A stretch of DNA of 64,000 nucleotides from Candidatus Uhrbacteria bacterium (GTDB lineage: Bacteria; Patescibacteriota; Patescibacteriia; UBA9934): contig CAWGHH010000001.1 of the NCBI GenBank assembly GCA_963822405.1, forward strand, positions 227,717 to 291,716, read 5' to 3'. Under the pieces are notes generated by a model. It worked only from the letters and a program-made list of their open reading frames with translations, did not search any database and was not told the DNA's origin. A program made the translations under genes and the position numbers. Every line of letters begins with the position of its first letter. Position 1 is the stretch's first letter. This document shows, one piece after another, positions 1-64,000 of the stretch.

Positions 1-1446
1 TTTCCCTTCATCGTACCCGCTGCCGCTGACCCAGAGGAATTCGCCTTGTTTCGCAAAGTCAGAGATGGTGGGTGCGCCGGCGTAGCTCATGGCGGATTTG
101 AGGCCGTCGATCATGCCTTTGACTACTGACTCGACAGAGCCGGCGTAGGCGATAGGGGCGGATTCGCCTTCGGGATTCCGGATTTCGGCCAGACTGCCTT
201 TTTGGATTCTTTCTATTTGATGGTCGAGCGAGGCCGAGCCCCTATACTGTTTCCAGAGCTGATTGCCTTTTCGCATTAAGATTCCCGGACCTTCGTCAGT
301 ACCGGCCAGCAGGCTACCGAGCATGACCGCGTCAGCACCGGCTACGAGCGCTTTTGCAAAGTCATCGCTACCTTTTATTCCGCCGTCGCCGATAATGTAA
401 ATACCGAGAGATTTCGCAACCGCAGCACAAGAGGCAATGGCGTGAATTTGCGGGGTACCGACGCCAGCTACTAGCCTGGTTTTGCATCTGGCACCGGGCC
501 CAATACCAACTTTTATACAATCTGCTCCAGCGTCGGCTAACAGTTTTACGTGTTCGGGATTATCAATGTTGCCAACTACTAAAACAGCCTTTGGAAATTG
601 TTTGCGAAGCTTTTTGGTAGCGTCAACAACTATCTTGGCCCCAGCGCGGGCGGTGTCGAGTAATAGTACGTCGGCGCCAGCTGCGAGTAGATTCTTGGCT
701 TCGTCGACATAATCGCCGGTCAGTCGTAATCCAACGCCAACAGCCAGTCGACCATGTTTATCGCGTACAGCATTAGAAAATTGTTTTCGCTTTTCAATAT
801 CTTTCGCGCTAATCAAGCCTTGTAACACACCGGCTTTATCGACGAGCGGTAGTTTCTCGATCTTATGTTCTTCAAGGAGAGACATTGCTGATGTCATCGA
901 GATGTTAGACGAGCCCGTAATCAACCCTTTATCGGTCATCACTTTCGACACTAGGGTAGCCGAGTCCTTCTCGTTCTTAAACCGATAATCGCGGGAGGTG
1001 AGTATTCCCTTGAGGTGACGGGCTTTGTCGACCACAAGGACGCTCGACACGCCATGATTACGCATGAGTTCCCAGGCTTCGCCGAGCGTAGCGTCTGGCG
1101 CGATCACGAGTGGATGCTCGATTCGCTCATTATCCATGCGCTTTACCTGCTCGACGGCTGATACTCGAGTTGCGAGTGGCGCGAATTGCGGCAAAAAGCC
1201 CAAGCCTCCGAGTCGTGCGAGTGCAATAGCCATGCGCGGACCAGTCACATCCTCCATGTTTGCGGACACGAGCGGGATATTGAGTTGAAAAGTTTTCGAA
1301 AGATTAACTTTAAAATTGCGCAGATCCGAACGTTTCTCAATTTCTGAATATTTCGTAACAATGGTCACATCCGAAAACGTCAGCGCTGGCCGGAGCGGTA
1401 GTCCTTTTTTGTCGAAGTAATTCTGGACCAATTTGTCGATTTTCAT
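1..1446 (-). CDS. guaB: IMP dehydrogenase (partial; C-terminus runs off window start)
   Basis: Minus-strand translation starts MKIDKLVQNYFDKKGLPL...ANMEDVTGPRMAIALARLGGLG and continues through the CBS pair and catalytic-loop region to GGIRNPE...KQGEFLWVSGSGY; ATG complement at 1444-1446. The ORF is open to position 1, so the feature is partial. Confidence 0.9.
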   Translation of the reverse strand, partial: MKIDKLVQNYFDKKGLPLRPALTFSDVTIVTKYSEIEKRSDLRNFKVNLSKTFQLNIPLVSANMEDVTGPRMAIALARLGGLGFLPQFAPLATRVSAVEQVKRMDNERIEHPLVIAPDATLGEAWELMRNHGVSSVLVVDKARHLKGILTSRDYRFKNEKDSATLVSKVMTDKGLITGSSNISMTSAMSLLEEHKIEKLPLVDKAGVLQGLISAKDIEKRKQFSNAVRDKHGRLAVGVGLRLTGDYVDEAKNLLAAGADVLLLDTARAGAKIVVDATKKLRKQFPKAVLVVGNIDNPEHVKLLADAGADCIKVGIGPGARCKTRLVAGVGTPQIHAIASCAAVAKSLGIYIIGDGGIKGSDDFAKALVAGADAVMLGSLLAGTDEGPGILMRKGNQLWKQYRGSASLDHQIERIQKGSLAEIRNPEGESAPIAYAGSVESVVKGMIDGLKSAMSYAGAPTISDFAKQGEFLWVSGSGYDEGK

Positions 1447-1543
1447 ACTGCTTGGATGGTACTGAAGGTGAGTACTAGTGGCAAACCTAGGCTGTGCGAG
1501 GCGCGAGTTTGTTTTTAAGGTACAATGTGAGAAGAGGAAATAT

Positions 1544-1762
1544 ATGGAAAGTGTACAACCCGGCAAAAGGTACAGGCATTACAAGGGTAATGAGTACAAA
1601 ATTCTTGGGGTTGGGAAACATTCGGAGACTAACGAAGATTTCGTTGTTTATCAGTCGCCTGACGGAGGACAGATATGGCTTAGGCCAGTGCAAATGTTTT
1701 TTGAGGTTGTAGAGTGGGAGGGGAAGCAGGTACCAAGATTCATTCAACTCGAAGTTCGATAA
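1544..1762 (+). CDS. DUF1653 domain protein
   Basis: GKRYRHYKGNEYKILGVGKHSETNEDFVVYQSPDGGQIWLRPVQMF matches the DUF1653 signature. Start taken at the internal Met (MESVQPG), not the upstream ORF-track start. Confidence 0.55.
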   Translation: MESVQPGKRYRHYKGNEYKILGVGKHSETNEDFVVYQSPDGGQIWLRPVQMFFEVVEWEGKQVPRFIQLEVR

Positions 1763-1774
1763 CTTGCTGACTAT

Positions 1775-2023
1775 ATGCTCACAAGAATTTTGATCGGAAT
1801 CGCGGTTTCTATTGGCGGATTCATTATGGTTTGGAAGACGCAGATTATGCTGGACACGGTTGGCCCAATTGAATGGGCAGAAAAGAATTTTGGTGGGGGA
1901 GGATCTAGACTTTTTTACAAACTCCTTGGAACGTTGATTATAGTTATAGGTTTCTTGGTGATTACTAACTTGTTTAATGACATTGTGGGAGGCGGAATTC
2001 AATCATTGTTTGGAGCAAAATAA
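1775..2023 (+). CDS. small hydrophobic membrane protein, hypothetical
   Basis: 82-aa ORF with two predicted TM helices and Gly-rich loops; no recognisable family. Confidence 0.35.
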   Translation: MLTRILIGIAVSIGGFIMVWKTQIMLDTVGPIEWAEKNFGGGGSRLFYKLLGTLIIVIGFLVITNLFNDIVGGGIQSLFGAK

Positions 2024-2030
2024 TATTTGT

Positions 2031-2576
2031 ATGGGTGGAAGCGCTTTTCTTAATCCAGAACAATTGATGGATGCCGGTGGCGTCCGTTTTGGGCACCACG
2101 TGGCTGATATTGGTACAGGTAGAACTGGCCATCTTGTTTTTCCGCTTTCTGGTCGAGTTGGTGAGGAGGGGAAGGTGTACGCAATTGATATTGATCCTGA
2201 AGCAGTTGCGATGGTTGAAGGTCTTCGCCGAACTCGTGGAACGCAGAATTTGCATGCTCTTTGGGCTGATGTCGAATCGCCCGGAACCGTACAAGTCCCT
2301 GAAGCGTCACTTGATGTTGCCTTCCTTGTGAATACATTGTGGACAATGAAGAAGCAGGAAGAAATGGCTGATGAGGTTAGCCGGTTAATGAAGGATGATG
2401 GTCGAATTTTTGTGATGGATTGGCGACAGAATGCCTTGCATCCACTTGCGCCAGCTCTAGAATATCGCCAGCAACCAGAGTTAGTAGACATCTATTTTGC
2501 TCAGGCCGATTGGTATCCGGCTTACGAAGTTCGGATCACGCCTCATCATTGGGCTCGGGCCTACGAGAGACTTTGA
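2031..2576 (+). CDS. class I SAM-dependent methyltransferase
   Basis: Motif I-like VADIGTGRTGH followed by an acidic motif (YAIDID); ATG at 2031 chosen inside the longer ORF-track frame. Confidence 0.55.
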   Translation: MGGSAFLNPEQLMDAGGVRFGHHVADIGTGRTGHLVFPLSGRVGEEGKVYAIDIDPEAVAMVEGLRRTRGTQNLHALWADVESPGTVQVPEASLDVAFLVNTLWTMKKQEEMADEVSRLMKDDGRIFVMDWRQNALHPLAPALEYRQQPELVDIYFAQADWYPAYEVRITPHHWARAYERL

Positions 2577-2616
2577 GTTGACTAGGGTTCGCTCTCGGTT
2601 TACCATCTTGCACAAT

Positions 2617-3021
2617 ATGTCCCAACTTTTGACCCTGCATTTCTGGTTCAATTCAGCTCCGGTAGCCATGAGTAATGAATTTTCTTACGGTTTCTTCATC
2701 TTCTTTGCTCTTCTAGCTATTGGCGCAGCGTTGTTGAGAATAGTTGCTAAGCGCACGGTGCGTGACGTTTATGATAAACAAGCCATTAGAATGGCTGGCA
2801 ACTTAATTGCTTGGCTTTCGTTCTTTGGTTTTGTCTGGCTCTTCTGTACTTACGAAGAAGTCCAAATCTTTGGTGTTCGAGGCTGGTTCATTCTCTGGGT
2901 TCTTGCTTTCATAGTTGGCGCTGTCAGGATTGCTCTCTTTGTTAAAAATGCCCCAGAACTTCGTGTAAAGAACGCTTCTCGTTCATCTGTTAACCAGTAC
3001 TTGCCTCGCCGTTCACGCTAG
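2617..3021 (+). CDS. hypothetical polytopic membrane protein
   Basis: 3-4 predicted TM helices (FFIFFALLAIGAALL, LIAWLSFFGFVWLF, WFILWVLAFIVGAV); start at the first internal ATG. Confidence 0.4.
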   Translation: MSQLLTLHFWFNSAPVAMSNEFSYGFFIFFALLAIGAALLRIVAKRTVRDVYDKQAIRMAGNLIAWLSFFGFVWLFCTYEEVQIFGVRGWFILWVLAFIVGAVRIALFVKNAPELRVKNASRSSVNQYLPRRSR

Positions 3022-3022
3022 T

Positions 3023-3379
3023 GTGGTGGAAATTCGTCGCAAGAAAGGGAATGATGGTGAAGACTTGGCGGCGGAATATTTGGTTAAGAAGGGATTTGAA
3101 ATTCTGGATAGACAATATCTAACTAGGCTTGGTGAAATCGATCTTGTGACCCGAGAGGGTAGCGAGATCGTTTTTGTTGAGGTGAAGGCACGTTTTGGGT
3201 TAGAATTTGGTCACCCAGAAGAATCGGTTACGCCGAGCAAACTCCGCAAGATCGCGAACACCGCTGAGCTGTATATTCGACAAAAGGGGATGATCGACGC
3301 GCCTTTCAGAATTGATGTCATCGCAATTAGGCTCGACCTTATTCCGCCAGAAATCGTGCATTTGGAAAATGTGTACTAG
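3023..3379 (+). CDS. yraN: YraN family (UPF0102) endonuclease
   Basis: GEDLAAEYLVKKGFEILDRQY...GEIDLV...EIVFVEVKAR is the typical YraN/UPF0102 core; GTG start. Confidence 0.7.
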   Translation: MVEIRRKKGNDGEDLAAEYLVKKGFEILDRQYLTRLGEIDLVTREGSEIVFVEVKARFGLEFGHPEESVTPSKLRKIANTAELYIRQKGMIDAPFRIDVIAIRLDLIPPEIVHLENVY

Positions 3380-3381
3380 CT

Positions 3382-3714
3382 ATGAATGACTTTTCTTCTT
3401 CTTGGGAGCTTGAGCGCCTTGATAACCCCGATGCGCGGTTTGCAGAGATCGCTCGGGAACTACAGCCCGGTGGAAAGTTTTCGTTTATCACGCTGAATAA
3501 AAATAGTGTTCAAGTCTTTTTGCAACGATATAAAACACCCATGCCGTGCAAGGCCAATGACCTCAAAACCCTTCGTCGTCTCGCCCAAAAATACGGCCTC
3601 ATCCCGGTTGTGCTCCGTCTGAAGGAAGACCCATCAAGCGCCTCACTTTTTTCAAAGATTCCCTGGTCCCTCAGCAAACCGCATATTGTGGGAGTGTTTC
3701 AGAAGGTATCATGA
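3382..3714 (+). CDS. hypothetical protein (weak methyltransferase-fragment resemblance)
   Basis: 110-aa ORF; the LQPGGKFSFITL segment resembles the post-motif-II region of class I MTases, but no N-terminal SAM-binding motif is present. Confidence 0.3.
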   Translation: MNDFSSSWELERLDNPDARFAEIARELQPGGKFSFITLNKNSVQVFLQRYKTPMPCKANDLKTLRRLAQKYGLIPVVLRLKEDPSSASLFSKIPWSLSKPHIVGVFQKVS

Positions 3715-3716
3715 AC

Positions 3717-3744
3717 TTGCACGTTTTCATTCTTGTGTTATCAT
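3717..3744 (+). promoter_or_regulatory. candidate sigma70-type promoter for nusA (TTGCAC-N16-TATCAT)
   Basis: TTGCAC at 3717-3722 and TATCAT at 3739-3744, about 50 nt upstream of the nusA ATG. Confidence 0.25.
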
Positions 3745-3793
3745 CTCTGCATAAGAACTCGGCTGATGGCCGGGTTCGTTGCTTAAATAGACT

Positions 3794-5041
3794 ATGTCAT
3801 CCCCAATAGAACAAGCCATTAGACAGATTTGTGAGGAAAAGGGACTTTCTTATGAGTCAGTACTTGAAACGATCGAGTCGGCACTGGCGGCTGCGTACCG
3901 TAAGGATTTTGGTGACAAATATCATAACCTTGAAGCCGAGTTTAACCCGGAGGATGCTTCTATTCGCGTTTTTGACGTGAAGACAGTGGTTGAGGACATC
4001 TCGGAGGAAGAGCTCGAAGAAGTTAGAAAGAAAGAAGCTGAAGAGTCAGCTGCTCGTGAAGCTCGTCGCGCTTTGGGTGAATACACTCCGGCCATTGAGG
4101 AAGTTTCAACCGAAGAAAAGCCAAAGTACAATCCAAAGACTGATGTCATGCTTTCTGAGGCAAAGATTTTACGTGGTGGCTCGAAGGTTGGGGACGTTTT
4201 GCGAACTGAGTTGCCAATCCCTGGTGAATTCGGTCGTATGGCTGCCATGACTGCTAAGCAGGTTATTACCCAGAAGCTCCGTGAAGCAGAGCGTGAAATT
4301 ATTTTCAATGAATTTAAGGGTGTTGAGAATACGGTTATCACTGGCACTGTCCAGCGCCGTGAAGGTCGTATTATTTTGGTAGACATTGGCCGAACTGCTG
4401 GCATCTTGAAGCCGGAAGATCAGATGATGACGGATCGTTATCGTTCTGGAGATCACATCAAGGTATTTGTTCGCGAAGTTTCTCTTGACGATGGCGGCGC
4501 ACAGATTTTACTTTCTCGTACGCACGAGTCGCTCGTTAAATATCTATTCGAAACGGAAATTCCAGAAATTGGTGAAGGCTCGGTTATCATTAAGGCTATT
4601 GCTCGTGAAGCTGGCGCCAGAACAAAGATTGCCGTGACTTCAAGCGACGCCCAGATTGATCCTATTGGTGCATGTATCGGTCAGCGTGGAACTCGTATTC
4701 AGACGATCATTGCCGAACTTGCCGGAGAGAAGATCGACATTATTGAATGGAGTGAAAATATCGCGAAGTTCATTGAGCAATCACTTGCTCCAGCTAAGAT
4801 TCAAGGTGTGCAGGTAGATGAAGATGAAAAGTTGGCCACGGTCATGGTTGTTCCGGAACAACTTTCTTTGGCTATTGGTCGCGGTGGACAGAACGTTCGC
4901 CTAGCGGCTCGTTTGACTGGTTGGAAGGTGAACATTCAGGAAGTAACTCCTGAAGGAACGCCAGTTCCGCTTGATGTTTCTGACTACGAAATCCCTGTTG
5001 AAGGAGAGCCTGTTGGCGTTGAAACCCCAAACGTTGAATAA
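3794..5041 (+). CDS. nusA: transcription termination/antitermination factor NusA
   Basis: N-terminal domain, S1 domain (TGTVQRREGRIILVDIG), two KH domains (IDPIGACIGQRGTRIQ; LAIGRGGQNVRLAARLTGW). An acidic insertion lies in the N-terminal domain. Confidence 0.9.
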   Translation: MSSPIEQAIRQICEEKGLSYESVLETIESALAAAYRKDFGDKYHNLEAEFNPEDASIRVFDVKTVVEDISEEELEEVRKKEAEESAAREARRALGEYTPAIEEVSTEEKPKYNPKTDVMLSEAKILRGGSKVGDVLRTELPIPGEFGRMAAMTAKQVITQKLREAEREIIFNEFKGVENTVITGTVQRREGRIILVDIGRTAGILKPEDQMMTDRYRSGDHIKVFVREVSLDDGGAQILLSRTHESLVKYLFETEIPEIGEGSVIIKAIAREAGARTKIAVTSSDAQIDPIGACIGQRGTRIQTIIAELAGEKIDIIEWSENIAKFIEQSLAPAKIQGVQVDEDEKLATVMVVPEQLSLAIGRGGQNVRLAARLTGWKVNIQEVTPEGTPVPLDVSDYEIPVEGEPVGVETPNVE

Positions 5042-5044
5042 TCT

Positions 5045-5821
5045 ATGGGCGACATCTTTACTGCGGTTCTTTATCAGCCACTCTATAACTTGCTGATTTT
5101 TATCTACAGTGTGTTTCCGTGGGGAGGTCTTGGGCTCGGCATTATCATTATGACGATTATTGTGCGGTTAGCCACCATGCCGTTGACCTACAAGTCGATG
5201 CGCGCCCAGAAGGAACTACAGGAAATTCAGCCAAAGATTGAAGCGATTAAGGCTAAGTATAAGGGACTTCCTAACCAGGAAGACATGGCAAAGGAACTGA
5301 TGGCAGTTTATAAGGTTCACAACGTGAATCCATTTGCCTCATGTTTGCCGACCATTATCCAGTTAGTTGTGTTTATCTCGCTTTTCCGAGTGTTGTCGGC
5401 CGGCATGAAGACAGTTGACCTGAACATGCTCTACCCGTTTGTGCACGCTCCGGCGGTTATCAGTCACATGTTCCTTGGGATGGATTTGAGCGTCGTTTCT
5501 ATTCCGCTTGGCATCTTGTCTGCGGCTATGCAATATTTGCAGGCTAAACAGATGATTGGTAAACGTCCGCCTAAGATTGTTCGTGAGGGTGCTGAGGGCT
5601 CTGAGGCAATGGATGAGGATATGACGGCTACCATGAACCGGATGACCTTAATCATGTTACCAATCATGATGCTCGTGATGGGTGTGACCACACTGCCTGG
5701 TGGCACAACCCTCTACATCTTTGCTAGCGCACTTATCACTTACGGCATTTACGAGTATTTCCTGAAGCCACCGGCTCCGACTGGGCCAGTGATTGAACTC
5801 TTGCCTCCAGTAACGAAATAA
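5045..5821 (+). CDS. yidC: membrane protein insertase YidC/Oxa1 (short form)
   Basis: GIIIMTIIVRLATMPLTYKSMRAQKELQEIQPKIEAIKAKYKG is the conserved YidC TM2 and coiled-coil region; 5 TM helices. Confidence 0.85.
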   Translation: MGDIFTAVLYQPLYNLLIFIYSVFPWGGLGLGIIIMTIIVRLATMPLTYKSMRAQKELQEIQPKIEAIKAKYKGLPNQEDMAKELMAVYKVHNVNPFASCLPTIIQLVVFISLFRVLSAGMKTVDLNMLYPFVHAPAVISHMFLGMDLSVVSIPLGILSAAMQYLQAKQMIGKRPPKIVREGAEGSEAMDEDMTATMNRMTLIMLPIMMLVMGVTTLPGGTTLYIFASALITYGIYEYFLKPPAPTGPVIELLPPVTK

Positions 5822-5863
5822 TAAGCACAGAAAGCCCGGCTAACCCCGGGCTTTCGTGTTAGA

Positions 5864-6892
5864 ATGCGCTTGACTATGGCTGTTAAGCAAAAAATACTTA
5901 AATCGTTTTTCGTTATTCTTGGGTTTTTGTTCGGCGCTGGTATTTTTGCTTTTCTGTTGTGGAAAACCGGAATTTCAAATGTTGCGTCGAGTCTGTATGA
6001 ATTCGGCATCCTTCCACTTCTGTTATTCTTCTGTATTTCTATTCTCAACTTTGGCCTCTATTCATTACGCTGGAAGATTATTCTTGACGCCATGCTCCCG
6101 GTTGGTAAACGAGTTTCTTATTTTAAGATGTTTTTCAATCGCATGAGTGGTTTTGCGGCGGGTTACTTGACGCCGGCTGCGCAAGTAGCGGGGGAGCCAA
6201 TTCGCGTAGCTATGCTTTTAGCTGACGGTGTGCCGGTAAAAGTTGCCACTGGATCAGTAGTCCTTGATCTCGCCTTCGAGGTCACGACTTTTGTTATTTA
6301 TGTTGCCTTGGGACTTGGTTTTGCTCTTACTCATGGCATGGCCAGTGGTGCCAGCGTGACAGGGTCTATTATTTTCATTTCGACTTTACTCCTGTTTCTG
6401 ATAGGTTTCTTTGTGATGACTATTCGCGGCGGGGGATTCTTTCACCGACTCATGAGAATTTCTCAACTGAGCCGTATCAAAGCAATTAATAATCTCGAGC
6501 ACTGGTTGATTGAAACAGAAGCTTTAATGAGCGAATTCTTTGTTGGTCGAGTCAAGGTAGTGGCGGCGGTAGTTGGCTTATCGCTCATGATGGCCGCATT
6601 TAAGGCTATAGAAGCATTCTTTATTGCGCACTTTTTGGGAGTAAACATTCAGCTTTCTGACGCGTTTCTCATGAGCACCTTGCCTGGCGTTTCTCTTCTT
6701 TTGCCAGTCCCGGCCGGTCTAGGTGTGTACGAGGGGAGTAATGAAGCCATGTTTACACTTCTTGGTCTACCATTAAATGCGGTTGCCTACACGGTCATTA
6801 TTCGCATGCGAGATTTCCTCTTTATTGGTATAGGCGTTACTTATGCAGTGATGCATGGCGAGCGACTAGTAACCAAACGTTATGGCAAATGA
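5864..6892 (+). CDS. flippase-like / lysylphosphatidylglycerol-synthase-TM-family membrane protein
   Basis: ~8 TM helices with the LYSLRWKIILDAM motif typical of the UPF0104/LPG_synthase_TM family. Confidence 0.5.
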   Translation: MRLTMAVKQKILKSFFVILGFLFGAGIFAFLLWKTGISNVASSLYEFGILPLLLFFCISILNFGLYSLRWKIILDAMLPVGKRVSYFKMFFNRMSGFAAGYLTPAAQVAGEPIRVAMLLADGVPVKVATGSVVLDLAFEVTTFVIYVALGLGFALTHGMASGASVTGSIIFISTLLLFLIGFFVMTIRGGGFFHRLMRISQLSRIKAINNLEHWLIETEALMSEFFVGRVKVVAAVVGLSLMMAAFKAIEAFFIAHFLGVNIQLSDAFLMSTLPGVSLLLPVPAGLGVYEGSNEAMFTLLGLPLNAVAYTVIIRMRDFLFIGIGVTYAVMHGERLVTKRYGK

Positions 6893-7778
6893 TCTTGAGA
6901 ATGCCATTTTTCGGACCACAGCGTACTTCTCGTATTTTTCGTACCCGCTAACCGCTTTTGAACTTTGGAAGTGGCTGTTGAATCCAACGGTGCCATATTC
7001 GTATCGCGAGGTACTCGATGCACTATTGACTTCTGAATTCCTCGAGAAGAAACTTGCTCGTGAATCTGGTTTTTTTGGTCTTGGTGATATTCGTACTCAG
7101 ATTGGTGAGCGGTCGAAGCGATTGGTTGACGCCCTTAAGAAGTACGATGTGCTTTCTCGTTACTTATCGTATTTATCTCGTATTCGATCGGTTAAGGGTG
7201 TTGCGGTTTGCAACTCGTTGGCCTTTCATCACACTACGCAAGAGAGCGATATTGATCTTTTTGTTATCACCGAGCCTGGCCGGACTTGGACCGCACGATT
7301 CTTTGCGGCCGTGCCTCTCATTCTTCTTCGACGCCGCCCGGGCGAGGCCAAAGAGAATCCAATCTGTTTAAGCTTCTTTGCTGACGAGTCTGCCCTTAAG
7401 CTTGAAAATATTAAGATTTCTGAAGATGATCCTTACTTGGCGTACTGGTCAATGAGCCTTATGCCGTTGTTCGATAAGAAACAATGGCAGCGGCAGTTCG
7501 CTGATGACAATCGTTGGGTGGGCGAGTGTTTGCCCAATGCTCACGGTGTTAAGCGAGCGCGTGCTTTTAGGTTTTCAGGTAAGAAGCTTTGCCCGCCTCC
7601 GTTATTTTCAGAAAAGCTTTTGAAGAAAGTGCAGGAGGATCGGCTCCCTCGGCACATGAAAGCCATGGCAAACGTGGACACGCGAGTGATTGTGCGTGAT
7701 GATATGTTGAAGTTTCATGATCGTGACCGTAGAGAAGAGATTAAGCTCGCCCTAGAAGAGCAGATGAGTGCAATATGA
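6882..7778 (+). CDS. hypothetical protein (possible nucleotidyltransferase-like fold)
   Basis: HHTTQESDIDLFVITEPG resembles the GS...DxD motif of the nucleotidyltransferase fold. It overlaps its neighbours by a few nt, consistent with operon membership. Confidence 0.3.
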   Translation: MANDLENAIFRTTAYFSYFSYPLTAFELWKWLLNPTVPYSYREVLDALLTSEFLEKKLARESGFFGLGDIRTQIGERSKRLVDALKKYDVLSRYLSYLSRIRSVKGVAVCNSLAFHHTTQESDIDLFVITEPGRTWTARFFAAVPLILLRRRPGEAKENPICLSFFADESALKLENIKISEDDPYLAYWSMSLMPLFDKKQWQRQFADDNRWVGECLPNAHGVKRARAFRFSGKKLCPPPLFSEKLLKKVQEDRLPRHMKAMANVDTRVIVRDDMLKFHDRDRREEIKLALEEQMSAI

Positions 7779-9088
7779 TCAAACAACGATACTTCACGTT
7801 TCTTCTCTCTGTCTTCGCCCTTCTCTTGCCTTGGCAATCGCGGTATATCTTTGCCATGTTGCCAATCGGGAACGCGGTCAGCGAATATGGCGTGATGAGC
7901 GTCTACGCTATTGAGTTATTACTCGTTATTGGTTTAGTTACTGGTTACGCTTGGCTTGGGCTGCCAAAACTAAGCGAAGAAAACCGTTCTCCGGCTATTT
8001 TGGCTGTGCTGATGATTCTGGCCGCTTTGGTTAGCGTTGCGTTTTCAGCTACTGGCGAACTTTCTCTAGCACAATCAACCCACGTTCTTTGCGCATTACT
8101 ATTTTTCTTGGCCTTACTTGATCCGCGTGTTGAACTGAAGAAAGTATTGCTTGGTTTTTCTATCGGCTTAGTTCCGCCACTTCTACTTGGGGCGTTCCAA
8201 GTACTTACTGGATTTTCAGCGGCGAGCACTTACCTTGGTTTGGCTGCGCGTAATGCTGAGCATCTTGGTGACTCGGTAATCACGCTTGGTGGCGGAGTGA
8301 GAATGTTACGTGCTTACGGGAGTTTTTCTCATCCGAATATTTTTGGCGGCTATTTGGCGGTTGGTACGGTGGCCGCTGGCACACTTTGGTACAACGCCAG
8401 ATCGCCTAAATACAAAACTGCATATTTCGCTCTAGGAGCCGCGCTTCTCATTGGTTTGTTTTTGACCGCCTCACGTTCAGCTGCTCTTGGTCTAGCACTC
8501 GGTACTGGCTTATCGCTCTTAGTTGTTCGCATGAAAGACACGGCGAAGGCGCGAATGGCCGTTATTCCACTGGCAATTTTAGTGATTGGTGCCACGCTCG
8601 CCATTACTCTATTCGCTCCTGGAGTGGCTGCTGATACGCGAGGCGGGGGAGTAAATGAGGCGCGGTCAATCGAGGAGCGGACAGCGCAGTATGTTGAGTA
8701 TTCGGCGGTCGAAAAACAGGCCACACCTTTGCAGGTTCTTGTCGGTCATGGGGTTGGTTCCTATGTGTTCGAACTCGCCAAGACATTTCCCGATCGACAG
8801 GTCTTTGACTATCAACCAATTCATTCTTTGCCGTTCTTGGTTTTCTTCGAGGTTGGCATTCTCGGTTCAATCATGATCATCTTTTGGCAGACTACCGTCG
8901 ACCTGATCAACTTTGCCCGTTTCCCAAACCGTAACGCCGTCGCCGCCTTTGCCATGGGCAACGTAGTTCTCGTAATCATCTTTTTCGACCATTATATTTG
9001 GTCATCTTGGTCTGGTCTTGCGCTCATCGCGTTCGTCATGGCGTTGACCGTAAGAATGGGCGAGCCAGAGCATTCAAAATCGATCTAG
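7775..9088 (+). CDS. O-antigen ligase/polymerase-like (Wzy_C family) membrane protein
   Basis: About 10-12 TM helices with a central loop (HPNIFGGYLAVG...TASRSAALGLALG) typical of WaaL/Wzy_C proteins. Confidence 0.5.
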   Translation: MIKQRYFTFLLSVFALLLPWQSRYIFAMLPIGNAVSEYGVMSVYAIELLLVIGLVTGYAWLGLPKLSEENRSPAILAVLMILAALVSVAFSATGELSLAQSTHVLCALLFFLALLDPRVELKKVLLGFSIGLVPPLLLGAFQVLTGFSAASTYLGLAARNAEHLGDSVITLGGGVRMLRAYGSFSHPNIFGGYLAVGTVAAGTLWYNARSPKYKTAYFALGAALLIGLFLTASRSAALGLALGTGLSLLVVRMKDTAKARMAVIPLAILVIGATLAITLFAPGVAADTRGGGVNEARSIEERTAQYVEYSAVEKQATPLQVLVGHGVGSYVFELAKTFPDRQVFDYQPIHSLPFLVFFEVGILGSIMIIFWQTTVDLINFARFPNRNAVAAFAMGNVVLVIIFFDHYIWSSWSGLALIAFVMALTVRMGEPEHSKSI

Positions 9089-9240
9089 GAGTTCTTCGAG
9101 GCTCCTCGGGACTCCTTTTCTTGCTCGGGAAGTTCGAGTCGGTCGAACTATTTTCTGATAATTCGAAGGATATCGACCTCCTAAGAACTTCGTATCCTCG
9201 CGGCGAAAAGAAGTCCCTTCGGAACCTCATACGATGCAAA

Positions 9241-9267
9241 TCAGCACTAGTTGACATAGAGTGCTAA
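9241..9267 (+). promoter_or_regulatory. CIRCE element (HrcA operator) upstream of groES
   Basis: TCAGCACTA-N9-GAGTGCTAA, against the consensus TTAGCACTC-N9-GAGTGCTAA; 36 nt upstream of the groES ATG. Confidence 0.65.
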
Positions 9268-9302
9268 CTAGCGCAAAATCGGCCTGTATTAATTTACAAA
9301 CT

Positions 9303-11239
<1,937 letters not shown>

Positions 11240-11269
11240 ACCCTGACGCCAGGAAGGGTCTAGAGGTGG

Positions 11270-11602
11270 ATGTTATTGGATTCAGGAAAGGACGGGGTGA
11301 AAATCCCGTCTTTTTCGTTTGACAATAAGCCATTTTCGAAGCACTCTCTTCGTCAGGAGGTGCTTTTGCTATCTATTCTCTTCGAGGTTATTCGAGACTT
11401 CGTTCTCGGTACTGGTCTCACTGATGAGGAATTCCTCATCTTGCAGATGGGGCCAATGACCGAATGGGAGGCTCGTCACGGGTCTGAGGACGATGAGGAA
11501 GTAGATCGTCAGCTGCAACGATGGGGAGAAGAGCGGTATCAACAGATCCTTAGAAAGGTACAAAAGGGGCGTGAGGAGCGAGAGTCGTGTTGGTTGTTGT
11601 AA
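11270..11602 (+). CDS. hypothetical ORF; the N-terminal part overlaps the groEL terminator, so the true start is probably later
   Basis: Open frame with an acidic C-terminal half and no known family; the first internal ATG after the terminator is at 11444. Confidence 0.2.
   Translation: MLLDSGKDGVKIPSFSFDNKPFSKHSLRQEVLLLSILFEVIRDFVLGTGLTDEEFLILQMGPMTEWEARHGSEDDEEVDRQLQRWGEERYQQILRKVQKGREERESCWLL
11288..11320 (+). terminator. rho-independent terminator after groEL
   Basis: GGACGGGG-tgaaaat-CCCGTC followed by TTTTTC. Confidence 0.5.
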
Positions 11603-11686
11603 CGGTTGCGTTCGCGTCTTGTCCTCGTAGCCGAAAGGTTGCGGGGGCGTTTATTTTTGGGAAAAAGTGTGGTGTAATGGGGATAT

Positions 11687-11977
11687 ATGGAACTCTCCAA
11701 GCAGGATCTCATCGAAATCATCGACGGTAGACTGAAGGTTTTTAAGGGTGAAATGAAGGAGGTTATAGAGCAAACCACAGATGATAGAGCTCGTTTGATC
11801 ATTGATCAGAATCGTTCCGAGATTCTGGCTTCAGAAGCTCGACAAGACAAAAAGATGGAAGTAATGGAGAAACGAATTATTGATACTATTTCAGATGTTG
11901 TAGGCGAAGGTGTCATTCCACAAATCGAAGAACATGAGGTTCGTTTAGTTAAACTTGAGCAGAAGTTGGCGGTTTAA
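11687..11977 (+). CDS. hypothetical coiled-coil protein
   Basis: 96-aa charged, heptad-like sequence followed by a terminator-like GGACGGGGTGAAGGCTTCGTCTTTTTC at 12026-12050. Confidence 0.35.
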   Translation: MELSKQDLIEIIDGRLKVFKGEMKEVIEQTTDDRARLIIDQNRSEILASEARQDKKMEVMEKRIIDTISDVVGEGVIPQIEEHEVRLVKLEQKLAV

Positions 11978-12093
11978 GAAGTTAAAAAAGTTTAAAAAGC
12001 TGTAAAGTTGAAAAAGTAGAGAAGGGGACGGGGTGAAGGCTTCGTCTTTTTCTTTTGCGGAAACTCCTTTTAGATGTTAGACTTTGCCGAGTT

Positions 12094-13200
12094 ATGTCCC
12101 ACCTCGACAACCGTATTGCCGATCTTGAAACTCGCTTGCAACAGGCGTGGGATGCTTTGCGTTTAGAGGAAACTCGTGCCCGGGCTGCGGAGATTGACGG
12201 GATAATGGGGGAGCCGAGTTTTTGGAATGATCAGAAGCAGGCGAGAACAATTTCACAGGAGGGGAGCGAGCTCAAGAAAGAGCTCGAACTTTGGGACGGT
12301 TTCAAGAAAGAGCTAGTTGAACTCGACGAGCTGGTGAAATTGAACGAATCAGAGGGCGACGAATCGATGAAGAAGGCCGCTGACGAGATGATGGTGAAGC
12401 TCGAAAAACAATTTAGCGAGATGGAGTTTCAGATGTTGCTGTCGGGGGAGTTCGATACGCGCAATGCGATCATGTCCTTTCATGCCGGTGCCGGCGGAAC
12501 GGATGCAAATGACTGGGTGGCTATGCTTTTGCGCATGTACACCAGGTTTGCTGAGAACCATGGTTGGACGGTTGAGACGCTCGACGAATCACGTGGCGAA
12601 GAAGCAGGATTTAAGAGCATTACCATCGCTATTCGCGGTAGGTTTGCTTATGGCTGGTTGAGGAGCGAACATGGTGTGCACCGGCTTGTGCGTATTTCGC
12701 CGTTCAACGCTGACAAAATGAGGCATACTACGTTTGCTTTGGTCGAGGTCTTGCCGGAGTTTGATGAGGTTGACGAAAAAGCGATCGAGCTTGATCCGGA
12801 GGACTTGCGAATTGATACGTTTATGGCCGGCGGTAAAGGCGGACAGTCGGTCAATACTACGTACTCGGCCGTGCGCATCACGCACATCCCGACGAACACC
12901 GTGGTCACTTGTCAGAACGAGCGTTCGCAGTTGCAAAACCGCGATACGGCCATGAAAGTGTTGAAATCTCGACTATACAAGTTAATGGTCGAAGCTCGCG
13001 CGACGAAACTCTCGGACGTGAAGGGCGAGCATAAGACCGCCGCCTGGGGAAACCAAATTCGATCTTACGTCCTCCACCCGTATAAAATGGTGAATGACCA
13101 TCGGACGGACGTTGAAACAGTTGATGCGGAGAATGTACTGAATGGCGATTTGAAGATGTTTATGGAGGCGTATTTGAGAAAGTCGGTTGAGAACCGTTAG
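12094..13200 (+). CDS. prfB: peptide chain release factor 2
   Basis: SPF tripeptide (RISPFNADKMRHTTF), GGQ motif (AGGKGGQSVNTTYSAVRITHIPT) and the RF2 N-terminal helix. The frame is uninterrupted, so no programmed +1 frameshift site is needed. Confidence 0.9.
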   Translation: MSHLDNRIADLETRLQQAWDALRLEETRARAAEIDGIMGEPSFWNDQKQARTISQEGSELKKELELWDGFKKELVELDELVKLNESEGDESMKKAADEMMVKLEKQFSEMEFQMLLSGEFDTRNAIMSFHAGAGGTDANDWVAMLLRMYTRFAENHGWTVETLDESRGEEAGFKSITIAIRGRFAYGWLRSEHGVHRLVRISPFNADKMRHTTFALVEVLPEFDEVDEKAIELDPEDLRIDTFMAGGKGGQSVNTTYSAVRITHIPTNTVVTCQNERSQLQNRDTAMKVLKSRLYKLMVEARATKLSDVKGEHKTAAWGNQIRSYVLHPYKMVNDHRTDVETVDAENVLNGDLKMFMEAYLRKSVENR

Positions 13201-13208
13201 TGTCTGTC

Positions 13209-13296
13209 ATTGCGAGGGGCCCGTCCGCGGGAGCCCGAAGCAACCTTGTGAGATTGCTTCGACCCAGACGATTACGTCTGGTCTCGCAAAGACTGA
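13209..13296 (+). repeat. ~88-bp structured repeat element, copy 1 (intact; TTGCGAG...CTCGCAAAGACTGA with nested hairpins)
   Basis: Matches the sequence that flanks the GIY-YIG gene at 61739-62132 almost identically, except that the central loop here is only 8 nt (ttgtgaga). Confidence 0.5.
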
Positions 13297-13317
13297 AACA
13301 AATACAAGACTAATCTT

Positions 13318-14235
13318 ATGAAAACACTAGTCACAGGTGGTTCTGGATTCATTGGCTCTCATCTTGTTGATCGCTTGATCGCGGACGGCCACGAGGTGAC
13401 GGTGATCGACAAAGTTGCGCCGAGCGACCTGAACAAGAATGACAAGGCGAAATATGTCATCATGAATATACTCGACAAAAAAGTTGAGGATATTTTTGCA
13501 GAGGCTAAACCGGAGCTACTTTTTCACTTAGCTGCCTACATTAACGATCGAGGCAGTATTAGGGAGCCATCCGTATGTACGGACACAAATGTCTTGGGAA
13601 CACTAAATGTACTCGAGTCCGCTAGGAAGTCTGGCGTGAAGCGAATAGTTTTTACTTCAACTGGTGTTTACTACGGCGAGCAGGACAAGATGCCAATTTC
13701 TGAAACTGCAGTTCCTAAGCCTATTACCCCGTACGGCATTTCAAAACTTATTGGTGAACAGTATCTTCGCTATTACCGCGAACACTTTGGTCTTTCTTCA
13801 ATGGCTCTTCGCTTGGGTAATGTTTATGGTCCACGGCAAGATGGCAGTCAAGAATGCGGAGGTATAGCTATTTTTACTGATCGACTGCTGAATGGTGAGG
13901 ACGCGTTCATGAATAATGACGGGCTGACCACGCGTGACTATATTTTTGTTGGCGACATTGTAAACGGCCTTATGAAGGCGGGGGAGAGCAAATACGTAGG
14001 TGTAGTTAACTGCTCAACTGGAGTCGGGACAACAACCAAACAACTTTACGATTTAGTTGCTGATGCCGTTGGTTCAGGTAAGCGACCCGTCGAACGCCCG
14101 GAAGTTCTCGACCATCCCAAGCATGTGGTGCTTGATCCTGGGCTCGCGAAAAGAGAACTGGATTGGGAAGCAAAAATGACCTTAAAAGAGGGAATTGCAG
14201 AAACTGTAAAGTGGTATAAGATGCATCGAGATTGA
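13318..14235 (+). CDS. NAD-dependent epimerase/dehydratase (UDP-sugar 4-epimerase family)
   Basis: MKTLVTGGSGFIGSHLVDRL Rossmann motif and a YxxxK-type catalytic region (the YGISKLIGEQY segment contains YGISK). Confidence 0.8.
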   Translation: MKTLVTGGSGFIGSHLVDRLIADGHEVTVIDKVAPSDLNKNDKAKYVIMNILDKKVEDIFAEAKPELLFHLAAYINDRGSIREPSVCTDTNVLGTLNVLESARKSGVKRIVFTSTGVYYGEQDKMPISETAVPKPITPYGISKLIGEQYLRYYREHFGLSSMALRLGNVYGPRQDGSQECGGIAIFTDRLLNGEDAFMNNDGLTTRDYIFVGDIVNGLMKAGESKYVGVVNCSTGVGTTTKQLYDLVADAVGSGKRPVERPEVLDHPKHVVLDPGLAKRELDWEAKMTLKEGIAETVKWYKMHRD

Positions 14236-14348
14236 TGCTATCTTGTGTCGTCCCTCCCATCCTGAGCGAGAGCGAAGGATCCGACTCTCAGGCCTGAGGG
14301 TCGGACTCTTCGCATGGCTCAGAGTGGGGACACATGGATAGACCTTTT

Positions 14349-15287
14349 ATGAAAATACTAGTCACTGGTGGCGAGGGATTTCTAGGTTCCCATATAGTCG
14401 ACGCGCTCGTAGCCCGAGGTGACGATGTTATTGCGGTTGACCACCATGCGCGGGAAAAAGTGCGCTACCCAAACCTTGGCGCGCGGATGATTTACGCGCG
14501 GTTTGGCGATCCGGTTGTTCGCGATGTGCTCATAAACGAACGGCCAGACGCCATTGTTCACGTAGCTGCGCAGATTAGTGTGACTAAATCTATCCGAGAT
14601 CCGCTTTATGATGCCCAGACCAACGTCATTGATGCGGTAAATTTATTGTCATGGGCTAAAGAAGCGGGTGTGCCTAGGATTGTTTTTGCTTCTTCGGGCG
14701 GGGCTATTTACGGTGATCATCCAGTCAGGCCAACGCCGATTATTCATAACCCTTCGCCTCTTTCTCCGTACGGAATAAACAAGTTCGGGTTTGAAAAATA
14801 TCTGGAGGGTTCCCGTGTGCTTGGTGGCCCGTCTGCTATTAGTTTACGTTTTTCAAATTTCTACGGTCCACGTCAACAGATTTCTAAAGAGTCCGGCGAG
14901 GGGAACGTGGTGACGCTATTTTTGAACCGGATTCTGGTTACTGGCCAGCCAATTACTATTTTTGGTGCAGGTGACGCTAGCAGAGATTATCTTTATGTTG
15001 ATGACGCGGTTAGCGTAATTCTTAAGGGTCTGGCTAGCGAGGTTGAAGGTCCTGTGAACATCAGCACCGGTCAGGCGGCGAGCATTCATGAGCTAGTAGA
15101 TCTTCTGATGGAGATCCATGGCCAGCCTCACGTTTTGAACTACGAACCATACCGTTCCGGAGAGGTTTACCACAGTGTTCTTGACCCCGAGTCGGCTGAG
15201 AGACTTCTTGGCTGGAAAGCGAAAATAGATTTGCGAGAAGGATTACGAAGAACCTATAATTGGTACAAAGAGACGTTCGGAGTTTAG
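14349..15287 (+). CDS. NAD-dependent epimerase/dehydratase, paralog
   Basis: MKILVTGGEGFLGSHIVDAL and YGINKFGFEKY; second SDR-extended family member in tandem. Confidence 0.8.
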   Translation: MKILVTGGEGFLGSHIVDALVARGDDVIAVDHHAREKVRYPNLGARMIYARFGDPVVRDVLINERPDAIVHVAAQISVTKSIRDPLYDAQTNVIDAVNLLSWAKEAGVPRIVFASSGGAIYGDHPVRPTPIIHNPSPLSPYGINKFGFEKYLEGSRVLGGPSAISLRFSNFYGPRQQISKESGEGNVVTLFLNRILVTGQPITIFGAGDASRDYLYVDDAVSVILKGLASEVEGPVNISTGQAASIHELVDLLMEIHGQPHVLNYEPYRSGEVYHSVLDPESAERLLGWKAKIDLREGLRRTYNWYKETFGV

Positions 15288-15290
15288 TTT

Positions 15291-16085
15291 ATGCACGCCA
15301 AAAAATCATACGGTCAGCATTTTCTAAAAGACCAGTCGGTTATTGATAAAATAATTGCTGCGGCGGATATACAGCCCGGCGATATTGTGGTTGAAGTTGG
15401 TCCAGGAACTGGCGCGCTGACTAAGTCTCTTGCGCCAATTTCGTCGAAGCTCGTACTGATTGAGGCTGACGGTGAGTTGATTCCGAGCCTCACTGCTCAA
15501 TTTCCTTCCGCCGAAATCATCAAAGCCGACGCCGCGAAATTCGATTTCATGTCAGTTGCGAAAGGAGAGTGGATCTTCGTCTCAAATCTCCCCTATAACG
15601 CCGGCAACGCCATTTTGATGAACGTCCTCACTTCGAAAAATCCTCCGAAGCGTTCTGTAGTCATGTTACAAAAAGAGGTGGGGGAGCGAATGCTCTGGCT
15701 TGACCCAGGCGTTCTCTCTGTGGCTGTTCAGCTTTACGCACAGGTGGAAAAGGTGTGCATAGTTCCTCCTGGCGCGTTTTCTCCACCGCCGAAAGTTGAG
15801 TCGATTGTGCTCAGACTGATTCCATACCACCCGACCACTGACCCACTTCATGCCCTCCCCCCCGACCCCCTCCACTTCGTGGAGGGGGAGGAACTCGCTA
15901 AGCGAGTTCTAGCCATCGCGAAGGCTGGGTTTGCTAATAGACGGAAACAATTACATAAAAATCTGTCAGAGGCAGGACTTTTTACTAGTGAAGAAGTGAA
16001 ATCTAAACTTGTCGAGCTCGGACATTCGCCACTAGCACGAGCCGAAGAACTTTCATTAAAAGATTGGATTGCACTTTCCGAATAA
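15291..16085 (+). CDS. rsmA: 16S rRNA (adenine1518/1519-N6)-dimethyltransferase RsmA/KsgA
   Basis: KKSYGQHFLKDQSVIDKII...VVEVGPGTGALT and NLPYN motifs. The C-terminal part carries a GC-rich palindromic insert. Confidence 0.85.
   Translation: MHAKKSYGQHFLKDQSVIDKIIAAADIQPGDIVVEVGPGTGALTKSLAPISSKLVLIEADGELIPSLTAQFPSAEIIKADAAKFDFMSVAKGEWIFVSNLPYNAGNAILMNVLTSKNPPKRSVVMLQKEVGERMLWLDPGVLSVAVQLYAQVEKVCIVPPGAFSPPPKVESIVLRLIPYHPTTDPLHALPPDPLHFVEGEELAKRVLAIAKAGFANRRKQLHKNLSEAGLFTSEEVKSKLVELGHSPLARAEELSLKDWIALSE
15853..15890 (+). repeat. GC-rich palindromic element inside rsmA (CCCCCTCCAC-ttc-GTGGAGGGGG)
   Basis: Perfect 10-bp inverted repeat with a 3-nt loop, in frame, encoding PPDPLHFVEGE; related to the elements at 44107, 44998 and 63293. 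Confidence 0.5.
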
Positions 16086-16118
16086 AACCCAGAACCTTCC
16101 GTGTTATAATCCTGGGGT

Positions 16119-16808
16119 ATGGACGAAAAGGGTTTCGTTTTACAGGAGCCCCGGCCAGAGCTGGGGAAAGAACAAAAAGTTGGGTTATTTTTTGTTATAA
16201 TTTGTGGCGTAGGCGCTACAATTTTGGGCGTGTTCTATGTTTGGAATCACATGGCCTCGCCCTTCATCATCACTTACACGGGACCAAAGCTTTTAGTGGG
16301 GGATGAAGCCTCAGCAAATGCGATAGCTAAAGAAAAGGCTACAGATACAGATTTAGACGGTCTTTCAGATTACGATGAGAAGAATGTTTACGGCACCAGC
16401 CCGTATCTTTCCGACACAGATTCAGATGGCATTGATGACCGAACAGAAGTAACTACTGGTACAGATCCGCTTTGTAAACAAGGTTCCGTTTGTACGGCTG
16501 GTGTGGCGGATTCTGGCGCATTCATTCCAACCACAGGCGCCGGAACTTTCCTAAGTGACATTCCAAACCCAGGATCAGCCCCAGTCCCACCAAGTGGCGT
16601 GGGCGGGGACTCTACACTTTCCACAAGCGCTGTATCTGGAACTCTTACGGCTGCTGACATTGAAAGGCTGAAGTCCTTACCGATTGATCAAGTACGAACA
16701 ATCCTGATTTCCTCCGGCGCTGACCAAGCAACCGTCACTGCCCTAAGCGACGCCGATGTTCAAAAGGCTTACCTTGACCTCCTGGCCTCCTTGACCCCTA
16801 CCCAATAA
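16119..16808 (+). CDS. membrane-anchored protein with thrombospondin-type-3-like calcium-binding repeats
   Basis: N-terminal TM helix (VGLFFVIICGVGATILGVFYVW), then DTDLDGLSDYDE and DTDSDGIDDRTE (DxDxDGxxDxxE) repeats and a Gly/Ser/Pro-rich linker. Confidence 0.5.
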   Translation: MDEKGFVLQEPRPELGKEQKVGLFFVIICGVGATILGVFYVWNHMASPFIITYTGPKLLVGDEASANAIAKEKATDTDLDGLSDYDEKNVYGTSPYLSDTDSDGIDDRTEVTTGTDPLCKQGSVCTAGVADSGAFIPTTGAGTFLSDIPNPGSAPVPPSGVGGDSTLSTSAVSGTLTAADIERLKSLPIDQVRTILISSGADQATVTALSDADVQKAYLDLLASLTPTQ

Positions 16809-16811
16809 ATT

Positions 16812-19800
16812 GTGTCACAAAAGCTGAACACATCTTTGAAGTATTTATCCCGACTGACTGTCGGCATGTTGCTTTTATGGGTCATGATCATGCCAAAGGT
16901 CTCTCATGCTTTGGAGATTCCACTGCCTCCAGTTGTGAATACTGGATTAACGCAGGAAGCGGCAAATAGTATTAGTAATGCCGCGGGAGCTGTTCAGGCA
17001 CCCTCACCAATGGTGGTGACTGTAGGTGCAGATGTTCCTTCAACTCTGAAGGGTATTTTAGATTCCGTAAAAGAATACGCCAAAAGTTCGTTGACGGGAG
17101 CTATTGCGACATATCTTGTAAATCTTACTACTTTTGCGGCGGATGAAGCCGCGCGTGAGGCCGCGGTGCGTTTGGTGAACTCGGGTCCGGGCGGAACTCC
17201 GCTTGTTGATCAACATCCTTGGGATAGCTATCTGAAGGATGTGGGTGCAGCTTCTGCTGGGGAGGCGCTTGGTTTATTGAATGATGAGATTACTGGGCCT
17301 GGTAAGGTTCTTCAGAACTTTAATTTATGTGCTCCTGGTAATGCAAACGTGCTTCTGTCATTCAAATTTGGCATCAAATCTGTTTTTCAAAAGCAAACGC
17401 CAAAGTGTAAAGTTAACGAAGTTGTTTCAAATTGGAAGGGTTTTATTGCAGATGTTTCTACCCAGGTCGGTGGCGGTCAGGCACGCAATCAGCACATCTT
17501 GACGCAATTAGCCGATGCTTTTGACCCTAACACCAACGAATTCTCCGTCGGCGTATCGCTAACTTCGAATATTTTAAACAACTCACAGGAAAAGGCGACG
17601 CTTAAGGTTGAGCAGCGTTTGAGTCAAAATGGCTTTCAAGATGTCACTGATTTCATCTCTGGTCAGGTTAAGACCCCGGCGAGCATGATTGTTAATGATT
17701 ATCAGCAGAAATTTAACAAACAAGGTGAAACGCGAAATCAGCTAAGTACTGCATTGCTTTCTAATACTGATGTTCTTCTGCAGATTGGTTTGCATGCAGG
17801 TAGTGTATTCACGAACACATTGCTTTCCAAACTAACGGAGAAAATTTACAACGGGTGGTTTGACGTCAATCCTGCGTTACAAAATACGAATCCATTTGAT
17901 CCGAGTTCATTTGCGCAAAATAATTCCGATGTCGCAACGGCTCGTTTGCGATCTATTTTTACGGCCACGCCACTCGAAATCACAAATTATAGCATTTTAT
18001 CGGATTTTAGTTCTTGTCCCCAATCAAATCGGGGGATATATAACTGTGTTGCCGATAGTTCTCTTATTTCTGCTATTGCGCGGGCATCTTCTGGCGTGGC
18101 GGTAACCGTGCAAGAGGCGATGGATCAGGGTTTATTGAAGCCTGATTGGCCTCTCATTCCTAGTTCTGATCATGCTCGTAACCAGGATCCATTCTGTTAT
18201 ACATATGGATATTGTTACGCGAACCTAGTGAAGCTTCGTAAGGCACGCGTTGTTTCAGTTGGTTGGGAATTTGCCGCGGACTCAGAGTTTAACTCGTCTA
18301 CCAATCCAACTACCTTACGCAAAGTTGTAGCTGGATTCAACGATTGTGACGCCTCGGGACAGCCGGATACTAACCATCCGTGGTGCAAACTGATCGACCC
18401 TACTTGGGTGTTGAAATATCCACAGACTCAATGTCGTGCAGCTGTTAATGGTCAGCTTTTGACATCTGGTGCCGCGGATGAACGTCAAACAGAGTGCGTA
18501 GACATGCCTAGTTGTATTGCGGAAGATGAGAATGGGAATTGTACTGGGGGATACGGATATTGTGTGAAAGAGAAGAACGCTTGGCAGTTCAGGGGACAGA
18601 GCTGTCCTGCGCAGTTTGCGTCGTGTATTACGGTGAAGAATTCAGAGAAAACGGTTTCGTACTTAAGAAATACGACTGATCCAGGCCCATGTACAGAAGA
18701 TAACGCTGGTTGTCAGTGGTATGCCACACAGAAGACTAAGCAGACGGATGGTTCGTTTAAATTCCCAGCTACAAATGTTCTAGCGGATGATGTTGCAACT
18801 GACACTTATAAGAATAGAACATACTTTACTAGCAGCGTTGAAGCTTGTCAGGCTGAAAATGGGGGATGTAAGGAGCTTGTTGTGCGTGACGCCACCTTGA
18901 GTTTGAACATGCTAGTGAACCCAAACCTGGAAGATGATACAGATAATAACGCCAAGCCGGATGGTTGGATTTTTAGCGCGCCTTCTAGCTCAACATTAGA
19001 TACGGCAAGTGCGTTTAGCAGGTCAGGAAGTAAAGCTGTGAAGACTGGAACGGGAATTGTTTATGAGCCTGGAGTGGAGTTTTCTCAGGGACGTTTTTAC
19101 ACTATGTCATTTTATGCTCGGCAGACTGTTGCCGGCGGATCTGATATTGGTGACATGTTTATTGGCTTTAGCGCTGATGACGGTTCGGGTATTAATCTTG
19201 GTGGCACCAGCATAATGGCCGGTGCAAATTCGGCTTGTGTACTTAAGGATGGAAATAATGATGGAAAAATGGATGCAGTTGATGTAACCGGTAAGCCTAC
19301 TGGCACTGTGTACGAGCGTTTCTCTTGTACATTTACTTCGCCTATTCAAGCAAACTCGGCAGCTAGGTTGTTTGCCTTTGTTGACCTGATGCCTGGTAAC
19401 GCTTGGATTGATGATGTTCAAGTAGAGCAGGGGCCGAAGGTTACTAATTTCCACAGTGGCTATTCGTCGACCACGCTCGCAAAAGAAGTCGTGAAGGTTC
19501 CGCCGTCATATCTTGGTTGTACTGGCGCGTCGACTGATCCGGCAGAGTGCGCAAAATATGCCAAGGTTTGTTCTGAAAATGATAACGGCTGTAGCGCGTA
19601 TACGCCTGCAAATGGAGACCCCGTCGTTACAGGAGTTGTTGACCTCGGGCTTCCGCTCCCTATTGTTGATGGACAAGACGAATGTCCGGCCGCTTGTGTT
19701 GGCTACGATACTTATAGACAAGAAGGTTTCGACATGGCAAAGAATTCAGGATCACGATTTGAGCCAGATGGTGTTTTTCCGCTTTATTTAATTCCAAGCA

Positions 19801-22800
19801 CCGCCAAGACTTGTCGGGATCAAGACGTTGGTTGTGATGAGTTCACGAATCTTTCGGACGAGAGCAAATCGTACTTTACTTATGTCCGAGCCTGCGTGAC
19901 CCCAGCTCAAGCTGAGGCAAACACCGGTTCTGACAACTCGGCCACTTTCTATACATGGGAAGGCTCTGATAATTCCGGTTACCAGTTGAAGACCTGGGAT
20001 TTATTACAGTCGAATTTGGGCTTGTCGACGTATACCTATCAGAACTCGCTTGGAATCGACACCGCTCCAGGTAACGCCCCATGTGAGCACGGAGTAGCTA
20101 CGCCAAATGGCATGACTTGTGCTGATGCTGTTGATTCTAACGGTGACCAGAAATATGACTGGGATACGGCTAGTTGCGATGAACACTCTGACATTTTCTC
20201 GAATTCTGATTGTCGGGAATTCTATGACGCTAACGGCGTAATTCACTATCGTTTGTGGTCAAACACGGTGACTGTAGATGCGGCCTGTTCTACATATAGA
20301 AAGACAGACGTAGTTGGCGCCGATCTAACGGAGAAGCAGGCCACCTGTACAAGTTCGGGCGGTTTCTTTGATGTTCAAGCTGGTACTTGTAGATATTACG
20401 GGCTGGCTACTGGCAGCAAGACTTGTTCAGCGGCGGCTAACGGTTGTCGTTCCTACACTGGAGGCAGAAGCCGAAACAGTTTTGTGGCGTATCAAGATTT
20501 GGTCGAGGACGGAAATCTGACTAAGTGGACTTCGGCTGTGCCGGCATCGCTCGTTTACAGTAACGAGTCACTGGCAACTGGCGGTCATTCTATTTCCACC
20601 AGTGCTCCTTTTGCTACATTGTCGAGCTCACTTACAGGCAAGCTACCTGCCAGCCGAACTTACACCTTGTCGTTCTTAGCTAAGGGAACCGGCACGCTCC
20701 AGGCTGGATTTGATTATCAAGCAGCTGTCGCTTCACCTACGATCGACTTAGCCTTTGGTTCGGTCACTGTTTCTCAGGGTTGGCAGCAGTATTCGCTTGG
20801 CCCACTAGACATGAGCAGTGTCTCAGCTATCTTTGGTAACGGGACGGCGCTCGCTTTTGTCCCGGCTGGTAACGTATTCGTTGATAATATTATTCTTCGA
20901 GCCGGCCAAGATAACATTACGCTCATCAAGAATTCATGGTCTACGCCAGCTGCTTGTGATCTGACGCCAACCGGCGCGCCAGCTCCGCAGTATTACTTGG
21001 GTTGTCAGCAATATTCTACGCAGACCGGTACTAAAGTTAACGTGAAGAGCTTTAGCAAGCTTTGCTCTGCAGATAAAGTTGGTTGCGCTAGCTTCTTCAT
21101 GACCGAGGAGAGTGCCTCGCCTCATGCTGAGGTTCATAACGCCACTTGTGGAACTATTGGCGGAGCAATTGCTACCGTTTCTACGGCTTGTCATTACGGT
21201 GTAAATGCTACTGCGTATGACATTACTACTCCGCTTCTTTGTACCATTGGTGTCGGCTCGAACAGCTGTCCATTTAATTTGAACTGGTATGTTGCCCCGG
21301 CTAATTTGCCAGCCCATCTAAAATACGCGCCGTCTACGGTCATAACGCCAGCCGATAAAGACGTGTTCCTGGTGGTGACAGATGACAAGAAGTGCGCCTC
21401 TGACGCTGCTGGTTGTACGGAATACGGTAAGCCAACTTACAATCAAGCTCGAACTGCTACAACCGGCGCGACGAGCAAGTTCTTGAAGAATAATCCGGCT
21501 AAGTATGTAGCATCTGGAGCGGATAAATCGATTCTTTGTTCGCAAAACGCGCTTTACTGTTCTGCTTGGACGGGAACTGGTGGCACGCAGTATTACTTTA
21601 AGGATCCAATCAATCAGACTTGTGAGTACAAGACAAACGTTAGCGTTGGCACTGTTTCCTACAGCGGTTGGTTCAAGACGGGCACCTCGGAACTTTGTTA
21701 CAACACTCCAAACTACGTCATTGGCGGAAACATGAGTGGTATTTGGAAGAATGGTGATGCGAACTATGCTGGCTGGGTTGGTACTTGTTCTACTCAGTAC
21801 AACTCCTGTTCCGAGTACCAGGATCCACTCGCCATCAAGACGAATGAAATCTACGGTAACTCTGATGGCACGCCGTATTTCACTCTTTCAACGTCACTTG
21901 GTTCTTCACGTTCGTCCGTTACTGGTACAGATTGTAACGGCAAAGTTTCATTAAAAGGCGGTTGCGCTCTGTTTAATGACACTTCCGTTTCTAGAAAGAC
22001 GGCTAACGCGTCAGCTACTGAAATGGCTTCTCGCCATGCTGATAAGTTATTTAACACTGAGCCTTATTCATTAGTCGATCCAATCGACTGTGACAGTAAC
22101 GCCACCGTCATTCACACACCTTCCAGTGGCGACGTTGATCTTTGTGCAAAACGGTGTGCCTATAGAGAGGGAAGTGTAAAAGACCTTACCAAGCCTGATA
22201 GCAATACTCCTATTTACGGATCTTCTTGTTACACCTCTGAGGACTGTGCGCCAGTTGATAGTGAATATGGCGAACGCGTGAAGGCCACAGGTTGTGACGC
22301 TGCAACTGCTGCTTTGCGTCTAAAAGATGACGCTAACACTGTTTTGGCCGTAAACCGAAACCGTGAATGTTCAGAATGGCTGTCTTGCGCTAACGCTCAA
22401 ACCGTTTGGGATGACGCTTCTAGCAGCTACAAGACAATCTGTGATCAGGTAGCTCTCTGTACGGAATATTCCGCTCAGGGTAGCTCCTCTTTCTGTTCAA
22501 AATGGAACTTTGATGCGCCAAAAGTAGTTCTTACTAATGACCGTTACACTTCTCGTGATGTCAGCTGGTACGGCAGTGAATACTCCGGAATGTCTATTCC
22601 TAATCTCTTCTCCGTCGAGGCCTTAGAGCAAGCAAACGTAGCGCCCAAGTTTACTTGTGATCTTTCCAAGCTACAAGATGGAGGTTCTGACAACGTAGAT
22701 CTTGCATATTTCAATGCAAACAACGGCAAATGGTGCTCTCTTGATGCGGAGTGCGGCACGGGTGCAAAATTCGTTGGTACATGTTCCGGCCCACAGGGCA

Positions 22801-25703
22801 ATGACGTTCGCCTAATATTGAACGCTGGAACATGTACTCAGGCGTACGGTCAGGCTTGCGCGGTAGGTACATGTGCGAATACCGGTGCGGCTTGTGCTAG
22901 ACAGGATCAATGCGGCACTACCGGTGGTGCCTGTGTAGTTGGCCAGTGTTATGCGCCTTCCTTAATAGTTCAGTCTTGCTTTAGTGACTCAGATTGTGGC
23001 GGCGGAGGTAAGGTTTGTTTGGGCAGCGTTTGTGCCTCAAAAGGAAATGTAGTGGTTACAGATACCCCAGCTTCAGGTCAAAGCTTATACAAACCAACGG
23101 AGGTTAATAAAGGTTGTGGTACTACGAATAAGTTTGTCAAATCAATCAATCTCAAGGACGGCACCTGTGTAAATGAAAAGTGTTTGCTAGCCCCAGACGG
23201 AAATGCCTTTGCTTTTGGAACTACAGAGGGAAAATCTTGCAAGGCATATCCAGAAACTACCAGCCCATTCTCGTCGGAAGTTGTTACGAACTGGTTTGAT
23301 ACCCTCGAGCAAAAGGTGTTAGTGGCGGATGTGCCAACATATGACGACATTCCTTACCAAAAGAGGTATGGATTTGAGCAGGCGAATACTTGTGCTCCGG
23401 GACAGGATTGTGTCTGCAGCTACAAGAAGGTGACATATTCTCAAGTTACGGGTGCACGGTATTTTGGTAAAACAACTGCAATAAATGGTCGTGGAATTTG
23501 TAGTTCTGGTCCTTATGTTAATAAATCATGTGACACCTATCTAGATTGTTCTAATACCACAGCGCTTGGAGAATGTTCGAAGCCTACTCGCGAAGACATT
23601 CTTCTTGGTATGGACGGTTATTGTTTGGAGCGTGATACGTCTATTAATGTGAACGGTGATCGTAATCAAAGTGCATGTATCAATTGGCTTCCTGTTGACC
23701 AGTTAGCCGGTAGCTCTGACCTTTATGGGAAGAGTACGGAGGCGGGATACTTTAAGGATACATGGGCTTGTGCTGAAACGGATATGTATGCGCAGTTGGC
23801 GCCAAGTCAGGTGCAGGCTACCGCTACTTCTGGTTGGAATGGTTTAACTACAATTGCTTGTGCCGTGTCTAATAATGGAATAATGAGTGCAGAAAAGTCA
23901 TTCGACGCTACTACCGTAAGTAGCTGTCTTAAGAACGCTACATGTCCGGCCGGGTACTGGGCATTGATCGGGCAACCGCACTGGATTGATAGGGGAAATA
24001 ATGGACATATTGCCGACGCATGCAACGTAGGAAACAATGATTGTCCATACGAATGTATTCCTATTGGATCATTTGTTGGAACGCAGTCCTGCGATATCAC
24101 TGGATCGTTCACTACCTCGCAGGCGGTTCCTATTTCGACGGCCAGAGAATCTACAAAACCGAATAACCGTATCGTAGGAATGGATCCTGGCACTGACAAG
24201 GTGGATACCGGTTTATCAAATTTTGATAAATTAGCAAAAGCCCTGTCTCTTTGTCGCACTCCTGCCGTGCTTTGGGATGACTCGATGCCAACCTTGCTCC
24301 ACACGATCTCTACGCCACCCGATCTGTCAAAATATTACAATCTAACCTTCACTCAGAAAAATCCTGACCCAGACGGCTACGAAATTATAGATGCTGTACG
24401 TTTCCCAGCTTGTAAGCAGGTGGTAAAAGTCAGTGACGGTAATATTTTTGCAGGTGCCGCTTGGACTGATCGTATGTTGAATCCGACTTCTGGTTTCGCG
24501 ATTGATAGTTCAGAGGGATCGGTGCGTTACACGTTGGATACTGCTAAACAGCCATATGGTCTTATTTTGGACGATGCGACCACACGTAAGGCACCTTTAT
24601 CTCCTTATGCGGTAGCGAGCTGTCAAAATAAGCAAACCGGGTCATTAATTTCAACGCCTTTGGGTACTGCGCCGTTTAATGTTTGCTATCCGTCAGGCCG
24701 ATGGATGCCGTATTCATCCGTTCCGGCAACTGATCCGGTTGCTCCAGAGGCTCGGTCATTTGTTGGGTTCGATATCAATACTAATGGTAACGGTTACGCT
24801 GGTCAGTGGCTTCCAAAGGGGACCTATTCGAATGCAGTAACGAATATTACACAACTATTCGCTAATCTGAATATTGGAGTCACTGGATCTTGGCGAAAGT
24901 GGACAAGCTGGGTTCCTTCGGGGTCTGTTAGTGGGGCAAACTTGAAGTATGAAACTGTATCTCCGCCAACGGCAGCTCTTGATGTCCGCGCCACGGAAGG
25001 CAATCCGCCAAAAATTTGGGCCATTGATCCGGCTACTTGTAACGGTTCTGAGTGTGAAGAGGGGCCATTAAATGCGATAACGGTTAATGACCAGAATACG
25101 GGGAATGTTTCTTCTTCAGACTTCCTCCGTGCCAGTGTAAAATTCTACGCGGCCGCAGATAAGAATCAGTTGCCATTGCGCCGTGTAATCATGGATTGGG
25201 GAGATGGTAACGAATCCGGTTCCGCCGCCGATGACAACTTCTATAAGAATCACCGCGGTCTTGAGCCAAACAGCACCGTCAGTAAGTGTGACGGCACCTC
25301 CGGCGAATGGGGTCTGACCGCAGAAAGCTGTGATCCAAATTACATCACCTACAGCCATATTTACACCTGTTCGTCTTCTACGCTTCTCAGCACACATGAT
25401 TGTACGGACACTAATAATGACGGCAAATTCGATAACGCGCCATGTATCAAAGAGCCCCGCACCATCGGCGCATCCTGCGTCTACCAGCCACGCGTGCATA
25501 CGAGAGATAATTGGGGGTGGTGTACGGGAGTTTGTACATTGGGAACTGATGGGAAGAGCGGATGTTATGCGGGAAATACCTATAGTGTGAATAGTGCTAA
25601 TGATGTAATAGATAGTGAGTGTTCGTACGGAATATATCCAGATCAAAATTCTACGAATGATCCATGGGTCTATTACAACGGACAGATAGTCGTGAAGCCA
25701 TAA
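16812..25703 (+). CDS. giant (2963 aa) secreted Cys-rich protein with C-terminal PKD domain
   Basis: GTG start. Signal peptide MSQKLNTSLKYLSRLTVGMLLLWVMIMPKVSHA; composition rich in T/S/G/N/D/C; recurring C-x(3-4)-[ND]-G-C-x-x-[YF] modules (CSENDNGCSAY, CRDQDVGCDEF, CASDAAGCTEY, CSAAANGCRSY); PKD-type motif MDWGDGNESGS...ITYSHIYTC near the C-terminus. Confidence 0.7.
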   Translation: MSQKLNTSLKYLSRLTVGMLLLWVMIMPKVSHALEIPLPPVVNTGLTQEAANSISNAAGAVQAPSPMVVTVGADVPSTLKGILDSVKEYAKSSLTGAIATYLVNLTTFAADEAAREAAVRLVNSGPGGTPLVDQHPWDSYLKDVGAASAGEALGLLNDEITGPGKVLQNFNLCAPGNANVLLSFKFGIKSVFQKQTPKCKVNEVVSNWKGFIADVSTQVGGGQARNQHILTQLADAFDPNTNEFSVGVSLTSNILNNSQEKATLKVEQRLSQNGFQDVTDFISGQVKTPASMIVNDYQQKFNKQGETRNQLSTALLSNTDVLLQIGLHAGSVFTNTLLSKLTEKIYNGWFDVNPALQNTNPFDPSSFAQNNSDVATARLRSIFTATPLEITNYSILSDFSSCPQSNRGIYNCVADSSLISAIARASSGVAVTVQEAMDQGLLKPDWPLIPSSDHARNQDPFCYTYGYCYANLVKLRKARVVSVGWEFAADSEFNSSTNPTTLRKVVAGFNDCDASGQPDTNHPWCKLIDPTWVLKYPQTQCRAAVNGQLLTSGAADERQTECVDMPSCIAEDENGNCTGGYGYCVKEKNAWQFRGQSCPAQFASCITVKNSEKTVSYLRNTTDPGPCTEDNAGCQWYATQKTKQTDGSFKFPATNVLADDVATDTYKNRTYFTSSVEACQAENGGCKELVVRDATLSLNMLVNPNLEDDTDNNAKPDGWIFSAPSSSTLDTASAFSRSGSKAVKTGTGIVYEPGVEFSQGRFYTMSFYARQTVAGGSDIGDMFIGFSADDGSGINLGGTSIMAGANSACVLKDGNNDGKMDAVDVTGKPTGTVYERFSCTFTSPIQANSAARLFAFVDLMPGNAWIDDVQVEQGPKVTNFHSGYSSTTLAKEVVKVPPSYLGCTGASTDPAECAKYAKVCSENDNGCSAYTPANGDPVVTGVVDLGLPLPIVDGQDECPAACVGYDTYRQEGFDMAKNSGSRFEPDGVFPLYLIPSTAKTCRDQDVGCDEFTNLSDESKSYFTYVRACVTPAQAEANTGSDNSATFYTWEGSDNSGYQLKTWDLLQSNLGLSTYTYQNSLGIDTAPGNAPCEHGVATPNGMTCADAVDSNGDQKYDWDTASCDEHSDIFSNSDCREFYDANGVIHYRLWSNTVTVDAACSTYRKTDVVGADLTEKQATCTSSGGFFDVQAGTCRYYGLATGSKTCSAAANGCRSYTGGRSRNSFVAYQDLVEDGNLTKWTSAVPASLVYSNESLATGGHSISTSAPFATLSSSLTGKLPASRTYTLSFLAKGTGTLQAGFDYQAAVASPTIDLAFGSVTVSQGWQQYSLGPLDMSSVSAIFGNGTALAFVPAGNVFVDNIILRAGQDNITLIKNSWSTPAACDLTPTGAPAPQYYLGCQQYSTQTGTKVNVKSFSKLCSADKVGCASFFMTEESASPHAEVHNATCGTIGGAIATVSTACHYGVNATAYDITTPLLCTIGVGSNSCPFNLNWYVAPANLPAHLKYAPSTVITPADKDVFLVVTDDKKCASDAAGCTEYGKPTYNQARTATTGATSKFLKNNPAKYVASGADKSILCSQNALYCSAWTGTGGTQYYFKDPINQTCEYKTNVSVGTVSYSGWFKTGTSELCYNTPNYVIGGNMSGIWKNGDANYAGWVGTCSTQYNSCSEYQDPLAIKTNEIYGNSDGTPYFTLSTSLGSSRSSVTGTDCNGKVSLKGGCALFNDTSVSRKTANASATEMASRHADKLFNTEPYSLVDPIDCDSNATVIHTPSSGDVDLCAKRCAYREGSVKDLTKPDSNTPIYGSSCYTSEDCAPVDSEYGERVKATGCDAATAALRLKDDANTVLAVNRNRECSEWLSCANAQTVWDDASSSYKTICDQVALCTEYSAQGSSSFCSKWNFDAPKVVLTNDRYTSRDVSWYGSEYSGMSIPNLFSVEALEQANVAPKFTCDLSKLQDGGSDNVDLAYFNANNGKWCSLDAECGTGAKFVGTCSGPQGNDVRLILNAGTCTQAYGQACAVGTCANTGAACARQDQCGTTGGACVVGQCYAPSLIVQSCFSDSDCGGGGKVCLGSVCASKGNVVVTDTPASGQSLYKPTEVNKGCGTTNKFVKSINLKDGTCVNEKCLLAPDGNAFAFGTTEGKSCKAYPETTSPFSSEVVTNWFDTLEQKVLVADVPTYDDIPYQKRYGFEQANTCAPGQDCVCSYKKVTYSQVTGARYFGKTTAINGRGICSSGPYVNKSCDTYLDCSNTTALGECSKPTREDILLGMDGYCLERDTSINVNGDRNQSACINWLPVDQLAGSSDLYGKSTEAGYFKDTWACAETDMYAQLAPSQVQATATSGWNGLTTIACAVSNNGIMSAEKSFDATTVSSCLKNATCPAGYWALIGQPHWIDRGNNGHIADACNVGNNDCPYECIPIGSFVGTQSCDITGSFTTSQAVPISTARESTKPNNRIVGMDPGTDKVDTGLSNFDKLAKALSLCRTPAVLWDDSMPTLLHTISTPPDLSKYYNLTFTQKNPDPDGYEIIDAVRFPACKQVVKVSDGNIFAGAAWTDRMLNPTSGFAIDSSEGSVRYTLDTAKQPYGLILDDATTRKAPLSPYAVASCQNKQTGSLISTPLGTAPFNVCYPSGRWMPYSSVPATDPVAPEARSFVGFDINTNGNGYAGQWLPKGTYSNAVTNITQLFANLNIGVTGSWRKWTSWVPSGSVSGANLKYETVSPPTAALDVRATEGNPPKIWAIDPATCNGSECEEGPLNAITVNDQNTGNVSSSDFLRASVKFYAAADKNQLPLRRVIMDWGDGNESGSAADDNFYKNHRGLEPNSTVSKCDGTSGEWGLTAESCDPNYITYSHIYTCSSSTLLSTHDCTDTNNDGKFDNAPCIKEPRTIGASCVYQPRVHTRDNWGWCTGVCTLGTDGKSGCYAGNTYSVNSANDVIDSECSYGIYPDQNSTNDPWVYYNGQIVVKP

Positions 25704-25713
25704 GAAAAAAATC

Positions 25714-25770
25714 GAGCCCCGTGGTGATGGGTTTGGCACCGCCAAACCCTTACGTCACGGGGCTTTTGCG
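25714..25770 (+). terminator. nested hairpin/terminator after the giant gene
   Basis: GAGCCCCGTG ... CACGGGGCT followed by TTTTG; the inner palindrome GGGTTTGGCaccGCCAAACCC occupies 25729-25749. Confidence 0.45.
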
Positions 25771-26490
25771 TTACGTGATATTTGGATGGGGATTGGGATT
25801 ATTCCGGTCACGTTCCCATTTGGCGGGGTTTTCGCGGATGTATTCCTGGATTCGTTTTAAATCACTCTTTCCTCTGATAATATGTTCGTAATAATCCCGT
25901 TGCCATAATTTTCCGATTCTTCCAACCTTTCCGAATCGATGACCTTTGGCGTATTCATTATAAAATGCGTTCGTGGTCATCGTCTTGAACCATTGGACGA
26001 AATCCGGAATTCCTTTAAACGCGCTCGCGTCCTCTCCATAACCGGCCGTCCCGGCCGCCGTTGGGGTCGACCCATGCGTCGACCCTTTCCCATCCTCCGA
26101 ACCGTTTTCGGATTTTAACGTCGACCTCTTTTCATTTCTTACCCGCGAAACGATTTCTATAATCCCGTGAAAATGATTGGGCATGGTTACGAATTCATGG
26201 ATACGAATTCCCGGAAATTTCTCCGGTAATTTATTCCAAAATTTATCCACGATCATTCCGTATTCATTTAATTCCATTATCGAAGGTGGATTTGTGCGAG
26301 GGTCGACGCATGGGTCGACCCCAACCTCGCGGATCACGCCGAACCATTCGATTCGGTCTTCGGTGACGGGATTAATAAAATAATATCCGGGTTGGGAGTA
26401 ATCGTATCCCTTTAAACGTAATTCCTTCCTACCGATTTCTTTCCATGAAAACATAAAACCCCATTTGTTTGGCCGATATGCGTCGGTCAT
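25771..26490 (-). CDS. IS200/IS605 family Y1 (HUH) transposase, RAYT-like
   Basis: HUH motif MPNHFHGIIEI and a C-terminal LWQRDYYEHIIR catalytic Tyr region. An insertion-like Gly/Ser-rich segment is present, and a 23-bp inverted repeat pair lies inside the coding sequence. Confidence 0.7.
   Translation of the reverse strand: MTDAYRPNKWGFMFSWKEIGRKELRLKGYDYSQPGYYFINPVTEDRIEWFGVIREVGVDPCVDPRTNPPSIMELNEYGMIVDKFWNKLPEKFPGIRIHEFVTMPNHFHGIIEIVSRVRNEKRSTLKSENGSEDGKGSTHGSTPTAAGTAGYGEDASAFKGIPDFVQWFKTMTTNAFYNEYAKGHRFGKVGRIGKLWQRDYYEHIIRGKSDLKRIQEYIRENPAKWERDRNNPNPHPNIT
26060..26082 (+). repeat. 23-bp palindromic repeat GGGGTCGACCCATGCGTCGACCC (left copy) inside the transposase gene
   Basis: The exact reverse complement is present at 26300-26322; each copy contains the self-complementary GGGTCGACCC. 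Confidence 0.55.
26300..26322 (+). repeat. 23-bp palindromic repeat (right copy, inverted)
   Basis: GGGTCGACGCATGGGTCGACCCC, the reverse complement of 26060-26082; the pair brackets the HUH core of the transposase ORF. Confidence 0.55.
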
Positions 26491-26633
26491 TTACGCCTGG
26501 GGAGTTATCTATATTGCACCATGGATTTTCCTGTGTTGTACGTGCCGTGTGGATATATAAGAAAACCCCGCCATCTCTCCAGAGGGCGGGGCTTGCGTCA
26601 AGCGTGAACTGACGTTCAGTCCTGATTTCCGTT

Positions 26634-27428
26634 TCAGTACTGCCAGTCACACTGGACGTCGGCGACGTATTGGTACGGGCTGTTGTCAACAACCGTCACC
26701 GAGAAACTTTTTCCGAGCACGACCACCGTATTTTCCAGGTAATAGGGGGCGGGTGGGTTACTAGTCTCAGAGGCCTCAACCCCGTTCACCAGAAGAACAA
26801 TTTGATCGTTTTTCAATTGCATTTCATCGCCAGCATGTCCGACGACGCTCATGTTCGGATTATCCTGCGGATGGATTTTTCCATCCTGATCGATCTTGAT
26901 TACCTGATTATCGAGATCGTGATGACCAAAGGATTCACCTTTGTGGCCATCCGCTGACGTGCTGTACCGCCACTTGTCGTACCCGCACGCGTACGTGCCG
27001 GGTTCGATGGTCTTGTGGAGATCGATGCGGACGGGGGCGGGGACGTTCAGCTGAACGGAGAAGTCCACGGGCATGGCGGCCCAGGGGTTTCCTTCGCCGT
27101 CCATGTACACGGGGTAGCCGAACTGGCCGGCTAGCGTCGGATCTCCCGCTTCCGCCGTGTAGTCGCCGGGGGCGTCCACGGGCTGCGTGTCACCGCTCGT
27201 CAGGGAGTAGTCCTTCGTCGGACCATAGAGGTACACGAGGGCATCGTCCGTGACGGAGGTGAGCTTGAAGACGTCCACGGTCACGGGCGCGAAGCCGGTG
27301 ACGGAAGTGTCTCCAGTGTCGCTCGTGTCGCAGGTCTGGCAGGAGTCCGTATCGGTCTCCTGACAGTCTTTGCACGGGTGGCAGGCGGTGAGGAGGGCGA
27401 GGATGCTGATGAAAGGAACGATGCGCAT
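26634..27428 (-). CDS. hypothetical lipoprotein (GC-rich)
   Basis: Lipobox ILALLTAC, then a Cys/Asp/Thr-rich linker (CKDCQETDTDSCQTCDTSDTGDT) and a beta-rich domain. A terminator hairpin lies at 26566-26600 on the coding strand. Confidence 0.5.
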   Translation of the reverse strand: MRIVPFISILALLTACHPCKDCQETDTDSCQTCDTSDTGDTSVTGFAPVTVDVFKLTSVTDDALVYLYGPTKDYSLTSGDTQPVDAPGDYTAEAGDPTLAGQFGYPVYMDGEGNPWAAMPVDFSVQLNVPAPVRIDLHKTIEPGTYACGYDKWRYSTSADGHKGESFGHHDLDNQVIKIDQDGKIHPQDNPNMSVVGHAGDEMQLKNDQIVLLVNGVEASETSNPPAPYYLENTVVVLGKSFSVTVVDNSPYQYVADVQCDWQY

Positions 27429-27693
27429 TGGCGTGTCTCCTGAAAGAAGTGAAGGCTGGGTTTTACCCCGCCCTGGTGAGAACTACGGCCAGGCACTCGC
27501 CCGGCTGGTATGCTGAGATTAGCAGAAAAATGGGAAAAAGTCAACGGATGTGTACAAATAGTGGATTTGGTCGGACAAAAAGGCCTATTTAGAGAAAATA
27601 TCCACAGGATTACAGAGCGGTAGTTTTTAGCTATTTTGTTTGACCTGGCCACGTTGTCCGTATATCGTTACCTGATCATTCTTTATAGAGAGT

Positions 27694-28152
27694 ATGGCCT
27701 GTATTTTTTGTGACATCGTATCGGGGCATGTTCAGTCTTATAAAGTTTGGGAAGATGAAAAGCATCTTGCTTTTTTATCCATTTTTCCTAATACAGTGGG
27801 TGCTACTGTGGTTATACCAAAGAGCCATCACCCGAGTTATGCTTTTGATCTCCAAGATGATGTTTTATGTGATCTAGTGAAGGCTACAAAGCAGGTTGCC
27901 CAGCTTCTTGATAAAAGTTTCGAAGATGTTGGTCGTACGGGCATGGTGTTTGAAGGATTTGGTGTGGACCACGTACACGCGAAACTATTCCCGATGCATG
28001 GCACGAAGATTGCTTCATGGAAAGCTATTCATTCGACGCTGCGTACATTCTATGCAACGTATCCAGGGTATATCGCTTCACACGACGGCGATCGGATGAG
28101 TGACGAGCTCCTTGCGGATACTGCAAAAAAGATAACCGACCTCAATAAATAA
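27694..28152 (+). CDS. HIT family (histidine triad) hydrolase
   Basis: CIFCDIVSG N-terminus and histidine triad VDHVHAKLFP. Confidence 0.8.
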   Translation: MACIFCDIVSGHVQSYKVWEDEKHLAFLSIFPNTVGATVVIPKSHHPSYAFDLQDDVLCDLVKATKQVAQLLDKSFEDVGRTGMVFEGFGVDHVHAKLFPMHGTKIASWKAIHSTLRTFYATYPGYIASHDGDRMSDELLADTAKKITDLNK

Positions 28153-28154
28153 AA

Positions 28155-28192
28155 GGACGGGCCGCACCACTAGGGTACGGCCCGTTTTGTTA
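28155..28192. terminator. bidirectional hairpin terminator between convergent HIT and aaRS genes
   Basis: ACGGGCCG-13 nt-CGGCCCGT followed by TTTTGTT; the complement gives a T-rich run on the other strand. Confidence 0.5.
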
Positions 28193-29506
28193 CGGAGTAA
28201 GCCGATTCACACCTCGGTAAAGGTAGGTCACCTCGCGCACGTTGCCGAGTCCGGTGAGGAGCATTAGCATGCGCGTGAGGCCAAAGCCGAAGCCACCGTG
28301 TGGAGGCATTCCGTACCGGAAGAAGTCGAGATAGAACTGAATGCTTGAGGGGTCCAATCCTTTTTCTATCGCCTGCTCTCGCAGGATGTCGTAGCGATGT
28401 TCGCGCTGTGCACCGCTCGTCACCTCCAAGCCGTTCCAGAGCAGGTCGAAGCTCTTGGTTAGGCTCGGATCGTGGGTGTGTCGCATGTGGTAGAAGGGTC
28501 GGACGCCAATTGGCCAGTCTGTCACGAACACGAACTCGTGTCCATGCTGTTCTTTTACCCATTTGCAGATTAGTTTTTCGCCTTCCGGATCGAGATCGCC
28601 ACCCGCTTCGGGTGGAATCACGTGCCCGAGCCCTTCCAGGATTTCGTAGGCCTTGGCCATGGTGATCCTGGGGAACGGAACTGCGGGTACCACGACTTCT
28701 TTGCCGTAGATCTTTCTGATTTTTTCCCCATGTATTTCAGCCACACGGGCGATAGTATGTGCAATCCACCGTTCTTCGATCGACATGACGTCTTCGTGGG
28801 AATCGACCCAGGCCACTTCGACGTCAACGGAAGTGAATTCCGTATCGTGTCGGATAGTGTGCGATTTGTTCGCGCGGAACACGGGTCCGATCTCGAACAC
28901 GCGGTCGAAACCTGCCGCGATTCCCATCTGCTTGTAGAACTGTGGCGATTGCGCAAGGTACGCAGTACCGCCGAAGTACGGCAGGGAGAACAGTTCGGCT
29001 CCGGATTCGCTGCCGTGGCCCATGAGCTTCGGCGAGTGGATCTCGAGGAAGCCATTCATGGTCCACCATTCGCGCATGGCGTGCTCGGCCGTCGTTTGGA
29101 TCTCGAAGACCAGACGGTTTGCTGGGTTCCGCAGATCCAGAAAGCGCCAGTTCAGGCGATCCTGGAGCTGGGGGTTGATTCCGAGCGGGAGCGGCTTTTC
29201 GGCCGGTCCGACCACCGTGATTTGCTCGGGGATGATCTCCACCCCACCGAGTTTCACCTGGGGGTTGGCTACGAGCCGGCCAGTGATGTCCACGGCGGCC
29301 TCAGGTACCAGCTGGCTCAAGATGGTGGCGAGCTCACTGCCGGCTTCCGGCTTGAAGTACGTCACCTGTACCCAACCGGTATGATCACGCACGACCAGGA
29401 AGGTCATGCGTTTTTTGTCGCGCAGGTGTTCCACCCACCCGCACACCCGTACGATCTGTTCTCCACCGACAAGGGAAAGAGTCCCGATGAGATTCCGCTG
29501 TAACAT
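28190..29506 (-). CDS. class IIb aminoacyl-tRNA synthetase, archaeal/eukaryal-type AspRS/AsnRS-like (aspartate--tRNA ligase likely)
   Basis: N-terminal OB anticodon-binding fold (VRVCGWVEHLRDKKRMTFLVVRD), motif 2 FRANKSHTIRHDTEFTSVDVE, motif 3 GGFGFGLTRMLM. Start set at ATG 29504-29506; the longer ORF-track N-extension is Ser/Cys-rich and unlikely. Confidence 0.7.
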   Translation of the reverse strand: MLQRNLIGTLSLVGGEQIVRVCGWVEHLRDKKRMTFLVVRDHTGWVQVTYFKPEAGSELATILSQLVPEAAVDITGRLVANPQVKLGGVEIIPEQITVVGPAEKPLPLGINPQLQDRLNWRFLDLRNPANRLVFEIQTTAEHAMREWWTMNGFLEIHSPKLMGHGSESGAELFSLPYFGGTAYLAQSPQFYKQMGIAAGFDRVFEIGPVFRANKSHTIRHDTEFTSVDVEVAWVDSHEDVMSIEERWIAHTIARVAEIHGEKIRKIYGKEVVVPAVPFPRITMAKAYEILEGLGHVIPPEAGGDLDPEGEKLICKWVKEQHGHEFVFVTDWPIGVRPFYHMRHTHDPSLTKSFDLLWNGLEVTSGAQREHRYDILREQAIEKGLDPSSIQFYLDFFRYGMPPHGGFGFGLTRMLMLLTGLGNVREVTYLYRGVNRLTP

Positions 29507-29531
29507 TGTGCCTCCTAGAGTTGTACTGATG

Positions 29532-30851
29532 CTACGGATAGACCGAGCGTCGGAAGGTACGAGGGAAGGGGATTGCATCCCGCACATGGTTGATGTTGAG
29601 GAGCCATCGCATGAGGCGTTCGACCCCCATGCCGAAGGCAATATGAGGCACGGGTCCGAATCCGCGCAGGTCTCGAATCCACTCGTACCGGGCGTCGCCC
29701 AGTTTCCCTTTTTCCGCCATTCGTTCGTCAAGCATCGGAAGTCCTACGATCTTTTCAGCTACACCGAGCAGCTCACCATATCCACGTGGAGCAATCAGGT
29801 CAGCAGTTCGCGTTACCTCCGGGTCGTCCGGATCGATAACGTACGGAAAGGGTTCCACCACGCGTGGAATGCCCATGATCCAGAAGGGACCGGTGTAGTT
29901 CTTTGAGAGGATGTCTTCCTCGGCAGAGCTGAGCCCTTTACCAAAGGAGATATCACAGCCCTTAGCCTGCAACTGGCTGATCGCATCGCGATAACGCAGG
30001 CGCGGGAAGGGTCCGTTCAGGCCCTCGGTGGAGTAGGAAGTACCGAGTACTTTGGTCGTCTCTTCTCCACATTCGCGACAGGCATGAGTGAGGCCCGCAA
30101 TGATGTTTTCCACGAGGGCGATAATGTCCTCGAGATCGCCGAACGTGGCTTCTGCCTTGATGTGCCAGTATTCCATGAGGTGCCGCTTGCTCCGGCTTTC
30201 CTCCCCGCGAAAACTGGGACCGATGTTGTAGACTCGCTCGAGCGCATGTGCCGCGCTCTCGAGGTAGTAACCCACGCACTGCGTGAGCAAAACCTTCTCG
30301 CCATTGATTTCGAGTCCGAGCGCGCTATTATCTTCGTAAAGTGGCACCGGCGTCAGGATAGGCGCAGTGATCTCTACGAAGCGATGATCGCGGAACCAGC
30401 GTCGTGCTTCCCAGAGAAGGGAGTCGCGAAACCGCATGATCGCAGCGATTTTCGGATGGCGAAGGTATAGGTGGCGATGCGCGAGCAGGTGATCGCTCAG
30501 ATTAGGATCGAACACGTCGAAGTCCTCCCTGAGCTGTGGCGAGATCTGTTTTGTGGCAGCTGAGATGATGGATAGTGAATCGGCCTTCACTTCCAGGTCC
30601 CGCGTATGTGGGTTCTCTTGTAAGTGACCATCGACTCGTACCGAGCTCTCAACTAGAGCGCGTTTTGCGGCCTCGAAGTCAGCTTCTGGCACTATCGATT
30701 TGTCCATTATGACCTGGATTTTGCCGGTGCTATCCGACACGTCCAGAAAGATTGCTTGTCCATGTCTCCGGCGTGCGGTGAGCCAGCCAAGAAGCGTGAC
30801 AGGCGTCCCGACACCGAGATATTTAAGGTCCTTGACGTAAATACTTTTCAC
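29532..30851 (-). CDS. class IIb aminoacyl-tRNA synthetase paralog (asparagine--tRNA ligase likely)
   Basis: OB fold VTLLGWLTARRRHGQAIFLDV, motif 2 FRGEESRSKRHLMEYWHIKAE, and a C-terminal GMGVERLMRWLL...IPFPR typical of AsnRS/archaeal AspRS. Confidence 0.7.
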   Translation of the reverse strand: MKSIYVKDLKYLGVGTPVTLLGWLTARRRHGQAIFLDVSDSTGKIQVIMDKSIVPEADFEAAKRALVESSVRVDGHLQENPHTRDLEVKADSLSIISAATKQISPQLREDFDVFDPNLSDHLLAHRHLYLRHPKIAAIMRFRDSLLWEARRWFRDHRFVEITAPILTPVPLYEDNSALGLEINGEKVLLTQCVGYYLESAAHALERVYNIGPSFRGEESRSKRHLMEYWHIKAEATFGDLEDIIALVENIIAGLTHACRECGEETTKVLGTSYSTEGLNGPFPRLRYRDAISQLQAKGCDISFGKGLSSAEEDILSKNYTGPFWIMGIPRVVEPFPYVIDPDDPEVTRTADLIAPRGYGELLGVAEKIVGLPMLDERMAEKGKLGDARYEWIRDLRGFGPVPHIAFGMGVERLMRWLLNINHVRDAIPFPRTFRRSVYP

Positions 30852-30959
30852 AACGCACCACCAAGCTTGATTGGTTCATCCAATGCTCCCCTGTGAAGCA
30901 TTCGGACCCTTGATCTTGGCTAAAATGAGAGATTCTGTCAAGCTATCGGAGGAGGTCTC

Positions 30960-31987
30960 ATGGTTCCCATCGATATTCGTGCTTATATGGCGTATACGTT
31001 GGCTTTTACTCCCGAGGAGAATACGCTCCGTGCTGAACTGATGGACTGGCTGCCGGTCGAGATCGTTGATAGTCATGCACACAGCAATATGCCTGAGCAT
31101 GTGTCTTCGGTCGATTCCCGGGCGTACGCCCACATGCTTTCGACGTTCCCCTTTTCTCTTTGGAGGATTCGAAGGCTATGCATCAGCGATTTTTTCCGGG
31201 AAAGAAGGTTCGTGCCTTGCGCTTCTCTCATGTGTTTCGTGGCATTGATCATCGGATCGTGAATTCGTATCTAATTGCCGAAAGTGCATCGACAGATCGC
31301 GTCGCCCTGTACGGGCTGCCGGACGACGAAGAGTATACGGTGGAGGAGTTGCGGACTGGCAGGTACTCGGCTCTTAAAATGTACTACTTGTATCTTGAGC
31401 CTCCGGGTACGGAGATCTATCAGTATTTTCCACCCCGAATCCTCAGGGAGGCAGAGCGTCTAGGAGTGCCGATCATTCTTCATCTGCCGAGGCGCATCAC
31501 GCAGTGTCTGCCGGATCTTCTTCGTCTGATCTCAGACTTCCCTCGTCTCACAGTGGTGCTCGCGCATCTGGGTCTTACCAAGATGCCCGTTCCTGGCCTC
31601 GCGGAGGCGTATGCATCTGTAGCCGTGCACGACAATATCTTCATGGATACAGCAATGGTGCCGAGTGCCGAAGTCGTAAAGATGGCACTCGCCGCTTTTG
31701 GGAGTAAGCGCATCCTTTTTGGTTCTGACGAACCTGTGAGTATGGTTCGTGCAGTTGTGTATGCCCATCCAGATTTGGGTCAGCGCCTGATCACAGAATA
31801 CCCATATCACTGGGTAAATCCAGAAGAGCATCGGAGTTTCAGGCATTTGGCTAAAGGAGCAATGCACGGTCTGTGGCCTGCACTGCGAGCCATCAAAGAA
31901 GCAGTCGAATCATTGGATGAGGAAGAGCGGTCTAAAGCTAGACAACGCATCTTTCACAACAACGCGGTCAAAGTGTTTGGCTTCTAA
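30960..31987 (+). pseudogene. amidohydrolase-2 family metal-dependent hydrolase, reading frame broken near 31150-31200
   Basis: The N-terminal IVDSHAH metal-binding motif is in frame 0 (30960-31262). The TIM-barrel remainder (PIILHLPRR...VLAHLG...LFGSDEP) is in frame 2 (31160-31987), and a T6 run lies at 31190-31195. Confidence 0.5.
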
Positions 31988-32040
31988 GTAAGTACAACGA
32001 TAAAGACCCCGGACACGTCGTGCTCCGGGGTCACCTTTTT

Positions 32041-33039
32041 ATGAAGAGTTTAAAGTATCTAATAATTTTTGGAGCCTCACTAGTCGTTTTAATCACGATC
32101 GGTACTTTTGTGTATTCAGAATTGCACGCCCCATCTCTTGAAAGAGACTTGATATCGACCGGAGTGCACGCCGATATCGGGGTTATTGGTTACGACGGGG
32201 AAGGTGACATGACCGCTAGTGACGGCGCTCGTATTCATTATTGGTTTTATAACAGAGGTAGTAAGCTGGTTACGGTATTTTTCCATGGAGGCCCCGGTCA
32301 TGGTTCTGAGGATTTTAGAGTTTGGCAGGCGGAGGCTCATGCAGATGAGATCGGTTCTATATTGGTATTTGATCAGCGGGGGAGTGGCGAATCGGAAATG
32401 CGAAAGGAATTTGAAAATACAATTACCTTTGATCGCTATATTCAAGACATTGATGAATTACGAAATTATGTTATTCCGAACAACGAGGTGGTCATTTTTG
32501 GTCGATCATTTGGTGGACTTTTGGCTATGAACTACGCCAACTCGCAGCCGATCGGTGTTAAGGGCTACATGATTGTTGCCCCTGAACCAATGAACATGTA
32601 TGGAGATGAAGATCTAGATGAAGCTTTTACTAAAAAATACACAGAAAAGTATTTATGGGATCAGTTTGTGGCGGATTCCAATCTCATCTATAAGAGAGTT
32701 AACGATAGTGGGTACGTTGAGCCGGTAGTGAAAGAGCTAACTCATGAGGAGATTAGAATTGAGGAAGAAACTCAGCTTGATTTTAATAAAGCGATTGAGC
32801 AAAACATGCCGGAATTAAAGGATGATAATTATCATTTAGTTGCCGCATTGGCAGATGTACCAACTTTGGTGGTATTCGGATCATACGATTTTATGGTTCC
32901 GCCATTTGTGATTGAAAAAATGAAACCATATTTACCGCACGCCACATTTCTTGAACTCGAAGGTAGCCATTTTGTGGCCTATGCACTTCAGGACGAATTT
33001 TTTGCTGGGGTAAAAACATTTTTCGAAAGCTTAAAATAA
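32041..33039 (+). CDS. alpha/beta hydrolase, proline iminopeptidase (S33)-like
   Basis: N-terminal signal/anchor, HGGPG oxyanion motif (VFFHGGPGHGS) and GRSFGG nucleophile elbow. Confidence 0.7.
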   Translation: MKSLKYLIIFGASLVVLITIGTFVYSELHAPSLERDLISTGVHADIGVIGYDGEGDMTASDGARIHYWFYNRGSKLVTVFFHGGPGHGSEDFRVWQAEAHADEIGSILVFDQRGSGESEMRKEFENTITFDRYIQDIDELRNYVIPNNEVVIFGRSFGGLLAMNYANSQPIGVKGYMIVAPEPMNMYGDEDLDEAFTKKYTEKYLWDQFVADSNLIYKRVNDSGYVEPVVKELTHEEIRIEEETQLDFNKAIEQNMPELKDDNYHLVAALADVPTLVVFGSYDFMVPPFVIEKMKPYLPHATFLELEGSHFVAYALQDEFFAGVKTFFESLK

Positions 33040-33086
33040 TCCCATTAACAGGCTATTTTTCTGTTTTTGCCTAAACTAAACCGCAC

Positions 33087-33407
33087 CTATGAGAGGTGCG
33101 GGGCGACGGCGAGCGCGGAAGGCTGCCGATTTACGTGGTTGTAGTAGTGTACTTGGCCGATCGCGTAAAGTGCGAAAGCGATGCAGGGGATTTGCGGGTA
33201 CACGATGTAGTAGGTCCCGTCATGGAGGCCGGCGAGGATCCAGAGGATGCAGGCGCCAACCGTCCAGTACTGCTTACGGGCGGACATGCCCTTTGTTGAT
33301 CCGAGTTTGCGGTTGATCTTGATTTGATCGACCATGCCGTCGAAGATGATGCCAAGTTGGAATGCGCTAGCCAGATTACCAATGGTCAGCAGATCGATGA
33401 GATGCAT
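33087..33407 (-). CDS. hypothetical small membrane protein
   Basis: 106-aa ORF with 3 predicted TM helices. The overlapping + strand ORFs are GC-driven and regarded as spurious. Confidence 0.35.
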   Translation of the reverse strand: MHLIDLLTIGNLASAFQLGIIFDGMVDQIKINRKLGSTKGMSARKQYWTVGACILWILAGLHDGTYYIVYPQIPCIAFALYAIGQVHYYNHVNRQPSALAVAPHLS

Positions 33408-33569
33408 GAGTTACTCCTGTTTAAACATTTCATGATAGCACAAAATGAGGGTTTTGTCAACCAAAAAAGCTGTAATTTTCGCTGTTATTAGCGATTATAT
33501 GAGTGCTCCGGAATAACCGGTACCATTATTTTATTGTGTTTGGTATCTTATGGTCGCGAATAACACATA

Positions 33570-33905
33570 ATGAGGGGGTGGCCTGTGATTTCAGCATTGG
33601 TGTTGTTTGTTATGACGTTCGTTGGGATAGCGTGGAACTCATTTGACGTGTATTTGCTGTCCTATCGTCTGGTTAAGCTGGGACCCAGCCAGTATATCGA
33701 AACAAATCGTGTACAGGTGATGCTCGGTGGAATGTTTGTTATATGGTCCTACCAGTGGGGCGTAGTTTATGAACATTCCATCGGTGCTAGTCCGTATTTT
33801 CTGATGATGCGGGCTATTCTGCTCATTGCATCCATCGTACAGATGATTGGTATTGTCACGTATTTCCTTCTCTTGCGAAAGTTTAAGATAGAGAATAAGT
33901 CTTAA
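33570..33905 (+). CDS. hypothetical small membrane protein
   Basis: 111-aa ORF with 3 predicted TM helices (ISALVLFVMTFVGIAW; MLGGMFVIWSYQW; AILLIASIVQMIGIVTYFLLL). Confidence 0.35.
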   Translation: MRGWPVISALVLFVMTFVGIAWNSFDVYLLSYRLVKLGPSQYIETNRVQVMLGGMFVIWSYQWGVVYEHSIGASPYFLMMRAILLIASIVQMIGIVTYFLLLRKFKIENKS

Positions 33906-33971
33906 AGTTACGTCACGGGCGTCAGCCTCGAGATACACTCGGGGCTTTTCTTTTTCTTATCCCCAGACTCT

Positions 33972-33985
33972 GTCGGTGGTCACCG
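33972..33985 (+). promoter_or_regulatory. palindromic site GTCGGTG-gt-CACCG (copy 1) upstream of the M23 peptidase gene
   Basis: A near-identical 16-bp palindrome recurs at 34027-34042, 55 bp downstream. Confidence 0.3.
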
Positions 33986-34026
33986 GCAGGCTATTGTCAT
34001 GGTCGAATTGAGGATTTGAAATAGTT

Positions 34027-34042
34027 GTCGGTGGTCACCGAC
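34027..34042 (+). promoter_or_regulatory. palindromic site GTCGGTG-gt-CACCGAC (copy 2)
   Basis: Perfect 7-bp arms around a GT centre; direct repeat of 33972-33985. Confidence 0.3.
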
Positions 34043-34419
34043 ATGTATTGGTTCTGCGCTCGTTGAGCGTATTTTTGTTTCAAGGCTTAATGGCTTTAGA
34101 ACGTTCTACGCCAGCCGGCCAGCTGGCAACACGCCTGGCATAGCCGGGCAAGCAACTGAACATCTAATGCGTCCTAACTGAACAAAAGGGAAGGACACCT
34201 TGGAGAGCAGAAGCGATTATGACTTGTAGATGACTGCCGGGAATGGAGCTTTAACTGGGGAGTTTGGCTCTATTCCCGTTCTCGATAGGAGGAAATACCG
34301 ACCTCTATCTCCTCTCTCTCCTCGTGTCGGCATTGGATTCTTCTCTCCGAACGTTAGTTCGTACTCCCATATCGTTCGGGGTGGAATAATCTTCCCCAAT
34401 TACTTGTTTGGAGGATCTC

Positions 34420-36174
34420 ATGGATCGTCAGTATCGTCCGGTGTTCTTCCTGGTCAGTGTATTCCTTCAGGGTTGTGGCCCTCAGTATGCGCTCGACCAA
34501 GCGTTGGACGAGCAGAACGGAACGGCCGAAAACAATGGAGAAGGCGGTGGTACGGATGTGATCGTGGCTAATATGCCCTTTGCGAAGGGCTATGGCAGCC
34601 GGTGTGTGCAGGGCGCGAATGGCTCCTACTCGCATCAGTACACGAGCACGAAGTACGACCTCGACTTCGATACGCCGAACGACACGAAGGACCTCATCTA
34701 CGCGCCTATGAGCGGAACCGCGTATGTCCACGATGACGGAACGCACGGCTTCGGCCGGCACGTGAACCTGGATCTGCACGACGGCACGTACCTCATCATG
34801 GGGCACATGTCTGACGTGTTCATTCAAAACGGGACTGACGTGGCTGCGGGACAGATCCTGGGGTTTGAAGGAACCACGGGAAACTCGACCGGCGATCACG
34901 TGCACTTTGGACGGCATTCGGGCGACGCCAAGAAGGCGGGTAGCTACGGCGCCAGTTTGTCTGGGCTGAAGGTCAGAATGTTCGACGTGAACACGAACGT
35001 GGACGCGGACGTCATGACAAGTGACGCGACGTGCTCGCTCTCCGGCGGCCATCTGTATAAGTCGGAACTGCCGACTGCGCACTGGCATCCGGTGGGTACG
35101 TTCCTCAAGCGTCCGGGCGATTCGCTCGTGTTCGAGCGGGTGACGGGAAACGGCGTGCTCGCCTACATGAACGAGAACGCGTTTCTCTCCCGGGGTTACA
35201 GCTTTACGGACGTGGCCCTCATGTCCGATGAGGAGCTGGCCTGTTACTCCAGGGCGGTGACCGTTTCCAGCGCGGGTTACGTGCGGGCGCTACGGGATTC
35301 CAGTGGCGACGCCTGGATTCTCATTGGCCAGACGAACGACTCTGGGCGAAAGCGTCTTCGGGTGGACGAGACTGGCGTGGTGGGGATTCTGCAGAGCTAC
35401 GGTATCAGGGCGAGTTCGTATGACGACATCGATCACGGCGCTGACTCGGAAATCAGTTCGTACCCGAGCGCGGGGCGGGCGAGTTACCGGGACGGAACGC
35501 TGGTCTCCCAAGAAGGGAAGAGCGACGTGTACATCATGAACGCTGGCGTGGCCATGCCCATTCGGGACTGGAATACGCTACTCCTCATGGGGTTCAGCGG
35601 TCGGGACATTATTCGGGTGACCGGCGACGAGCTCCTGACGAACGTCACGTCAAAGGGCAACTGCAGTACGGACACGTATTGCATCACGAAAGAAGATATT
35701 ACCGAGTGCGCTCACACAGAGGAGGTTGACGATGCGAACGAATTCGAAACGGATTCAGGAACTGGTGCGCAGGGGAATGATGATTCGGGAGGGAACCAAG
35801 ATTCGGCAGTGGCAGATCAAGCGTTTACGCTTCAGTGGGTCACGCCGAATCGGCTGCTGGCTGATTGGATCACGGTAGCTGGTACCTGGACCCCGGCGTC
35901 CGGGGAAACCATCGGCTGGGATCCTATGCTGGCCGGCGTGCACAACGCGAACTCCGTCATCTACAGCAAACACAGCGTGAGTCACGGCGACAAATTCCGT
36001 TTCTCCATGGCCTACGGCTTGGGGAGCGCAGAATCCTGGTCATGCTTGGCACCTTTTCCGCCGGGCATCACTCGGGGCTCGCTCGTGACCGAAGTGGACG
36101 GTGTCTCCGTTTCCGTGCACACCGTGGCGGATCCAAATTCCGCCGGGTGTCAGCTTGAACTCGTCATTCCGTAG
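34420..36174 (+). CDS. M23 family metallopeptidase lipoprotein with long C-terminal extension
   Basis: Lipobox FLQGC. LytM-type catalytic motifs: HDGTHGFGRH.N.D (HxxxD; last D inferred from the translation) and GDHVHFG (HxH). An ~350-aa C-terminal domain of unknown function follows. Confidence 0.7.
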   Translation: MDRQYRPVFFLVSVFLQGCGPQYALDQALDEQNGTAENNGEGGGTDVIVANMPFAKGYGSRCVQGANGSYSHQYTSTKYDLDFDTPNDTKDLIYAPMSGTAYVHDDGTHGFGRHVNLDLHDGTYLIMGHMSDVFIQNGTDVAAGQILGFEGTTGNSTGDHVHFGRHSGDAKKAGSYGASLSGLKVRMFDVNTNVDADVMTSDATCSLSGGHLYKSELPTAHWHPVGTFLKRPGDSLVFERVTGNGVLAYMNENAFLSRGYSFTDVALMSDEELACYSRAVTVSSAGYVRALRDSSGDAWILIGQTNDSGRKRLRVDETGVVGILQSYGIRASSYDDIDHGADSEISSYPSAGRASYRDGTLVSQEGKSDVYIMNAGVAMPIRDWNTLLLMGFSGRDIIRVTGDELLTNVTSKGNCSTDTYCITKEDITECAHTEEVDDANEFETDSGTGAQGNDDSGGNQDSAVADQAFTLQWVTPNRLLADWITVAGTWTPASGETIGWDPMLAGVHNANSVIYSKHSVSHGDKFRFSMAYGLGSAESWSCLAPFPPGITRGSLVTEVDGVSVSVHTVADPNSAGCQLELVIP

Positions 36175-36242
36175 AACTCGTGGGACGCTCATGGAATATC
36201 CGTGAGCGTCCTAACTTTTTTTCATGATATAATTCACTCGCT

Positions 36243-39194
36243 ATGCACATTAGACCGTTCCTGCGGTCACTACTAAGTTTCTTTTCTCGTCACAAGGGAG
36301 CAATAATGATTGCGTCTCTATTTTTGGTCGTCGGTATTTCATTGTTCGGCGGGGCTCACATGGTTTCGGCGCAGGACTTGGGTACATCTGATCCAACAAC
36401 CGGCGAGTCCTCGTCAGCGGTTGGCACTGCCGCGAAGACAGCGGCGGCAATATTTTCTGGTGCGACTTTTGTGAACACCGTTTTAAGTGCCTTGACCTAT
36501 ATTCTTAACTATATAGTCATTGCTCTTGGAAAAATTACCATCTTGCTGATTGAGATAATCATCATTCCAATTTTAAACTACAATTCTTTTTCTTCAAGCC
36601 CGATTATTGGTCTTGGCTGGTCACTAGTACGTGACGTGATGAACATGTTTGTGATTGTGGCTTTGATTGCAATTGCCGTTTTAACCATCGTCGGCAATCA
36701 CAAAGCTCACTGGGAGCAACAGCTACCACAATTACTTATTGCGGTTGTGCTCATGAATTTTAGTCGAACAATCTGTGGACTATTTATTGATGTCAGTCAG
36801 GTGATCATGTTTACATTCGTTAATGCTTTGCTCGATATTGCTTCCGGCAACTTTATTCAGCTCTTCCAGCTTCAGGATTTTGGTAAGTTAAATCCCGTCA
36901 CTATCACCGCCTCTATAGTTGACGGCAATGGTTTTGATCCGTTCAGGCAATTCATTGAGGCATTTCTACAGATTCCTCTGTATGGTTCCATTGTTGCCAT
37001 CTTGTTCTTACTCGCTCTCGCGTTTCTTTACCGTATCGTTCTCCTCTGGATCCTGGTCATCTTGTCACCAATGGCCTTTTTCATGGGTGGTATTAAGGGA
37101 ATTTTTCATGGCGCAGAAAAATCTGCTGGTGACTGGTGGGGCAAGTTCACCGGCGCTCTCATGATGGGGCCTATTCTTACTTTCTTCCTCTGGCTTGCTC
37201 TGGCCGCTGCTTCAAGCGGTTCTATGGCCACGGCCGAGCATTTTGATGCTGCCACAGCCGGTGACACTACATTCTTCGTAGCCGCTCTTGACTCTAGTCA
37301 CGTAACTAGTCTTCTTCTTGCTCTCATTCTCCTCACAGTCGGCATGCAAATTGCCGGCGAACAGGCCAGCAAAGTTGGTGGCGCCGCCGCTTCACTTATT
37401 AATGAAGGTATGGGCAAGAAAGTTGTGGGCGGCGCGCTTAGGATGTCTACTGCTCCTATGCGATATGCGGCCACTGAAGGTGCGGCTAGAGCTAATATTG
37501 CGCTTGCTCCGACCGGATCAAAGTCGCTCATGGAAGGTGTCGGTAAGAAGATCGTTGGCGCAGGCGCGGCCGTTGGTGGAGTTCCATTGCTTGGTGCAGG
37601 TTTAGCTTCCATGGGCGGTGCAGCTGAAACATATGGAGCCAGTGTCCGTAAGGGACGTGAAGAGGCTGCTGTTAAGGCTTTCGCCGGTCAGAGTGAATCG
37701 CAAAAAATGGCTACGGTTGACATGATGGAGAAGAATCCTGGTCGATCTTCGGTAGAGGATCAGAAAGCCGTACAGAAGTCTTATCTTGATGATAAATTTA
37801 GAAAAGACAGAGAGAAGCATCTTGTTGACGGCGGTATGAATCCGGATGTTGCCAAGAAGAACGTTGAAGATAAATTCATTTCTACACTTTCCGGAGATCT
37901 TGAAAAGGTAGACACCTTGCCGGAAGCTGAGCAGACAAAGGTTTACGGCATGGCAAGCAAGAATATTGCTAAGATTTATAATAGCGGACCAAAGGGTGAA
38001 GAGATGGCCAAGAAGCTTATTGCTGGTGACAAGTTTGTGACCAGTAAGTTATACGATCAGGCTGAGGCTTTTGACGAAGTAAAAAATCCTGGAGTAGCTA
38101 AGCTTATTAAGGGCAAGCCAACCGACAAGATGAAACGCAATAAGGACGGCGAAATAATCGGAGCATATACGCAGGGAGAATTGGCCGCAACTGGTCAGTA
38201 TGGGCAGAAAGTTAAGGACATGGTTAATCCAACCGTCGCGCCAACTGTCCGTCAGCAGGCACATTTTGAAGAGCTCAAAACACAGGGCAGTGATGCGGGT
38301 GCATTTAAAGAGGCATTTGATAAAGAGAAAATTAGTGTTGCTGACGTTAAGGCTGGGGATTTTGCGGGCGACAGGGGAAATCAATTAACACAAGCGCTTG
38401 TGAGCGCAAAAGTTAATGTCGATAATCTTGGAGCTGGATCGTTCGATCCTTCCGTAGCTACCAATCCAGTTAGACAAGAGTTCGTAAAGAATGTTGTTTC
38501 TCAGCAAAAGGCCCAGGTTATCACTAGTGCGCTATCAAGCGGGAAAGTTACTTTGGCCGAGGTTAAGGAGTCTGACTTCACAGGTGCTACTACAGCTCAG
38601 AAATTTGAGCTAACGCGTGGCATTGTTGGAGCTGACGATACTTTGAAGGAGGAATACATGGATCCGCAGGTTCGTGACGCATTTGCGACTTCCGTGTCTG
38701 AGATGGGGTCTTTGGGTGTTCTCGGTCAGGAAGATGTGGCAGTAGCACAAGGAATGCTTCTTAGAGCTGGTAAGCCGGTGGAGGAGGTATTGCCAACGAT
38801 CCACTTGAGTCCAGTTGCTCTACCATCGTCATCTCAAGATCTTAGTCGCTTAGGTCAGCTTGTAAAGAATGATGCTGGAACTGCTAGGCATTTTGCTCCG
38901 GCGGTACCAGCAGATCTTGCAGCTCCAAATGAGATTACTAAGGTTATTTCTGAAAACATCAAGCCTGCTCAACTCAAGAAGTTAGTAGAGCAGATTTTGT
39001 CGGCTAAGGATGATCAAATGAAGGCTCAATCACGGGCGAGTCTTGAGACTATTGCTAAAGCGGTTGAAGTCCAGCATGCAGCGGCTCAAAGGCAGGCTTA
39101 TCTTCCTGGTGCTGGGAATGCCACAAAGCGTCAGCGTCTTAATGATTTGCACGATCAACTTTCTGAAACGATGCACACTGTGCGTTCGCTGTAA
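36243..39194 (+). CDS. large polytopic membrane protein, VirB6/TrbL/PrgH-like (T4SS channel component candidate)
   Basis: Signal sequence plus ~7 TM helices in the first 380 aa, then an ~600-aa Lys/Ala-rich hydrophilic C-terminal region. It lies upstream of PrgI-like and VirB4-like genes. Confidence 0.4.
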   Translation: MHIRPFLRSLLSFFSRHKGAIMIASLFLVVGISLFGGAHMVSAQDLGTSDPTTGESSSAVGTAAKTAAAIFSGATFVNTVLSALTYILNYIVIALGKITILLIEIIIIPILNYNSFSSSPIIGLGWSLVRDVMNMFVIVALIAIAVLTIVGNHKAHWEQQLPQLLIAVVLMNFSRTICGLFIDVSQVIMFTFVNALLDIASGNFIQLFQLQDFGKLNPVTITASIVDGNGFDPFRQFIEAFLQIPLYGSIVAILFLLALAFLYRIVLLWILVILSPMAFFMGGIKGIFHGAEKSAGDWWGKFTGALMMGPILTFFLWLALAAASSGSMATAEHFDAATAGDTTFFVAALDSSHVTSLLLALILLTVGMQIAGEQASKVGGAAASLINEGMGKKVVGGALRMSTAPMRYAATEGAARANIALAPTGSKSLMEGVGKKIVGAGAAVGGVPLLGAGLASMGGAAETYGASVRKGREEAAVKAFAGQSESQKMATVDMMEKNPGRSSVEDQKAVQKSYLDDKFRKDREKHLVDGGMNPDVAKKNVEDKFISTLSGDLEKVDTLPEAEQTKVYGMASKNIAKIYNSGPKGEEMAKKLIAGDKFVTSKLYDQAEAFDEVKNPGVAKLIKGKPTDKMKRNKDGEIIGAYTQGELAATGQYGQKVKDMVNPTVAPTVRQQAHFEELKTQGSDAGAFKEAFDKEKISVADVKAGDFAGDRGNQLTQALVSAKVNVDNLGAGSFDPSVATNPVRQEFVKNVVSQQKAQVITSALSSGKVTLAEVKESDFTGATTAQKFELTRGIVGADDTLKEEYMDPQVRDAFATSVSEMGSLGVLGQEDVAVAQGMLLRAGKPVEEVLPTIHLSPVALPSSSQDLSRLGQLVKNDAGTARHFAPAVPADLAAPNEITKVISENIKPAQLKKLVEQILSAKDDQMKAQSRASLETIAKAVEVQHAAAQRQAYLPGAGNATKRQRLNDLHDQLSETMHTVRSL

Positions 39195-39212
39195 TTGTGA
39201 GGGACTAACCGT

Positions 39213-40859
39213 ATGGCTATTGCTGACCTGCTCAAAATTCCACCGGTCCGTTCCTTTCTGTTGGGAGGCAAGAGCCTTGCTGAATTTAGGGTTGTCGCTA
39301 AAAACAATGATTTACCAGTTGAGCGCGCAGTTGAATTCCTTGATTTGTGTAATGCAGTAATTGATGGGGCGTTGCCAATGGCGGAGGTGCCGGGGATTAT
39401 TGCGCAGGCGTTTGGGAAGGATGAGGAGACGGCTAAAAAGATTTCGGCGGATATTTTTGGGTATCGAATTTTGCCACTTGAACCGTTTATTCCTGGGATT
39501 GGTGCGCAGATCACGGCTTGGGGCGGAAAATTGGAAGACTATCCAGCTAGACCGATTAGCAAAGAGCAAATTACCGCCTTTTCATGGGCGCAGAGGATGA
39601 ATGAGCTTGCTAATCTTGGATTTTCAGATGTGCTTGTGAAGCGTTTAGCCTTACTTCTTGATGGTCGAATTAGAGGCGAGAAAAATGCTGAAGCACTAAG
39701 AACATTTTTCGGTAGGCCGTTGACTATTGGTGGTTTAGCTTTATTGAAGGAAAAAGTTGAAGCTTTGTTGGCAGAAGTAGAGCGTGAGGCACCGTATATT
39801 GAAACAGTATCTGAAGAAGAATGGCAGAAGATAGAAATTGCAAAGGCTGAGGCGGAGGCTGCGGAAGAGGTGGAGGAATCGGCGGAGGGGTTTGGCGACG
39901 CCAAACCCGTACAACAGGAGGTGGCATTGTCGCAGGCTATAGAAATCGCCCCGCCAAAAGAATTAGCAGCAGAGGTGCCGTCAACGGTTGGTTTTGTGCC
40001 GGATAATTTAAAAGAAGTTGTTGATGAAGCTATAGATGCAGTAAAAGAAATACTTTTAGCAGAGAATATTTCTTTGGATAAATTCCGGTCACTAGCTCAG
40101 ATGAATATTAGAGGTGTTCGCGAACCAGGCCAGACGCGGGATATTCTTGAGAAAGAATACAAGTTAGCTGGCGCTGATTTGCGTGTAGTGTTGGATGCGC
40201 TAGCCGCCGGCAAGAAGAGATTTGATTTGGCGAAGGGGTTTGGCGGCGCCAAACCCGTACATAGCGAGGTGCCCGAAGGGCATAATCAGAATGAGTCCAA
40301 GGAATCGAGTGCCCTCGACCAAAAATTTGCGCAACTCACTAAGACCTTGCCGGAAGAATCCATTGAACCAATCATGCCGGGGTCAAGAGTATCGGCGGCG
40401 CGGGACACTCAATCACCCTCGACCAAGAAAATCATTCCTCTTAAGCCTAGGCCAGCCAAGGCTGAGTTAACTGTTGGTAGCGTTGCTCCAGGGGCTGTTG
40501 ATCGAAAGATGACTGACATAGTTCAGGCCTCGCGTTTAATGGGGCCAGTTGATCAGATTCAGAGCTTGTCGACAACTGAGTTTAGGCGCATGTCCAGTGA
40601 TCCCGCTGAGGCTGCGCGGAAAGTGGAAGATTTAATTATTGCGCTGTTAGCTACTGGCTATGAAGAGCGAGTGAGCGGTATTAATGCTTGGCGTAAGAGT
40701 CCTTTGAACCAGATGTATCTAGAGATTTCTGAAGAAGCACTAGGTGCCGGCATGACCATTCCGGATATTTGCAGCAAGCGCCGTAAAGAAAAAAGAGACT
40801 GTTTGAGCCCGGCGGAAATTAAAGCGATTATTGGACTTAATGCCAAGCTGAGATTTTAA
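39213..40859 (+). CDS. hypothetical acidic soluble protein (T4SS-cluster associated)
   Basis: 548 aa, no TM helices. Contains an internal ~44-bp direct repeat, each copy holding the GGGTTTGGCGnCGCCAAACCC palindrome (encoding GFGDAKPV and GFGGAKPV). Confidence 0.4.
   Translation: MAIADLLKIPPVRSFLLGGKSLAEFRVVAKNNDLPVERAVEFLDLCNAVIDGALPMAEVPGIIAQAFGKDEETAKKISADIFGYRILPLEPFIPGIGAQITAWGGKLEDYPARPISKEQITAFSWAQRMNELANLGFSDVLVKRLALLLDGRIRGEKNAEALRTFFGRPLTIGGLALLKEKVEALLAEVEREAPYIETVSEEEWQKIEIAKAEAEAAEEVEESAEGFGDAKPVQQEVALSQAIEIAPPKELAAEVPSTVGFVPDNLKEVVDEAIDAVKEILLAENISLDKFRSLAQMNIRGVREPGQTRDILEKEYKLAGADLRVVLDALAAGKKRFDLAKGFGGAKPVHSEVPEGHNQNESKESSALDQKFAQLTKTLPEESIEPIMPGSRVSAARDTQSPSTKKIIPLKPRPAKAELTVGSVAPGAVDRKMTDIVQASRLMGPVDQIQSLSTTEFRRMSSDPAEAARKVEDLIIALLATGYEERVSGINAWRKSPLNQMYLEISEEALGAGMTIPDICSKRRKEKRDCLSPAEIKAIIGLNAKLRF
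39888..39908 (+). repeat. palindrome GGGTTTGGCGaCGCCAAACCC (in frame inside CDS)
   Basis: Perfect 10-bp arms; the same core is found at 25729-25749 and 40236-40256. Confidence 0.5.
40236..40256 (+). repeat. palindrome GGGTTTGGCGgCGCCAAACCC (in frame inside CDS)
   Basis: Second intragenic copy, 348 bp downstream of the first. Confidence 0.5.
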
Positions 40860-40882
40860 TTTTGGCATGGTAGAATGGTGCT

Positions 40883-41323
40883 ATGCCGCGGAATCAATTT
40901 GTCGTTCCTCAGTTTCTTGATATCGAGCCGAGAATCATCGGTCCGATTACGGCTAGACAATTTATTATCATGTTAGTGGTAGTGTTAGTTGATTTTGCTG
41001 TTTATAGAATTTTCGCCAATAACATTCCCGTACTTCTCTTGCTCGCACTGCCAATTACTGGTCTTGGTGGAATCTTTGCCTTTGGAAAAGTTAATGGACA
41101 GCCGTTTCATGTTATTTTCTTGAACGTTATTCAAACAATTCGTCGACCCGGAAAACGCGTGTGGGATAAGACAATTTCTGACGCTGAGTTAAAAGTGCTG
41201 ATGTCGCTTGAAACGCTTCCGCCACCTGTTGTTAAGACGCGCAAAGGGCCGCTTGAAGGGTCCAGACTGTCAGAGTTGACCCTGATTGTGAATACTGGCG
41301 GCGTTTACGGTGGGGACGAATAA
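40883..41323 (+). CDS. PrgI/VirB3-like small membrane protein
   Basis: 146 aa with two TM helices (FIIMLVVVLVDFAVYRIF; VLLLLALPITGLGGIFAF); positioned directly upstream of the VirB4-like ATPase, as in Gram-positive-type T4SS loci. Confidence 0.4.
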   Translation: MPRNQFVVPQFLDIEPRIIGPITARQFIIMLVVVLVDFAVYRIFANNIPVLLLLALPITGLGGIFAFGKVNGQPFHVIFLNVIQTIRRPGKRVWDKTISDAELKVLMSLETLPPPVVKTRKGPLEGSRLSELTLIVNTGGVYGGDE

Positions 41324-41334
41324 TAAAACGGTTT

Positions 41335-42030
41335 ATGGCTATCCCAAAAAATAAACTCGCTAAGCCTAAAGTTGGACCTCCGACTCAAAGATTTCTTGAT
41401 ATTGCGGAAATTCGGGAAGATACAGTGGTGATGAAGGATGGAACCTTGAGAGCAGTGTTATTAGTGTCGAGCATTAACTTTGCCCTGAAAAGTGAAGACG
41501 AACAGCAGGCAACTATCCAAGGCTACATGCAATTTTTGAACGGTCTTGAGCATCCTATTCAGATTTCCATTCAATCTCGTAAGATGAATGTTGATGCGTA
41601 CATGCAGAAGATGAAGACCCAGGAGGAGACTATTAGCAATGAATTATTGAAGGGGCAAATTCGTGACTACATGTCATTTGTGTCAGAGCTGGTTGAGCTT
41701 GGCGAGATTATGCAGAAGCGCTTTTTCTGCATTATTCCGTATGATCCAATTGAGGCCGGACAGAAAAGCGGGTTTGTTCAGAGATTAACTGCGGCTATCT
41801 CGCCAGCAGCCATGTTGAAACTAAACGCTAAGCAGTTCCGAGACCGTCGGGATGTGCTTGTTCAGCGTGTAGGAAACATTGCTGGCGGTTTGCAGAGCAT
41901 GGGTTTGCAGGTAGTCCAGCTTGATACGCAGGGACTGATTGAACTTTATTACAATTCCTATAATCCAGGAGCGGCGGATGAGCAAAAGCTCGCCCCGATT
42001 GAAAAGCTCCAGGTTGAGACTCGCTTTTAA
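41335..42030 (+). CDS. hypothetical protein, T4SS-associated (VirB4 N-terminal-like motif)
   Basis: FLDIAEIREDTVVMKDGTLRAVLLVSSINFALKSEDEQ resembles the N-terminal motif of VirB4/TrbE proteins. It is a separate ORF; frame 0 of the next gene has a TGA at 42015-42017 upstream of its ATG. Confidence 0.4.
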   Translation: MAIPKNKLAKPKVGPPTQRFLDIAEIREDTVVMKDGTLRAVLLVSSINFALKSEDEQQATIQGYMQFLNGLEHPIQISIQSRKMNVDAYMQKMKTQEETISNELLKGQIRDYMSFVSELVELGEIMQKRFFCIIPYDPIEAGQKSGFVQRLTAAISPAAMLKLNAKQFRDRRDVLVQRVGNIAGGLQSMGLQVVQLDTQGLIELYYNSYNPGAADEQKLAPIEKLQVETRF

Positions 42031-42032
42031 GT

Positions 42033-43952
42033 ATGGCTTTTAACGTCGAAGACCTAAAAAAACAGCCTACTAGCGTGGCCACTAAAGCCCGCAAGCTTTC
42101 CGTTCAAGAAATGAAGGCTACAGAAGAGCGAGCGACCCTTGAGGAGGAACGGTCTTTTAGGCGAGGCACGGTTAGCGTTCGTGATCTAATTGCGCCAGCG
42201 TCTTTTGAGGTGCAGTCAACATATTTGGTAGTTGGTGATCGGTTTTGCCGGACACTATTTGTGACCACTTATCCACGTTACGTTGGTATTGGTTGGGGCG
42301 CGCCGATCATTAACTTCAAGGGAACAATTGATATTGGCATGTTCGTGTACCCAGTGAAGAGTGAGGTAATTTTGAAGCAACTACGTGACAAAGTTGGTCA
42401 GATTGAGTCGCAGATTGTATCTGATAATGAAACGGGGAAGCCACGTGATCCTATTCAAGAAACTGCGCTGCGTGATGTTGAGCAACTTCGAGATGACCTA
42501 ACGCAGGGAATCGAGCACTTCTTTCAGTTCGCTTTTTACGTGACCATGTATTCAGATAGCAAAGAGAACTTGGATAAGCGAACAGAAGAAATCGAAGCAA
42601 TATTTGGCGGAAAACTTATTTATTCAAAGCGTGGTTTGTATCAGGCCGAGCAGGGATTCAATTCGACATTGCCGTTGTGTAATGATGAGCTAATGGTTCC
42701 GTTTAACATGAATACGAGCCCGATTGCCTCGTCATTCCCATTTATCTCGTCTGATGTATCTAGCGACAATGGAATTCTTTATGGCATTAACCGCCACAAT
42801 AACTCGTTGATTTTGTTTGATCGTTTTTCGTTGCAGAATGCAAATTCGATCGTGTTTGCTACTTCCGGTGCGGGTAAAAGCTACTGTGTGAAGCTCGAAA
42901 TTTTACGCTCGATGATGATGGGCACGGACGTCATTGTTATTGATCCAGAAATGGAATATCGCCAGCTATCAGATGCTGTTGGCGGTACTTATGTGAACGT
43001 TTCGCTTTCTTCCCAAGCTCGCATAAACCCATTTGATCTTCCAAGGCCAAAAGGCGAAGAAACTTCTGTTGAAGATATTTTGCGTAGTGCGGTTATTACG
43101 CTCAAGGGGCTTCTGCGTATCATGATTGGTAAGCCAATGGGGGAGAAGGCGGTGCTTGGTTTTACGCCGGAAGAAGATTCGTTGCTTGACCGGGCCTTGC
43201 TTGAAACTTACGCCAAGAAAGATATTACGGCTGATTTGCCAAGCATGCTCGGTATCACTGAGTACCCAACGCTGAGTGACTTGGTCGAAATCTTAGAGGG
43301 CATGGAAGGCGGAGAGAACCTGGTAGCGAGATTAACAAAGTTTACTTCGGGGACTTTTGCCGGACTGCTGAACTCGCCAACTACGGTTGAGATGAGAAAT
43401 CAGCTAGTTATTTTCTCAGTGCGTGACCTTGAGGATGAGCTGCGTCCAATGGCTATTTATACCATTGTTAACTATATCTGGAACGTGGTTCGCTCGGAGC
43501 GGAAGAAGCGCATTTTGACTATTGATGAAGCGTGGTGGTTGATGCAAAATGAGGACTCGGCTAAATTTATCTTTGCCCTGGTCAAGCGTGCGCGCAAATA
43601 TTATCTAGGCGTGACGACTATTACGCAGGACGTTAATGACTTTTTGCGCAGCCAGTATGGTCAAGCGATTGTGACTAACTCGTCCATGCAGATTTTGCTT
43701 AAGCAATCACCGGCGGGCGTAGACACAATTTGCAATACTTTTAACTTAACCCAAAGTGAAAAGTATTTGTTGCTTGAGGCTGCTATTGGCGAGGGCATCT
43801 TCTTTGCCGGTCAGAAACACGCGGCTATTAAGATCGTTGCCTCTTATACAGAAGACCAGATTATTACGACTAATCCAGAGCAGTTACTGAAGATTGAGCG
43901 CGCCCGGGAAGAATTGCAAAAGTCATTGCAGAATGACGCCGATAAGAAATAA
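42033..43952 (+). CDS. VirB4/TraC/PrgJ-like type IV secretion ATPase
   Basis: Walker A FATSGAGKSYCV, Walker B ILTIDEAWWLM, and the conserved YPRYV...GWGAPII region. Confidence 0.75.
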   Translation: MAFNVEDLKKQPTSVATKARKLSVQEMKATEERATLEEERSFRRGTVSVRDLIAPASFEVQSTYLVVGDRFCRTLFVTTYPRYVGIGWGAPIINFKGTIDIGMFVYPVKSEVILKQLRDKVGQIESQIVSDNETGKPRDPIQETALRDVEQLRDDLTQGIEHFFQFAFYVTMYSDSKENLDKRTEEIEAIFGGKLIYSKRGLYQAEQGFNSTLPLCNDELMVPFNMNTSPIASSFPFISSDVSSDNGILYGINRHNNSLILFDRFSLQNANSIVFATSGAGKSYCVKLEILRSMMMGTDVIVIDPEMEYRQLSDAVGGTYVNVSLSSQARINPFDLPRPKGEETSVEDILRSAVITLKGLLRIMIGKPMGEKAVLGFTPEEDSLLDRALLETYAKKDITADLPSMLGITEYPTLSDLVEILEGMEGGENLVARLTKFTSGTFAGLLNSPTTVEMRNQLVIFSVRDLEDELRPMAIYTIVNYIWNVVRSERKKRILTIDEAWWLMQNEDSAKFIFALVKRARKYYLGVTTITQDVNDFLRSQYGQAIVTNSSMQILLKQSPAGVDTICNTFNLTQSEKYLLLEAAIGEGIFFAGQKHAAIKIVASYTEDQIITTNPEQLLKIERAREELQKSLQNDADKK

Positions 43953-43955
43953 TTT

Positions 43956-44519
43956 ATGACCAGAAAAAGTGAAATCGGTTTAGCTGTTGGAGTTTTAGTC
44001 TTATTGATTATTGTTGTTATTGCATTCATGCTTCGTCAGCCGGTAAAGTCTGCCATCGTGAGCGACGCAAGCGTCGTGCCAATCACCACTTCGAATGGTA
44101 CGCAGCTTCCCCCTCCCGGGGGGATAGAGGGGGTCGTTCCCGCGCCCGTTGCCAATCCTCAAACCGCTACCATGATTTTCGTTGAACGGTTTTCGAGCTA
44201 TTCGTCAGAATCTAATTTTGCGAATGTGAAAGATGTGTTGTCACTTGTGACAGCTAGCTTATCTACTAAGATCCAGGCTGTAGCCACTGAACAACGTGCG
44301 AAGGGAATAGATCAAGCCTATTACGGGATATCGACTAAAGTTATTTCACAGAACGTGCAGGAACAGACGGACACAGTCGCTACTATCATAGTTAGCACCC
44401 AACGAGCTGAGTCGATCGGCAGTCCAAGTAACGCCACTGTTCGTTATCAAGATGTTACAGTTAAGCTCATAAAAGAAGGCGAAGCATGGAAAGTGGACGA
44501 TTTCACCTGGGCAATTTAG
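43956..44519 (+). CDS. membrane-anchored hypothetical protein (end of T4SS-like cluster)
   Basis: N-terminal TM anchor LAVGVLVLLIIVVIAFML. Carries a GC-rich palindromic insert encoding PPPGGIEGVVPAP. Confidence 0.4.
   Translation: MTRKSEIGLAVGVLVLLIIVVIAFMLRQPVKSAIVSDASVVPITTSNGTQLPPPGGIEGVVPAPVANPQTATMIFVERFSSYSSESNFANVKDVLSLVTASLSTKIQAVATEQRAKGIDQAYYGISTKVISQNVQEQTDTVATIIVSTQRAESIGSPSNATVRYQDVTVKLIKEGEAWKVDDFTWAI
44107..44135 (+). repeat. GC-rich palindromic element TTCCCCCTCCCGGGGGGATAGAGGGGGTC (in frame)
   Basis: CCCCCTC/GAGGGGG inverted termini; same family as 44998-45056 and (reverse complement) 63293-63322. Confidence 0.5.
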
Positions 44520-45175
44520 TCGAGCCGTTCTTAAACGCAATTTTTCCGCGTTATTGTGTTTCGTGTAAACAGGAAGGATCTTTACTCTGTTCTTCTTGTT
44601 TTGCAGATTTTGATGATCGAGTATTTAAGGTCGAGGACAGCCATTTAACAATGTTCGCCTACGGCAACCCGATTATTCGTGATCTGATCAAGGCGTATAA
44701 ATATGACTTTGATCATTCGGCCTTTAGAATCTTGCAGCGTCTGGCCGAGCCGGAGATGCAAATTTTGAAGTCTTTTATTGGTGAAGGAATTCTGACACCC
44801 ATCCCACTGGCTTCATTGCGATTCCGAGAGAGGGGATTTAACCAGGCCGAAGAAATTGGTTGATGGCTCGCGAAATCAACTGGTGCGGAGATCTCTGATC
44901 TTCTAAAAAGGGAAGAAACAAGAGGCCACCAGGCTGAGCGTACCGTGGAAGAACGCGAAACGGCCATGGAACGGAGTCCGTTCAATATGGTTGCAACTTC
45001 CCCCTCCCAGGGGCTCGCCCGTAGGGCGGTCTACGCCCGAGGGGATAGAGGGGGTCTCAGTGTGGTTCTCATCGACGACGTCTGGACCACCGGTTCAACC
45101 ATGAAGGCGGCCGAAAGAACCTTGAAAAACAGCGGAATTGAGAATGTGAAATATATAACTTTAGCCAAAGGTTAG
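44486..45175 (+). pseudogene. comFC: ComFC-like phosphoribosyltransferase (competence protein F family) interrupted by an in-frame TGA at 44861-44863
   Basis: N-terminal Cys4 zinc finger (CVSCKQEGSLLCSSC), RERGFNQAEEIG motif, and a PRTase motif VVLIDDVWTTGSTM downstream. Both parts are in the same frame, separated only by TGA (EEIG*WLAKSTG). Confidence 0.55.
44998..45056 (+). repeat. GC-rich palindromic element, long variant (TTCCCCCTCCC-31 bp-GGGGATAGAGGGGGTC), in frame in the comFC-like gene
   Basis: Shares both termini with 44107-44135 but carries an extra internal 31-bp segment with its own imperfect palindrome (CTCGCCCGTAGGGCGGTCTACGCCCGAG). Confidence 0.5.
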
Positions 45176-45202
45176 TTGTTCGTTTGGGGATGGCACCCTT
45201 GC

Positions 45203-45223
45203 TAACGCGACTGAGTCGCGTTA
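45203..45223 (+). promoter_or_regulatory. candidate Zur/Fur-family operator: TAACGCGAC-tga-GTCGCGTTA
   Basis: Perfect 9-bp inverted repeat 13 nt upstream of the Fur-family gene ATG. Confidence 0.4.
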
Positions 45224-45235
45224 AGCTAAAGGGGT

Positions 45236-45676
45236 ATGCCAGATGAAAGAGTAGAGTCAGTCATCGGAGAAATGCAATATGAAGGATTCCGGATCTCTCC
45301 TCTTCGACGAGAAATTATTGATATTTTCCTTCGATATAAACCTCCACAATCGGCCGATGAATTACAGGTTATACTTAATAAACGAAAAGTTCTATTTCAC
45401 AGGGCTTCTCTATATAGGGAGTTAGAATTCTTGATTAATTGGAAATTCTTGGAAAAGGTTTTGTTCGGTGATGGTGTTACAAGATACGAAACATCCTGGC
45501 ATAAGCATCATCATCACTTGGTTTGTACTAATTGTTCGTCTTCAGTTGATGTCGAGTTTCCAGAGTCTCCTCTTGAGAAAGTTGCTGAAGTTGCGGCAGA
45601 CAAATATTCCTTCTCTATTAAAAGTCACACTCTTGAATTTTTCGGCCTATGTCAAAAATGCCAGTCTTCGCGATAA
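45236..45676 (+). CDS. zur: Fur family transcriptional regulator (Zur-like)
   Basis: Winged-helix N-terminus, HHHHLVCTNC metal site, and C-terminal CxxC (CQKC). Confidence 0.8.
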   Translation: MPDERVESVIGEMQYEGFRISPLRREIIDIFLRYKPPQSADELQVILNKRKVLFHRASLYRELEFLINWKFLEKVLFGDGVTRYETSWHKHHHHLVCTNCSSSVDVEFPESPLEKVAEVAADKYSFSIKSHTLEFFGLCQKCQSSR

Positions 45677-46326
45677 AAAACCTTGGCTACTCAGCCGGTG
45701 GCAACGTCATTTTAGACGGGGTCACGGTTGATATTCATGAAGGCGAATATCTTGGAGTGATCGGTCCAAATGGCGGAGGCAAAACAACTTTTTTGAAAAT
45801 ATTACTTGGGTTGATTGAACCAACCGAAGGTTCTATTGGGCGTAAGGTTGACCGCGCTCGCGTGGGCTACATTCCGCAACGCAGCAACACTATTGGCGAG
45901 CATTTTCCAGCTACCGTGAGAGAGATTATTGAAAGTGGTCAGACGCCAGTGAAGAAGAACGCTAAAGCTCTCGCTAGAGCCATAGACGCTACTGGCGTTA
46001 AACATCTTTTAGCTCGACGAATCGGTACTTTGTCTGGCGGTGAACGCCAGCGAGTTTTGATTGCTCGCGCCTTGTCAGCGGAACCAAAAGTGCTCATGCT
46101 TGATGAACCGACGAGCGCGATTGACGTTAAAGGCCAAGAAGATTTCTTTCACTTTGTCCGAGAACTACGAGACAAGTTGAAGCTTACGGTTATTTTAGTG
46201 TCGCACGATGTTGATGTTGTATCACATGAAGTAGACGAAGTATTGTGTTTGAACCGTCACATGATTTGTCACGGTCCAACGGAGGAAATCATGCGTCATC
46301 CACACCTTATCCACGGACATAAATAG
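45649..46326 (+). CDS. znuC: metal (zinc/manganese) ABC transporter ATP-binding protein, ZnuC-like
   Basis: Walker A GPNGGGKTT, signature LSGGERQRV, Walker B LMLDEPTSAID. Confidence 0.8.
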   Translation: MSKMPVFAIKNLGYSAGGNVILDGVTVDIHEGEYLGVIGPNGGGKTTFLKILLGLIEPTEGSIGRKVDRARVGYIPQRSNTIGEHFPATVREIIESGQTPVKKNAKALARAIDATGVKHLLARRIGTLSGGERQRVLIARALSAEPKVLMLDEPTSAIDVKGQEDFFHFVRELRDKLKLTVILVSHDVDVVSHEVDEVLCLNRHMICHGPTEEIMRHPHLIHGHK

Positions 46327-46327
46327 T

Positions 46328-47368
46328 ATGGACAATGCTAATTACGCCCGTGCCAAGGTTTTGAACATCATCAAAGAAGGGGAGACTAATGATTCTAGTG
46401 GCTCGATGAAATTTCAGAATGTCACTCTTGAGATCCAAAGCGGAACTGAGCACGGTAAGATAGTAAATACTGAATACTCTACGGCCTCCGCCATTTTTGA
46501 TAAACAGAAATTACACACTGGTGAGCAGGTCGTTATTGCCAAGTCAACGGATTATCGCGGCGACACCTATGACGTCATGGACAGCTATAGATTGCCAATG
46601 GTTGGCGTATTCTTGTTGATTTTCTTTGTCCTGGCTGCTTTTTTTGGTAAAGGCAACGGGGCGCGCGCCGTGCTTGGACTTGGCGTCAGTTTGCTCGTCC
46701 TCATGTTATTCGTTGTCCCGCAAATCTTTGCCGGTCATAGTCCGCTTTTGATTTGTGGTCTTGGTTCGGCATTTATTGCGATCATTTCTATTCTCTTGTC
46801 GCACGGTTTGAATATCCGAAGTTACGTCGCTCTCGGGGCGACTCTATTTGCGCTCGTGGTTGCGTTCGTCTTCTCTGCGCTCGCCGTTCACTTGGCTGCG
46901 TTATCCGGGGGAGGAACCGAAGAGGCAATGTTCTTGCAACTAAACTATTTAACTAATGTCGATCTTCAAGGTCTGCTTTTGGGTGGCATGGTGATTGGTA
47001 CTCTGGGTGTACTCGACGATGTGACGACCGCGCAAGTGGCTGCCGTAGAAGAAATTCACAACGCCAATGACCGGTTTACCGCTGTTGAGTTATATCAGCG
47101 CGGGCTGTCTGTCGGGCGAGAGCATATCGCTTCACTCGTGAACACACTCGCTCTTGCCTATGTTGGCGCATCATTTCCAATTTTCCTGCTGTTCTCCATG
47201 CCAGACGCGCCACCACTATGGGTACTTCTGAATTCTGAGCAGATCATGGAGGAAATTGTCAGAGCGTTAGTTGGTGGGGGAGCTTTGATCTTGGCGGTTC
47301 CGATTTCAACTATCCTGGCCGCTTACATCTTTGCTGGACGAAAAATTAGAAAACAACACTATGATTGA
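46328..47368 (+). CDS. YibE/F family membrane protein
   Basis: N-terminal soluble region followed by 7-8 TM helices, with sequence character of PF07907. Confidence 0.55.
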   Translation: MDNANYARAKVLNIIKEGETNDSSGSMKFQNVTLEIQSGTEHGKIVNTEYSTASAIFDKQKLHTGEQVVIAKSTDYRGDTYDVMDSYRLPMVGVFLLIFFVLAAFFGKGNGARAVLGLGVSLLVLMLFVVPQIFAGHSPLLICGLGSAFIAIISILLSHGLNIRSYVALGATLFALVVAFVFSALAVHLAALSGGGTEEAMFLQLNYLTNVDLQGLLLGGMVIGTLGVLDDVTTAQVAAVEEIHNANDRFTAVELYQRGLSVGREHIASLVNTLALAYVGASFPIFLLFSMPDAPPLWVLLNSEQIMEEIVRALVGGGALILAVPISTILAAYIFAGRKIRKQHYD

Positions 47369-48167
47369 TTTTTTTAGCTCGGAATTGCTTTTAAGAGGTT
47401 TGCTGGCCGGTCTGGCTGTAGCCGCAGTCGCGCCAGTACTTGGTATCTTTTTGACGGTCAAGCGACAGTCGCTAATTGCTGATACCATTGCGCACTCTTC
47501 ATTAGCCGGTGTAGCCATTGGTATTGCTCTCGGCATTAATCCCATTATTGGCGCGGTCATGTTTGCGTTCCTAGCCGCCATTGTCATTCACTTGCTTGGA
47601 CGACGCGGGGGAATGCTGTCGAACGACGCCTCACTTGCGGTAGTTATGAGCGGTGGGTTGGCGCTAGCGGTAGTAATTTTGTCAGCGTCTGGTCAGCTTG
47701 ATACTGAGGCACTCGAATTTTTATTCGGCAATATTTCTAATGTTGGTATCCCGCAACTCACTGCAATTATTCTCGCCTCGACTACAGTATTATCATTCAT
47801 GATCCTGTTCTTCCGCGCCCTGTTCCTGATCGCCTTTGACGAAGACATTGCTCGCTCACAGGGAATGCGTGTAGACGCCTATAACCTCTTTCTAGCCCTG
47901 GCTACGGCCGTAGTGGTAGCAGTTGGCATGCAGGTAGTTGGCGTCTTGCTCATGGGTGCACTCATGATCATCCCTGTACTTGGCGCTCTAGAATTCGGTC
48001 GAAGTTTTAAGCAGACAACATTGATAGCTGTCATCATCTCTCTGTTGAGCGTTTTCATTGGCATGTATCTCGCTTTCACCTTTAATCTCGCCGCTGGAGG
48101 AACAATAGTCCTTGTAGCTATTGGTTTCTTTGTTTCTGGCCTGACCGTTAAGGCTCTTAGGCAATAG
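47361..48167 (+). CDS. znuB: metal ABC transporter permease (ABC-3 family, ZnuB-like)
   Basis: 8 TM helices with the ABC-3 family permease signature regions. Confidence 0.75.
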   Translation: MIDFFSSELLLRGLLAGLAVAAVAPVLGIFLTVKRQSLIADTIAHSSLAGVAIGIALGINPIIGAVMFAFLAAIVIHLLGRRGGMLSNDASLAVVMSGGLALAVVILSASGQLDTEALEFLFGNISNVGIPQLTAIILASTTVLSFMILFFRALFLIAFDEDIARSQGMRVDAYNLFLALATAVVVAVGMQVVGVLLMGALMIIPVLGALEFGRSFKQTTLIAVIISLLSVFIGMYLAFTFNLAAGGTIVLVAIGFFVSGLTVKALRQ

Positions 48168-48176
48168 GAAAACTAC

Positions 48177-49937
48177 TTAACTCTTGCTCTCTCTGTGTAG
48201 TAACATGTCGATCGCTTCTTTGAGCGATCCCGCTGGGATAATTTCTCCTCCGTTTACAAAGAATATTTCGTCGGCATTCTCGATCGTGTTGAGTCGATGG
48301 GCGATGATGATGCGCGTGGTTTCTTTCGGGAGTGCGTTTAATGCTTCGCCGAGTAGTTGCTCGGTGACGGTGTCGATGTTCGCGGTGGCCTCGTCGAGGA
48401 TCAAGAGTTCTGGTTCACGCAAGATGGCGCGCATGAAGGCTAGGATTTGTTTTTGACCGGCTGAAAGTGAGCCGCCAGTGTTGCCGATTTCGGTTTGCAG
48501 ACCCTTATCGAACCGCGCCACAAGTTTTGTGAGATCCATTTTCTCGAGCTGTGTTGTTAGCTCTTCGTCAGATACATCTGCCAGCTTTTCGTTTCCGTAA
48601 ATAATGTTGTCGCGCACTGTTCCATGAAAGAGGAACGGATCCTGAAGAATGAAGCCAATTTTTTGCGTGCGTTCGGCGCTAGAGTAAGAGCGAATGTCAC
48701 GGCCGTTAAGTAAAACCGTTCCCGATGTCGGGTCATATAAACGCGCCGCGAGTGACGCGGTTGTGGTCTTGCCACCGCCCGTTGGACCAACTAACGCGTA
48801 GGTTTTGCCGGTGTTGAATATGAGGTTTACATTGTGGAGTACGGATTTGCCATCGGGATAGCTGAATTGTACGTCCCTGAATTCGAGCATTGCGGCTTGG
48901 TGTAGGGGCAAGGCGCCGCCTTGCCCGTACGCCGAGGCCGCAATCACGCCCATATCTGATGACAATCCCATGATGTTCTCAATCCTGTCACCGGCGGCCA
49001 GTGCGCCTTGGAAGGACGCCCAGAATGACGCGATTTGGCGCACGGGGTCATAAAAGCGCGAGATATAGCTGAGCGAACTGACGAGGAGTCCAATGGTCAG
49101 TTGGCCGGACATAATGAGCGAGATGCCGTACGTGATAGCAATAAGCTGCGCGGCATTTCCCATGAGGCTGTAAATTGGGGAGAAGACGGTGTTCGCAATG
49201 CCTGCGCCAACAGCCGCGCCATAGTTTTTAGTATTCGCCTCGGCTAAATGTTTGCGGAAATAATCCTGGCGGTTAAAGGCGACCACAACTTTGAAGTTTT
49301 CTAGGCTTTCTTGAACCGCGCCACTGAACGCGCCGGTCATTTGCATGCTTTTCGCGTTCTGCTTCTTGATGATGCCAGAAGTTACCTGCGTAATAATTAG
49401 TAGGGCGAGGGCAGGAATAAGCGTAGCTACGCCAAGTTTCGTGTTAATCGACACGAGCGAGATAGCTGCGCCAATAATCATGAAACCGTTGCCCACAAAT
49501 TGCATGACGGCTTGAGAGAAAAATTGGTTCAGTTTGTCCGTGTCGTTGTTGATGCGTGAGATGAGATCACCGGCTTTATTCTGGTTGAAGAACGCCACTG
49601 GGAGTTCTTCCAGCTTGCCGAAGATCGCATTGCGCAATCGGAAGAGTACACGTTGTCCAACGGCGCCCATGGTGGTGGTCTGCACATAACCGGCAACGAA
49701 CGCTCCGAGGTAGATGAGGGTGAGTTGTAGGGCGACAACGTTTAGACCAGCAAGGTCATGGTGAATGATGTGCGTATCGATAGCATGCCCAATGAGCACC
49801 GGTGCTAAAAGATTTAAGCCGGAGTTCAATAGAATGGCGACGAGCGCAATGAACATTGGGAGCTTTTCGTCCTTGATAAACGGCCAGAAGAACCGGAGTT
49901 TGGCTTTGCTCGGAGTAGTATTAAGACTGTAGTTCAT
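48177..49937 (-). CDS. ABC exporter, fused permease/ATP-binding protein (type I exporter half-transporter)
   Basis: 6-TM N-domain; Walker A GPTGGGKTT, signature LSAGQKQILAFMRA, Walker B LILDEATANID. Confidence 0.85.
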   Translation of the reverse strand: MNYSLNTTPSKAKLRFFWPFIKDEKLPMFIALVAILLNSGLNLLAPVLIGHAIDTHIIHHDLAGLNVVALQLTLIYLGAFVAGYVQTTTMGAVGQRVLFRLRNAIFGKLEELPVAFFNQNKAGDLISRINNDTDKLNQFFSQAVMQFVGNGFMIIGAAISLVSINTKLGVATLIPALALLIITQVTSGIIKKQNAKSMQMTGAFSGAVQESLENFKVVVAFNRQDYFRKHLAEANTKNYGAAVGAGIANTVFSPIYSLMGNAAQLIAITYGISLIMSGQLTIGLLVSSLSYISRFYDPVRQIASFWASFQGALAAGDRIENIMGLSSDMGVIAASAYGQGGALPLHQAAMLEFRDVQFSYPDGKSVLHNVNLIFNTGKTYALVGPTGGGKTTTASLAARLYDPTSGTVLLNGRDIRSYSSAERTQKIGFILQDPFLFHGTVRDNIIYGNEKLADVSDEELTTQLEKMDLTKLVARFDKGLQTEIGNTGGSLSAGQKQILAFMRAILREPELLILDEATANIDTVTEQLLGEALNALPKETTRIIIAHRLNTIENADEIFFVNGGEIIPAGSLKEAIDMLLHRESKS

Positions 49938-51624
49938 AGGCGTGGGTGCTTTGTTGGGATTTTACAATCTGCACATATTCCGGCGAGGTTTCCATGAGTT
50001 CTGTATGCGTGCCGATGGCCAGTACTTCGCCCTCCATAAGCAAGATAATTTGGTTATACGTTTCGGCTGACGCTACTTTTTGAGTGACCGACACAAGCGT
50101 CATGAGGGGATAATTCTTTGTGATATTTTCAAGGACTTTTCGTTCCGTCTGTGCGTCGACGCGTGCAGTGAAATCATCCAGGAAGAGCACATTCGGTTTG
50201 TGCGCCAGGGCGCGAGCTAGCATGATGCGTTGCTTCTGTCCGCCGGAAAGATTCGTTCCACGCTCGGAGACGATAGTATCGAGTCCATCCGAGAGCGTTG
50301 AAACGAAGTCTTTGAGTTCCGCGGTAGCGATAGCGAGCTGTACGTCTTCCTTGCTAGCGTTTTGTCCAAAGGCAATGTTCTCGCGAAGCGTTAAGTTAAA
50401 GAGCACGCTATCTTGAAAGACGATGCCGAGGTGTGAACGGAGTTGGGTTTGGTCGTAATCAAAAAGTGGCTTGTCGTCGTACTTGATAATTCCCGTGTCT
50501 GGTTTAGTGAGGCCGGCGAGCAAATAGAGAAGCTGGGTTTTGCCGGCAGCAGTTGGTCCGATAATTGCTGTTCTCGTGTTTGGATGAATGTGAAACGAAA
50601 CGTTCTTCATGACCGCTTTGGTTTCGTACGAAAGGGAGACATCCTCGACGGACAACTCGCCCAAGAATTTACTTACTGGTTCGCCACCTTCCTTTTCTTC
50701 TGTTGCTTTGAGTACTTCTTCAATACGCGCGCAAGAAACCGCTGAGCGAGAAATTGCATTACTCATGAAACCAAGCATGAAGATAGGGAAGATGAGAATT
50801 CCGAGGTACGTCATGAAGGCAGCAAAGTCTCCAATCAACAAAGTGCCGTTAATGATGTATCGGCCGCCCAGGATCACCATCACGAGGAGTGCGCTGTTCG
50901 CAATTAGTGTGATGAGCGGAATCAAGCCAGCGAAGATTTTTAGTATCTGTAAACCAACATTTTTTGCATCTTCATTAGTTTTCAAGAAACGATCATATTC
51001 GAGTACCTGCGAGTTCAAGACGCGAATAATTGCCGCGCCAAGAATGCTCTCATTGATAACCGCGTTTAGCCGATCAATTACTTCTTGGCCTTTTTTGAAC
51101 AGTGGGCGAATATACCCAAAAAGCCCAAAGAGCGCGAACATAATAAGAGGAACAATCGACAAGACCGCTAGACCAAGTTTCCAGTTAATCGACAGCAGGA
51201 AATACGCTGCGCCAATGATGACGAAGAGGGAAGAAAGAACCGTTGGTACTGCCTGTGAGACAAACTGCTTAACTGCGTCAACATCAGACGAGAAGTAAGT
51301 AAGAAGAATAGACGGCGATTTTCTTTGCACAAAGAGGAAGTCTTGGCGCGAAATTTTTGTGGCCAGTTCGTTTCTCAGGTCTCTCGCTACTTTTTCCCCG
51401 ACCGTTGTTTGGAAAACGGCGAGTAGCGCTCCAAAGATGAAAATACCACCAGCAACCAGCGTGAACTCCGTTAAGATGGCAGACATTGAAAACACGCCCA
51501 GAGCGTACGTATTCATGGCTTTAGCAATGATTTTCGGGACAACTAGGTTCAGCATCTGCTGGCCAAGCGCCAAGCAGACAATCAGCGCTACGAGTGCTTT
51601 ATAGGATTTGAGGAGTTTGAGCAT
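49921..51624 (-). CDS. ABC exporter, fused permease/ATP-binding protein (heterodimer partner)
   Basis: 6-TM N-domain; GPTAAGKTQ, LSGGQKQRIMLARA, LFLDDFTARVD. Overlaps the downstream partner by 17 nt. Confidence 0.85.
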   Translation of the reverse strand: MLKLLKSYKALVALIVCLALGQQMLNLVVPKIIAKAMNTYALGVFSMSAILTEFTLVAGGIFIFGALLAVFQTTVGEKVARDLRNELATKISRQDFLFVQRKSPSILLTYFSSDVDAVKQFVSQAVPTVLSSLFVIIGAAYFLLSINWKLGLAVLSIVPLIMFALFGLFGYIRPLFKKGQEVIDRLNAVINESILGAAIIRVLNSQVLEYDRFLKTNEDAKNVGLQILKIFAGLIPLITLIANSALLVMVILGGRYIINGTLLIGDFAAFMTYLGILIFPIFMLGFMSNAISRSAVSCARIEEVLKATEEKEGGEPVSKFLGELSVEDVSLSYETKAVMKNVSFHIHPNTRTAIIGPTAAGKTQLLYLLAGLTKPDTGIIKYDDKPLFDYDQTQLRSHLGIVFQDSVLFNLTLRENIAFGQNASKEDVQLAIATAELKDFVSTLSDGLDTIVSERGTNLSGGQKQRIMLARALAHKPNVLFLDDFTARVDAQTERKVLENITKNYPLMTLVSVTQKVASAETYNQIILLMEGEVLAIGTHTELMETSPEYVQIVKSQQSTHAYELQS

Positions 51625-51680
51625 AGAATATGTAGGAACGAATATAATAACAAAACACCCGCCAAAAGGCGAGTGATTCG

Positions 51681-51757
51681 TGGTGCGCGCGGCAGGGTTC
51701 GAACCTGCGACCCCCAGCTCCGCAAGCTGATGCTCTATCCAGCTGAGCTACGCGCGC
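51681..51757 (-). tRNA. tRNA-Arg (anticodon GCG as read)
   Basis: Cloverleaf GCGCGCG-TA-GCTCAGCTGGATAGAGC-A-TCAGC-TTGCGGA-GCTGG-GGGTC-GCAGGTTCGAACCCTGC-CGCGCGC-A-CCA; CCA is encoded. Confidence 0.75.
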
Positions 51758-51801
51758 ACAATCTGAAACTATCTAAAGTGTCTTTTTGCGGAGAAAAAAC
51801 A

Positions 51802-52329
51802 TTATAATTTATACACTCTACGGAGGGTGTCTGTCAAACTTTCTCCTTCGCGATCAAGGTTCTCGAAGACATACGGTAAAAGGCCTTGTCTGACTTCATT
51901 TGGGTTCATGTCATCCAAATGAATGGAAAGTGTTGGCTGGAGTCTGCCCTGCATTGAAACGTAAAGATATTTGATATCTGGTGGAGCGTACGAGATAGAG
52001 AAATCTTTGATGATTTCGTAGGGGTAGAACTGGTCACCAAGGACTACGCCGGAGGTCGTTACATAGGCGCGAACCTTGGCTGGTTGCTTCAAGTCTCGCA
52101 TGAGGAGAATGACCGAGAACATTAAAAGAATGAGAGCGAACACAAAATTGGCCGTCATGAGTGCGTACAAAAGCATGGTCAGACCCAAGGCACCGGCGGC
52201 CACATACCAGCCGGTGGTCCGTTCTGACGGTGGATATTCCCAAGTTTCCCACGTAGCAATGACGTTTCCAACGTCAATATGCTCATGGGTTTCTTCTTCT
52301 TTTTGTTTTTTTACTGCCCCCTTTGCCAT
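51802..52329 (-). CDS. hypothetical membrane protein
   Basis: Two adjacent TM helices (WYVAAGALGLTMLLYALMTANFVFALILLMFSVILL) then a soluble C-terminal domain; start taken at MAKGAVKK. Confidence 0.35.
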   Translation of the reverse strand: MAKGAVKKQKEEETHEHIDVGNVIATWETWEYPPSERTTGWYVAAGALGLTMLLYALMTANFVFALILLMFSVILLMRDLKQPAKVRAYVTTSGVVLGDQFYPYEIIKDFSISYAPPDIKYLYVSMQGRLQPTLSIHLDDMNPNEVRQGLLPYVFENLDREGESLTDTLRRVYKL

Positions 52330-52409
52330 ATGCTTGCCCACAGTATAACATGAGCACGCTTGAAAAAGAGTCACAATTCAGGTAGTCTACGCCCGTTCGT
52401 CAAAACCGC

Positions 52410-52498
52410 GGAAGGGTGACCGAGTGGTTTAAGGTAACGGTCTTGAAAACCGTCGAGGTTAATAGCCTCCGCGAGTTCGAATCTCGCCCCTTCCGCCA
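52410..52498 (+). tRNA. tRNA-Ser (anticodon TGA)
   Basis: Long variable arm; anticodon stem-loop ACGGT-CTTGAAA-ACCGT; T-arm GAGTTCGAATCTC; CCA encoded. Confidence 0.8.
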
Positions 52499-52527
52499 GA
52501 AAATTGTTTGTTCCAAAAAAGCCTTGT

Positions 52528-52617
52528 GGAGAGATGGCCGAGTGGCTTAAGGCACAGGTTTGCTAAACCTGCGTACCTGAAAGGGTACCGGAGGTTCGAA
52601 TCCTCTTCTCTCCGCCA
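52528..52617 (+). tRNA. tRNA-Ser (anticodon GCT)
   Basis: Long variable arm; anticodon stem-loop CAGGT-TTGCTAA-ACCTG; T-arm GAGGTTCGAATCCTC; CCA encoded. Confidence 0.8.
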
Positions 52618-52683
52618 CAAACGCACCTTGAAAGAGGTGCTTTTGTATTATGAGGAAACTCCAGGTATTGTAGGGGGAATACT

Positions 52684-53238
52684 ATGAAGCGCGCTAAATT
52701 TCTCCAGACTTTTTTGAAGGACGTGTCGGTCGCGTCAGTAACGCCAACTTCCAGACGGGCAGTGAAAAAGATTTGTAGCAAGATCGATTTTGCTAAATCG
52801 GGAATGATTGTAGTTGAGTATGGGGCTGGTAGCGGTGTAGTGAGCGTTGAGCTATTGAAGCGGTTGCCGGCCGACGGGAAACTATTTTTGATCGAGCAGA
52901 ATACGGAGTTCGTTAATCACTTACGCGAGATACTTTTAGATCCTCGAGTAGTAATTTTCACTTCTTCGGCTGAACACGTTGAAACATTGCTGGCCGAGCA
53001 GGGAATCAATCATGCAGACGCAATTATTTCGAGCATTCCTTTTACATTTTTGCCACCGCTTGTCGCGAAATCGATTATCGAAAAATCGGCCAAGCTTTTG
53101 GGGTCAACCGGCGTCTTCGTGATGTTTCAATTCAATCCGCAGGCTAAGAAATTACTTAAGCAGTTTTTTGGAAAGATTGATTCTGGACTTGTCCTCTTGA
53201 ACATCCCGCCACTTTTAACTTGGAAAGCTAGAGCGTAA
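52684..53238 (+). CDS. class I SAM-dependent methyltransferase (small rRNA/lipid MTase-like)
   Basis: Motif I VVEYGAGSGVVS, acidic motif LFLIEQN. Confidence 0.55.
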   Translation: MKRAKFLQTFLKDVSVASVTPTSRRAVKKICSKIDFAKSGMIVVEYGAGSGVVSVELLKRLPADGKLFLIEQNTEFVNHLREILLDPRVVIFTSSAEHVETLLAEQGINHADAIISSIPFTFLPPLVAKSIIEKSAKLLGSTGVFVMFQFNPQAKKLLKQFFGKIDSGLVLLNIPPLLTWKARA

Positions 53239-53824
53239 CTGCGCCTCGACGAAGAACTGAAATTCGACCATCTTTTTCGTGTACCATGGTTGACGGTAAA
53301 TTGTGGGGGAGTGGACCGGCATTAATGATGGCGTCTGGTTTGAAGGCTTGTTTGCTAAAAGCCGCAATCAGACTCTCAAGGTCATAGAGTTCCGGTTCGC
53401 CGGAGATATTGGCACTTGTGGATACAATGGGGACGCCGAGTTGGTCGGCCAGAGCTTGAGCAATCGGGTGGCTTGATTGGCGCACCGAAATGGTCGAACC
53501 GGTCAGACATTGTTGGGCGATTTGATTGTTCTCTTTGACCGGCAACACAATGTTCAATGGTCCTGGCCAGTGTTTTTCGGCCAGCATCTTCAGTTGAGGT
53601 GACCAAGCGACATACTTCTCGCCGTAAGGGTCGGCGGACGGTAAAAGAATAGTTACACCTTTGTCCTCTGGCCTACCTTTGATCAAGAAAATTCTTTTTA
53701 CGGCTTCGGCATTCGTTGCGTCGCAGCCAATTCCGTAAGAGGTTTCGGTTGGATAAATAATCACTTTGCCGGTTTTGAGAAGTTCAACAGCTTCCTTGAT
53801 TTGGGTTGAAGAAAGGATTTTCAT
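53228..53824 (-). CDS. tsaC: L-threonylcarbamoyladenylate synthase TsaC/YrdC
   Basis: KVIIYPTETSYGIGCDATN...IFLIKGRP YrdC signature. Confidence 0.8.
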   Translation of the reverse strand: MKILSSTQIKEAVELLKTGKVIIYPTETSYGIGCDATNAEAVKRIFLIKGRPEDKGVTILLPSADPYGEKYVAWSPQLKMLAEKHWPGPLNIVLPVKENNQIAQQCLTGSTISVRQSSHPIAQALADQLGVPIVSTSANISGEPELYDLESLIAAFSKQAFKPDAIINAGPLPHNLPSTMVHEKDGRISVLRRGAVTL

Positions 53825-53893
53825 ACAGTTTTATTTTACACCATAGATCAGCACTTGCGTTTTTGCCAAGGCTTGGTATAATCCGCGGAACTT

Positions 53894-55968
53894 ATGGCAA
53901 TTCATTTGAAGGACTCGATCGCTTCTATTGCAACAATTGGCGCGGCCAAGGCGAAAGACTTTGCTAGGCTGGGCATCACAAATTTACACGAAGCACTTTT
54001 TGATTTTCCTTTTCGCTACGATGATTTGTCTCACGCAGTAGTGATTGCGGATGTAAAAGCCGGTCAGAAAGTGACGGTCGAGGGACCATCATGAATATTG
54101 AGAATCGTCAGAGTGCTAAGTCTAGAAAGATGATCATGACCGAGGCGATCATTGAAGACGGTACCGGCGCAATCAAGGCCGTTTGGTTTCACCAGGGCTT
54201 TTTGACTAAGGTTCTTAAGTCAGGACAGATTATTTCTTTGGCTGGCAAGGTCGATGACCGTTACGGTCTGTCCCTCGTGAATCCAGCGTATGAGGTAGTC
54301 GGCAGCGGAAAGATTGGCAAGGAAACTGGTCGAATTGTTCCGATTTATAAACTTACCGGTGCCTTGACTCAGAAGGTCCGCCGAAGAGTCGCTGAGGCTT
54401 CTCTTGGTTCAGTCAAAGAAGTTGAGGAATGGATGCCAGATAGAATTGTTTCAGAGGTTGAACTGATGGGACTTCACGGCGCTATCACTGAGCTACACTT
54501 TCCGTCGACGACTGAAGAAAAAGACAAGGCGTTGCGTCGTCTAAAATTTGACGAGTTTTTCTTGCACCAACTGTTGCACGCCAAGAGTCGTCGCGAGCTT
54601 AAGATGCGTAAGGCGCCAAAGGTTCCGTTTGACGAGGCCTACATGAAAGAGCTCGTAGCTGGCTTGCCTTTTGAATTAACTGGCGCGCAAAAGAAAGCTG
54701 TTTGGGCGATTATTAAGGATATGAATCGTCCGGAACCAATGAACCGGTTGCTTGAAGGTGACGTTGGTAGTGGTAAGACTGTTGTGGCGGCGTTAGTAGC
54801 TTGCAATGCATCAAAAGACGGTTGGCAGACGGCCATGTTGGCACCGACCGAGATCCTGGCCGAGCAACACGCTCAAACTTTGCAGAAACTATTTGGCTCT
54901 AGATTAACGATTGCGCTTTACACTCGAACAAAACGACGCGTGGGTGGCAAAGAGGTGACTAAGGCTCAGCTACTTTCCGCGCTTAAAAACGGCGCCGCTC
55001 AATTTGTCGTTGGCACACATGCGTTGCTGACACAGGATGTGTTGTTCGACCGTCTAGGATTGATTGTAGTGGACGAACAACACCGTTTTGGTGTGAAGCA
55101 ACGCCAGGCACTTAAGGACAAGCAGGGCGATCAGGACGGTATCCCCCACTTGCTGTCGATGACCGCTACGCCGATTCCTCGCTCGCTCGCACTCGTGCTT
55201 TACGGTGACCTCGACCGCTCAATTTTGAACGAATACCCAGCTGGTAGAAAACCAATTTTGACTGAGATGGTCGAGCTTGGCCGGGAAGAGCCAATTTACG
55301 AAATGATGCGCGAGCAAATGGCTTCTGGTCGGCAGATTTTTGTGGTCTGTCCTTTGATCGACGAGTCTGACGCGCTTGGTGTGAACTCTGTGCACGAGGT
55401 GTATCAGGAGTTTATGCTTGAGGCTTTCCGTGGCTTCAAAGTTTCCATGTTGCATGGTCGCATGAAGACTAAGGAGAAGGACGACGTCATGCGTGAATTT
55501 GCTGAGGGCAGATCGAACATGCTCATCTCGACAACGGTAGTCGAGGTTGGCGTTGACGTACCAAACGCAACAGTTATGTACGTTGAAGGTGCCGAGCGTT
55601 TCGGTCTGGCGCAGCTTCACCAGCTTCGCGGACGTGTTGGCCGTGGCGAACACCAGAGCTATTGTTATTTGCATCCCTCCGGCATCTTGGGTGAGGTTGC
55701 TTATGAGCGCATGAAGGCCATTGAAAACAGCCAGGACGGTTTTGACTTGGCCGAGCGTGATCTCCAGCTCCGTGGTCCAGGTAGTGTCTTCGGCACAAAC
55801 CAGTCCGGCTTCGACCAGTTCAAGCTCGGTACCATGAATGACATTGATCTCATGTCTCACGCTAAGGATTTCTCAAAAGAAGTCCTCGACGAAAGCCCCG
55901 ACCTCACTAACTATCCCAAACTCCGCGCCCGTTTGTACGAATACGTTGACGAAGTGCACTTCGAATAA
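53894..55968 (+). CDS. recG: ATP-dependent DNA helicase RecG (frame break at GGG run 54082-54084 between wedge domain and helicase core)
   Basis: The N-terminal segment (FDFPFRYDD...KVTVEG) is in frame 2 and ends at TGA 54092. The helicase core (GDVGSGKT, DEQHRFG, QLRGRVGRG) is in frame 1, starting at ATG 54091. Confidence 0.8.
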
Positions 55969-55975
55969 GGAAACT

Positions 55976-56059
55976 AAAAAGTCAGTATTGTCTCGAAAAT
56001 GGAGTCGGCCAGTAATGTACGGCGCCCTCCTGGCATTTTCTCGACAACACTGACTTTTT
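55976..56059. terminator. long hairpin (bidirectional terminator) between convergent recG and DUF4325 genes
   Basis: AAAAAGTCAGTATTGTC...GACAACACTGACTTTTT, ~17-bp stem with a 37-nt loop; a compact paralog is at 57176-57215. Confidence 0.45.
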
Positions 56060-56067
56060 GTTTTCCT

Positions 56068-56355
56068 TTACTTGTTGAACGTGAAACCGTGTACCTCTTC
56101 AAGAATTTGTAGAGTAGCCTTAACAGATGGATTCTCAGTATTGGCCAGAAGGAGGTTGGCTCCGTACATTTCGTGGAGCGGTTTGAGGAATTCATCGCCC
56201 CACGAGGGAGAGAAAGTGATGACGCCAGTAAAGTCGATGGTAATAATTTGATCGGTTGAGACCTCTGGTAGGCTTGGTCTGAAAGCGGCGAATGCTTCGC
56301 GACCAGCCTGACGAGAGGTGAGAGTGGTTCCAAATTTGCTGAGAGCGATAGTCAT
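56068..56355 (-). CDS. DUF4325 / STAS-like domain protein (candidate antagonist partner of the upstream GHKL ATPase)
   Basis: MTIALSKFGTTLTSRQAGREAFAAF...QIITIDFTGVITFSPSWGDEF resembles the STAS-like DUF4325 family; start taken at the internal Met. Confidence 0.45.
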   Translation of the reverse strand: MTIALSKFGTTLTSRQAGREAFAAFRPSLPEVSTDQIITIDFTGVITFSPSWGDEFLKPLHEMYGANLLLANTENPSVKATLQILEEVHGFTFNK

Positions 56356-56365
56356 ATAGGGATAT

Positions 56366-57091
56366 TTAATACTGAATATACACAAACGTTCCATTTATTG
56401 GGTGCGATGAAGTTAGTATTTCAAGCGATCGGTTTCCTTGTGCGAGATGAACGATGGCATTACCAGATTGAAATGATAGTTTGATGGGGTTATGATTTAC
56501 GACTGAGCGTACGAACTTTAGTCCGTTGCCTCTGTTTTCTGGAGCTCGACCGGTCACCACCTCGGTAAAAGCTGTTTGCAGTGCTTCTGAATCATTAGTT
56601 AGGTTTTGTCTGACACGTTTGAGTGTAGCTAGAATTCCTTGCCCTCGGTCCGCTAGAACGATATATTTTTTGTTAAGGTCGAAGGCAAAGAAAATACCCG
56701 GAACATCTGGCCAGTTGCCAAGGTTATGATCAAATGAGTTATTTCCAATTTCGCCGGCAATTGCAACCCAGAGTGGGAAGTCTTGGGAAATGCCCGGAGT
56801 CTGTTGCAGGGCAGTTTGAAATCTATTTAGTCGAGTTTGGAACGTGCCGCTGTTTGGGCAATACTGAGCCATGGGTGGTGGCTCGCTTTGGGCGCTGGTT
56901 GCCCAGTCTTGAGCGATTTTAGCCAAATCCTTTGAGAATATATCTATAGTCCACTGATGATATCTTCGGTGCCCGCCAGGAGATACAAAATCCGCTCGGA
57001 GTTTGCCTGATTTGTCCCATCTTCGGAGTGTTTGGAGATTGACCCCCAGGAGCTCTGCAGCCTCTGAAATACTGAGCATTTCGGTATCCAT
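56366..57091 (-). CDS. MerR-type HTH fused to GHKL (HATPase_c) ATPase, anti-sigma-factor/RsbW-like kinase
   Basis: N-terminal HTH LSISEAAELLGVNLQTLRRWDKSGKL; C-terminal N-box EIGNNSFDHN, G1 DRGQGI, G2 GNGLKF. Confidence 0.55.
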   Translation of the reverse strand: MDTEMLSISEAAELLGVNLQTLRRWDKSGKLRADFVSPGGHRRYHQWTIDIFSKDLAKIAQDWATSAQSEPPPMAQYCPNSGTFQTRLNRFQTALQQTPGISQDFPLWVAIAGEIGNNSFDHNLGNWPDVPGIFFAFDLNKKYIVLADRGQGILATLKRVRQNLTNDSEALQTAFTEVVTGRAPENRGNGLKFVRSVVNHNPIKLSFQSGNAIVHLAQGNRSLEILTSSHPINGTFVYIQY

Positions 57092-57107
57092 ATAGATAAA
57101 ATCTATA
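57091..57107 (+). promoter_or_regulatory. palindrome TATAGAT-aaa-ATCTATA abutting the MerR-HTH gene start
   Basis: Perfect 7-bp inverted repeat at -17..-1 relative to the start codon; AT-rich CTATACA-type direct repeats follow upstream. Confidence 0.3.
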
Positions 57108-57175
57108 CATTTATAGTAAAAACCTATACAAAACTATACATAAACATACAAAATCTGTCAACGGTCAACGAAAAC

Positions 57176-57215
57176 AAAAAGTCAGTATTGTCTTTTCTCG
57201 ACAACACCGACTTTT
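57176..57215 (-). terminator. hairpin terminator after surface-protein operon (compact copy of the 55976 hairpin)
   Basis: AAAAAGTCAGTATTGTC-ttttc-TCGACAACACCGACTTTTT. Confidence 0.45.
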
Positions 57216-57229
57216 TGGTTTCGTTTGGC

Positions 57230-58922
57230 CTAGAACGCGAGCGTACCACCGTTGGCGGTAAGATGCTTTACATACATTCCGTCAATGTTGACACCCGTGT
57301 TCGTTGAATCAGACCAGTTCATGCCCTTGAGGAGGGGTTTGGATGGGACAAGTGGTTCGGCTGGGAGGTCGAAGCGAATGACGTCGTCATCAGCTGAGCT
57401 GGCACCCGTTGCGTCGAAGTAAAGGGCAAACGTGTGGCTAGTGCCCTTTGTAATTACTGATGCAGTTGGGAGATTGATCCTTATGAAAGTTACGTTACCA
57501 GACGAAACGCAGGCTACTCCATTGCTATCCATGAGCGTCCAGTTGGTGTCTGCAGTATCAAGTGAGGTGCTTGAGTCCTGGTATAGGTCATAGATGTCGA
57601 AGTCTGCAGCCACAGTGTTGCCGCAGAGGTTCCAGCCAGTATTTGCGTTATCATTTGAGCTCATCTTAAAAGTGAGTGCATTAAGAACTACATCATCGCC
57701 TGCACTGGCTGCTACGTTAAAGCGAATCACTTCATTTCGACCGACAACTGCAGAACCCGATGGGCTGGAAGATGCGATGGAAATTGTGGGGCGAGTTTCG
57801 CGGAGAGTGAACGTTCCTCCCTGATAACCAACCCCCATTTCAACTTCTGTGATTACATTTCCTGAGGTCATGCCAATAGCTTTGAAGACACCGCCAGGTA
57901 AGAAGCCGAATGCTTCGCTGAAGGTCATGCCTGAGGCTCCGTTTCCTGTATTGCTGATATCGGCAGTATCTACGAACACTTCAATCACGGCTGCATTTGA
58001 AGCGCCGGTAGGAACGAAAAGGGTCAGGCCAGTGAATTTGACGAGATGATTTGAGACCGCTCCGATGCTGGTAACGGTCGCTCCGGTTGCATCTTTGTAG
58101 GAGATCTTCACGGTTTTAACAGCTGCATCATCGCCAACATTTTTAATGGTCAACGTTTGAACTGTATACGGCTCGTTAGTAGCGGTGAGTTTGAATACGC
58201 CGGCTTTGACAGTGCTATTCGCAAGAGCGATGTTGTTCGGGGTATTTGGATCAACGGAAAGACTGAGATTGCCGTGATCTTTAACTGTTATAGCAACTGA
58301 TTGTGAGGCGTTAACTCCTGGATCTTTTGGTCTCGCCAATATAGATACGGGCACCGGGTAGTGCACTCCCTTGGCCGTTTTCTGCGGATACATCAGTGTC
58401 GCTGTTAACAGAAAAGGCATAAATATCTGGGCTTGATCCATCTGGAGGAACGTTCGCAAAAGTACAATGAAGTGAATAGCCTCTTCCGGCATTAGCAGGA
58501 ATGGTAAGGTCTAGGTTTTCAAAAATTGCCCGTCCCAAATTATCAACTAGCACTGGAGCGGTAAGCGAATGACCTTGAAGATCCCAAAGCTGACAATTCG
58601 AGATGTGATCAGCTGGAGTTACGTTATTTTCTACACTCGCAAAGGTTCCGTCAGAATCGCCGATGACGTTAAATATAAGGCGCTTAACTCTGACGGGTTT
58701 GTTTTGTGCTTGAAGACTTATCGCTAGAACAGGATCAAGTCCAGTGCCAACAACTACTGCATGAGAAATAGTTTGAGGAACAGTTTTAACAACTAGAATT
58801 GGCAAAGCATTATTCGCCGCAATCACAAACCCCGCCGCTGCGGCGAGTAAGCCGGTGCCCATGATGGCAATGCCGACTAGGGCACTGGTTGTTGTTTGAA
58901 CTGCTGTTGATGTTTGTTGCAT
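57230..58922 (-). pseudogene. surface-protein paralog B, frameshifted near 58340-58390
   Basis: The ORF 58311-58949 (N-terminal part, frame 2) and the ORF 57230-58492 (C-terminal part, frame 1) together give 573 codons, against 572 for intact paralog A. They are collinear with A on both sides of the overlap. Confidence 0.5.
58830..58922 (-). repeat. 93-bp exact repeat (5' end of paralog B coding region), identical to 60556-60648
   Basis: Encodes the shared MQQTSTAVQTTTSALVGIAIMGTGLLAAAAGFVIAA signal anchor. Confidence 0.7.
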
Positions 58923-58929
58923 ATTGTAT

Positions 58930-60648
58930 TTAGAAGACGAGCGTGCCACCGGTTATTGGCAGATTTTTGATGAAATTACCGTTTATGAGGTCTAGTCCAT
59001 TCACACCTTCGCGCCATTGGATAGTGTGTAGCAATGGGGAAAATTGGTGAGCTGGCTCGGAAACAATTTCAACTTTGATGGCGTCGTCCTGCGCTGAATC
59101 AGCGCCAGTTGAATCTACGATGAGTGAAAATGTATGAGAAGTTCCTGCTGAGATATTGCCATGAACAAGATTTACTAACGCATATCCCACAACTGCCTGT
59201 TCACGATCAGCCGGACCGCACTGATTACCATCAGCATTCATGATTATCCATGACGAATTGTTATTGCTAAGAACCTCTCCTGTTGTGAGGTCCTTAAGTT
59301 CCCACTTCGATGTGTCCCCGAGTCCGCTAACCGTGGAGGATCCGCACGACGCCCATGGGTGTTCAATGTGAGAGAAAGTATCGATCTTGAAAGTCATTTG
59401 TGACATGCTTAGATCACCAGCTGGATCTGCCGCTACATTGAACCGTAGGACTTCTGAACGGCCAGGAATTGCGGCTCCTGAAGGGGTTGAAGAGGATAGA
59501 GTGATGGTCGGGCGAGTCTTGCGGATTTCTAATCCGGCAGGGCTAGGAATATCACCGTTCATGTTCGCTTCGGTGATAACTTTGCCGGAAGTGTTGCCAC
59601 GCGCCATGAAGCTGCCTGGAGTTGTGAGATCAAGTGTCGCGCTCATGCCCCAGCCTGAACGAACAGGGCTGGTGGAGTTGATTGGTGCAGCTTCAAATGT
59701 TACATCGATCGGTAGGGCATTAGTCGCACCTGCTGGAACGTTAATAGCTAGTCCGGTGAAGTCGGCTACGCCGTTTACAAAAGCTACACCATTAGTCATG
59801 AGTCGGCCATCTGGAAGTTTGTAACCAAGGAAGGCGAAGTTTGCACCTCCAAGTTCACCGTATTGCTTGATGCGAAGTTTTTGGATGGTGAACGCTTCGT
59901 TAGTGCTTGAGAATTTGTATGTAGCAATCTTTGCTTGAGTACCAGCGATGATAATGTCGTCCTTCGGAGAGGTTGGGTCGATGCTGGCGGAAAGTTTTCC
60001 GCTACTTCTAACTGTCACGGTTACCGGTCCACCCATGTTTACACCGACATCCGCTGGACTTCCTACGTTGATTCGATCGGCGCCTAGGATATTGTTCGCG
60101 ATAGTCGCTCTGGCTACGACGTTGGCAGGATTGCCTCCAAGCTCGAACGCCATGATGTACTTATCGTTCGCAGAACTGCCTGCGAGGTCGCAGTTAATAG
60201 TGAACTGGGTAACCGTGTTAGCCGGCAATGTGAATGTGTCAGCAAAGGTTATTATGTTTCCGTTTTCAATGTATGACGGCCCGGCAAAGACAGAGCCGGT
60301 TTGCTTATTTTTGATTACGCACGAGGTTACTAAATCAGCGCCCGAAAGATCGTTTTCAATTGTATTAAAGTTGCCGTCGCTATCTGCCAGCACATCAAAA
60401 ACAAGTTTATTTATAGTTATGCCTTTATTTTTAGCTTCTAAGCTAAAGCCGAGCATTTGTTCATCTCGTGCACCTTGCACAGCACTATGTGCGGTTGGCT
60501 TTGGGGTTGCTCTGATATTCAGAATAGGACCAGTGTTACTAGCCGCGATTACGAATCCCGCCGCTGCGGCGAGTAAGCCGGTGCCCATGATGGCAATGCC
60601 GACTAGGGCACTGGTTGTTGTTTGAACTGCTGTTGATGTTTGTTGCAT
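58930..60648 (-). CDS. surface/cell-envelope protein paralog A (signal-anchored, beta-rich, 572 aa)
   Basis: N-terminal hydrophobic anchor, Thr/Ser/Asn/Gly-rich beta-type domains, conserved C-terminal ...TGGTLVF. A TATAAT sits 7 nt upstream of the ATG, with a G9 tract in the -35/spacer region. Confidence 0.55.
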   Translation of the reverse strand: MQQTSTAVQTTTSALVGIAIMGTGLLAAAAGFVIAASNTGPILNIRATPKPTAHSAVQGARDEQMLGFSLEAKNKGITINKLVFDVLADSDGNFNTIENDLSGADLVTSCVIKNKQTGSVFAGPSYIENGNIITFADTFTLPANTVTQFTINCDLAGSSANDKYIMAFELGGNPANVVARATIANNILGADRINVGSPADVGVNMGGPVTVTVRSSGKLSASIDPTSPKDDIIIAGTQAKIATYKFSSTNEAFTIQKLRIKQYGELGGANFAFLGYKLPDGRLMTNGVAFVNGVADFTGLAINVPAGATNALPIDVTFEAAPINSTSPVRSGWGMSATLDLTTPGSFMARGNTSGKVITEANMNGDIPSPAGLEIRKTRPTITLSSSTPSGAAIPGRSEVLRFNVAADPAGDLSMSQMTFKIDTFSHIEHPWASCGSSTVSGLGDTSKWELKDLTTGEVLSNNNSSWIIMNADGNQCGPADREQAVVGYALVNLVHGNISAGTSHTFSLIVDSTGADSAQDDAIKVEIVSEPAHQFSPLLHTIQWREGVNGLDLINGNFIKNLPITGGTLVF

Positions 60649-60655
60649 ATGGGTA

Positions 60656-60689
60656 ATTATAACTTGTTTAGTTGTGTGTTGGGGGGGGG
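60656..60689 (-). promoter_or_regulatory. candidate promoter with homopolymeric G9 (C9 on coding strand) tract in the -35/spacer region
   Basis: -10 TATAAT (complement of 60656-60661); poly-G at 60681-60689 lies 19 nt further upstream and 2 nt past the stop of the AAA+ gene. Confidence 0.35.
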
Positions 60690-60691
60690 TG

Positions 60692-61702
60692 TTAAGAAGT
60701 TTTATTTCTAGCAGATGCTGCGTCCATATGTTCTCGCCACTGATTGACTACGTCCTCAATGTCTTCTTTGCGAACTGCAGGATGTTTGGTCTGTTTAGCG
60801 GCGCCGTGGACAAGGCCAAGATGCTTGCCGTGACTTTTATCTTCAAACTCGATGGAAACTTTGGCGGCGGCTTCGTCGATCAAATCAATTGCTTTGTCTG
60901 GAAGGAATCGACCGCGGATATATTTATCTGACAGTCGAACCGCCTCTTTCAGCACGTCGTCTGGAATAGTTACTTTGTGAAACGCTTCGTATTCTGGTCG
61001 TAGAGTTTTGAGCATTCTCACTGCCTGTTCCGGCTCAGGTTCGTCGACGAGTACTGGTTGGAATCGTCTATCAAGCGCGGCATCTTTCTTGATGTACTTA
61101 GCGTATTCATCCCAAGTAGTCGCGCCAATGATGTGAAGGTCGCCACGTGCAAGGGCTGGCTTGAACAAGTCGGTTACATTGAGCGAGCCTTCGCTTCCGC
61201 TCCCTTGAACAATCATGTGTACTTCGTCAATAAACAAAATAGTCTCGCGGGAATCGCCCTCGAGGTCTTTTAGAAAGTCGCTAACCCGTTTTTCGAGCTC
61301 ACCACGGAATTTAGTCTCGCCAAAAAGGGAGGCGAGGTTAATTGCGATCAAAGATTTGCCCTTGAGCGAATCTGGAACATTACCTTTCGCCATTCTGTCT
61401 GCCAGGCCATGTACAATAGCGGTTTTTCCTACTCCAGGCTCGCCAATTAACAGGGGATTATTCTTGCTGCGACGCAATAGAATGTGAATCGTCCGTTCGA
61501 TTTCTCCTTCGCGATCAGAAAACGGATCAAGCTTACCCTTCTTGGCGAGTTCGATCAGATCCGTCGAAAATGCACTCGGTTTAGTCGAGGATTTCTTACT
61601 GCCAGTGTTCGAACTTCCCGTTTTCCCTTGATACAAAATAATCGCACCAACAATACCGCAAATAATTGCTATACCCCACAAGACATTCGGATCCATAGGC
61701 AA
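60692..61702 (-). CDS. membrane-anchored AAA+ ATPase, ClpA/ClpB D1-domain-like (single domain)
   Basis: N-terminal TM helix (LWGIAIICGIVGAIILY), then LDPFSDREGEIERTIHILLRRSKNNPLLIGEPGVGKTAIVHGLA, ILFIDEVHMIV, sensor/arginine-finger region DAALDRRFQPV, and PDKAIDLIDEAAA. No N-domain, M-domain or D2. Confidence 0.7.
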   Translation of the reverse strand: MPMDPNVLWGIAIICGIVGAIILYQGKTGSSNTGSKKSSTKPSAFSTDLIELAKKGKLDPFSDREGEIERTIHILLRRSKNNPLLIGEPGVGKTAIVHGLADRMAKGNVPDSLKGKSLIAINLASLFGETKFRGELEKRVSDFLKDLEGDSRETILFIDEVHMIVQGSGSEGSLNVTDLFKPALARGDLHIIGATTWDEYAKYIKKDAALDRRFQPVLVDEPEPEQAVRMLKTLRPEYEAFHKVTIPDDVLKEAVRLSDKYIRGRFLPDKAIDLIDEAAAKVSIEFEDKSHGKHLGLVHGAAKQTKHPAVRKEDIEDVVNQWREHMDAASARNKTS

Positions 61703-61738
61703 AAGTTTGCCTAAGTATACATCGATTTTTTCCCGTCT

Positions 61739-62132
61739 TTGCGAGAGTCCCGTCCGCGGGAGCTCGAAGCAACCTCAAAAGAGCTCACTCGAAATATCAC
61801 GCCAAGTCGGATTTTCAGTCGCAATTAACAGCATTTTCTTGTTTCTCGACCCAGCCTTAATCTGCTTCTCTCTAGAAATCGCATCGTATGCTGTTGAAAA
61901 TACTTCAACATATACGAGTTTTATGCAGTTGTATTCCTTCGTAAATCCTTCGACGAGTTTATCTTTGTGTTCTTGGACTCTTCGAGAGATGTCGTTCGTG
62001 ACGCCTGTGTATAGGACAGAATTATGGGGATTTGTCATGATGTACACGTAGTAACTCCGCTCTTCCATATAAGAAATATCATTGGGGTTGCTTCGACCCA
62101 ACGGATTACCGTTGGTCTCGCAAAGACTGATA
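61739..62132 (+). repeat. structured repeat element, copy 2, with GIY-YIG ORF occupying its central loop
   Basis: Left arm 61739-61774 and right arm 62087-62132 match 13209-13296 (TTGCGAGRG.CCCGTCCGCGGGAGCYCGAAGCAACC ... TTGCTTCGACCCARACGRATTAC...GGTCTCGCAAAGACTGA). Confidence 0.45.
61775..62068 (-). CDS. GIY-YIG nuclease family protein (UPF0213-like)
   Basis: YYVYIMTNPHNSVLYTGVTNDISRRVQEH contains the GIY-YIG motif pair plus the conserved Arg and Glu. Confidence 0.7.
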   Translation of the reverse strand: MEERSYYVYIMTNPHNSVLYTGVTNDISRRVQEHKDKLVEGFTKEYNCIKLVYVEVFSTAYDAISREKQIKAGSRNKKMLLIATENPTWRDISSELF

Positions 62133-62136
62133 GGGG

Positions 62137-63414
62137 CTACTTCGCCAACTCTCTCACATGCTTAACATTCTTCGGTGTAAGCGAAGTTGCCATACCTAGC
62201 CTTTCGGCTTCTTTCAGTCGGCGTTCAAGGAAGGGGACGGAGCGGACTTCGCCGCCCAGGCCAAGTTCGCCGACGATGATTGTATCGGCGGGGAAGGTTT
62301 TGTCGTTGATCGCTGAAATAATTGCGGCAGCGACTGCGAGATCGGCGGCGTGTTCGTCGATTTTGATTCCGCCGACTACGTTTACGAAGACGTCCTGGTC
62401 GTAGACCTTGAGGCCGGCGCGTTTGGACACGATCGCGAGCACCATTTGTAACCTCGACGCGTCATAACCGGATGTGCGACGAACTGGATTTGGGAAGAAT
62501 GACTTGTCGACGAGTGCTTGAATTTCGACGAGGAACGGTCGCGATCCTTCCATGATGCAGGTGACGACAGAGCCAGGACCTGGCACGCGCTCTTTTAAGA
62601 ATCGAGCCGACGGGTTCTCGACCGCAATTAATCCCTTCTCTGTCATCTCGAAAACGCCGATTTCTTCGGTGCTACCAAAACGGTGCTTGTTCGCACGAAG
62701 AATTCTGTACGTCGAGTCTGGGTCGCCTTCAAGGGTAAGAAGGGTGTCGACCAGGTGCTCGAGCGTCTTTGGCCCCGCAATAGTTCCTTCTTTAGTCACT
62801 TGGCCAATAATTAAAACCGGCGTGTTTGTAGATTTTGCGAAGCTGATCAGCTCGGTTGTCGCCGCTCGCACCGCAGTTGGCGTTCCTGGAAATGCGTCAG
62901 CTTCTGCCACCATCATGGTCTGAATAGAATCGACGATTACGATGCTCGGTTTTGCTTCTCTCGCGGCCGCAATAATTGCGCCAACATCGACTGCATTCGA
63001 AAACAGGATCGTGCCCGGGTTAATTCCGAGGCGTTCAAAGCGTAGGCGAACCTGGCCTTCGGATTCTTCGCCAGATGCGTAATAGGCCGTTTGAAAACCC
63101 GCAATCTGGGCCACGATGGTCGACTTGCCGATTCCCGGTTCACCAGCGAGGAGCGTTACAGATCCTGGCACGATTCCTCCGCCAAGGACTCGATCGAGCT
63201 CGGAAAGCCCAGTTGGGATGGGGGAGGTGACGGTGGCGGTGGCTTCGCCTAATTTCAAAACAGGCGCAGGTTTTGCGTGGCTGGTGCCTTTTGACCCCCC
63301 TAGCCCCCCCGGGAGGGGGGAACCATCCTCGGCTAATGTTCCCCATTTTCCACACTCCGTGCATCGCCCAGACCATTTTAGAACCTGGGTATCGCAGTGA
63401 GAACAGCTGTACAT
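62137..63414 (-). CDS. radA: DNA repair protein RadA/Sms
   Basis: N-terminal C4 zinc finger (CSHCDTQ...CTECGKW), Walker A GEPGIGKST, KNRFG motif (RANKHRFG), and a Lon-protease-like C-domain. Carries a GC-rich palindromic insert after the zinc finger. Confidence 0.9.
   Translation of the reverse strand: MYSCSHCDTQVLKWSGRCTECGKWGTLAEDGSPLPGGLGGSKGTSHAKPAPVLKLGEATATVTSPIPTGLSELDRVLGGGIVPGSVTLLAGEPGIGKSTIVAQIAGFQTAYYASGEESEGQVRLRFERLGINPGTILFSNAVDVGAIIAAAREAKPSIVIVDSIQTMMVAEADAFPGTPTAVRAATTELISFAKSTNTPVLIIGQVTKEGTIAGPKTLEHLVDTLLTLEGDPDSTYRILRANKHRFGSTEEIGVFEMTEKGLIAVENPSARFLKERVPGPGSVVTCIMEGSRPFLVEIQALVDKSFFPNPVRRTSGYDASRLQMVLAIVSKRAGLKVYDQDVFVNVVGGIKIDEHAADLAVAAAIISAINDKTFPADTIIVGELGLGGEVRSVPFLERRLKEAERLGMATSLTPKNVKHVRELAK
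63293..63322 (-). repeat. GC-rich palindromic element in radA (reverse complement TTCCCCCCTCCCGGGGGGGCTAGGGGGGTC)
   Basis: Same family as 44107-44135, in gene-sense orientation; encodes the Pro/Gly-rich loop GSPLPGGLGGSKG. Confidence 0.5.
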
Positions 63415-63415
63415 A

Positions 63416-64000
63416 TTAGTTGCACATTGGAGAGTACTCCTTACTGTCAGCTGAGTCATCCTTCATGCAACAGTAGTCTTTGAAGTCGTATTCAAAGCAG
63501 CCGGCGGGATTATGACCAGAAACAATTGGTGTGCTGTTGGCTGTTGTACATGACCGTTTGCTAAGCTGTTTGCCATCAAGCTCGTAATGCCATGCTTCGC
63601 TGGTCAATCTGCAAAAACCATTGGCTGTCATGATTTGATTCATTGTGGTCATGTCTTTCACGTTGGCAATGAAATCACCCGGGCTACCTTCGGGGAAAAT
63701 ATCAACGGCTACATTTGAGGTATGAGGACAGTTTCTAGCTTGTCCGTTGGAAGTTAGAATGTTCGTTCCTGTGGCCGGATCAGTTACTCCGAGTAGCATT
63801 CCAGTTGCGGTAAAAGTTCTATTGGCATACGAAACTACGGTTGATCTGCCGTATGTACTTCCTGTTGGATCGCAGGTAGACGGTTTATGCGGTGAGCCAG
63901 GTGCCATGAAGCGCTCAAAGAATAATCTAGCTTGAACGCTAACGTCTCTGCTGGCGGAAGTAACTTGAATATTTTTTCCTGTTTGGGCGAAATATATACC
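63416..64000 (-). CDS. peptidase M15 (VanY/D-Ala-D-Ala carboxypeptidase-like) family protein, partial (N-terminus beyond window end)
   Basis: CPHTSNVAVDIF (HxxxxxxD) and LTSEAWHYEL (ExxH) zinc-binding motifs; the frame stays open to position 64000. Confidence 0.5.
   Translation of the reverse strand, partial: GIYFAQTGKNIQVTSASRDVSVQARLFFERFMAPGSPHKPSTCDPTGSTYGRSTVVSYANRTFTATGMLLGVTDPATGTNILTSNGQARNCPHTSNVAVDIFPEGSPGDFIANVKDMTTMNQIMTANGFCRLTSEAWHYELDGKQLSKRSCTTANSTPIVSGHNPAGCFEYDFKDYCCMKDDSADSKEYSPMCN

Follow-up and report, generated by a model that had tools for sequence, protein, structure and literature searches.

A self-contained two-gene cassette of CPR bacteria encoding a predicted HTH–GHKL protein and a STAS-domain partner

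The closest known system to the gene pair described here is CapK/CapS, reported together with VapK/VapS by Chambers et al. (EMBO J 2026; PMC13373217). CapK phosphorylates a conserved serine of CapS, in helix 2 of the STAS domain, and the system has no phosphatase (PMC13373217). For DNA binding, the point of reference is BldC, which forms head-to-tail multimers on direct repeats (PMC5859096). The anti-sigma kinase/STAS family has so far comprised two layouts, sigma-factor switching and the CapK/CapS repressor system. The pair analysed here, genes A and B, adds a third, in which the DNA-binding domain sits on the predicted kinase.

The pair lies in a 64-kb stretch of DNA, referred to as the window. 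Its hosts, the ultra-small CPR/Patescibacteria, have tiny genomes, and little has been learned about their gene regulation. Sources that give gene A a name describe it as an HTH, MerR or excisionase protein and nothing more. Both open reading frames were confirmed on the minus strand, at the coordinates given in a preliminary description of this DNA.

Domains of the two proteins

Gene A (56366–57091, minus strand) encodes a protein of 241 residues, in which a winged HTH of the MerR/BldC type is followed by a two-helix linker and a GHKL domain resembling SpoIIAB, RsbW and CapK. The winged HTH (residues 5–50; 56942–57079, minus strand) matched Pfam MerR over residues 7–44 (E 2.3e-10; 40.5 bits, cutoff 28.2 bits), bearing out the earlier assignment of a MerR-type HTH, and profile matches included BmrR, MtaN, TipA and CueR. 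In fold it resembles BldC; the NCBIfam model HTH_BldC scored 33.9 bits against a 77-bit cutoff. Single-sequence and profile searches of PDB sequences with A returned MerR-type HTH proteins only. PADLOC matches were likewise confined to the HTH (mad1), apart from a weak DrmA stretch judged uninformative. The recognition helix spans residues 19–28 and contains Gln20 (codon 57032–57034), the residue that covaries with the operator box discussed below. In the AlphaFold2 model of A (mean pLDDT 88), the HTH and the N-box helix are linked by two helices alone (residues 56–65 and 81–97), too short a stretch to accommodate an internal STAS domain. The long coiled-coil helix through which classical MerR proteins dimerise is absent from this model.

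The C-terminal domain (residues about 75–241; 56369–56869, minus strand) is predicted to be a GHKL ATP-binding, kinase-like domain. Foldseek placed it among GHKL ATPases with probability 1.0. The best structural matches were SpoIIAB, RsbW, UsfX and SiaB, and every one of the top five neighbours is the kinase of a STAS-type protein. The domain has the alpha/beta sandwich and flexible ATP lid of the superfamily, together with an N box (pattern E..N..H; Glu114–His122, 56726–56752), a G1 box (DxGxG; Asp148–Gly152, 56636–56650) and a G2 box (GxGxG-like; Arg187–Leu191, 56519–56533). Across 196 unique homologues of A, Glu114, Asn118 and His122 of the N box, Gly150 and Gly152 of G1, and Arg187, Gly188, Asn189 and Gly190 of G2 are invariant, and Asp148 of G1 is retained in 194. 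As judged from the model, the SpoIIAB/RsbW subfamily is its closest structural neighbour within the GHKL superfamily.

The kinase domain of A is invisible to Pfam. No family reached its threshold with the C-terminal domain, and HATPase_c_2 matched two of 38 homologues (best E 0.043) and not the window protein itself. The GHKL assignment therefore rests on structure and motifs. On these grounds the RsbW/SpoIIAB-like fold proposed earlier stands, but the Pfam profile check stayed below threshold. The nearest sequence relative is a CapK-like kinase (hhalign probability 94%, E 1.4e-7), whose gene stands ahead of a STAS-wHTH gene and a ThiF/DUF6527 operon; this kinase itself matches HATPase_c_2 at E 9e-6. 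This locus was reached by tblastn of the GHKL domain, which gave a single match among plasmids (E 0.9) and none among phages; a plasmid search for further CapK homologues, intended for a comparison of HTH type, yielded too few. Against SpoIIAB, whose sequence was entered by hand, the A profile aligned without significance (E 0.15), with the N, G1 and G2 motifs lining up. A relative lacking the HTH, P0312, matches HATPase_c_2 at E 7e-4 and has a DUF4325 partner (Pfam E 2.4e-10); no operator boxes were found 5′ of it.

Gene B (56068–56355, minus strand) encodes a single STAS domain of 95 residues belonging to the DUF4325 family. All 33 aligned homologues begin at the residue that corresponds to its start at 56355. 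Pfam PF14213 scored the window protein at 15.5 bits (cutoff 23), and about 60% of close B homologues among the matches listed carry a precomputed PF14213 match. The fold is that of STAS, in agreement with the STAS-like DUF4325 identity first suggested; the best structural matches include SpoIIAA, and MlaB-type STAS proteins rank equally high. Weak Pfam and NCBIfam matches to glutathione synthetase were set aside as the identity of B because the fold is STAS.

The candidate phospho-acceptor of B is Ser51 (codon 56203–56205, minus strand), which lies in Pro50-Ser51-Trp52 at the start of helix 2; in the model this helix begins at residue 50. The preliminary description called for a phosphorylatable residue conserved among DUF4325 homologues; Ser51 is invariant, occurring in 190 of 190 homologues within an invariant P-S-W motif. 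The equivalent serine is retained in the DUF4325 partner of P0312. We liken Ser51 to SpoIIAA Ser58, CapS Ser54 and VapS Ser48, a correspondence in which sequence alignments do not fix the serine position. The hhalign comparison of the B profile with SpoIIAA (sequence entered by hand) was not significant and left the serine outside the alignment. VapS aligned weakly (E 0.8), with its Ser48 facing Pro50, one residue off Ser51, and the STAS parts of Cytobacillus CapS-like and CapK-like proteins gave no similarity to B.

Operator repeats and promoter

The conserved cis element of the pair is composed of two to four direct TGYATAGNTTT repeats that lie over the promoter, mostly at a spacing of 21 nt. 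In the window the operator box TGTATAGNTTT is repeated three times in direct orientation at 57099–57140 (minus strand), and repeats also occur 5′ of 73 of 81 orthologues. The box cores lie at 57134–57140, 57124–57130 and 57103–57109 (minus strand), or −49, −39 and −18 relative to the ATG. A promoter scan predicted a sigma-70-type promoter at 57133–57161 (minus strand; TTGACA, 17 nt, TATAGT; 11 of 12 matches). Its −10 element is inside box 1 and the predicted transcription start falls under box 2, so that the boxes in the window overlie the −10 element, the transcription start and +22; most orthologues have theirs at −35 and −56. Successive boxes are separated by 21 nt (n=53), 20 nt (n=13) or 10 nt (n=8).

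Over 1.36 Mb of locus DNA, box density was 14.1 per kb within 150 nt 5′ of gene A versus 0.049 per kb elsewhere, a difference of about 286-fold. Phased box pairs numbered 79 upstream of A and three elsewhere; of the latter, two lie ahead of a second gene A copy. The rest of the 64-kb window contains no extended box. Box variants are uniform inside any one locus, and residue 20 of the recognition helix follows base 3 of the box with no exceptions, Asp occurring with C, Gln or Met with T, and Asn with G. The mutual information of 0.87 bit is near the two-class maximum. Together, these patterns give strong in silico support to the prediction that A binds two to four TGYATAGNTTT repeats through its BldC-like winged HTH. 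Equally well supported in silico is the arrangement of the repeats, phased about two helical turns apart and overlying the promoter of the A–B operon.

A perfect palindrome abutting gene A had been put forward as an auto-operator. The palindrome, TATAGATAAAATCTATA, does exist exactly at 57091–57107, occurs once in the window and is made up of box 3 and an inverted ATCTATA; its final base is the A of the gene A ATG. However, the inverted half is missing from the orthologues, and the palindrome was rejected as operator because this second arm is not conserved. Perfect 7-3-7 palindromes number 14 in the window versus roughly four expected (4^-7 per position), and TATAGATAAAATCTATA is statistically unremarkable and probably incidental. 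Autoregulation as such is well supported, but through the TGYATAGNTTT direct repeats instead.

Distribution and genomic setting

The A–B pair is present in at least 577 species-level genomes of CPR/Patescibacteria. A survey of co-occurrence of the fusion gene with a DUF4325 gene, suggested in the preliminary description, found B directly after A in 86 of 86 related loci from many Patescibacteria lineages, and both proteins are 50–69% identical across many lineages. Among 87 loci, neither a sigma-factor gene nor another third gene recurred beside the pair; the expectation of a system without a sigma factor thus holds for gene linkage. Nor was a phosphatase gene linked to the pair among the neighbours across the 87 loci. 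The commonest neighbour family occurs at eight of 87 loci, and the immediate neighbours represent 113 Pfam families among 126 proteins, many of them housekeeping genes, not defence islands. At only 51 of 75 loci does the downstream neighbour run in the same direction as the pair, a share close to that of the upstream neighbour.

DNA homology between loci ends just 5′ of the box array and at the B stop codon. Module pairs that are 79–91% identical in DNA have nothing detectably in common in the 5 kb on either side, and some genomes hold two copies. The pair is a self-contained cassette, located at unrelated sites in different genomes. Direct repeats of local sequence, 20–84 nt long, flank it on both sides in about one-sixth of loci. 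These repeats are locus-specific, as 11 of 70 same-locus but two of 4830 cross-locus comparisons reach 35 bits. They vary in sequence and length between loci, which is at odds with site-specific recombination. In the window, the upstream repeat copy is a terminator-type hairpin (57167–57225, minus strand) that follows the upstream surface-protein gene. The downstream copy (55967–56068, minus strand) comes directly after the B stop and has an extra 32 nt in the loop. The hairpin 17-mer is found only at the four arms of these two hairpins in 64 kb, with 0.02 expected. The end of a convergent recG-like gene faces B. Should the long repeats on either side of the cassette prove to be footprints of insertion, they would indicate a mode of gene movement that has yet to be explained.

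Movement of the cassette is rare, since an identical B protein in 10 contigs of one population, used as a test for recent movement, was always in the same place. Between module and host flanks, GC content is correlated (r 0.75). The module turned up in just one of 2.9 million viral contigs and is thus not typically viral. A large serine recombinase adjoins the module at two loci (L003 and L004) and in the viral contig (L087).

Proposed switch, alternatives and known systems

On balance, we lean towards a cassette of two genes, self-contained and self-regulating, that is typical of CPR/Patescibacteria and built around a kinase–STAS partner switch. A bound to the repeat array would repress the A–B operon, with activation possible instead in most orthologues, since there the proximal box is the −35 hexamer. 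The C-terminal domain of A would bind ATP and be active as a serine kinase of the SpoIIAB/RsbW/CapK type. B would dock on this domain and be phosphorylated at Ser51, as in SpoIIAA, CapS and VapS. Free, A-bound and phosphorylated B could then alter the oligomerisation of A on the repeats, and with it promoter occupancy. Both the phosphorylation of B and its control over DNA binding by A are steps that we infer. The outcome would be a partner switch without a sigma factor, its DNA-binding domain carried by the kinase itself. Because the cassette lacks a phosphatase, fresh synthesis from the autoregulated promoter would restore the supply of B, a route also proposed for CapS. The input signal is possibly ATP/ADP or some other ligand. 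Against such a switch stand the non-significant sequence similarity to SpoIIAB, the sub-threshold HATPase_c_2 match and the unfixed position of the serine in alignments; in addition, a symmetric kinase dimer, as in SpoIIAB, is poorly suited to a direct-repeat operator, and its own promoter as the sole DNA target would leave the physiological output unexplained. With a defined putative operator, a one-residue/one-base rule and a single candidate phospho-serine, the system is directly testable.

In a considerably less probable reading, the pair is a selfish cassette of the addiction or defence type, toxin–antitoxin-like, with B as antidote. A would sequester a host sigma factor or phosphorylate a host protein, B would occupy that surface, and the HTH would merely autoregulate the pair; B would have to be made continuously because A uses it up by phosphorylation. 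The compact autoregulated unit with sharp boundaries, the modules 79–91% identical in DNA within unrelated flanks, the locus-specific flanking repeats, the heterogeneous neighbours and the genomes with two copies all agree with this. So does the failure to find a DNA target beyond the cassette's own promoter in the locus DNA and the 64-kb window, and VapK/VapS, a related pair, belongs to a toxin–antitoxin system (PMC13373217). However, A and B contain no recognisable toxin domain, and their strong conservation is unlike that of typical fast-evolving toxin–antitoxin pairs. The match of module GC to host flanks, the fixed position in 10 contigs of one population and the often housekeeping neighbours also speak against it. 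A further, unlikely reading joins mobility to a timer: a mobile, self-regulating CPR cassette of a kind not recognised before would insert without a recombinase of its own, leaving direct target duplications of 20–84 nt, the duplicated target often being a terminator hairpin or gene end. Its kinase would repress the cassette and steadily consume its own STAS inhibitor, and would be freed to act on a host target once synthesis ceases or on the arrival of a phage or stress signal. It is highly improbable that A is instead a recombination accessory factor, whose excisionase-like HTH on repeats near the left end aids cassette movement as a directionality or architectural factor. Flanking direct repeats do exist, and the recombinases adjoining L003, L004 and L087 would suit such a role, but the cassette has no recombinase, none is nearby in most loci, and the boxes coincide with promoter elements.

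The same kinase-like domain could also serve without phosphotransfer, although we regard this as rather unlikely. A would then be an ATP-sensing one-component regulator whose GHKL domain only binds or hydrolyses ATP, and B, comparable to MlaB on MlaF, a stable STAS cofactor that stays unphosphorylated and adjusts ATPase activity or oligomerisation. The equal rank of MlaB-type proteins and SpoIIAA in the fold search, the lack of a linked phosphatase gene and the unfixed serine position in sequence alignments are consistent with this. Against it stand the five best structural neighbours of the A domain, all kinases of STAS-type proteins, its nearest sequence relative, of CapK type, and the invariant serine at the beginning of STAS helix 2, the feature by which phosphorylated antagonists are defined (PMC13373217). 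Kinship with CapK would also permit a local controller that activates adjacent genes, as CapK and CapS govern a neighbouring operon (PMC13373217). In the window its target would be the surface-protein operon, whose regulation by the pair had been suggested earlier. We rejected this operon as a target, since a terminator separates it from the pair, neighbouring genes change at nearly every locus and no extended box occurs elsewhere in the window. In general, too, such a controller has very little probability, given that no neighbour family recurs, that downstream genes are co-oriented about as often as upstream ones, that phased boxes nearly all precede gene A homologues, and that B in the window faces the end of the recG-like gene.

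Compared with known systems, the proposed partner switch shares features with several. Like type II toxin–antitoxin systems, the cassette is a small, apparently self-regulating two-gene unit at unrelated positions in related genomes, but it has no known toxin fold, it carries its DNA-binding domain on the larger of the two proteins, which is enzyme-like and encoded first, and its conservation is unusually high. The N-terminal MerR-type winged HTH of A is shared with classical MerR regulators, which have an antiparallel coiled-coil helix and a C-terminal effector domain and bind a palindrome in a 19–20-bp promoter spacer, whereas A has direct repeats and a 17-nt spacer. BldC likewise uses direct repeats, variable in number and with T-rich extensions (PMC5859096). 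However, BldC is a single domain of 68 residues on adjacent 9–10-nt repeats, while the winged HTH of A is fused to a kinase domain and its boxes are mostly spaced by 21 nt.

SpoIIAB/SpoIIAA and RsbW/RsbV are the best structural matches for A and B. In common with them, the pair has aligned N, G1 and G2 boxes, an adjacent antagonist gene and a serine at the start of STAS helix 2. In contrast to those modules, it has no linked sigma-factor or PP2C phosphatase gene, its kinase is fused to a DNA-binding domain, and the order is kinase then STAS; sequence similarity of A and B to SpoIIAB and SpoIIAA is not significant. With CapK/CapS and VapK/VapS, the cassette shares a gene for an anti-sigma-type GHKL kinase directly 5′ of a STAS partner with a helix-2 serine. 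CapK, like A, has an N-terminal HTH, and CapK/CapS also lacks a sigma factor and a phosphatase and autoregulates its own promoter. B is a bare 95-residue STAS domain, whereas CapS adds a wHTH repressor domain and VapS a C-terminal toxin-blocking tail. The immune operon or toxin associated with those pairs is missing from A–B loci, and the palindromic operator of CapK/CapS is replaced by direct repeats in a cassette hosted by CPR bacteria. CapK is ordered HTH, internal STAS and GHKL, and A lacks the internal STAS, which in CapK is the site of ssDNA activation. Finally, the HTH of CapK showed no detectable role, whereas covariation with the operator boxes assigns DNA binding to kinase A.

Conserved features of the two proteins

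Gene A (56366–57091, minus strand, 241 aa) encodes a MerR/BldC-type winged helix-turn-helix (HTH) fused to a GHKL domain, and gene B (56068–56355, minus strand, 95 aa) encodes a STAS protein of the DUF4325 family. The two genes are co-directional, with a 10-nt gap between them. Comparison with homologues shows the predicted ATP site of A to be kept intact. Among 196 unique A homologues, E114, N118 and H122 of the N box, G150 and G152 of G1, and R187, G188, N189 and G190 of G2 are invariant, while D148 of G1 is present in 194. Sequence similarity of the GHKL domain to SpoIIAB is not significant (hhalign E 0.15); nevertheless, the motifs of the two proteins line up in that alignment. The domain resembles an "ATP-binding protein" of a Cytobacillus plasmid (hhalign probability 94%, E 1.4e-7), which itself matches HATPase_c_2 (E 9e-6), and also matches the phage protein family phrog_3364 (E 6.7e-14).

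Comparative evidence likewise shows B as a predicted STAS protein with an invariant serine at the start of helix 2. Its motif F-S/T-P-S-W-G-D-E-F lies at the strand 3/helix 2 junction, where P50, S51 and W52 are invariant among 190 unique homologues and position 49 is Ser or Thr in 176 of them. In the STAS protein paired with an HTH-less relative, the motif reads G-P-S-W-A-D-E-F, so that of S49 and S51 only S51 is kept. Ser54 of CapS and the SpoIIAA serine occupy an equivalent place on helix 2 (PMC13373217). VapS (9z7o) is a weak match to the B profile (E 0.8). Counting by hand along that alignment, and taking the deposited chain to carry an 18-residue tag, places VapS S48 opposite P50, and the exact residue equivalence of S51 is therefore inferred.

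A direct-repeat array at the promoter of gene A

The preliminary description had taken a palindrome at 57091–57107 as a candidate auto-operator. The perfect palindrome exists, although its role as an operator was rejected: 14 perfect 7-3-7 palindromes occur in the window, and the second arm of this one is missing in orthologues, where direct repeats are conserved instead. The conserved element is an array of direct repeats of a box, TGYATAGNTTT; of 81 non-redundant loci, 73 have it ahead of A, almost always in forward orientation. The commonest spacing from one box to the next is 21 nt (53 cases), with 20 nt in 13 cases and 10 nt in another 8. Boxes reach 14.1 per kb within the 150 nt upstream of A, compared to 0.049 per kb in the other 1.36 Mb, and phased box pairs number 79 upstream of A versus 3 elsewhere, two of which lie ahead of an additional copy of gene A in locus L057.

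Box variants (for example, TGCATAGGGTTT, TGTATAGATTT, TGGGTAGATTT, ATGAGTAG and TGTATAACTTT) are constant within a locus and different between loci. The variant is predicted by residue 20 of A, at the start of the recognition helix, which is Asp in all 44 TGCATAG loci, Gln or Met in all 18 TGTATAG loci, Asn with TGGGTAG and Ser with ATGAGTAG. Mutual information between this residue and the box variant is 0.87 bit, the next-best column reaching 0.44. This covariation provides strong comparative evidence that the A HTH reads the boxes, and the comparison of loci shows A as a predicted recognizer of its own promoter. Direct-repeat binding without a coiled coil has been described for BldC (PMC5859096).

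In most loci, the proximal box doubles as the −35 element (tTGCAT), followed in 37 of 48 loci by a 17-nt spacer and an extended −10 (TGnTAnaaT). The −10 ends 6–9 nt ahead of the ATG in 26 of 48 loci, and Shine–Dalgarno-like sequences are scarce (5 of 81 upstream regions), suggesting that the A–B mRNAs of most orthologues are probably leaderless. Examples from loci L005–L086 are the upstream regions L022 2190–2248 and L010 4940–5000. The window differs in that its near-consensus promoter has a separate TTGACA (57156–57161), spaced by 17 nt from TATAGT (57133–57138), ahead of the boxes; these overlie the −10, the predicted transcription start and about +22. This placement argues for repression by A in promoters of the window type. 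L002 is arranged similarly, with TTGACA 17 nt ahead of a TATAGT inside the first box, and boxes are equally near the start codon in a few other loci (e.g. L002, L042 and L053). The leader in the window is about 35 nt and has no Shine–Dalgarno sequence.

Boundaries, neighbors and distribution of the cassette

Upstream of the promoter, a terminator-type hairpin (57175–57217) follows the last of a set of surface-protein-like genes. A second copy (55967–56068) directly follows the B stop codon, and beyond it a convergent recG-like gene ends. The 17-mer of the hairpin stem is confined to these four arms within the 64-kb window. The loop of the downstream copy is longer by about 32 nt (about 56002–56033). 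Two adjacent surface-protein-like ORFs on the minus strand, 58311–58949 and 58930–60648, have the same first 35 residues (MQQTSTAVQTTTSALVGIAIMGTGLLAAAAGFVIA...), and the truncated former ORF overlaps the latter at its end, which fits a duplicated or shuffled 5′ cassette. Regulation of the surface-protein operon by the pair, suggested in the preliminary description, found no support, since neighbors vary, those downstream are co-oriented about as often as those upstream and the extended box occupies three positions in the window, all at the pair's own promoter. No further gene family recurs beside the pair, the top candidate being present in 8 of 87 loci, and 126 immediate neighbors represent 113 Pfam families, many of them housekeeping. 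Co-orientation with the pair is seen for 51 of 75 downstream and 46 of 73 upstream neighbors.

DNA homology between loci starts 60–134 nt upstream of A and stops within about 20 nt of the B stop codon in nearly all closest pairs. These sharp boundaries hold even for modules that are 79–91% identical, which have no tblastx similarity in their 5-kb flanks. Locus-specific direct repeats of 20–84 nt bracket the cassette in 11 of 70 loci (≥35 bits), compared to 2 of 4830 cross-locus comparisons at the same threshold. The upstream copy lies 70–350 nt ahead of A and the downstream copy usually starts 0–60 nt past the B stop (about 240–360 nt in L023, L036 and L061). The repeated unit corresponds to the initial 52 nt of the downstream gene in L027 (4823–4874/6057–6108), to the final codons of the upstream gene in L047 and L013, and to a terminator hairpin in L076, L035, L057 and the window (57167–57225 and 55967–56068; longest ungapped match to the downstream copy, 30 nt). 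In L036 (519–602/1982–2065), it begins, by eye, in the 3′ end of an apparent tRNA gene; L007 (3249–3310/4447–4508), L012, L023 and L061 also carry repeats. The repeats look like a long, variable target duplication on insertion. The cassette contains no recombinase, and no conserved terminal sequence was seen by eye. Movement seems rare, as module GC follows flank GC (r 0.75) and the cassette is at the same place in 10 contigs of one groundwater population. A large serine recombinase adjoins the module in L003/L004 (7091–8749; one genome locus) and in L087 (4191–5858), the only viral contig with the module, which also carries terminase subunits and a replication initiator; the module may lie at a prophage boundary there.

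Database searches returned more than 5800 A homologues (E ≤ 1e-3); those listed are ~240 aa and, where a source was named, come from Patescibacteria groups. When one genome per species was scanned with a pattern, at least 577 genomes contained a relative, spanning Yanofsky-, Nealson-, Magasanik-, Uhr-, Kerfeld-, Berkel-, Peregrini-, Roizman-, Levy- and Doudnabacteria, among others. Each of the 86 loci examined has a same-strand B homologue downstream of A, with a gap below 200 nt in 83, and on this comparative evidence the two genes appear inseparable. Some genomes have two modules: L057 (1027–2097 and 5955–6743), where the copies are 5 kb apart with the same box variant and cross-regulation is possible, and the contig pairs CAZWLI010000169/134 (L017, L083) and CAYXST010000050/57 (L078, L086). 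Module-bearing contigs labeled Elusimicrobia (L045), Gammaproteobacteria (L037) and Methylomirabilis (L073) represent either mis-binned CPR contigs or transfer outside CPR.

The GHKL part of A has 309 matches (E ≤ 1e-3) among 1.84 billion representative proteins, including HTH-less forms of about 190–200 aa and proteins with other N-termini; P0256, P0265 and P0277 are examples of such relatives. The N-terminus of P0265 looks by eye like a different winged helix, with no Pfam match, and that of P0277 is cytidylyltransferase-like. At L099 (4001–4873), the one HTH-less locus inspected, a DUF4325 gene is still downstream (Pfam E 2.4e-10) and TGYATAG boxes are absent; the pair sits between def and fmt.

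Proposed mechanism and comparison with known systems

By analogy with SpoIIAB/SpoIIAA and CapK/CapS, B would dock on the kinase domain of A and A would phosphorylate it on S51, and the state of B would alter the occupancy of the repeat array by A. The main alternative is that the pair is a selfish element of an addiction or defense type, in which the kinase would act on a host protein and B would be the antidote. It is also possible that A is an ATP sensor that does not phosphorylate, with B as its STAS cofactor.

No published description of the A–B family was found; the three full-text mentions of DUF4325 were incidental, and no literature joining Patescibacteria with "anti-sigma factor antagonist" was found. 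A Cytobacillus plasmid locus (L088 2524–6357, NZ_CP097350.1) appears to be an unannotated CapK/CapS–Bub locus. Its "ATP-binding protein" gene is followed by a MarR-annotated regulator gene, whose product matches a winged-helix model in its C-terminal part, and then by a ThiF/DUF6527 operon, a gene order like the one described for CapK/CapS ahead of Bub operons (PMC13373217). The CapK-like protein of L088 has no N-terminal HTH.

The nearest described systems are CapK/CapS and VapK/VapS (2026). Unlike CapK, A has no internal STAS domain, and B is a bare STAS protein lacking the DNA-binding or toxin-blocking part of CapS and VapS. DNA recognition, in contrast to CapK/CapS, would reside on the kinase. 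The A–B pair further differs from both systems in having no associated operon, in its operator of direct repeats and in its CPR hosts.
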